Assembly: GCA_964016885.1 (NCBI GenBank)
Contig: OZ024740.1
Span: 115,382,001 to 115,446,000, forward strand
From: Eledone cirrhosa
Taxonomy: Eukaryota
Direction of reading: 5' to 3'
DNA: 64,000 nt
The position numbers and the translations under genes are program-made. Each line of letters opens with the position of its first letter. The stretch's first letter is position 1. Under the pieces are notes generated by a model, which searched no databases, had not been told where the DNA came from, and worked only from the letters and a program-made list of their open reading frames with translations. This document shows, in pieces, positions 1 to 64,000 of the stretch.

Positions 1-390
1 TCGATATGCAAATTGGGCTACTCAGCCGTTAATATGCATAAGGTAAGTATATACGTTCAACAATCTGGCAGGAAGGTATACGTTGCTGACCATAGCTAAT
101 AAGCTTGAAACTAGTACAGCGTTCCTTTGTCAGTGTTGAACAAACGAGCAACGATGGTTGCTAGACACTACGGCTTAATATGGGATGTTTGTTTACAAAC
201 ACACCGAGCATTATAATAAATGTTCGGTGAATTCATACGTACATATATATATGTGTGCATGTATGTATATATATATACATACTACTGTACGTCTGTATAC
301 ATATATGTATGTACGTATACATACTTATATTTAAGTAACAGCCGTACTAAGAGTGGGAAATGAAATTTCGTTTAATTTTTTCCGTTTAAT
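1..390 (+). mobile_element. Partial non-autonomous hammerhead-bearing repeat (family B, ~435-bp monomer)
   Basis: Near-identical to 43676-44018 and, inverted, to 42817-43220. Ends in a (TA)n tract. Contains a hammerhead motif at 80-122 with the core mutated to CTGACCA. Confidence 0.8.
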
Positions 391-690
<300 letters not shown>

Positions 691-925
691 ATCTTTGGTA
701 TAGTATTGTGTGTTAGATTTGCCTACCACAATGTTCGATTTGTCAAGCTATTTAAACGTATGTTATTACTCTAAGGCTCCTCTAACTTATCGAGTGCTTT
801 GCTAACTCATCATTTCATATAAGTAGGCCGAATTTACTTGCAAACCGCCAGAGATTCGATTTTACTAAATTTCCAATTATATATATATTTCCAATTATAT
901 ATAAATTTCCAATTATATATAAATT

Positions 926-1038
<113 letters not shown>

Positions 1039-1766
1039 AAATTATAAGAAACGAAAGAAGCTGTGTGGTTACTGTAAACAAAGTTTAAGATGGTAGTATG
1101 GACGAAACAAGAGGAGAAAAGAAAAGAAGAAAAGAAATCCTTCATCAACTGTAAAACCGAGATCGAGATGTTTCGGCACTTAATATAGGACATCTATAAG
1201 CGATCAGCGGTGCGCCCAAGGCCTTTTCTCAATCAAAAGGCCAGGAGGGAAAGAAAAGAAAAGGGAAGGAAAAAGAAGAAAAAAGTGGAAAGGTAGTGAG
1301 GAGAGAGAAAGAAAGAGCAAAAACAGGTAAACAGACCAGATACTGGGGGGGGGGGGGGCACAGGACAATGGAACAGATATAACAGATATATATACGAGAT
1401 TTGTCCAAAACGTAAGGGTACTGATGTTATATCTGATTATATAGTAGACGTACGTGAATTTACAAGTTATTTCCTTCAAAAGTAAGACAATTGGGAAATT
1501 ACACAGAGATTCCAACGTTTTTCTATTGATCATAGTACCTAATCTCCTACAAATGTCCTTTCTGACTCACTGGACCCTTTGTCGTTGAAACTCGTATGTA
1601 CGGGCAGCGAAGATCATAACCAACACACTTATATACATCAATAAGGTTCTGTGTTAACATGTCGTACATAGGAAATTAGTACCTTTACTCTTGGGTCAAA
1701 CTTTGTATATATGTATACGTTATATATATAATATATAGATACATTATATATATATATATATATATG

Positions 1767-2326
1767 TGATGGCTGCCCCCTCGTTATCAGGTATGGCCAT
1801 TGCATGATATACCATTATTAATAATTATTAATTAATTCTATCGTGCAATGCCTGTGCGTGAAGATATTTTTTAAGGTGAGGAAAGACTGTGCACTGAGCC
1901 AATCCCAATCTCTGAGCGACAATAGCTATAACCCGAAAAGAAGAAATGATCAACATCATCGGTAACTACTGAGCCGCAGGTATTTATGTTATCCCAGTTT
2001 CCTGAGTTGCCTTCTCCTAGAAGAATGCCCTGAAAAAGGCGAGGGATCCTTCACTCCCAGTGGTTTAACCACGCGATCGGGTGTCCAGCCCGACTATTTC
2101 TATGTCCCCGCGCATATACATACACGTGCACCCATGTATATACACATATACATACATATGTACATGCGTATATACATATTTACACAATTTTGGATGGCCG
2201 TTGACTCTTATGAGTTCTTCCACCCTTTGTGAGGTTTTGTTCTTTGTCCTGCAGGGTGTCCAAAATCACCCTCCTCACCAAGTAAACTTGGTGGGGTTTC
2301 CGGTTTAGTCGCCGACGACCCGACCA
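1767..2326 (-). mobile_element. Non-autonomous element derived from an RTE-like 5' UTR
   Basis: Homologous to 31563-32190 (-) and 56527-56810 (+). Shares ggtcgggtcgtcggcgactaaac and the ctaggagaagg(a/c)aact motif typical of RTE 5' UTRs. Interrupted by a microsatellite. Confidence 0.55.
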
Positions 2327-2460
2327 TATATATATACACACACACATATATGTATACATTATATATACATATATATGTACGTACATATATGTATACAGAT
2401 TATATATGCACATATAGATACATATGTATACATTATATATACATACATACATATATATAT

Positions 2461-3338
2461 AGATTTCTTTCTTTATTTGCCACAAAAATGTACAAAAATG
2501 GGACATTACAAGACGTGACGGCGGGGGTTTTACATAAAAATAACTTTAACATTAATAAATAACAATAAACTATATATAATAAAACAACAATTGAAATCAC
2601 CAGTAGGGGAGAACGTTACTGCACGGTTGTTTTACACCCCGTGGAACAATCCTTAACACCAGGAATACGTTTTGTAGGTGTTACTGTCTTCCCTCTGTTT
2701 ATCTTCCTCAACCTACAGGTTTATATACAGAGAAGGCCCATTCACTCGGGCCATTTTTGTCACATTCACCCACCTTTCAGCGAATTTACTGGGGTGTAGC
2801 ACCTCTCTCTCTCCACTCTCACCTTCCTTCTGAAGTGATACTTAAAGAAGGGGATAAGTTGTTGTCCGGAGAGAAAGGTGTTTGCCCTCAGTCTTTTTAA
2901 CCTCGTCCACCATATTACCTCTTTCGCCATAGCCACCAGACAGAGGAAAACCGCCTCTCCTTCGTTCTTAACTGAAGGCGGCGGGGTGATCCTCACGATG
3001 TACTCGGCTGACAACTGGATGCGTCCCACACGTGACAGCAGCTGTTCGACATAATTCCACAGGTCGGTCACCCCTGGGCACTGAACAATTGCGTGCAGAA
3101 CGGTTTCGTTGTCCTGCTCGCATCTTGGACAGGTCCTTTTGGCAGGATCTCTGCCAGGGCGTCCGTGCCTGTAGATTTTGTTACGAACATGGTAGAGCTC
3201 CTCGGTAGCACTGCCAGGCCAGAGACCTCTGGAAGTTATCCATAGACCCTGGACGGAAAGTCCTCCTGAACAGACTGGTCAGTTCGTCCTTTTCGATGCC
3301 TAGAGTTTACCCGAGAACGTCGTCGCACTTATCCTCCA
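2461..3338 (-). mobile_element. 3' fragment of an L1/Tx1-clade LINE (ORF2 C-terminal CCHC zinc finger plus 3' UTR)
   Basis: Minus strand reads TCPRCEQDNETVLHAIVQCPGVTDLWNYVEQLL...AKEVIWWTR, continuing into ORF 2766..3071. AATAAA near the 3' end; flanked by TA repeats. Confidence 0.8.
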
Positions 3339-3392
3339 TATATATATATATAGATTGATAGATCGTTAGATAGATAGATAGATATAGATGTA

Positions 3393-3443
<51 letters not shown>

Positions 3444-3789
3444 ACAAATGATATATATGTATATGTTGTCATTTCTCCCTCTCTCTCTCTCTCTCTCTTT
3501 CTTTCTCTCTCTCTCTCTGGCTATGTGTGTGTCAGAATGTGTCTTCTTTGTCTTTCTTATCAATATTTATATATTATATCCAATGCTATAACAATATTAT
3601 ATTCCATAACTCCCAACGAAATCTTTCATGTGAATATCTGATAAATTGACGCGACTTTTTTTATATTTATTTATTAACATATTTGTTTTATTTATTTACT
3701 TTTTTCAATATTTCAATATTTCTCGTTGAAGAATCAGAATACATAAGACAACGAAATATAATTGGCTGGTGATAATGATGCACATGATA

Positions 3790-3822
<33 letters not shown>

Positions 3823-3928
3823 GCGAAAACGACGACGATTAAGATGAGGATAAAAATAATTGTGAGTATGAAGAATGAAACCGACTATCAAAACGAAATA
3901 GTATATAGTCAAACATTATATAGATAGT

Positions 3929-4147
3929 ATGGTGGATTGGCAGTATCGGTAGAGGGTAGGACGCCATGCTTTGCAGCATAGAGTTACGGCTCTTTACGTT
4001 CTGAGTTCAAATCCCGCCGAGGTTAACTTTGCCTTTCATCTTTAAGGGGTCGATAAAGTAAAGTACCAGTCACGCACTGGGGTCGATTTAATCGACATTC
4101 CCCTCCCAAAAAATTGCTGGCCTTGTGCTTATATAAGAAACCATTAT
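3929..4147 (+). mobile_element. tRNA-derived SINE with MetaSINE-like central domain
   Basis: A-box (tggcagtatcgg), B-box (gagttcaaatccc), then aactttgcctttcatc...ggggtcgataaa...agtacc. Many other copies in the window. Confidence 0.8.
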
Positions 4148-4244
4148 ATAGAGTGTATAAGACTGACTATATAAATTTAATTTTGTGCATGACAATATAT
4201 ATATATATATATATACCTCATTCGCTTAATGAGTTGGGTGGAGC

Positions 4245-4440
4245 TCGTCAAATCGGACCGAGGAAACAATGTTTCCATTGGTCTTTCTAATTGATAATAC
4301 TATCTATCGGTCACAAATCCAGGTAGAAGGAGCAACGTGAAATAAATTGTCTTGCTCAAGGTCATAACGCATCTCCCGGTCCGGGAACCGAACTCACAAC
4401 CTCACGATTGCAAATCCGATTATCTAACCACTTAGCTACA
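4245..4440 (-). mobile_element. tRNA-derived CORE-like SINE
   Basis: Reverse complement of the 22424-22645 family. Confidence 0.8.
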
Positions 4441-4498
4441 TGTCTTCATCATACATATACACATATATATATATATATGTGTGTGTATTTGTGTGTGT

Positions 4499-4568
<70 letters not shown>

Positions 4569-5098
4569 GTATAAGAGAGAGAAAGTGATACATATAAATA
4601 TTTATCAGAAACTGATCCCTTAATAGACAAAAGTTCCCTTGACAAATTCATCCATGGAATCCCATATAAACCGCCTACACTCGGATACCTCTCCAAAAGC
4701 AACAACTCTTTACTAGAGTGGGCCACAGTGTCCAAAGCATGACTAAGTTGTCCATAATCAGAAAGACTTCGCTAGTAAGTAAGGCATGGCTTGCTCCAAC
4801 ACTGGCCAAAAGTATATATTTATATATATATAGATATTTTCTTTTTCTATCTAATGAAGTAAAATCACAGACACGTAATGAATATGAATGAACATTGTAT
4901 AATGTAGTCACCGGATGTTGACTGTCACCTAATTGGACAGAAACACATGTTAAAGATTAAACACACAATAAAATCTTCTTCTGTCCACATCTTCCTGCCT
5001 AGATTTTCCTGATTTTTCCTTGAACCATATATATATATACATATATATATATGTATGTATGCATGTATGAATGTATGTGCATATATATATATATATAT

Positions 5099-5487
5099 AT
5101 CAATGATATTAATACATGGAAACTATCTTTATAAAACCATATTTATTTTATTAAATATATATTTCAAGGGTACCAAAATTTTGGAACGCCCTCATCAGAT
5201 AAAATACAAAAATTGCTTTATAAATATTGACATATCCAAAACCAAGAACTTAATTTTCCAAAATGAACTTAAAACGATAAGTTCTTGTTTTTGGATATGT
5301 CAATATTTATAAAGCAATTTTTGGATTTTATCTGATGAGGGCGTTCCAAAATGTTGGTACCCTTGAAATATATATAATAAAATAAATATGGTTTTATAAA
5401 GATAGTTTCCATGTATTAATATCATTGATATTATACTGCAGAAGAAAATAAAATTTGTTGAATAACCAACATATTAAATATTTCTTT

Positions 5488-5491
<4 letters not shown>
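5099..5491. mobile_element. Fold-back mini-element in (TA)n with a hammerhead in each arm
   Basis: 5099-5252 is the reverse complement of ~5278-5430. Unique tail 5431-5491. TA tracts on both sides. Confidence 0.85.
5326..5382 (+). ncRNA. Type I hammerhead ribozyme (minimal, PLE-type)
   Basis: ttttat-CTGATGA-ggg...ccc(tt)-GAAA-tatata-TA-ataaaa: 6-bp stem I, AUA cleavage triplet, palindromic stem III. Confidence 0.75.
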
Positions 5492-5519
<28 letters not shown>

Positions 5520-5525
<6 letters not shown>

Positions 5526-6693
5526 GTGAGGTTTTTTTTACAAAATGAAAAATAACCGAGGTGTCCTACACGAGTGAAAGTAGTGTAGTTAGTTTCTATC
5601 TACCCAATTTTGTTCACAAGTTTGGGGTGGATCCCAGAACACAATACAGACAGGTGGTTAAGATGTCACGCAATGAGACTGAAACTGGACATTCAAAATT
5701 TCAATGCGAATTTCTTAGTTATTCGGTCATGCCAATCGGCATCTATACCTCAAGAATAAAGAGCAACATCGTGTCATCAATGGACGTTAACATATTTTTA
5801 ATGAAGATTATGAAATAATGAATGAATATGAAATAATTTCGAAAACAAACAAGAATTTGGAGGGATTTAGCAATATGACTTTTTCATTGATTTAGTATTT
5901 GGAACATAATTTCACTAAGGTTCTTACATATTATAATGAAAGGTTTTTAAATAAATATAAGACTTATAAATAATATATAAATAAATATAAGTAAAAGGTT
6001 TTGTATTGTAGAACCATTTTTAGAGTTGGCTTTAGGTTGTTATCATAAACGGTTATATATATATATAAAATGTTTTGATTATTCTGTAATTTTTATATAT
6101 ATATAATTAATAATAATAAATATTTTTTTATTATTATTAATATTACACTCTGCATAATTGTTTCTACTTTAGGCACAAGGCCAGCAATTAACCAGTGCAT
6201 TACTGGTACTTTATTTTATCGACCCCGTAAGGATGAAAGGCAAAGTCAACCTCGGCGGGATTTATTATTATTAATATTACACTCTGCATAATACAACACC
6301 AATATACATACTGGAAACTACGCATCGAGTGCTCACTCGGGTGAACCTACACTAACTGGACGCTACAATCCCTACACACACTCACACAAGTGTATATATA
6401 TATATATATATATATATATGGTCATATTGTTATAATATTGCCAGAAATAATAACAGAACAAACTCAGTTTGGTTTAGGTTGGTTTTCGCTGCTGTATCTT
6501 TTACATCTCCATAGTTAATATATTTGGCAATCAATGTATATTATTGATTGACCAGCAGTTAAAAATACTGATATAAATATATATATATATAGTCTATCAA
6601 AGTTCTTTCGTCGCACATCTGCGACATCATCAGTGATACTATTATGTTATCTCCCATTGTATTGTAAAGTTTACGCCATTTTATACATATACA

Positions 6694-6750
<57 letters not shown>

Positions 6751-6820
6751 CAAAGAGGGTGTGGTAAGATACTAAGTGGACCATAACGCATCAGAGTACT
6801 CGATATTTGGGGTCCTGAAT

Positions 6821-6864
<44 letters not shown>

Positions 6865-7065
6865 AGAAGGTAACACACCAGAGAGAGATATATAGTGCGT
6901 TATCAATAATACAGGGAAAAAGCCACCAGTGTGATAACGCACTATATATCTCTCTCTGGTGTGTTACCTTCTCAACGTATTATATTCTAAAGGGCTCAGG
7001 ATCTCTTCCCCTTTGAGCACATTATTTACAGGGAATAACGACGGCCTATGCCTCCGTTAATTTAT

Positions 7066-7103
<38 letters not shown>

Positions 7104-7458
7104 GTGAGGTTTTTTTTACAAAATGAAAAATAACCGAGGTGTCCTACACGAGTGAAAGTATAAAGAAAATAAGATGAAATCGAAAATACAACTAGAGTCT
7201 TATTTTTTTTTTAAATATATATATTTATTTGGTTCCTTTACCAGTTTCGCATTCTTCTGCTTTTCAAAAGTAGAGTTGAGATGGAGGGTCTGTGGTTTTC
7301 CTCACATCAGATGTGAGAAAAACCACAGACCCTCCATCTCAACTCTACTTTTGAAAAGCAGAAGAACTGCGAAACCGGTAAAGGAACCAAATAAATATAT
7401 ATATTTTTTTTAAAAATAAGACTCCAGTTGCATTTTCGATTTCATCTTTTTTTCTTTA
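5520..7458 (-). mobile_element. Composite insertion: hammerhead mini-element (family I) plus ~1.5 kb duplicated flank
   Basis: 5590-7308 matches 53982-55757. 5520-5582 repeats 7099-7160. 7159-7458 is a palindrome centred near 7309. Bounded by (TA)n. Confidence 0.75.
7348..7383 (+). ncRNA. Type I hammerhead ribozyme, U3-A8 core variant
   Basis: ctt-TTGAAAA-gcag aagaa ctgc-GAAA-ccgg-TA-aag; GUA triplet, palindromic stem III, short 3-bp stem I. Confidence 0.6.
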
Positions 7459-7540
7459 TATATATATATATATATATGTGTATGTATGTATGTATGATAT
7501 ATATATGTATGTATGTATGATATATATATGTATGTATGTA

Positions 7541-7603
<63 letters not shown>

Positions 7604-7607
<4 letters not shown>

Positions 7608-8358
7608 GAAGAGAGAAGAAACATTTAGATATAATTAGTAATAAAATGTATCATACCTAAACTGTTCCTAAATTCCTCGACTACGTAGTTTCGTGGCATA
7701 AACAAAAACAATATATCAAAGATATACAGTCCTTGCGAGGTCTGCCTACTTATCAAGAGGATACCTCATTTTACTAGTCTCAAGAACGCGTCTACACGAC
7801 GTGAGAAAGAATCCAAAAAGGCGGAGGGGGAGATAGTCACGCTATATAACGGTCGAGAAACAGAGCTAAGCCTCTTATAACCACGAAGAAAATACCACGG
7901 AGGCGGAGGGGGTATTCATATCGAGGCCGTAGAAGAGGTAGTGAAGAAGGCGAGAAGTATGAGTAATGGAAGCTTTCCAGTTGTCCCCACACTTCAAAGA
8001 TTGCTCGACCAGAGGGAGTTATTAATATATTTAGAAACACACAGATACATGCGGACACACACATATATACATGAATGCATCCGCACCCAACTGTGAGTTA
8101 AGGGTGCCAACTTCACCGATGTTGCTCAATGAATGACTGGGACAGACCAATTCAGTTTGAACCAGACTGAACCAGTATCAGAGTTAAAAATACATTATGA
8201 AGAGAGAAGAAACATTGGTTCAAACTGAATTGGTCTGTCCCAGTCATTCATTGAGCAACATCGGTGAAGTTGGCACCCTTAACTCACAGTTGGGTGCGGA
8301 TGCATTCATGTATATATGTGTGTGTCCGCATGTATCTGTGTGTTTCTAAATATATTAA
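7604..8358 (-). mobile_element. Retrozyme-like insertion: one 591-bp monomer plus inverted ~140-bp arm
   Basis: Same monomer as 8675-11190 with about 6 substitutions. Inversion point near 8216. Hammerhead at 7674-7761 (-). Confidence 0.85.
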
Positions 8359-8360
8359 AA

Positions 8361-8441
<81 letters not shown>

Positions 8442-8631
8442 TTATCACCAACCAATTATATTTTGTTGTCTTATGCGATCTGATTCTTCGACTAGAAATA
8501 TTGAAATATTGAAAATAAAAATAAAAACAGATAAAAAAATAACGTCAATTTATCAGATATCCACATGAAAGATTTCATTGGAGGTTGTGGAATATAAAAT
8601 TTTGATAGCATTGAATATAATAAATTAATAT

Positions 8632-8674
<43 letters not shown>

Positions 8675-8682
<8 letters not shown>

Positions 8683-11190
8683 TTAGAAACACACAGATAC
8701 ATGCGGACACACACATATATACATGAATGCATCCGCACCCAACTGTGAGTTAAGGGTGCCAACTTCACCGATGTTGCTCAATGAATGACTGGGACAGACC
8801 AATTCAGTTTGAACCAGACTGAACCAGTATCAGAGTTAAAAATACATTATGAAGAGAGAAGAAACATTTAGATATAATTAGTAATAAAATGTATCATACC
8901 TAAACTGCTCCTAAATTCCTCGACTACGTAGTTTCGTGGCATAAACAAAAACAATATATCAAAGATATAGAGTCCTTGCGAGGTCTGCCAACTTATCAAG
9001 AGGATACCTCATTTTACTAGTCTCAAGAACGCGTCTACACGACGTGAGAAAGAATCCCAAAAGGCGGAGGGGGAGATAGTCACGCGATATAACGGTCGAG
9101 AAACAGAGCTAAGCCTCTTATAACCACGAAGAAAATACCACGGAGGCGGAGGGGGTATTCATATCGAGGCCGCAGAAGAGGTAGTGAAGAAGGCGAGAAG
9201 TATGAGTAATGGAAGCTTTCCAGTTGTCCCCACACTTCAAAGATTGCTCGACCAGAGGGAGTTATTAATATATTTAGAAACACACAGATACATGCGGACA
9301 CACACATATATACATGAATGCATCCGCACCCAACTGTGAGTTAAGGGTGCCAACTTCACCGATGTTGCTCAATGAATGACTGGGACAGACCAATTCAGTT
9401 TGAACCAGACTGAACCAGTATCAGAGTTAAAAATACATTATGAAGAGAGAAGAAACATTTAGATATAATTAGTAATAAAATGTATCATACCTAAACTGCT
9501 CCTAAATTCCTCGACTACGTAGTTTCGTGGCATAAACAAAAACAATATATCAAAGATATAGAGTCCTTGCGAGGTCTGCCAACTTATCAAGAGGATACCT
9601 CATTTTACTAGTCTCAAGAACGCGTCTACACGACGTGAGAAAGAATCCCAAAAGGCGGAGGGGGAGATAGTCACGCGATATAACGGTCGAGAAACAGAGC
9701 TAAGCCTCTTATAACCACGAAGAAAATACCACGGAGGCGGAGGGGGTATTCATATCGAGGCCGCAGAACTATCTCCCCCTCCGCCTTTTGGGATTCTTTC
9801 TCACGTCGTGTAGACGCGTTCTTGAGACTAGTAAAATGAGGTATCCTCTTGATAAGTTGGCAGACCTCGCAAGGACTCTATATCTTTGATATATTGTTTT
9901 TGTTTATGCCACGAAACTACGTAGTCGAGGAATTTAGGAGCAGTTTAGGTATGATACATTTTATTACTAATTATATCTAAATGTTTCTTCTCTCTTCATA
10001 ATGTATTTTTAACTCTGATACTGGTTCAGTCTGGTTCAAACTGAATTGGTCTGTCCCAGTCATTCATTGAGCAACATCGGTGAAGTTGGCACCCTTAACT
10101 CACAGTTGGGTGCGGATGCATTCATGTATATATGTGTGTGTCCGCATGTATCTGTGTGTTTCTAAATATATTAATAACTCCCTCTGGTCGAGCAATCTTT
10201 GAAGTGTGGGGACAACTGGAAAGCTTCCATTACTCATACTTCTCGCCTTCTTCACTACCTCTTCTGCGGCCTCGATATGAATACCCCCTCCGCCTCCGTG
10301 GTATTTTCTTCGTGGTTATAAGAGGCTTAGCTCTGTTTCTCGACCGTTATATCGCGTGACTATCTCCCCCTCCGCCTTTTGGGATTCTTTCTCACGTCGT
10401 GTAGACGCGTTCTTGAGACTAGTAAAATGAGGTATCCTCTTGATAAGTTGGCAGACCTCGCAAGGACTCTATATCTTTGATATATTGTTTTTGTTTATGC
10501 CACGAAACTACGTAGTCGAGGAATTTAGGAGCAGTTTAGGTATGATACATTTTATTACTAATTATATCTAAATGTTTCTTCTCTCTTCATAATGTATTTT
10601 TAACTCTGATACTGGTTCAGTCTGGTTCAAACTGAATTGGTCTGTCCCAGTCATTCATTGAGCAACATCGGTGAAGTTGGCACCCTTAACTCACAGTTGG
10701 GTGCGGATGCATTCATGTATATATGTGTGTGTCCGCATGTATCTGTGTGTTTCTAAATATATTAATAACTCCCTCTGGTCGAGCAATCTTTGAAGTGTGG
10801 GGACAACTGGAAAGCTTCCATTACTCATACTTTTCGCCTTCTTCACTACCTCTTCTGCGGCCTCGATATGAATACCCCCTCCGCCTCCGTGGTATTTTCT
10901 TCGTGGTTATAAGAGGCTTAGCTCTGTTTCTCGACCGTTATATCGCGTGACTATCTCCCCCTCCGCCTTTTGGGATTCTTTCTCACGTCGTGTAGACGCG
11001 TTCTTGAGACTAGTAAAATGAGGTATCCTCTTGATAAGTTGGCAGACCTCGCAAGGACTCTATATCTTTGATATATTGTTTTTGTTTATGCCACGAAACT
11101 ACGTAGTCGAGGAATTTAGGAGCAGTTTAGGTATGATACATTTTATTACTAATTATATCTAAATGTTTCTTCTCTCTTCATAATGTATTA
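8675..11190. mobile_element. Retrozyme-like tandem plus inverted array of a 591-bp hammerhead-containing monomer
   Basis: About 1.85 monomers on - (8675-9768) fused to about 2.4 monomers on + (9769-11190). Period 591 (identical ORFs at 10132 and 10723). Hammerheads at 8917-9004 and 9508-9595 (-), 9844-9931, 10435-10522 and 11026-11113 (+). Confidence 0.9.
9844..9931 (+). ncRNA. Type I hammerhead ribozyme, U3-A8 core variant (6 copies in 7.6-11.2 kb)
   Basis: tcctc-TTGATAA-gttggca...tgccac-GAAA-ctacgtag-TC-gagga: 5-bp stem I, GUC triplet, palindromic stem III (ACTACGTAGT). Confidence 0.85.
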
Positions 11191-11458
11191 TATATATATA
11201 TATATATATATAGGAAAATATTTAACCCCGACGGCAGAGCTCAAGCTGTTTCGACGGCTATTTCTTGACTCATTACCCACTCTACTACCCGGGTGCGTTA
11301 TAGTCCATCTGGTTCCTTATATATATATATAGATATGTGTGTTTGTGTGGGGGGGGCGTGTGTGTTTGTGTGTGTGTAGCTATATATGCATATATATATA
11401 CATATATGCATGTCCCTATATTTATATATATATATATATACGTATGTATGTATAGTAA

Positions 11459-11650
11459 TAATTGTTTCTACTTTTGGCACAAGGCCACCAAATACTCAGT
11501 GTATTACTGGTACTTTATTTTATCGACCCTGTAAGGATGAAAGGCAAAGTTAACCTCGGCGGGATTTGAACTCAGACCATAAAGGGCCGTAACTCTTTCC
11601 TGCAAAGCATGGTGTCCGACCTTCTACCGATACTGCAAATTCACCGCCCT
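11459..11650 (-). mobile_element. tRNA-derived Meta-like SINE
   Basis: Reverse complement of the 3929-4147 / 56170-56362 family. Confidence 0.8.
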
Positions 11651-11727
11651 TTATTATTATTATTATTATTATTTTATTATTCAATCCACCACCATTTATT
11701 ATTATTATTACTATACACTGTATGTAT

Positions 11728-11961
11728 AGTAATAATAATAATAAATGTGAAGACTAAAATTCGAAGAGGGCTCGACAAGGATAATATATCTATAAACATA
11801 TATAAAACCATAGAGCAAATATTTATTAAAATAACAGATTAAAATTTAAGCAAAGAATCGCTGCTTTCACCCTTAACGGAATCTTCTGAAACTTAGTAGA
11901 TCCCGTTAAGGGTGAAAGCGGCGATTCTTTGCTTAAACTTTAATCTGATATTTTAATAAAT
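11728..11961. mobile_element. Fold-back mini-derivative of PLE family C
   Basis: Matches the ends of 29334-30998. Further fragments at 26386-26500 and 52288-52405. Confidence 0.8.
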
Positions 11962-12074
11962 AAATAAATATATATATATATAGTAATAATAATAATAAAT
12001 ATATATATATATATATATTTGCACATATATGTATACATACACATGTATCCCTGCACACACATATATTTACACCC

Positions 12075-12143
<69 letters not shown>

Positions 12144-12150
<7 letters not shown>

Positions 12151-12302
12151 TGGGCATGACACTAAACTGCATCCGGTGCTGAGGCTCTAGTTCAAGAGTT
12201 CTGGGGTTCTGGGGATTATAGCGTTACAACTTAATTACCATTACTCCCAAGTCCGCTCTGACCCGAGTAGTACCTATTAGGGTCCCACCTACGGGTTAAA
12301 TA
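12144..12302 (+). mobile_element. SINE-like repeat fragment
   Basis: gtgtcctgggcatgacactaaactgcatc...gtagtacctattagggtccc resembles SINE central/3' domains. Family not identified. Confidence 0.45.
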
Positions 12303-12309
12303 GTCTTAG

Positions 12310-13255
12310 TGGTAGCGCTCGGTGTTCCATAACCCCGAATCTACTGACGTGAGAAAGGGGTGAAAACGGCAGGTGTAAGATGATACTGGGCTGGAGTTCC
12401 AATCCTGCATGCAGGTGGTTCGGGGATTTGGTGGTCTGATGTTCGCCCGGGGACGAGATGATCGTTTGGTTCACCTAGAATGACCAGCTTCACATGGAGA
12501 GGGGGTCTAGAAAAGGTGGACTAAACAAAGTTCGTCTCCTACGCCCCAATCGAAAAACATCAAGGAAGAAAAGTTATACATCCACCTGCAGGGGTATGAA
12601 AGGACTGAAAATCGCTTGCTGGAACTTCAGAGCCATGCTAGGCACAGTCGACAACAGTCATCCAGTACATTGATCAGCTCTAATTGCACACAAGCTGTCA
12701 TGACTGAAGGTTGATATCACTGCTCTTAGTGAAGTTCGCCTTCCAGAAGAAGGCAGCCTACAAGAGCATGGCGCTAAACACACCCTCTACTGGTTGGGCA
12801 AATCAGCAGCAGAGAGACGCCTTTCAGGAGGATGGCTTCGTGGACGGAATCTCTATCTTGAAAACCTTACATGTTATTATGACCGCCTCTTTTCAATGCG
12901 CCTCCCACTGAGTAATTATCAATATGCCACGTACTTCAGTGTGAACTCCCCAACTCTTCAAGCGGATCCTGTAGAAAAGAACAAGTTTTTCTCTGATCTG
13001 CACAATCTCTTACATGGTGATTTCGATATCAGAGTAAGCCGAGATTCTGTAACATGGGAGAGAGTGGTTGGGAGACATGGCATTGGTAACTGCAATGACA
13101 ATAGGTGCTTGTTGCTGGAGTTCTGTGCAGAATATCACCTCGTCATCACGAACACCATCTACCAGAAGAAGGACAGTTTGAAAACAACCTCGATGCATCC
13201 TCGGTCTAAACACTGGCACCTCATTCATTATATCCTAGTGTGCCGGTGTAAGATG
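12310..13255 (+). mobile_element. Degenerate RTE-clade LINE 5' part (UTR plus AP endonuclease)
   Basis: Translation LKIACWNFRAM...LKVDITALSEVRLPEEGSLQE...TLYWLGK...GDFDIRV...GRHGIGNCNDN...LLEFCAEYHLVITNT...MHPRSKHWHLIHYILV, with stops and a frameshift. Confidence 0.9.
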
Positions 13256-26956: not shown

Positions 26957-27762
26957 AGGGCGGGTAGAATTCTCGAGATCCATGGACGAGTTCTCTCCAG
27001 CGGTCTCTGTCCCTCATTATCGCTGCCATGTCCTACGTCTCCAACATTGCCATCATTTTGATGCTGTATGCATGTACATATATATATGTCTGTCCTTAGG
27101 GCATCAACATACGTTAACTTTGGTCTTCCTCTTCCAGTGTGTCCATGTAGGGGCTCCAACAGGAGCACTGAGTGCAATGTCAACTCTGGATGTCGGTGAG
27201 CATGTCCAGCTAACCTCAGTCTCCTCTGTGTCACTTTTGAGCTGACTTTTGCCGACGACATAGTTTTGGTGAGGAATACAGTGAAGGAGATAGAAGATTT
27301 GATGCGAGAGGTTGAGACTGTGTCGATGAGTGTGGGGCTGAGAATGAATGAGACTAAAACAAAATATCTGGTAGAGAATGTTGAGAAGCCAGATGGGATC
27401 ACTAATGTAGGCGGGAAGCCGCTAGAATTGGTTGAGGGCTTCCTATATTTGGGAGCAAAGATTGGGAATACGGAAGATGATGTGGTTGAGAGGAAGAGCA
27501 AAGCCTGGGCGGCGTGCCACAGCTTGAGATCGATGTGGAAGTCGGACCTTCGTAAAGACCTGAAAGTCCGCCTCTTCATTGCTGTAGTGGAGTCTGTGCT
27601 GCTGTACGGGTCTGAGACTTGGACACTGACCAAGAAACTCACTCAGATGGTGGATGGGTGCTACACGAGAATGTTGAGGATGGCTCTGAACATTAATTAG
27701 TATACACTGAGGATGAAAAACTCAGAGCTGTATGGGAGCCTCGCAAAAGTCAGCTCAAAGTC
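26957..27762 (-). mobile_element. RTE-type LINE 3' fragment with an inverted 5' segment
   Basis: + strand 27241-27762: LTFADDIVL...[10 protein letters not shown]...FLYLGAKI...[10 protein letters not shown]...AKVSSKV. - strand 27252-26957 continues [21 protein letters not shown]...[10 protein letters not shown]...RDRWRE. Another tail fragment at 63314-63391. Confidence 0.9.
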
Positions 27763-27794
27763 ATATGTATATATATATATATATATATACATAT

Positions 27795-28620
27795 GCCAAC
27801 GGGGCACTCTCAAAAGAAACATTAAAAACAAGTGGCGTTCCTCAGAGAACCGTCTTTGAACCATTACAGTTGGTGGTAGCTCTCTCAGGTATGCCCTCTA
27901 AAATACAGTCAACCTCCTTCCCTATCTATCCCGATGACACGAAAGTAGTACAGTCAATCAAAACACCTGTTGATGCTACTCTCTTACAACAGGATTTAAA
28001 TGCCATATAGAAATGGCCTGAGGACAACAATATGCAATTTTATGCCGGAAAATATCAAGCCCTCTACTATCAACCTGCTGTCTCAAGGCCACGGCAACAA
28101 AGCTACACCGGACCATCAATACGGGACATGGGTATTGACATGAGCAATGATACATCGTTCCATGCATACATCATCAATGTGCAGGCGACTGGCAGGTAGC
28201 CTTTTGAGGACAAGGGACCCGGCAGCCATTCTAGTCTTCTAGAGGTCTTTTATCTTCAGCACAGCGGACTCTTGTTCTCAGCTGTGGTTCCCCCACAGCG
28301 TCAAACTAACCACAGAAATTAAAGCTATCCAAAGAAGCTACATACACATGGTTGCCTCAATGAAGGAGATAAGCTACGGGAAGATGCTGAAAAAAATAAA
28401 GCACTATACACTATATTCTGGAGCGAAAACGGGTGATATACGCAGTGATAGATCCTGAAAAGGTTAGTACACCATTTCGGCAATGAGAGCTGAACACCAT
28501 TGTGTAGTGTAAAACGTCTGATTCTTCAGATCAAGAATAAAAACCGGATACTTCAATAGCATGGGGTTCAAAGGCCTCCAACTATTTAATAAGCTCCATT
28601 TTGCATCAATGGTCAACCAG
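27795..28620 (+). mobile_element. Degenerate CR1/Jockey-group LINE reverse-transcriptase fragment
   Basis: SGVPQRTVFEPL...YPDDTKV...LLQQDLNAI*KW..DNNMQF corresponds to decayed SGVPQGxVLGP/YADD/LQxDL motifs. Confidence 0.8.
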
Positions 28621-28836
28621 GGAAGGCTGGGTATAGAAAGTATAGCGTCAACAGAGGTGACATGCTGTGGACTCAGCCAATCGACTGGAACACGTAAAAT
28701 ATGTATATATATATATATAACGAAGGAAATGTGGTAAGGAACCAGGTGGACCATAACGCACCAAAGTACTCAATACTTGTGGTAGTAGAGTGGGTAATAG
28801 GAACCAGTAAGACCCCCAAATGGGGTCTTACTGGTT

Positions 28837-28891
<55 letters not shown>

Positions 28892-29269
28892 ATAGATTAA
28901 CGGAGCCATAGACTCTCGCTATTCCCTGTCGATAATGTGCTCAAAGGAGAAGAAATCCTGAGCTCTTTAAAATACAATATGTTGAAAAGGTAACACACTA
29001 TCTCTCTCTAGTGTGTTACCTTTTCAACATATTGTATATATATATATATATATATATATTATTATTATTATTATTATTATTGTTACTATATATATATATA
29101 TACATATATACATATATATACATATATACATGAGTCCCGGGTTCAATCGGGGGTGACCACAGTAAGTAAGGTGCTCCATACATTAGTAGAGTATATACAA
29201 AATTTCATATGGAAATAGCTGCTACTGAAACAGTTCTAGTCCTGTAGAAGCCATGTCTATATTAAATGT

Positions 29270-29336
<67 letters not shown>

Positions 29337-30419
29337 ATAATAATAAAATTGAAGACTAAAATCCAGAGAGGGCTCGATAAGGAAAATATATATCAAATAT
29401 ATAAGAACCGAAGAGCAAATATTTATTAAAATAACAGATTAAAGTTTAAGCAAAGAATCGCTGCTTTCACCCTTAACGGGATCTTCTGAAACTAACAAAG
29501 TCAATCTGTAAACGCAGAACTGGATATTTCAAAAAACGTTGCAACCGGAGGAAGACAGGAAGACGATACTTTGGTTCATGGTGACGTTCGCTGGCAAAGA
29601 ACGGGAAAAAACGAATAATACGTCATTAATAGGAACGGTGAAAAACAATTACGTGCAAGGACAGAACCACGTTTATGGTATAAAAGAGGTCGTAGACTAA
29701 TGTTCTCTAAATGGTGCATAGAGACGTTCTCTGGCAATGAACGAAAAAACGAAGATAATAAGTCATATGTGGAGCGTGGAGAACAATAGCGTGCAAAGAC
29801 AAAACCACGTAAATGGTATAGCAGAAGTCGTAGACTAAAATTCTAACTAGGAGACCGAATGAATCTCCGCTACAGAGTTAAGAACAAAGTAAATAAATAC
29901 AATACAGAAGTAATAGGAACAAATAAATACATACACGCAAACAGATACGTACATACACAAGCATACGCAAAACCTTACCATAGGTATACAAAGCCACGCA
30001 CATATAAATATGTGTATGTGTGTATGCTTGTGTACAAATAAATAAATAATTATATAAACGTATATAAGTAAATAAATACGTATATAACAAGCGCACACAC
30101 ATACCTACAAATAAATACATGAAGTTTCGGAGACGTAAGTCAACTAAAACAAGAAGTACACATAAACACACACCCACCATACGTACGAACCTGCATACTC
30201 ACGCAGACGCAAAACTCCCATATACACATAACCAAGCCCTAAATACCAGAATATGTAAACATTATACGCCAAAACAGTCAAATATACGTACGAGAAGGTA
30301 TACATACCTTCACAAAACATACGGGTAATATATACTTACCTATGCAAATAAGTAAAGGAATAAACAAAACATATACTTAGCTCCCACATCAAGACGTAAA
30401 TATCCACGTATAGATCGTG

Positions 30420-30671
30420 CTATCCGTTAGGGTATAACGTAGGGCTGTAATACAGGAAAGTTTTGTGCAATTTATGTTTAGAAGCCGAAATTGCCTCAGA
30501 TTTTTTGTTTAAGATGTGGTCTGTGGCGTGGAGTATTTCCAGAGCCTCAGCGGCGCAGAGGTCACATGGTCTTTTATTTCCGTTATACGATCTAGCCCTA
30601 GCTAGGATCTCCCAGTGTAACTTATATTGGGTGTGGTTGTCTTTTAGACTCCAGATATAAGCTGAAAGTGA
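30420..30671 (-). pseudogene. C-terminal fragment of a PLE GIY-YIG endonuclease
   Basis: SLSAYIWSLKD...YKLHWEIL..ARSY....CDLC..E...I......LNKKSE.IS...H pattern. The ORF's first ~15 aa come from the inverted arm. Confidence 0.75.
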
Positions 30672-30925
30672 CGAACGTTCATTGCCAGAGAACGTCTCTA
30701 TGCACCATTTAGAGAACATTAGTCTACGACCTCTTTTATACCATAAACGTGGTTCTGTCCTTGCACGTAATTGTCTTTCACCGCTCCTATTAATGACGTA
30801 TTATTCGTTTTTTCCCGTTCTTTGCCAGCGAACGTCACCATGAACCAAAGTATCGTCTTCCTGTCTTCCTCCGGTTGCAACGTTTTTTGAAATATCCAGT
30901 TCTGCGTTTACAGATTGACTTTGTT

Positions 30926-30976
30926 AGTTTCAGAAGATCCCGTTAAGGGTGAAAGCAGCGATTCTTTGCTTAAACT
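30926..30976 (+). ncRNA. Hammerhead-like motif with CAGAAGA (U4A) core
   Basis: agttt-CAGAAGA-tccc gttaa gggt-GAAA-gca...tgc-TT-aaact; the same core is present in all family C copies. Confidence 0.5.
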
Positions 30977-30992
30977 TTAATCTGTTATTTTA

Positions 30993-31063
<71 letters not shown>

Positions 31064-31081
31064 CATGCATACATATATACA

Positions 31082-31135
<54 letters not shown>

Positions 31136-31320
31136 TAATTTAATATATCAACTAACATAAGCGCACAGATGCACGCCCATGCCAGCAAATACACAGGTTA
31201 TGTCATAGTACCTAGGTGGTTCAATGCAGGAGAATGCAGAACAATAATATAAAGGACGTAAAATAAGAAAATATTTTTTTAAAAAAATTAAAAAAAAATT
31301 TTTTTCTTACTTAAATTTTC

Positions 31321-31402
31321 ACTCCAACTAATTAGTTTCTGCAATGGGATAAAGACAGTTATGTAATCCAACTGTCGAGAATTCATTGCGTCATCAGGAA
31401 GT
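31321..31402 (-). ncRNA. Type I hammerhead ribozyme (family F)
   Basis: acttc-CTGATGA-c gcaatg...cattgc a-GAAA-ctaattag-TT-ggagt. Confidence 0.8.
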
Positions 31403-31456
31403 CTATTCTCAGTTAAGTCTCCAGGCAATGCGCGGACACTGATATATATATATATA

Positions 31457-31524
<68 letters not shown>

Positions 31525-31562
31525 TATATATATATATATATATGTATATAAATAATAATTAT

Positions 31563-32190
31563 ATGGTGGCTGCCAACTCGTTTTCGAGTACGGCCACTAC
31601 TTTATATCCATGTAGGAGAACCCCTACCGATGCGCTGAACGAGTGTGACATTTTAGTCCAGCCAGCAACTTGAAAACTTTGGTACAAACACTACACTTGT
31701 GACAATTATTGACACATAGTGCTGGGCCCATGGTACCATGTGACGACAAGTGCAGAGAGATCTCCAGATATAAAGCAATGCCTGTGTCGTGAAGCTTTTA
31801 TAGTGAACAAAGGCACTGCACAAAGCCAGTCCCACTCTCTTAACCAAGATGATATTTACCAAAAAGATGAACAAGTCAACATCATTGGATACCATCAGGG
31901 TTGCAGGTGTTATATCAGAGTTTTCCTTCTCCTAGAATTCTGCCTTGACAAAGGCTAAGGGGTCATCTCTCCCGGCGATTTTGGATGGCCATTGACTCTT
32001 AAGAGCTCCTTTGCCCTTTGACAGGTTTTGCTTTTAGTCCTGCAGGATATCCAAAGTCCATCTCCTCACCAAGAAACCTTGGTGGGTTTGCCAGTTTAGT
32101 CGCCAACGCCCCGACCATGAGACAGGTTTTACTGGGATACATGTTACCAGTAGCACCAACTGGTGACCTGACATCCTCCCGTTCGCTGGG
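31563..32190 (-). mobile_element. Non-autonomous RTE-5'UTR-derived element
   Basis: Homologous ends to 1767-2326 and 56527-56810. Confidence 0.55.
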
Positions 32191-32732
32191 AAAACGGTTT
32201 TCATTCTTTCTAACATCGGATGCACTAGCGGAAGGTCTGTTTTCTGACTCGCTCATATATTCACACAGCTTATGCTGAAAGAATAACTATGTTGCTTGTG
32301 TTTATTTCCATCTTCGGTTAGCTTCCCCCTGTGTTGTTTACTTGTCTCACTCGCTTTACGCGTTTCTATTGTCCTAATAACTTATTTTAGTTATTATCGC
32401 TCCAGCGTGAGGTATATGATTTTTAATGCGATGAAATACCCATGATCGTTTGGTAAATCACTGATGAGGGACTCATTTTATAACATGTTATCCATGTGCA
32501 ACCAGCAGTATTCTTCTCACCCATATTTTCATATATATATATACATACATACATACATACATACATACATACATACATACATACATACATAAATAGGTAT
32601 ATACATTATACATGCGGAGAGATTATATATATACATACATACATACACACCCACATACATGCATACACACACACAAACACACACACATACATTCATACAC
32701 ACATACACTCTCCCACACACACACATGCATAC

Positions 32733-32787
<55 letters not shown>

Positions 32788-33318
32788 GAAGATGTCTCTA
32801 GAATTATGGATACATACATTTCATGCCTACATATAGCAATGTAATGAAGCGTGTAATATTTTCCAACTAGATTATTCCTGATTCTCTCTTCCACCTCTGC
32901 TTTCTTCTTATGCCATATTTTTGCAAATCGTTCCCTTTGCTGCATTTTCCGCCTAATTTCTACTTAGTTTTCGTTGCATATATTCCAATATTCTTCATTG
33001 CTACAAGCACCATTTCTCCCATCAACGCCATCATCATCATCACCAACAAACTATCTATGTATATAGATATAGCAATGACAAAGTAATGTGTAAAGATGTC
33101 TTGTGTGTTGCTATGCATTAATCATGCGCTGTATCACTTAACTTGTTAATCTGAGATTAAGTCATGTCACCAACTTTTAAGGCCGTCTCTGATACAAATT
33201 GAAAAATAATAACATGGTGTTCGTTTCATCTCGCTCCTATGCATAGGTGTATGATTGGGTTGGTCAAGACTAGGCTATATGGATATATATGTATAGATGA
33301 GTGTATATGTGTAATGTG

Positions 33319-33391
<73 letters not shown>

Positions 33392-33394
<3 letters not shown>

Positions 33395-33546
33395 AAAAGA
33401 GTCAGGACCCCGACAGCTGAGCTCTGGGCGTTTCGACAGCGAGAGTCGGGGTCCTGACTCTTTTCCTATTACCCACTCTACTGCGCCAAGTATCAAGTAC
33501 TGTGGTGCGTTATGGTCCACGTGGTTCCTTACCACACTTCCTTCGT
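33392..33546. mobile_element. Fold-back mini-element, family D
   Basis: taggaaaagagtcaggaccccgac inverted arms plus tail. Relatives at 6750, 11212, 28720, 45274, 49520, 55155, 58700 and 58820. Retains a hammerhead 3' half (GAAAC ggc...gcc GTC gggg at 49578-49604). Confidence 0.7.
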
Positions 33547-33551
33547 ATATG

Positions 33552-33621
<70 letters not shown>

Positions 33622-34635
33622 ATTCAAGGAGACAACAAACAGAAGTACAAAAGGTCTTATTAGCTTCACGCTTTATATTGGAAAGAAGAAAGATGTGTTG
33701 GGCTTAAGCCCTTCTTCAGTAGTACAAAATAGAGATAGGACACAAAGGAGAAACAGAAAAAAGGTCAAAGTATAGAAATATATATATATAGTGGAACCTA
33801 AATTTACGAACTTAATTCGTTCATGAAGGCCGTTTGTCACTCGAAATATTGAGAGAGAAATACAATGAAAGAGACTGTGTGTGAAAAAACAAATAGGTAT
33901 CACCATAGTAACTAACTACAGGAAATAACGCTTTTCCGCAGATACTCCAAGCTTTGTTGCCGCCTTGCATGTTCGTTACTCGAGACACTATTCGTTAACC
34001 GAGGGATTTTATGTTCAGAAAGCTTGTTCGTCGAAAGAGCAAGAGCTGAACTGTTGGGCCCGGACTCTCTCTAATATATACATTACATATATATACATTA
34101 TATACATATATATAAATCTAAAGTCTGCCTTAAACCATTTAAGGCTCGTTAGGCCAGTACTTATCCCGGTTTCATGGCATGAAGCGACTGAGAGTACAAG
34201 ACTTTCCCCTGGACAGAACGCCAGACCATCGCAGGGTTAAACTCTCAGCTATTGCTGGTACTCATTTTCAGCTGAGTATACTGGAGCATCGTTAAATGAA
34301 GTGTTTTGCTTAAGAACACAACACACAACCCAGCCCAGGAATCGAACCCATGACATTATGATCGTAAGTCCCACACCCTTACCACTAGGCCACTCCTTAT
34401 GATGTTACTCTGGAATTTCACCGTGTCTGATAATCCTGTGAGTACACGGGTGAAGTTCCAGAGTAACAAGACTCGCCACTTAACCATAATAAAAAAATAT
34501 GTGTGTAATGTTGGTTTCTCTATTTCATTTTTAAAATACAAATGCGTATCTACAAATTTTAAACTCATTCGCATACATATACATGCGCACACACTCACGT
34601 AGACACCCTCACATACACACACACGCGTGCGCGCG

Positions 34636-34666
<31 letters not shown>

Positions 34667-35095
34667 TTACACACACAACACACACACACACACAACACAC
34701 TCACACACACAAATATACACACACATGCTCGCAGTCCATTAATTCCTTACGTTTCAGTTGTTAAATTGATATTAATTATGGCTTATACTTATCAAAAAGA
34801 GTGGATCTGTAACCTCTTAAAGAATGGATATTGTTTGAGGCAAGTATTACAACGTAACATAAGTAGTCTCTCAACACATGGGAGCGAGAATTAAAAACAG
34901 AAAGAGTCAGCATGCTTGTGTGTGTGTGTGTGTGTGTGTTTTAGAAATTTGATAAATATTCTTATTTATGTGCATATATGAACAGAAATATGTCTTAATA
35001 GTTAAAGTGATTTATTCTTGGTAACTTCATAAGCTCTATTCGAGTTTTCTCAAGAGATCTACACCTCCTCCCCCCATATATCTATATATATAAAC

Positions 35096-35170
<75 letters not shown>

Positions 35171-35605
35171 TTATATATATATAAAGAACAAAATGAGGTT
35201 TCAAATTGAGATCTCAATAGATTATGCACAGTTACAACCGTTCCAAAGATGGGTGGCTCAGGATTCATGTAAATACTGTAGAACTGACTTCAGCCCGATT
35301 TGCTCATCAGACTTGTTAATCAAGCAAAACCAATATATGCATATTGTTTATATCTGTGTGTGTGGGGGGGGGGGGGGGTAATTTGTAATTTACTTGAAGC
35401 ATTGTATAATCTGCCCGGCCAGCATGGTGTAGCAAGCCGCACCGGATACTGGAATAGTTCCATAATTTTCCTCGGAAGAAGAGATATTAATCTCGAAATA
35501 ACAGGACATATGAATAAATTAAGGTAAAAGAACACTCCTCGTTTCTTACGACATAATTAATTATTTATTCGTCCAATTCACATCGCATGGCTTTCGAACT
35601 TCGAA

Positions 35606-35667
<62 letters not shown>

Positions 35668-36352
35668 ATACTTTGGGAGGGTCATGTTGCCAATAAGAAA
35701 CACACGCACCAGTTGCTTTCACTTCAATTTATTATAATAAATTTATAAATTTAGGAATTTATAAATTTATAAATTTCTGGTTGGTTGGTTGGTTCCACAA
35801 CCAGATAGTTGTTTATATATTGTCAAAGTTCTTTCGTCACACATTCTGTGACCTCTTCAGTGACTGAGGATTCTTTTCTTTGTTTTTGTGCCTCTCCTTT
35901 GTTCTGTCCTACGCCATTTTGTTTCTGTGTGTGTGTTGTGCGCTCAGTCTGCGCATGCGCCACATCCGGGTGTCTGTGTGTGTTTATATTCGTTTATTTA
36001 TTTGTTTATTTACATGTTACCGGTTGGTTGTTTGTTCTATGTGTGTGTGTGTTTTCATTTTGTCCTTAATTGTAAGTTGTGATGTTGATGTTCCACTCAT
36101 ATTTTCTATTTAATTTTGGTTGTAATTCTTTTATGTTTATTGCCTCTGTGATTTGTCTAAATATTGCGTCTTTTCTGTGTGTAGATTCTATTTTTATGTC
36201 TATGTTCTCTAATTTACCCTTATGTTCTATTTTAGCATGTTGGTAGAGTACAGATGATTCTTTACTATCTTGAAGGTCTCGCCAGTGTTCATTTATCCGT
36301 TCCCCTACACTACGAGCTGTCTCACCTATGTACACTATATTTTTATCTCTAC

Positions 36353-37759
36353 TGTCCTACTCCCTCTCCCTGATCATACGCCCCATCATTGAAATGTCCC
36401 CAGATGTATGTGACAGCACGGAGGACCTCCTCAGCAGAATCGGCGAGAGTAACCGATCTAGGGACCTAACAAACTGCATAATAGGTAGTATGGATGTTGT
36501 GTCCCTGTATCCATCTATTGACGTGGATTTTGCTGTGGAGAAATGCGTAGAAATGATCAGTGAGAGAAATGTTGAGTTCCGTGGGATTGATACCAGTGAG
36601 CTGGGACTCCTATTTAAACTTACCTATAGTAATAATTACCTAGACACATATGACCTTAGCAACCTGTGCCCTACAAGACCAGCAAGAGGCAGACCACCTA
36701 CCATTACCTCAATGGCCAAGAAAACCCACACAGATAGATGGAATGGGTGGACCAGAGCCATACGGACACCCGAAAACCACGATGAACTGAAGAAAATGAT
36801 TGCACATGCAGTAGGGGCCAGCATAAAACTAACCCTTAAGGAACATATGTTCAAATTTAATGGAAAAACATATGCCCAAGAGGAAGGAGCAGCCATTGGT
36901 GTTAGCATTGCAGGCGACATAGCTAACTTATTCATGGTATGGTGGGACAGTAGACTCAAACTTAAACTTAAAGAACAATTAGAAGACCCCTTAACCCTGA
37001 TAATGTACTCCCGCTACGTTGATGATATAAACATCGTAGTTAAGACACCCCCACTAGAGAACAGTCAGGAACTAGAGAAAAACACAATGGAAAGCATCCA
37101 GCAAATAGCTAACTCCATCCACCAGAGTATTAAAGTTACTATAGACTACCCAAGTAAACACCCCAACCATCGATTACCTGTACTAGACACAGAGCTCTGG
37201 TTAGATACCATTAATAACAAAAAACAAATCCTCCATTCCCATTATGCCAACCCATGACTTCCAAACATCTGATCCACCGAAACTCGGCTGTTTCGGACCA
37301 TACCAAAATCAACATACTGATTGCGGATTTGGTACGGGTGATGAGAAACGTGTCCCGCATGTGCAACCCCGAAGAACTAGAGAGACACATACAACATTTC
37401 ATCCACCGTATGCAGTTCTCTGGTTACAATCAGAGAGATAAAATCAGAGTGTATAGAGGAGCCAGAACCAAATGGGAAAAAATGGTAAATAATGACACAA
37501 ATGGGACCTGCCCTTTGTATAGGAGCAAATTTTGGAATAGAATAGAAAGAACTAAGAATAAGGCTAATAGAATAAACTCATGGTATGATAGCAATAAATA
37601 CCAGAGTGTAATGTTCATCGATACAACCCCTAGAGGTGAATTAGCTTACAAATTTAGAAGGGCCCTAGATAAACATAAACTCAATATTAAGATAGTAGAA
37701 AGACCAGGTACCTCCGTAAAAACACTTAATAGCAAGACATACCCTTTTCAAAGACCCCC
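36353..37759 (+). pseudogene. PLE reverse transcriptase (core plus thumb), N-terminally truncated, one frameshift near 37250
   Basis: GSMDVVSLYPSI, QEEGAAIG..IAGDIANLFMVWWD, RYVDD, DYPSKH...LPVLD, YA(K)PMTS, SGY motifs. Confidence 0.93.
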
Positions 37760-38143
37760 TGTATAGATAAGAAATGTATAACCTGTAAAATAAGCCCCCA
37801 TATTAACTGTAAAACTAGAAATGTAGTGTATAGCATAAGATGTACTGAAGGACAATGTAGAGACAAAAATATAGTGTACATAGGTGAGACAGCTCGTAGT
37901 GTAGGGGAACGGATAAATGAACACTGGCGAGACCTTCAAGATAGTAAAGAATCATCTGTACTCTACCAACATGCTAAAATAGAACATAAGGGTAAATTAG
38001 AGAACATAGAAATAAAAATAGAATCTACACACAGAAAAGACGCAATGTTTAGACAAATCACAGAGGCAATAAACATAAAAGAATTACAACCAAAATTAGA
38101 TAGAAAATATGAGTGGAACATCAACATCACAACTTACAATTAA
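37760..38143 (+). pseudogene. Cys-rich linker plus GIY-YIG endonuclease
   Basis: CIDKKCITC.....NC..RNVVYSIRC....C......YIGETARS..ER..EH...H....H...RQITEA..I; out of frame with the RT by one base in the C-run at 37755-37759. Confidence 0.93.
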
Positions 38144-38344
38144 GGACAAAATGAAAACACACACACACATAGAACAAACAACCAACCGGTAACATGTAAA
38201 TAAAGAAATAAATAAACGAATATAAACACACACAGACACCCGGATGTGGCGCATGCGCAGACTGAGCACACAACACACACACAGAAACAAAATGGCGTAG
38301 GACAGAACAAAGGTGAGGCACAAAAACAAAGAAAAGAATCCCCA

Positions 38345-38387
38345 GTCACTGAAGAGGTCACAGAATGTGTGACGAAAGAACTTTGAC
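38345..38387 (+). ncRNA. Minimal type I hammerhead in the pLTR
   Basis: gtca-CTGAAGA-g gtcac...gtgac-GAAA-gaac-TT-tgac. Copies at 35822-35864 (-), 42417-42459 (-) and 42613-42655 (+). Confidence 0.85.
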
Positions 38388-38585
38388 AATATATAAACAA
38401 CTATCTGGTGGTGGAACCAATCAACCAACCAGAAATTTATAAATTTATAAATTCCTAAATTTATAAATTTATTATAATAAATTGAAGTGAAAGCATGGTG
38501 CGTGTGTTTCTTATTGTCAACATGACCCTCCCAAAGTATAACAATATCGGTTTCAACACACGATTTCAGATAAAGAATCTTGCTA

Positions 38586-38669
<84 letters not shown>

Positions 38670-38674
38670 TATAT

Positions 38675-39101
38675 TTCGCTCTACATGGGTGAATACAATA
38701 AATGTAATCTGAGTTTTTCGAATATTAATAATAACATTCGATTCGTTTGCAATTATGCAAACAAGCCTCATGTTTAAAGCCATGACAGTAGAACATCGCT
38801 CGAATACAGGAAACTGACTGACCAGTCTTCTGATAAGTGGATCTGCTAATATGCAAATCAGGCCAATCAGTCACTGTATATTTTAGAAAATAGCATATAT
38901 TTTCACTAGCTCTGACAATTGGCAGGTGAACAGTGAGCTGTACTGGTGAAGGCTGATACCCAGAAACATTAGTGTCTGCAGTTCTGTTTACATGCCAACA
39001 CAAGAGCAAGAATGAAGGGTTCATTCAACTGATATGGCTTTAAAAATGAGGCTTGTTTGCATAATTTCAAACGAATCGAATGTTATTATTAATATTCGAA
39101 A

Positions 39102-39104
<3 letters not shown>
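38675..39104. mobile_element. Fold-back mini-element with an internal hammerhead-like motif (38935-38984)
   Basis: Arms ~38712-38783 and 39034-39104. gagctgta-CTGgTGA-agg...ccca-GAAA-cattagtg-TC-tgcagttc, 8-bp stem I. Confidence 0.7.
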
Positions 39105-39136
<32 letters not shown>

Positions 39137-39139
<3 letters not shown>

Positions 39140-39380
39140 GTAGAACACTGGAAGGTAATATCCGTAGTGGTAGAGCACTCAGTCCATGGGAGGAGTTAGG
39201 TAGAAGTGGTTACACAAGAGTTAGATCACCATACCGAGAACAATTGTTTCACTTTAGCGGATCCTCAGCACGTAATGGACATGGTTATACGGAACAGTAT
39301 AACCATGTTCATTACGAGCTGAGGTCCGCTAAGTTGAAACAATTGTTCTCGGTATGGTGAACTAACTGTTGTGTAACCAC

Positions 39381-39385
<5 letters not shown>
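39137..39385. mobile_element. Fold-back mini-element with a hammerhead in both arms
   Basis: Palindrome 39201-39385. Consensus cgag-CTGAGGA-tccgctaa(a)gt-GAAA-caattg-TT-ctcg (39315-39351 +, 39235-39272 -). Confidence 0.75.
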
Positions 39386-39424
<39 letters not shown>

Positions 39425-39431
<7 letters not shown>

Positions 39432-40449
39432 CAATATCGGAGAAAGCTTTTTAGCGATACTCCGGCCAAATTCCAACTCACTCAACAAACATTAGGAAAT
39501 AAGTGATTATATTCCCAATTATGTGTTCGGGGTGCTAACTAAAAGTATTGCGTGGAAAATTGGATGTATTATTTCATATGAGACATATCTAATATATCTC
39601 TTCCCAGACGGACGTCTCGTTTCATTATAGGATTCCTACAATTTGGGTGAAATTATACCAATTTATGTAGGAGCTTGTATACCATCAATAGATATATATT
39701 CAAGTGGGCTCCTATAATTCATCAGTGGGTGCCCCAATAATACTAATATTGATAATTTAACCAACATCAGCATTTAGCAATAATCATCATCCTCTGTGCC
39801 TGAGGTATCTGTCAGGTTGCCAGTCCAGCAGTTTTAAAGAAGTGCTCAAACTGATTAAAAAAATGAGGAAGTAAATTACCGCCTAAAAAACAATACATGC
39901 GCATGACAATGAATTCTGAAAGGAATTGAGGCCACGTGCTAAGAACTCAATTGGAAATTGAAAAAATATCTATGTGTGTACAACATTTGATGACACACAC
40001 AGATATTTTCTCGGGCAAAATAACAGAATGAGATATAAGGAACAATCAATATTCATATATAAAAAATAAACAAAGAAATGCTGACCTTATACCGGGAATT
40101 TTTTCAAATCTGTTGCACCAAGAGTAAATATATAAATACAATATCGGAGAAAGCTTTTTAGCGATACTCCGGCCAAATTCCAACTCACTCAACAAACATT
40201 AGGAAATAAGTGATTATATTCTCAATTATGTGTTCGGGGTGCTAACTAAAAGTATTGCGTGGAAAATTGGCTGCATTTTTTCAAATGAGACATATCTAAT
40301 ATATCTCTTCCCAGACGACGTCTCGTTTCATTATAGGATTCCTACAATTTAGGTGAAATTATACCAATTTATGTAGGAGCTTGTATACCATCAATAGATA
40401 TATATTCAAGTGGTCCTCCTATAATTCATCAGTGGATGCCCCAATAATA
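39425..40449 (-). mobile_element. Partial tandem (about 1.45 x 707 bp) with a hammerhead in each direct repeat
   Basis: 39425-39741 repeats at 40131-40449. ccca-CTGATGA-attatagga...tcctataat-GAAA-cg...cg-TC-tggg at 39603-39729 and 40310-40436. Confidence 0.85.
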
Positions 40450-40710
40450 AGTGTGTGTGTGTGTGTGTGTGTGTGTGAATACGTATGTGCGTATGTGCGT
40501 ATGTGTGTCTGTCTTTCTCATTAACAGGACTAGAACTGTTTCATTCAAGAGAAATCATATATATATATATATATATATATGATTTCTCTCGAATGAAACA
40601 GTTCTAGTCCTGTAGAAGCCATTCCTATATTAAATATTTATACTCTGCTATGTATTGAGTACCTTACTTACTGTGGTTACCCCTGATTGAACCCGGGATA
40701 AAGTCATATG

Positions 40711-40814
<104 letters not shown>

Positions 40815-40999
40815 ACCAGTCTAGTCCTGGTGTTGATCTTCCTCTCCTTTATATACATTTCTCACTTCCATCCTCTCACTCGCTCTATTATTCTCTGCAA
40901 GTAATCTGCAGTATTCAGGCCTGGAGAAGATTGGGCTCCGCCAGGTTTTAAAATGCCTTAAAGACACCGTATGTCAATACGGCGACCCTACGACAAGTA

Positions 41000-41185
41000 C
41001 AGGTAAAATTCCGTTGTAACGAATACCATTATAACGAATTGTTCAGTATAGCGAATTTTTTTTCAATCCCCGAGGAAATATTAAACAAACGCTCGATTTG
41101 TTTCGGTCCATCTCGTTATAAAGAATTTTTCGTTACAACAAATTTGTTTATACCTTGTGAATTTCGTTATAACGAAATTTCACTG
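41000..41185. mobile_element. pogo/Tigger-like MITE
   Basis: TA|caggtaaaattccgttgtaacgaa ... ttcgttataacgaaatttcactg|TA, with internal ttataacgaa repeats. Confidence 0.75.
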
Positions 41186-41501
41186 TATATTTAACATTGT
41201 ATCGATCTATTGATCAACCAGGCAATCTACTGCTTATCTATCTAGCCACTACCTGCCTATATCTAGATATAAATTTAATTTCTATTTCCAAGGATACCTT
41301 ACCCCTTAACACATTATACTACCTAACAACATCCCTCTGATTTCTACACTTCACCTCAGTTCACTTAATTTCACATTACCACACATTCCTAAGTTACATA
41401 CAATTAGCAAGACACTCAAAAGTTTCCTCGTTAAACTTTTAAAACTTCGTCTCCAAGGCTATTTCTATCTAACCAACAAGATCTGATAGGATAAATCTGA
41501 T

Positions 41502-41535
<34 letters not shown>

Positions 41536-42150
41536 GGGGGGGGGGGTGAATACGTATATGCGTATGTGTGTCTGTCTTTCTCATTAACACTAATATCTTA
41601 TACTTAATTGTTTAATCTCATCAGGAATTCATAAATCATTTATCATTTTACTCACATATTTCCTGTGTTGATCAAACTTCCTGATAATTCTTTGTTGTAA
41701 CTTTCCGTATAAGAATTTAAATGTTGATCAACAGGAAAAGACAGAATTTAATGTTTGGTCAAATACACATATATATAAGATATTATATTTAGGCATGTGT
41801 ATGCGTGTGTGTGTGCGCGCGTGAGTGTGTGTGTGCGTGTGTGTGTGCGTGTATGTATGTGTGTGTGTGTATCTGTGTGTATGTGTGTGTCTGTCTTTGT
41901 ATGTGTGTGTGTGAGCGAGAGAGAGTGTGTGTGTATGTGTATTAGACAGCTCAACATTAACTCCACCATCCAGCCACACAAATTTAACAGACGCTCTTAG
42001 TTGAGCCACTTCTACATCCATTTCACATAAAATAATTTACATACAGAAATGACCAGCTTAACACAAAGTTTTACTTGTCTTTGACAATGATTAAATATAT
42101 ATATATAAACATATATATATGTGTGTGTGTATGTATGTATGTATGTATGC

Positions 42151-42205
<55 letters not shown>

Positions 42206-42208
<3 letters not shown>

Positions 42209-42808
42209 CGTTTCTGAATTTGTTTAGCAAGATTCTTTATCTGAAATCGTGTGTTGAAACCGATATTGTTATACTTTGGGAGGGTCATGTTGCCAATAAG
42301 AAACACACGCACCAGTTGCTTTCACTTTAATTTATTATAATAAATTTATAAATTTAGGAATTTATAAATTTCTGGTTGGTTGGTTGGTTCCACAAGCAGA
42401 TAGTTGTTTATATATTGTCAAAGTTCTTTCGTCACACATTCTGTGACCTCTTCAGTGACTGGGGATTCTTTTCTTTGTTTTTGTGCCTCTCCTTTGTTCT
42501 GTCCTACGCCATTTTGTTTCTGTGTGTGTGTTGTGTCACAACACACACACAGAAACAAAATGGCGTAGGACAGAACAAAGGAGAGGCACAAAAACAAAGA
42601 AAAGAATCCCCAGTCACTGAAGAGGTCACAGAATGTGTGACGAAAGAACTTTGACAATATATAAACAACTATCTGGTTGTGGAACCAACCAACCAACCAG
42701 AAATTTATAAATTCCTAAATTTATAAATTTATTATAATAAATTGAAGTGAAAGCAACTGGTGCGTGTGTTTCTTATTGGCAACATGACCCTCCCAAAGTA
42801 TAACAATA
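42206..42808. mobile_element. Coding-less fold-back of the Naiad-type pLTR
   Basis: Two inverted copies of ~38268-38547 meeting near 42536, plus an extended tail; in (TA)n. Confidence 0.92.
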
Positions 42809-42816
42809 TATATATA

Positions 42817-44016
42817 TAAACGGAAAAAATGAAACGAAATTTCATTTCTCATTCTTAGTACGGCTGTTACTTTAAATATAAGCATGTATACGTACATACA
42901 TATATGTATACAGACGCACAGTAGTATGTATATATATATATATACATACATGCACACATATATATATGTACGTATGGATTCACCGAACATTTATTATAAT
43001 GCTCGGTGTGTTTGTAAACAAATATCCCGAATTAAGCCGTACAGTGTCTTGCAAGCATCGTTGCTCATTTGTTCAACCCTGACAAAGGAACGCTGTACTA
43101 GTTTCAAGCTTATTAGCTATCGTCAGCAACGTATAACTTCCTGCCAGATGATTGAACGTCTGAAAGTGTATACTTTCCTTATGCATATTAACGGCTGAGC
43201 AGCCTAAATTGCATATCGAGTGAGTTAATCGGTCGGTGTACCGAAAACGATAAACGGAAAAAAATGAAACGAAATATCATTTCTCACTCTTAGTACGGCT
43301 GTTACTTAAATATAAGTATGTATACGTACATACATATATGTATACAGACGCACAGTAGTATGTATATATATATACATACATGCACACATATATATATGTA
43401 CGTATGGGTTCACCGAACATTTATTATAGTGCTCGGTGTGTTTGTAATCGAACATCCCGAATTAAGCCGTACAGTGTCTTGCAACCATCGTTGCTCATTT
43501 GTTCAACCCTGACAAAGGAACGCTGTACTAGTTTCAAGCTACTGTGCGTCTGTATACATATATGTATGTGCGTATACATACTTATATTTAAGTAACAACC
43601 GTACTAATGGTGAGAAATGAAATTTCGTTTCATTTTTCCGTTTATCGTTTTCGGTACCCCGACCGATTAACTCACTCGATATGCAAATTAGGCTGCTCAG
43701 CCGTTAATATGCATAAAGAAAGTATATACTTTCAGACGTTCAATCATCTGGCAGGAAGTTATACGTTGCTGACGATAGCTAATAAGCTTGAAAATAGTAC
43801 ACCGTTCTTTTGTCAGGGTTGAACAAATGAGCAACGATGCTTGCAAGACACTGTACGGCTTAATTCGGGATGTTTGTTTACAAACACACCGAGCATTATA
43901 ATAAATGTTCGGTGAATCCATACCTACATATATATATGTGTGCATGTATGTATATATATATATATATACATACTACTGTGCGTCTGTATACATATATGTA
44001 TGTACGTATACATACT

Positions 44017-44018
<2 letters not shown>
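42817..44018. mobile_element. Family B tandem plus inverted array (~435-bp monomer)
   Basis: Monomer starts at 42817 and 43252; inversion near 43540. Confidence 0.85.
43090..43132 (-). ncRNA. Type I hammerhead ribozyme (family B, intact copy)
   Basis: acgttg-CTGACGA-t agct aata agct t-GAAA-ctag-TA-cagcgt. Confidence 0.88.
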
Positions 44019-44065
<47 letters not shown>

Positions 44066-44069
<4 letters not shown>

Positions 44070-44591
44070 GACGTAAAATAAGAAAATAATAATAATTAAC
44101 TTACTTACTTAAGTTTCACTCCAACAAATGAGTTTCTGAAAGGGGATATACATAGTGTTTAAAACCATGGGGAATTCCTTTCTTCATCAGGGAGTCAAGT
44201 CTCTGCTAAGATCCCTGGCGATAGGCGGACACAGGGATCTCAAACAAAAATAATTCAGTGAATGGAAAAGAAGCAAGCGCGGACTAAATTTCAAGACACT
44301 GAAAATTTCACAACTTTCCCGGTCAGTGGCAAATTCAAAAGAATCAATCACGTGACATCGAGGTTAATCAGTGAGGAGTGGGGTGTTAAAAAGACAGTAG
44401 CCAAAATATTACTATGAATCATAGCAGTAATTCAGGCAAATTTTTGCTCAACAAATAATTTGGAGATAATTATAAAGAATTAGTATCCCTACCAACATAT
44501 TTATACAGAAGTATACTTATGCTAGCAAGATATATCTTGCTAGCATAAGTATACTTCTGTATAAATATGTTGGTAGATATATTAATTCTTT
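44066..44591 (-). mobile_element. Family F element with hammerhead (44118-44195) and terminal hairpin
   Basis: actcc-CTGATGA-a gaaagg...cctttc a-GAAA-ctcatttg-TT-ggagt; perfect palindrome ~44489-44576. Confidence 0.8.
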
Positions 44592-45015
44592 ATATATATA
44601 TATATATATATATATGTGTATGTGTGTGTGTATGTGTGTGTGTGGGGGGGGGGGGTATATATAAGTTATTGCGGGTTGAATCGGAGGTAACCACAGTAAG
44701 TAAGGTACTTAATACATAGCAGAGTATAAATGTTTTAATATAGTTCTATATTAAAACATATATATATATATATAGTTCAAGGGTAAGAGATTGTCTAGAT
44801 TAATGTATCCACAGTATGCGTGTTTGTACGATTATATAGGCGCAATCACTCAAGATCTGAGAGCAGAGTTGTTATAAGATCGATCCTTACCAGCCATATA
44901 CATATATATATATATACAGCCATCCAAATATGTATATATATGTGTATATATATGTGCATATGATATATATACATGTATATATATACATGTATATATATAT
45001 GCATATATTTATGCA

Positions 45016-45069
<54 letters not shown>

Positions 45070-45075
<6 letters not shown>

Positions 45076-45252
45076 TATAAGTATTAATAAAATAGATGTT
45101 CTTTTGATCAATTACATTTCATTATACATATTTCGGATGTACAACAGTACGTCCTCATCAGACAATATATAATGATACATGACATACCCTGAGATGTTAA
45201 ATGGTTAAGATTTAATCAAGGTAGTACCTTGATTAAATCTTAACCATTTAAT
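45070..45252 (-). mobile_element. Family G mini-element with hammerhead (45119-45165)
   Basis: ttgt-CTGATGA-ggacgtac tgtt gtacatcc-GAAA-tatgta-TA-atga; short terminal fold-back; homologous to 47297-47455. Confidence 0.8.
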
Positions 45253-45459
45253 ATATAAATATATATATATATATAACGAAGGAAATGTGGTAAGGAACCA
45301 GGTGGACACATTTCCTTCGTTATCTAGCTCCTATTCCCGTAGTAGAGCACTTTCCGACCCTACCACGCCGTATCCAGACTTTTCCGCTAAGCTCAATTCA
45401 TTTCACCCGCACCACGGGGTCTTACCGGTTCCTATTATATATATATATTTATATGAAAT

Positions 45460-46400
45460 ATATGAAATATAAGAATCAAAGAACTGTTCAAAACATTATT
45501 GTGCTTACAGCTGTTTCCTCCAAACCGAGGTTTGGATTCTTCGGAGCAATTTATTAATGCATGGACAGTTATAAAGTTAACTAAAGAACACCAGACTACG
45601 ATCTCTAACTGGATTGTCGTGGATTATGTGAAAGGCATATAATCGAAATATACACTCCCTTGACCATGAAAATGCCGAAGTACATGAATTACTTGACATC
45701 CCTGCGTTGTGCATCTCCAATACTTATAACACTTTTAATGCTTGCACTATCTTTAATACTTATAATATTTCTCCACACACAGACTACATCAATCATATAA
45801 AGACTTTGCCACCAGATCTACCAACCTAACACTCTTATTTACCTACCTAAGTGCCTCTACCACACATATCTCTCTGCCACACTATATAAACAAGACGCAC
45901 ATGCGTGCCACACATATAACATTTGCACTATATAACCACTTATCTTCATGTTGTACTTTAACCTATATCTTTGATTTTTGATTGTACCTATTAATATAAA
46001 TGTAATCTCGAAGTGTGTACTGCCACTCTAAATTTTGTAATGAATGTTGACCCACAATGTTTGAATATGTATCAATGTTTGAATATGTATTGGTATGTCT
46101 CTCGGCTGAAAAGGAGGTCATATAACTGTCCATGCATTAATAAATTGCTCCGAAGAATCCAAACCTCGGTTTGGAGGAAACAGCTGTAAGCACAATAATG
46201 TTTTGAACAGTTCTTTGATTCTTATATTTCATATAACTGCTCTGTAAATCATCTGATGTTTTTACATTGAGCTACTTAACTTACTGGTAATAAGGTAGTA
46301 ATACATTACTGCCTACCACTATTTAGGGTGTGTGTAAAATACTTACAACTGCTTAAGGTTTTGTGTTTACATAACCATAAATAGTATAACTAATACTATA
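45460..46400 (+). mobile_element. Family H element: inverted arms with a hammerhead (46146-46192 +, 45502-45548 -)
   Basis: 45460-45573 is inverted relative to 46121-46233. tgct-CCGAAGA-a tccaaacc tc ggtttgga g-GAAA-cagctg-TA-agca. Confidence 0.8.
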
Positions 46401-46492
<92 letters not shown>

Positions 46493-47170
46493 ACGAGAGG
46501 AATTGTAAAACAAAAATCAGATACCAAGTCAAAAAACTTACATGAATGGTAAAATTTTGGTTATTTCCGAATCAGATAGCAAGTAAAAAGAACTTACTTA
46601 AATATGGTAAAATGCCGAGATTTCAATATTCTCTACAGCTGTTTCATGTGTGAAGAAAAATGGTAAATAGAAGGAATCATGCATGAAACACCCAAACCTC
46701 AGTCACCATAGCTTCAAAAGATGATTCGAACGCACATGTTGAAGAACGTAATAATATGACCAATGGGCCAACAGGAATGATAGAAATAGCAGTGCTTTTG
46801 GTCTAAAAATAAAGAGCTCCACACATATAAACATATGTACATATATATACATTTATGAATATAAACATATACACATAAACATATACACATAAGTACATAT
46901 ATACATAAATATATACATATACACATATATACATATATACATAAATACATATATACATAAATACATAAATATATACATATACACATACATACATAAATAT
47001 ATATATACACATAAATATGCACATACACATAAATATATACTTACACATAAATCTATACATACACAAATGTTATACATACACATGGATATATACAGACACA
47101 TAAATGTATACAAACACATAGATGTATACATTCACATGAATGTATACATACACATAAATGTATACATACA

Positions 47171-48850
47171 CAGTATATATATATATATATATTAAATTGT
47201 TAAACAATATTCAATGATTATGTCAAAGAATGAGTTTTACAGTAGATTGGAAGCACTCAACGTTTAAAAAAAAACAATTTTCTGGAGTTATTAATATTAA
47301 AATATAAGTATTAATAAAATAGATGTTCTTTTGATCAATTACATTTTATTATACATATTTCCGATGTACAACAGTACGTCCTCATCAGACAAAATATAAT
47401 GATAGATGACATACCCTGAGATGTTAAATGGTTAAGATTTAATCAATGTAAGTACCATGTAGACCAATACATCATGCGTAGCGAAACCTTGGACTTAGAA
47501 CCGGCAGGCTCGTCTATCGCGAAAGCGTTCAACCCCTGAAACTAGAAGATCGAACGGACCACATCCGGCAACCACTGGCTATTAGATCCACAGGTACATC
47601 TCCCAGAGAGTCCACGCAGATAATAGTGAACCCCAGGTGATCTATGAACGTTTAAACAAGACCAGCTGCGCCTGGAGCTATGCAGATGACTGCATACGCA
47701 TGATGGATATCGTGCCTGGAGCTATGCAGGGGACTGCATAGGCAGAATGGATATCGCGCCCACACGGTCACCAGTACTGTTCATCCTGTTATATTTTTGT
47801 AATAATTTTATGATAATTTTGTAATAATTTTGCGATAATTTTATGATAATTCGATAATTTTGTAATGATTTTGTGGTAATTTTGTGATGATTTGATAATT
47901 TTGTAATGATTTTGTGGTAATTTTGTAATAATTTTGTAATAATTTTTAATCCTGTATCAATAATTTTAGAATGTTTTTTTGTGATAATACATGGTTAGAT
48001 CACTGAAGCTACCTTATACCTTCTTAAAGATACATTTTATGATTATTGTCTTTTTGCTTATGTATTTTCTTAGTTACCACTTTCTTTAATCTTGCCCAAC
48101 TTGATAAACTCCTTGAATTGCTCCCTAATTAAATTACTTAAATTGCTTAGATTATTGTATCTATTATGCCTAGGTTGTATCTGTTGAAGCAGCCCTTTGA
48201 AAGTTCCTCGGATATCCCAAATACCGTAATTTTTAATTTTTAACTTTTAATGTATAATTTTCCTCAATTCGTTTTTATATTTATCCTTAGAGGCTCTGTA
48301 AAATTTTAATTCTTCGAAGGGTCTCTCGGAAGAAGTTCCTATTAGAAATATTAAAGGGGCCTTTTCTGAGAGATTTATGGAAGGCTCTCTGAATTAACCT
48401 CTAATTGATTAGTTTTTTTCAACCTAGTTTTCAATTCAGTTTTCTGAATTTTGTAAACGTGATCTCGGGGGAAGAAGGTTTTTTTCTTTGGGAAAAAAAA
48501 TTTTTTCTCTAGAAGAAATTTCATAGGAACTTTATATATTTTTTAGGGAAACTTTATATTTTTATTTTCTTATTTTATTAGCCTCTTAATTTTCTTCTAG
48601 ACTAATAGGTTTATTGGAGCCTGTAAGCTTTATGCACTCATTGAGGGATTTTCTAAGGTGCTTCTGCGGGACCCCAAGTCTTTTAGTTTAATGTTGATGC
48701 GTAAATTATATATTTTTGTCTAATTTTTAAACTTCAATCCCTGACCCCGACAACTAATATAAAAGAGCCCCCCTTAAAGCGGAGTTGCTGATGTATACAA
48801 CAATTTCAAACTGCTAGTCTTGAGTGATACGTTGATGTAAACAATGATCT
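47171..48850 (-). mobile_element. Longer family G copy: hammerhead (47343-47395) plus heavily decayed PLE-like body
   Basis: attttgt-CTGATGA...GAAA-tatgta-TA-ataaaat. Minus-strand LRYLGYPRNF (~48200-48230) resembles the PLE thumb GYP motif. The rest has many stops. Confidence 0.5.
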
Positions 48851-49089
48851 TGCAATCACATGTTATATGCCTTGATAAGTCCCACCATGGGGTCGGACGA
48901 AACGGCTGTCGGCAATAAACTTGTTATAATGTCATAATAGTTCCTTTGTTCTTTTTCACTAATATATATATATATACATATATGCATAAATATATGCATA
49001 TATATATACATGTATATATATACATGCATATATATCATATGCACATATATATACACATATATATACATATGCACATATATATACATATA

Positions 49090-49310
49090 GGAAACGATCG
49101 ACTTTTCGTCAAATCGGACCGAGGAAACAATGTTTCCATTAGTCTTTCCAATTGCTAATACTATCTATCGGTCGCAACTCCAGGTAGAAGGAGCAACGTG
49201 AAATAAAGTGTCTTGCTTAAGGACATAACGCATCGCCCGGTCCGGGAATCAAACTCACAAACTCACGATTGCGAATCCAATTCTTTAACCACTCAGCCAC
49301 ACGCCTTCAC
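49090..49310 (-). mobile_element. tRNA-derived CORE-type SINE
   Basis: Reverse complement of 22424-22645. Confidence 0.85.
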
Positions 49311-49419
49311 AATATATATATATGCACATATATATATCTATCTATATATACATATATGCACATGTATATACATATCTATATAAACATATATATATAAATT
49401 CATATTTATATATATATAA

Positions 49420-49518
<99 letters not shown>

Positions 49519-49612
49519 AAGTAATTGTGGTAAGGAACCAGATGGACGCACCAGAGTACTCAATACTTAGGGTAGTAGAAACGGCTTGAGCTCTGCCGTC
49601 GGGGTCATACTT

Positions 49613-49689
<77 letters not shown>

Positions 49690-49754
49690 ATATATATATA
49701 CATTTATATACACATATATATATATAAATTTATACATACATATGTATATATATG

Positions 49755-49862
<108 letters not shown>

Positions 49863-50198
49863 CATACATAAATATATGCATATACACATACATACATAAA
49901 ATATATATACACATGAATATATACATACACATAAATACACATAAATATATACATACACATAAATACATATATATATATATATGTATATTACCTATTATAC
50001 ATAAATACAGACATACACACAATTGGACGATTTTATTATTCTGCAACGCTTCAAGAAGCTAGAGAGGGCAGGGTGGGTGGGGCAAATACATCGATGTATA
50101 ATAACGGTGAGATCGATGGCAAACCGTGAAGAACATAATCAACTTTGGCATTCAACGAAAGAACACGGATTTTGGATTTATTTTTAAGCTTCCCGGCT

Positions 50199-50367
50199 AG
50201 AAGAAGAAGAAGAAGAGAAGAAGAAGAAGAAGAAGAAGAAGAAGAAGAAGAAGAAGAAGAAGAAGAAGAAGAAGAAGAAGAAGAAGAAGAAGGGGGAGGA
50301 GAAGAAGAAGAAGAAGAAGAAGAAGAAGAAGAAGAAGAAGAAGGGGGAGGAGAAGAAGAAGAAGAAG

Positions 50368-50402
<35 letters not shown>

Positions 50403-50407
50403 AACAA

Positions 50408-50443
<36 letters not shown>

Positions 50444-50474
50444 GATGATGATGATGATGATGATGATGATGTTG

Positions 50475-50510
<36 letters not shown>

Positions 50511-50516
50511 GTGATG
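50199..50516. repeat. Compound trinucleotide microsatellite (GAA)n-(CAA)n-(GAT)n
   Basis: Direct inspection. Confidence 0.98.
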
Positions 50517-51899
50517 AAACGAAAAGGAGTCTTATAAAATACTTTTACTTATTCCTTATTTAATTTGTCTCTTTTCTTTTCAAATTTTTTGTATTTAAAT
50601 TTCCATATATTTTTTTTTGTTTTGGGGTTTTGTTTGTTCTTGTTGTCGTTGTTGTTGTTGTTATGGTGATTGTACTGAGAGTGTGGGGTGTATTTCTTAT
50701 TTATTTCACTGATAGAGATCTCAGAACTCTCTGAATTGAGAGCACGACATGCATACCAATATATTTATTTGTTTGGCTGTTATTTCTCTCACTTTACATT
50801 TATATTTTCATTGTTTATTTCCATTTTTTTGTCTTTATTATTATTTTAATTTTTATATATTTTCCCCCTTTTTCACTTATCTTAAGTTGCCAACGATATT
50901 TTTGATGGACTCTCGGGGAGATTGCTAATGTTTTCCTATAGAGTGTACTAATTTCAATCTTGTTTATTTGTTATGTTATTTGTTTGTTGTTTTTGGTGAT
51001 GGAGTGGGGGGCAATGATTAAACTGGCCCCAAACTTAGGTTTACGTTTTACAAATAAGATTGTCTGTCCGGAACGACAGGAAAGTTGCATGAATTTTGAG
51101 GGCAAAGACTGACTTGTGGTGGGGTCGTGTGGGGTTATCGATGCAGAAGAAATTAGAGAGCGCGGAGATTTTTAATGGATGGCAAGATACACGAAGTTAT
51201 ATGTGTTTAGAGAAATATAAAGATGGATTGATGGATCGATGACTGGCTGAAAAGACCGCTGGTTAGGTTGATGGGTGGATGAATGGGTGGATCTGGTGGA
51301 TGGTTGGGTAGAGGGTTTGTTAGATTGATCGATCAATTGATGGATAGACGATTGATTGGATGACTGACAGGATGGGTAGATTTAGTCGATACAACGGCGG
51401 GTGAATGAATTGATGGATGGATGAGAGGATTTGATAGATGGATAGATATGTGAAATAAAAGAAAACAAATAAAACGTACAGCTCATACCTATGCAATTTT
51501 AGATGAGGTTGCCTCTAATAGGAAGTCCCAAGTCCCATCGTCAAAAGCAATGGTGAATGAAGCATCTTACTAAAGAACACAACGTGCTGCCTGGTCCAGG
51601 AATCGAACCAACTACCTTATGATTGTAAGTCCAACACTAGCTACTAGATCAGACACCTTCATCGATATACAACGGATGGACGGGTTTTTAGTGGATTTAC
51701 CAATGATTAAGTGAATGAAAGAAGGAATAGGAAAAGGATATTAATTCGGAGATTGATTAGAAATATGGGTAAACTTTGAATAATTTGAGTGTGGATGGGA
51801 ATGTATTTGGATTGTGGGGTGGATGGATGAATCAATGAATGGAATGTATCGATGGATAGTTCCTAAACTAATACATGTACGGGTATTTTAATAAATATA

Positions 51900-52739
<840 letters not shown>

Positions 52740-53981
52740 TTATGGATAAAGTAGTCGACTGCTAGCTTATATTTCGTGTATTTTGCTAATTTTCCGTTAG
52801 CGCTCAGTAACTTCTTTTTTTTTGTAGGATCTGATTTCTTTTATTCAGATCACTTAGAAAAACTATGTCCCAGAAATACAAATCGATGATATACAGCATA
52901 AACAATTGAGTTGAAGTTGGTTCAAATTCTGACAAAAGCACTGCTCTTTGTCAATAGTAAAGACACTCCATCCTCAACGACTCCGTTTGAACCACCAGAA
53001 TGTATTAGTGACTAAATTATTGTACTACGAAATCATAGCTTTTGTGTTTCAAGATCCGCTACATGCGTTATGTTGTTCTCTTGTTTTTGTGCATAACATT
53101 TAATTATTTTACGTTGCTTTAGTTCATCTAGCAGTCTTGAATTGGTGGAGATATTACCTAAGATAGACTATATTTTCATTCAGGGTAATATTTCTCTATC
53201 ATCAATTTCATTTCATAAATCTTGAGCCGAATCCTCTAGGATTAGAAGATATTTTCATCTATTTACTTTTTACTCTGCAATTCAGATTAAATAGGTAATA
53301 AAGTGAGACATTATGTACCATGAGATGGAACACTATGCTAGTTAGTTCCTCTTGCTCCCTATAAATTATAAAATGGCGAGAGATTTCCACCAAGTACGGT
53401 CGTAAGCTTCATGACAAGCCTATTCCCAGGACAGGCCCATGTTGCCAAATTCTTTAACCAGTAGGTCTTTACAGGCCTGTCTCGCCTCCTAACATGGCCT
53501 TTCACACGAGAGAAATTCTTATTGGTCTCTTCGTAGTCATGTACAGCATATAACCAGGCATTTTCTTGCACTGATGGATTTCTGTGGATTATTCAGCCTG
53601 GCCCTTTCCATGGCCTCTTCGGGTACCACAAGGTATAATACCAGAGACCACATGGTATAATAATAGCATGGAGGAATTGTTGACTCCACAAGATGAATTA
53701 ATATGAATCATAATGTTGCCTCAGAGATAAAATTGTAGAAAGACGAGGTGAAGCAGCACGTAGCACAAGAAATTGAGAGGACAGAAGTTCTCTTGTTTTC
53801 CACGATGGACATTCAAGTTTATGGTTGAATGAACAAACCCTATGTTAAATTAGCATGTAAGTGGATGCGTATTCCACATTTACTTTGAACCATAATGCAA
53901 TTTGCAGGTCGAATTAACGTGACACAGTATATGTCAAAGCTGAACCTTTGAATAACCGATACAATAAATCTGGTTAACTTT

Positions 53982-54788
53982 TAGTTTCTATCTATTTTGT
54001 TCACAAGTTTGGGGTGGATCCCAGAACACAATACAGACAGGTGGTTAAGATGTCACGCAATGAGACTGAAACTGGACATTCAAAATTTCAATGCGAATTT
54101 CTTAGTTATTCGGTCATGCCAATTGGCATCTATACCTCAAGAATAAAGAGCAACATCGTGTCATCAATGGACGTTAACATATTTTTAATGAAGATTATGA
54201 AATAATGAATGAATATGAAATAATTTCGAAAACAAACAAGAATTTGGAGGGATTTAGCAATATGACTTTTTCATTGATTTAGTATTTGGAACATAATTTC
54301 ACTAAGGTTCTTACATATTATAATGAAAGGTTTTTAAATAAATATAAGACTTATAAATAATATATAAATAAATATAAGTAAAAGGTTTTGTATTGTAGAA
54401 CCATTTTTAGAGTTGGCTTTAGGTTGTTATCATAAACGGTTATATATATATATAAAATGTTTTGAACATAGTTTTGATTATTCTGTAATTTTTATATATA
54501 TATAATTAATAATAATAAATATTTTTTTATTATTATTAATATTACACTCTGCATAATTGTTTCTACTTTAGGCACAAGGCCAGCAATTAACCAGTGCATT
54601 ACTGGTACTTTATTTTATCGACCCCGTAAGGATGAAAGGCAAAGTCAACCTCGGCGGGATTTATTATTATTAATATTACACTCTGCATAATACAACACCA
54701 ATATACATACTGGAAACTACGCATCGAGTGCTCACTCGGGTGAACCTACACTAACTGGACGCTACAATCCCTACACACACTCACACAA

Positions 54789-54824
<36 letters not shown>

Positions 54825-55088
54825 TCATATTGTTATAATATTGCCAGAAATAATAACAGAACACACTCAGTTTGGTTTAGGTTGGTTTTCGCTTCTGTAT
54901 CTTTTACATCTCCATAGTTAATATATTTGGCAATCAATGTATATTATTGATTGACCAGCAGTTAAAAATACTGATATAAATATATATATATATATAGTCT
55001 ATCAAAGTTCACATCATCAGTGATACTATTATGTTATCTCCCATTGTATTGTAAAGTTTACGCCATTTTATACATATACATGCATATA

Positions 55089-55155
<67 letters not shown>

Positions 55156-55227
55156 CAAAGAGGGTGTGGTAAGATACTAAGTGGACCATAACGCATCAGA
55201 GTACTCGATATTTGGGGTGTCCTGAAT

Positions 55228-55282
<55 letters not shown>

Positions 55283-55487
55283 GTTGAGAAGGTAACACAC
55301 CAGAGAGAGATATATAGTGCGTTATCAATAATACAGGGAAAAAACCACCAGTGTGATAACGCACTATATATCTCTCTCTGGTGTGTTACCTTCTCAACAT
55401 ATTATATTCTAAAGGGCTCAGGATCTCTTCCCCTTTGAGCACATTATTTACAGGGAATAACGACGGCCTATGCCTCCGTTAATTTAT

Positions 55488-55553
<66 letters not shown>

Positions 55554-55752
55554 GTGAGGTTTTTTTTACAAAATGAAAAATAACCGAGGTGCCTTACACG
55601 AGTGAAAGTATAAAGAAAAAAAGATGAAATCAAAAATGCAACTGGAGTCTTATTTTTTTAAAAATATATATATTTATTTGGTTCCTTTACCGGTTTGGCA
55701 GTTCTTCTGCTTTTCAAAAGTAGAGTTGAGATGGAGGGTCTGTGGATTTTCT

Positions 55753-55757
<5 letters not shown>
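53982..55757. repeat. ~1.75-kb block duplicated at 5590-7308
   Basis: Collinear, near-identical sequence, including the same SINE pieces, TA tracts and mini-elements. Confidence 0.95.
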
Positions 55758-55792
<35 letters not shown>

Positions 55793-56169
55793 GGTATGTA
55801 TGTGCAACATATTAAATAGTCTTCTTTCGACTATTATATTGTTTGAAGATACACACATGCATAGACACAATAAAAAATTTGAAAGAGAAGTAATTAGCAT
55901 ATAAATAAATAAATAAATAAATAAATAGATAAATAAATAAAGCTGTATTTTCATATTTGGAATTATTTCTGGATTTTTTCTGGTATTCCAGAGACTTTCA
56001 CTGAAAGATTGGCACCGATTATATGGTACGCTTCGATTGAAAATCAATAGTTAGTTGGTTTTCTGGTCTATGTGTAGATGCTGTATTAGTGAAAAATATT
56101 CACATATTGATTGATTCAGTAATAGATAGTTTTTTTTTTACGTCTCATTGTTTGTTTGTTTGTTTGTTT

Positions 56170-56362
56170 AGGGCGGTAGATTGGCAGTATCGGTAGAGGG
56201 TCGGACGCCATGCTTTGACGCATGGAGTTACGACCCTTGCCATTCTGAGTTCAAATCCCGCCGAGGTTAACTTTGCCTTTCATCCTTACGGGGTCGATAA
56301 AATAAAGTACCAGTAATGTACTGGATAATTTCTGGCCTTGTGCCAATAGTAGAAACAATTGT
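56170..56362 (+). mobile_element. tRNA-derived Meta-like SINE (near full length)
   Basis: gggcggtagattggcagtatcggtag...gagttcaaatcccgccgagg...gcctttcatccttacggggtcgataaa; (TTTG)n on both flanks. Confidence 0.85.
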
Positions 56363-56526
56363 TTGTTTGTTTCTCTTCTTATTTATTCGTTGCTGTGTTG
56401 TGTTTAGAAGTATATCGCATTTGAAGAAAGTTTAAAGTCATTGATAATTCTAACCAGTCTTGTATCTCTTCCATTTTGTCTCAGTTATGTTATATATAAA
56501 TATATGTGTTATATATATATATATAT

Positions 56527-56810
56527 TGTCAGGTCGATCTTTGCGGCTACTGGTAACATGCAATCTAGTACAACCTGTGTATGGTCGGGTCGACGGCGAC
56601 TAAAGCGGCAATCACACTTCAAGCTTGCTTGGTGAGGAGAGTGATTTGGGACACCATGTGGAATGAAAATCAAAAACCGTCAATGGGCAAGGGAGCTCAG
56701 GAGAGTCAACTGCTATCAAATAAAGGGGACCAGTAGAGTGATAGGCTCCTAATCTTCATTAAGACATCTCTCTGGGAGAAGGACATTCTGATGTAAAACC
56801 TACAACTTAA
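56527..56810 (+). mobile_element. RTE-5'UTR-derived element fragment
   Basis: Homologous to 31900-32175 (-). Confidence 0.55.
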
Positions 56811-57124
56811 TTTTTATCCAATGATATAGACCAGTTCTACTGTTTCGGTAAATGTATTCGATGTTCAGAGAGTGGGATTGCTCCGTACAAAGCCTCTCCT
56901 CATTTAAAAAAAGCTTCAAGCACTGGCATCGTTTGATATATGACATTTTTTGCGTTGCATGACAAGGCTGGCTGTAGCCAGAAAAGGTAATACCATATTA
57001 TGCAATGTCTGTGTATGAGTATGCAAGTCCCTAGCAAGATTAAAAAGCCACGTCCGTACTGCTCATGCTTAAGTATCAAGCAAGCATTACTCGAAATTGA
57101 GTCGCAGCCATCATATATATATGT

Positions 57125-57370
<246 letters not shown>

Positions 57371-57539
57371 ATGAGAAGGTGCGTGGTTTAGTAGTTAAGA
57401 TGTTCAGCTCACGGTCGTAAATCCAGGAGTTCGACTCCCGGTAGCACGTTGTGTCCTTCAGTAAAACACTTTACTTCAGGTTGTTGACGTCCACTGTAAT
57501 TTAAAACGCCAGTTTTGTAAAGCACGGGGACTACGATCT

Positions 57540-58448
57540 AAATAGTATTAGAAAGTTGCATCATATCCCTTCGATAAAATCTACTAACCAAGTGCAGAAG
57601 TCCATCACTTAGAACAAGTCTGTTTATATCAGGCAGATGGCATCATAAAAAGTTGGGAAGGAGCTTCTTGGAAAATACTCCCGATTGATGAAAACAAACT
57701 CACACTCGGGAAAATTGACAACAATACAGCAACATATCAGCAGATGAAAACCTCTAAGCTTGTCAACAAAACGTTATGCATAGCTACGTTGTCAAAAAGC
57801 TTCAAAACCAACGTAGCATAGATAACCAAAGTAAACTCTCTTGGACCAACAACTGGCTATCACTTTGGCTGTCACTTTGCTTTAGTAATCCAAGAAAATA
57901 AAATAACAACGAAATAATTGATGTACAAAAGAGATAGGGGGGCAGGAAAAACATCTAGAAGTAACAATAGATGCAGATTCTACGGAATAAGCATCGAGGA
58001 TATTACCTTCATCATAATCAGCTGTCCAAAGATGTCATCACAATATTATCTACCTGTGAAGTATGATGTAGGGGTCAAAACACTACACAATGCAATCTGT
58101 AGAAAGGATAGTCCTGATGATAAAAATATAAAAAACGATAGAGAGGACATACACATACATATTAATCTAGGACAGAGAAAGTAGTCATGCATAGTTGTTG
58201 AAATCAGCTACCCAGCAGATGTTGATAACGTGTTAAACATTGGTGAAAAGGAGAATATTTATGCTGAACTAATGACGAATCTGCAGATACACCCTCTTGA
58301 CTATACCATTAGATTTTTACCTGTGATCAGTGGGTAAAGCTGGGCTTCACAGAACAAGAAAGGGCGAAGCTAGTTAGGAAGTTGTGAGTACAGTTCATTA
58401 ATGGAACTGTAAAATTATGGAAAACATTTAAGAAATTTAGCATGTAAT
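57540..58448 (+). mobile_element. Degenerate RLE-type (R4/Dong-like) non-LTR retrotransposon 3' end
   Basis: NNRCRFYG..IEDITFIIISCPKMS..YYLPVKYD (decayed CCHC/RHD), then CIVVEISYPAD...EKENIYAEL...RFLPVISG, a restriction-like endonuclease pattern. Confidence 0.7.
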
Positions 58449-58721
58449 AACTTCATATACACATGTATATAGATATATAGAAATGTAAATAAATATATGG
58501 ATATAACACATAACACATTCACAGGTACAATAACATCCAAAACTGTACACACATACACACATACACACACGTACGCGCACACACACACACACACACAACC
58601 ATAATTACCTAGTTGCTGCTAATTTCCTATGAGACTTGTTTTTGTATTAGAAACTGGCTCTCTCTCTCTCTGTTTCTCTCTCTCTCTTAATATATATATT
58701 ATGAAAAGAGTCAGGACACCC

Positions 58722-58793
<72 letters not shown>

Positions 58794-58895
58794 GTTTCTC
58801 TCTCTCTCTTAATATATATATGAAAAGAGTCAGGACCCCCATGTATGTATATATATATATATATATGTATATATATAAATGTATATATATATATT

Positions 58896-59435
<540 letters not shown>

Positions 59436-62054
59436 TATATATACACATATATATATGTATATATAGGCGAAAAATTATAAAGCAATAAAACATACATACA
59501 TATAGATACATACATACATACATACATACATACATACATACATACATACATACATACATACATACATACATACATACATGCATGCATATTGTTTCTTTCC
59601 CGTTCTCTTTCTTTCAGCCTATCTCTATCACTATATCCATGTCTGTATTCGATTTTTCGTGGTATTTATTACATTATTTGCATCAATCATGCATTTTATA
59701 GTCATTTCTTACGCTCTTACTGCTTCTTATTCTATCGTATATTTATCCTTTTTTTTAGGAGTCATTGTATTTTTCTCTCCCTTTATGTGTTTTATTTTCA
59801 TCACGTTCTTCATTTCCATCTTTCTCGCTATATTTCCTGCCTCAATGTCCTCCTCATTAACATGTTCTTGCTGTTTGCTGTTGTTAGTTAGCTGCATAGA
59901 ACCATATCTTATTTGCCCGCTGCACTTCCACTGTCTTTGTTATTTTATTAATATTCATGTCTTCCTTGGGCGCAAGTTCAATTTTGGAAACCGAACGTTC
60001 TATTGATTGTATTGATCCCAGCATTTTACTACTATTTATATTATTGACCCTCGGGGTATGATAAAAGGCGATTAGTTCCATGCTTTACACTTTCTACTGA
60101 CTCTCTACTGACTCATTGCCTTTGCCTTCTATTAATATTAATAGCTTCAGAATAGCAAAGCAAAAGAAAGACTATCTGAGAGCCGCTTCTATCTGTAGGA
60201 GTTAATACTGATATGGCCAATATCTTCCGCGGAAACCATTATAATTACATGTCTTTTAGTTTAGTTTTTAAACATTTAATATAACCCAGTGTTTGAGTAA
60301 ATTTGTTAGTGTGATTCAGTAACAATCATTTTGTAATATTCTCAACTATTTTATATTGGTTTTGCTGTATTTCAAGAGTTTATACTCGCGTATAAATTAA
60401 GGTATGGAATTAGCAACCTTAGTGTTTCTTCTGGCTCACTCGGCTTTTAGTTCAAATCCCGTTGAGGTCATCGTTGTTGATTAGCAGAAGCATCAGATTA
60501 TTAGACGAAATGCTTAGCGATATTTAGTTACGGCACATTATCTTCTGAGTTCAAATATTACCGATGACAACTTTGCCTTTCATCCTTTCCAGTTCGATAA
60601 ATAAAGTATCGGTCCGGCGAGAGTGGATTGGCGGAATTGTTAGCAGGACAAGAGGGATGCCTTTACCGAATCTGGTCAGGCTCTGTGCGTTCTCTATTTA
60701 AACCTGCCTCCTTCTGCCAGGCTGTCTGGAGTTACAGCAAGCAGTTTAATCAATGGAAAGACTATGGAAACAGTCGGCTGATTTCCTTCCTTTTCATTCC
60801 ACAGAGAGCAGCGTTGAGCTACTTATAAGAAACTAAATAAGCGTTGATTTTTATTCATTTTTTTCTATCAGGTGACGAAGTGGCCGTGTCATTGGAATAT
60901 CAGATAAAAGGCTTTGAGGTATTCCGGTTCTCTGCGCTCTAAGTTCAACTCCTGCTATAATCAACTTTGATTTTGATCCTCTCGCTGCTGAGATGTAGAG
61001 TACCTGTCGAGTACTTGCATTGATTCTACCCTCTCTCGCTCTCTCTCCCTCTCTCTCTCTCTTTCTCTCTATTTTTCTCTCTCTTTCTTTCTCTCTCTTT
61101 CTTTCTCTCTCTTTCCTTCTCTCTTTCTCCTTCTCTCTCTTTATCTCTCTCTCTCTTGAAGAAATAAGCTTTGTTCAAACCTAGAGATGAATGGGCTTCA
61201 CCAGGCTTTAAAAGGGGCCGGAGCCAGATCCTAGAAGCCTCCCCTTCGACTGCATCAGGAGTTGATTGCTCAAGGATAGATTTTCGCGTTGCTTCAATTT
61301 TTAAAATATTAAATATAACATAACATTCGAGTATAATAATATTGATCTGAGTCGGCAAAAATAAATCATTTAATAAAAATCACAAATTTGCAGAAAATGT
61401 TCTTTCTTGTTGAAGAACTGATCGTAAAGGCTTGAGTTGGCTCGAGGTTATGATAAAAGACTATAGGATCGAACTCGGATGCCTGTGATTATGAAGCAAA
61501 CTTCTTAAATCATTTCTACATGTCGTACTCACTAACTTAAAATGACGGCCTTGTACTTGCTCTGCTGTTCTTATTTCCGCCAAAAGCGTAAAGTGCATTG
61601 GCGATAATAACAATATTTGTTTTTTTATTATTTAAGCACCAGACGAGCAATTTTATGGGTGGTGGGGTGGGAAATCGATTAAATCAATACTAGGAAGATA
61701 TAAGGTAAATATGTCAATGATAGTATTTAAACTTAGAACATTAAGTAACGTAACTAATTACTGTTAAATGACTTAACTAATTACCGGCAAGTTTGTTGTC
61801 GGTCCGTCTAACGATTCTGCCAATTCACAAGGGACGACGTAACTCTCGGGTAACGTTGTCGTATGGTCTACCGCAGTTTCTGTAGTCTACGCTGTGTAAT
61901 GACCTGACCCGTCTAGCAGGTCATGGTTTAGGTTAGGACAATGGTTACATTTTTTTATAGGTGAGATAAGCTACACAGTGAACTGTAATTGTGCTGTAAA
62001 ACTGCACGCTGAAGTATAATTGACCAGGTAGACGATTCGCTAACGTAATACTAC

Positions 62055-62172
<118 letters not shown>

Positions 62173-62617
62173 GTATATATATATATATATATAAAAACAT
62201 GAGAAGAATGAATACTGCGTGGTTGCACATGGGTTACATATGATAAAAATAGTCCTTCATCAGTGATTTTCCAACCTTCATTGGTATTTCATCGCTTTAA
62301 AAATCATATACCTCCAGTTGAACGAGCAATAGCTAAATAAAGCTATTGGGACAAGTAAATCGCGTAAAGCGAGCGAGACATGTAAACAAATATAGAAGGA
62401 TAGCAACGCAAAGATAGGAAAAAACAAGCACATGGAGTCCGATCAGCATAAGCTGTGTGGATATCATGAGCGAGAGACAACAGACCGTGCGACGCGAATG
62501 AGGTGTGAGCAAGAAAGAACCCCACTTCAGGCCAAACAGGAGGAAGTGAGAAGGGGAGAAGCAGAGAATGAGTGAGTGGAAGTGCGAGAAAGAGGCCAGT
62601 CGAGAGAAAGTGTAACT

Positions 62618-62671
<54 letters not shown>

Positions 62672-63213
62672 CATATATATGTATATATATATGTATGTAT
62701 GAATATATATATATGTATATATGTATGTATGTATGTATGTATGTGTGTATGTATGTATGTATGTATGTATGTATGTGTGTATGTATGTATGTATGTATAT
62801 ACTTTTACTTATTTTTTATTTCTTTATATTTTTTTACTTTTTACATCTGTAACTTCTTTACCTATTTATCATTATATTTTATTATTGATGTTAACTTTGC
62901 CTTTCATCCTTACGGGTTAGATAAAATAACGTACCAGCAATGCACTGGGTAATTGCTGGCCTTGTGCCAAAAGTAGAAACAATTATATTTTATTATTTAT
63001 GATATTGTTTTGATTCTACGCTGTATCTCTATATATACCATTGCCATGTGTGAGTTCTTTAGTATTCTGAGTATTTGACCAGAGGTAAACACTGTATTTG
63101 AGGTCGAGTGACACAACTTTGAGTGATTAGCGGCCTTTAGACTCACCTGATCAATGAAACAATTGAAATAAAACCCCTTGTTGTACAGCCGATCATGTTA
63201 TTCTTCAATCTTT

Positions 63214-63284
<71 letters not shown>

Positions 63285-63398
63285 GTAATATTATATATAT
63301 GTAATATGTAATATCTAGGGCGGGTAAAATTCCCGAGTTCTCTCCAGCGGTCTCTATCCCTCATTATCGCTGCCATGTCCTGCGTCTCCATATATATA

Positions 63399-63499
63399 CA
63401 GTTTGTCCCAAGAAAATGTATAGACACTTCAACAACATTTTAATAAATATTGCCTGTACAGGTAATCAAAGTATGTATATATATTTTTAGGATACCCTG
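63399..63499. mobile_element. Tc1/mariner-like MITE remnant
   Basis: TA|cagtttgtcccaagaaaatgtatagacactt ... aagtatgtatatatatttttaggataccctg|TA. Confidence 0.6.
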
Positions 63500-64000
63500 T
63501 ATATACGTGTGTGTGTGTAAGTATATATACATATTATTTTTTTTATTCACCTATATGATGATGATAGATTTCGAAAATGCAGCAACCAATTTTCAGTTCA
63601 GTCGTAGAATTTCAGTTAAGTGCACCAAAGATTTTACTAACGAGTAGAGACATATGTTAAATCTAAGTACTACAATAGTTCTACTTAAGACAAGGTAATT
63701 GAATGAATGTACAGTCACAACTCACCTGCGGTGGTTAGTCACGTTATATTTTTTTTATTTATCGAGTATTTTCATGTTTTACTTTCCTTCTGTCTGTTCG
63801 CTTTATCGTTATCTGACACACACACACACACAGACACACACACACACATATGTATATATAAATAAATACATCAAAGAGAATAGTTTCTAAGTGGTATAGT
63901 CATATGAGAATGTATCTTCATGAATGTACGGGTTACATGTGTGAGGAATGTGTACGATTTTACATAAATACATATATATATATATATATACACACACACA

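Follow-up and report, generated by a model that had tools for sequence, protein, structure and literature searches.

A 1.5-kb duplication framed by putative PLE terminal-repeat pieces, with its donor 48 kb away, in Eledone cirrhosa

The duplicated block and its frame

Using a masked self-comparison and an alignment of the window, i.e., the whole stretch of 64,000 nucleotides analyzed here, we observe that positions 5589-7307 (copy A) align with positions 53981-55757 (copy B). This confirmed a duplication proposed in a first-pass annotation, which had placed it one base off (5590-7308 and 53982-55757). The two copies are located on one chromosome, 48,392 bp (48.4 kb) apart, and their flanks are unrelated to each other. 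The block proper (5589-7098 in A, a copy of the donor block at 53981-55548 in B) shows 6 substitutions in 1291 columns (0.46%), with TA runs left out of the columns, and nine indels in all, five of which occur at TA tracts; the four located away from TA tracts leave B without 5 bp and 18 bp, and A without 12 bp and 2 bp.

Copy A contains three parts that B lacks, i.e., an outer tail, a 6-nt filler and an inverted arm. A target TA tract of 29 bp (5491-5519), located between a mini-element resembling a Penelope-like element (PLE; 5102-5490) and the insertion, is followed by the outer tail (5521-5582, - strand), which is 62 bp long, of the consensus type of the repeat family we call family I, and stops exactly at the tail/arm boundary. 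The filler, gtgtag (5583-5588, + strand), is the reverse complement of tail positions 5566-5571, a match expected by chance at about 7%. Downstream of the block are an inner tail (7099-7160, - strand), again of consensus type and, in a three-way comparison, without the two private changes of B's tail; an inner arm, A1 (7161-7308, - strand), with five private substitutions and one deletion outside a T/A run; and a tail-less inverted arm, A2 (7310-7458, + strand), with no private change outside that run. The right target TA tract (7457-7477) forms the right edge of the insertion. The outer tail is identical to the inner tail at 62 of 62 bases and to B's tail at 60 of 62, and the tail pattern, with up to 3 mismatches allowed, occurs at three places in the window compared to none in 100 shuffles. 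The second element tail at the left of A, the inverted arm at its right, which at 7311-7457 stands head to head with the inner arm across a 1-nt spacer, and the TA tracts on both sides were all described in the first-pass annotation, and all are present.

At the donor, a resident solo family I element, consisting of a tail and an arm (55549-55757, - strand), carries five private substitutions, three in the arm and two in the tail in the three-way comparison with A1 and A2, one of them at hammerhead position G12 (55697). In A, the outer tail ends and A2 starts at one and the same boundary, so that together they make up exactly one family unit. These outer ends look as young as the block, with no private change over 209 bp when the T/A run is excluded (P 0.62 given the rate of the block, P 0.004 given that of A1 and B). 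Every outer family I end adjoins TA runs, and the tail is present on one side only, with 62 bp on the direct copies and none on the inverted arm; in family II it measures about 45 bp. Since the element at 7099-7458 is built like those at 35665-38588 and 42222-42809, described below, we interpret it as a solo PLE terminal-repeat element that belongs to a different family. Judged by its sequence, the frame appears to be a non-coding PLE terminal-repeat element, laid out within TA tracts as tail, block, tail/arm and inverted arm. No autonomous partner of family I, i.e., an element with RT and GIY-YIG that shares its terminal repeat, was found within the window, and the tail pattern gave no match in viral contigs or in the genome contigs searched.

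The block contains no open reading frame of 100 amino acids or more and no gene, and at least 868 of its 1510 bases (at least 57%) are TA runs or marked older repeat pieces. It is a geneless mosaic and for the most part not unique host DNA, and with no gene in the cargo the direct biological effect is probably nil. The repeats of the window presumably resemble octopus SINEs. A SINE-like piece within the block (6130-6292, with its equivalent in B) is flanked, by eye, by a direct repeat of about 29 bp, which is long for a TSD. Another part of the block, at 5831-5960, is single in the window and is a fragment of a repeat that is highly abundant in three of the read runs used below (X1, X21 and X7). 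The block also contains a nested minimal hammerhead related to family II (6593-6640, - strand, C3-G8 core at 6633), which is intact in A; the 18 bp missing from B are the core of this motif.

The hammerhead-like core of family I itself is located on the - strand of the tail-bearing arms, so that the block lies downstream of a ribozyme-like motif; the orientation of the core at both B and A thus agrees with the earlier claim that the block is downstream of the ribozyme on its sense (-) strand. An intact U3-A8 core is present only in A2 (7351-7380), together with a 4-bp helix II, a palindromic helix III that pairs in the dimer, and a weak helix I of about 3 bp. The other cores are broken, in B by the change at G12 and in A1 by the loss of one helix II base. 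Our hammerhead scan finds family I only once the U3-A8 core, a variant reported for PLEs (PMC4209133), is allowed, and a search of Rfam gave no match at the gathering score and no hammerhead among the best 150 of 442 rows by E-value, which we regard as hairpin and repeat noise. We class the motif as a candidate hammerhead.

We also compared positions 5427-6150, of which 5427-5528 were masked, with read contigs from 4 of 23 runs; two of these, X4 (from another organism) and X7, are small-share runs that were used all the same. Summed contig depth in X1, which is not a copy number, is about 7e5 on the tail versus 5.84 at 5652-5776, indicating that family I is very abundant and that the block as a whole is low-copy and not a high-copy composite repeat; its low-copy parts have depths of 5.8-16, compatible with two copies. 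The tail type found in A is the family majority, with B's variant at 5566 accounting for a depth of 519 of 576,644 in X1 and its variant at 5564 absent among the X1 rows listed. In X4, the sequence after 5582 matches the first 30 nt of A2 exactly, the match of A2 to the consensus covering these 30 nt only; there is more noise in the consensuses of X1 and X21 (agreement 0.72-0.76). An X1 contig 1633 nt long, with the 5-bp gap, spans 5589-5959 and extends leftwards into what we infer to be the flank of B. In one X1 contig, the 5-bp deletion of B occurs together with the base of A at 5737, which allelic variation or contig smoothing would fit. Another X1 contig, gapless over 5931-6084, matches the state of A at the 12-bp indel, as judged from 6 diagnostic bases only. 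The tail-filler-block junction of A is absent among the 24 contig pieces listed (with 2324 others, and with 5427-5528 masked), and X4 shows no cover over 5702-5826, its left flank being masked, and yields no orthologue.

Direction of copying and origin of the element parts

The first-pass annotation took the 54-kb copy as the donor of the 5.5-kb copy, and this direction is supported by an old repeat (53913-54076, + strand) that runs across the donor breakpoint at 53981 and aligns with 16717-16894 (nhmmer E 1e-7). When 16717-16894 is compared with B, each side of the breakpoint alone scores above all 500 shuffles, whereas A is alignable from 5589 only. The right part of the same repeat is present in A (5589-5691, + strand), truncated at the junction, and extends leftwards in B. 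The 54-kb copy is the donor because the old repeat spans its breakpoint whereas A begins there, and the left flank of B, which had been described as unique, is crossed by this repeat. A retains ancestral states that are gone from B, i.e., the 18-bp hammerhead segment, which is found in family II copies, and the 5 bp absent from B, which improve the fit to the old repeat. The source was therefore not B exactly as it is assembled. The view that A arose in a single young event is supported.

The duplication had been explained as a read-through transcript of the donor element, captured and retro-inserted, i.e., as a 3′ transduction. If RNA had been read through from B's element, the similarity of A's inner tail and arm to B should equal that of the block, and it does not: 12 of 208 sites differ between these parts and B's element, next to a block that is 99.5% identical (6 of 1291 columns; Fisher P 3e-7), and without the two T/A-run columns the difference is 10 of 206 sites (P 7e-6). 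None of the five changes private to B is found in A, and the probability that all five arose in the B lineage after the duplication is 1.5e-4 to 3e-3 at the block's rate. The three-way comparison of A1, A2 and B instead indicates three templates, with B's element not among them. At the 3′ end of the cargo, some 100 nt of the - strand contain neither AATAAA nor ATTAAA, nor any A tract, in both copies, a criterion weaker for PLEs than for L1. Together with the location of the donor only 48 kb away, which is what is expected of DNA repair copying and not of dispersed retroposition, these results do not support a retro-copied transcript of the donor element; a hammerhead-type PLE mini-element is involved, as had been proposed, but simple 3′ transduction fails. 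The identity of A's two tails is uninformative, since both equal the consensus of a very abundant family, and no TSD is readable at the insertion ends, which lie in TA repeats.

Three other origins for parts of A were considered and rejected. Fold-back of A2 as the source of A1 would leave 6 private differences in a young event, ADAR editing would account for only one of A1's five substitutions (the single A>G on the RNA strand), and an old duplication homogenized by conversion is at odds with the young appearance of the outer tail and A2.

We also compared private changes between the tail-bearing and the inverted arms of five insertions, four of which were informative, with 24823-25423 (26 versus 12) excluded because its tail side is unclear. 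In this post hoc comparison, tail-bearing arms carry 17 changes versus 6 (P 0.03), or 15 versus 4 without the T/A run (P 0.02), with the excess in the tail-bearing arm in three of the four. The asymmetry is not general: one insertion shows 2 versus 3, and several have identical arms. The excess may mean that inverted arms are sometimes added later.

Proposed mechanism and alternative explanations

The filler, the proximity of the donor, the lack of poly(A) and the presence of a same-family element at the donor together point to homology-guided DNA copying. We propose, with a probability of about 0.5, that this locus is a PLE-triggered local duplication in which a same-family element 48 kb away was the site of the DNA copied into a gap. 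The proposal would begin with two steps that can be read at the locus, i.e., that family I is a very abundant non-coding unit of tail and arm sitting in TA tracts, and that the left tail and the right inverted arm are one such unit split at the tail/arm boundary. A PLE protein acting in trans would have nicked both strands of the TA tract at 5.5 kb, and both target ends would have been primed on one young RNA from two known initiation sites, with the left cDNA halting where the second primer sat. At the same-family element, 1.5 kb of chromosomal DNA would then have been copied to span the gap, with tail/TA homology as a guide, and the 6-nt filler would have closed it. The left junction shows no microhomology, and TA/tail homology is present at the right junction.

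Two variants of this scheme fit equally well. In variant (a), A1 would be an older resident at 7.1 kb that was re-targeted, and the broken end would have invaded B in an SDSA-like manner; the excess of changes in tail-bearing arms gives a weak hint of this variant. In variant (b), the complex would also have primed in the TA tract beside B's element, with A1 made from another family RNA, and the block would then have been copied across during repair. With a genome size of 1-5 Gb assumed, and before selection bias, a dispersed copy would land as close as 48 kb with a chance of 2e-5 to 1e-4; the proximity partly reflects such bias, since only pairs within the window could be noticed, and a nascent RNA would be local too. 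The reading as a DNA route comes from one event at one locus.

Short untemplated fillers are typical of RT jumps, and the filler would also fit an RNA route, in which RT, having copied the tail of a young RNA, switched to a read-through transcript of B's element, went on through the block and then primed again, from the TA tract, on a third family RNA to give A1. The block does lie downstream of B's element on the ribozyme strand, the core of B is broken at G12, so that its transcript would stay uncut, and read-through with template jumps has been proposed for PLEs (PMC3846280). This route is nevertheless unlikely, in that it requires three RNAs, one of which, the donor RNA, would contribute nothing of the element that should recruit it, and it is faced with the lack of a poly(A) end and a donor just 48 kb off. 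A transduction could be rescued if a donor allele or third copy had an A1-type element beside the block, or if B's element was later overwritten by gene conversion, and the ancestral 18-bp and 5-bp states held by A and lost in B, and the X1 contig that pairs B's 5-bp deletion with A's base at 5737, are in keeping with this. Against it, alleles 0.46% apart should not differ by 5-6% over the adjoining 208 bp (P 3e-7), and the depth of 5.8-16 is compatible with two copies, though with a third possible; we regard it as unlikely.

It is improbable that a PLE-independent host repair duplication was decorated later by separate family I insertions. TA tracts are hot spots, with 97 tracts of at least 16 bp in the window, many mini-elements are nested and family I is very abundant, but nothing separates the outer tail from the breakpoint region save the filler-side join itself, the end of this tail coincides with the tail/arm boundary, the outer tail and A2 partition one unit, and the inner element would have had to enter the same tract in the same orientation as at B, which has a chance of about 1% per tract (a rough estimate for 2 events and 97 tracts). 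Least credible is an assembly artefact or misplaced haplotig, which we consider highly improbable: the left junction is absent among the 24 contig pieces listed, with 5427-5528 masked, but A and B differ by 6 substitutions and four non-TA indels, A holds ancestral sequence absent from B, the flanks are unrelated, and an X1 contig shows the state of A at the 12-bp indel on 6 diagnostic bases.

The mechanism behind PLE inverted arms and tails, and behind the transfer of intron-containing host DNA, is treated as still open in PMC8557442 and PMC11167929. As a tentative generalization, less likely than the reading of this locus itself, PLE complexes might use the two start sites of a single RNA to prime both target ends, and might return to TA tracts next to older copies of their own family, with the resulting breaks repaired from neighbouring same-family copies. 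If this is true, a genome very rich in such mini-elements would steadily produce local duplications of kb size, and both the one-sided tail and the published captures with “two direct plus one inverted pLTR”, intron retention included, would be explained without cargo RNA. This locus separates cargo from RNA from cargo from DNA because the donor, the copy and three distinguishable element variants are present side by side, and it gives a pattern that is countable genome-wide; it is mechanistically useful and biologically modest.

Comparison with known systems and other elements in the window

Capture of host DNA between pLTRs by PLEs has been published for Adineta vaga (Arkhipova et al. 2013, PMC3846280), and as at our locus the cargo there is located between two direct pLTR parts and one inverted pLTR and was moved in trans; cases of non-coding cargo are also mentioned. 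In A. vaga the cargo is an intron-containing gene, with an 8-bp TSD and an empty allele, whereas at our locus non-coding DNA was captured, its donor can be pointed out at a distance of 48 kb, and the frame does not come from the donor's element. The event works like PLE capture and fails the 3′ transduction test on source-element variants. PLE capture of host DNA is already known; what is new is the visible donor and a frame not derived from the donor's element, and open-access literature listings showed no PLE capture in which the donor is identified and its element demonstrably did not serve as template.

PLEs typically have inverted arms, tails and (TA)n targets (PMC8557442), and one octopus annotation lists PLE families as recently active (PMC13282606). 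In vitro, a PLE protein cuts and extends both strands, with two start sites bounding the tail (Frangieh et al. 2024, PMC11167929). AT-rich targets, cutting and extension of both strands, and a one-sided tail between two start sites are common to that system and ours, with a tail of 62 bp here versus 30-40 bp there; foreign DNA enclosed by a tail-only cDNA and an arm-only cDNA that face each other, as proposed for our locus, is absent from the parts of PMC11167929 examined.

The candidate ribozyme resembles minimal PLE hammerheads and those of animal non-LTR retrozymes in its minimal type I core, covariant U3-A8 pair and palindromic helix III (PMC4209133; bioRxiv 10.64898/2026.07.22.740005), and these systems also have opposite-strand pairs 100-700 bp apart, as here. 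Unlike known minimal hammerheads, it has a helix I of only about 3 bp, and it is named from sequence alone. The head-to-tail units of non-LTR retrozymes are not seen, with only solo or head-to-head arms in the window.

Duplications made by SDSA repair (Pace et al. 2009, PMC2671141) likewise have a donor near on the same chromosome, filler and no poly(A). Their proximal class is located within 5 kb and measures at most 619 bp, compared to 48 kb and 1.5 kb here, and unlike them our insertion has outer ends that are both like retroelement cDNA. For L1, twin priming, the joining of cDNA ends to distant loci and templated inserts have been described (bioRxiv 10.1101/2024.08.27.596794). Two DNA ends primed on one RNA, the engagement of distant loci and the copying in of genomic DNA would be shared with these cases, but L1 transductions end in poly(A), of which there is none here, and the templated inserts of L1 typically measure <250 bp and lie no farther than 15 bp from the site (10.1101/2024.08.27.596794, PMC6431247).

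Other elements in the window are built in a similar way. The reference PLE of the window (35665-38588, + strand) is 5′-truncated, frameshifted and of a different family, with the same layout of inverted arm and one-sided tail. It has three frames, with RT at 36274-37257, GIY-YIG at 37733-38143 and a CX4CxxC motif before GIY-YIG, as described for Neptune/Nematis (PMC8557442). Two of the three frames match Pfam, RVT_1 at E 9e-5 (below the curated cut-off) and GIY-YIG at E 8e-5 (above it), and its RT as a query found two short metagenome contigs at 45-48% identity. A hammerhead is present in its 3′ repeat; one side bears a tail of about 45 bp, the other a tail-less inverted arm. This 696-bp inverted arm copies the 3′ end and not the truncation point; two cDNAs primed separately would explain this better than fold-back. 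Its solo terminal-repeat derivative (42222-42809) has no open reading frame and consists of tail, arm and inverted arm, the arms differing by 2 mismatches in 273 bp across a 1-nt spacer and carrying intact hammerhead cores on both strands.

Two further structures lie beside copy A. The head-to-head mini-element at 5102-5490 contains C3-G8 hammerhead cores (5198, - strand; 5332, + strand) and a 64-bp one-sided extension reaching the TA tract used by copy A, and on the other side TA tracts enclose a very young tandem-plus-inverted array (7606-11187) with a 591-bp period, whose copies are 98-100% identical and in whose unit a search for a hammerhead core found none. At 29335-30991, inverted arms of 316 bp (two differences) enclose a body with an open reading frame (30420-30800) that looks like a PLE C-terminus by eye and has no Pfam match; related pieces are located at 11745-11952, 26388-26484 and 52290-52405. 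Positions 59017-59429 and 62198-62617, considered as a possible second capture, have the appearance of ordinary copies of a single repeat.

A further hammerhead-bearing unit occurs on the - strand as two direct copies (96%) 2.2 kb apart (45072-45251 and 47299-47459), which enclose a perfect 115-bp inverted repeat (45459-45573 and 46121-46235). A 312-bp direct repeat (97%) at 39432-39742 and 40139-40449, 707 bp apart and starting from a TA tract, is possibly a partial tandem of another element. Finally, a repeat family in scrambled tandem and inverted pieces is present at 1-387 and at 42816-44016, where it abuts the solo element ending at 42809.
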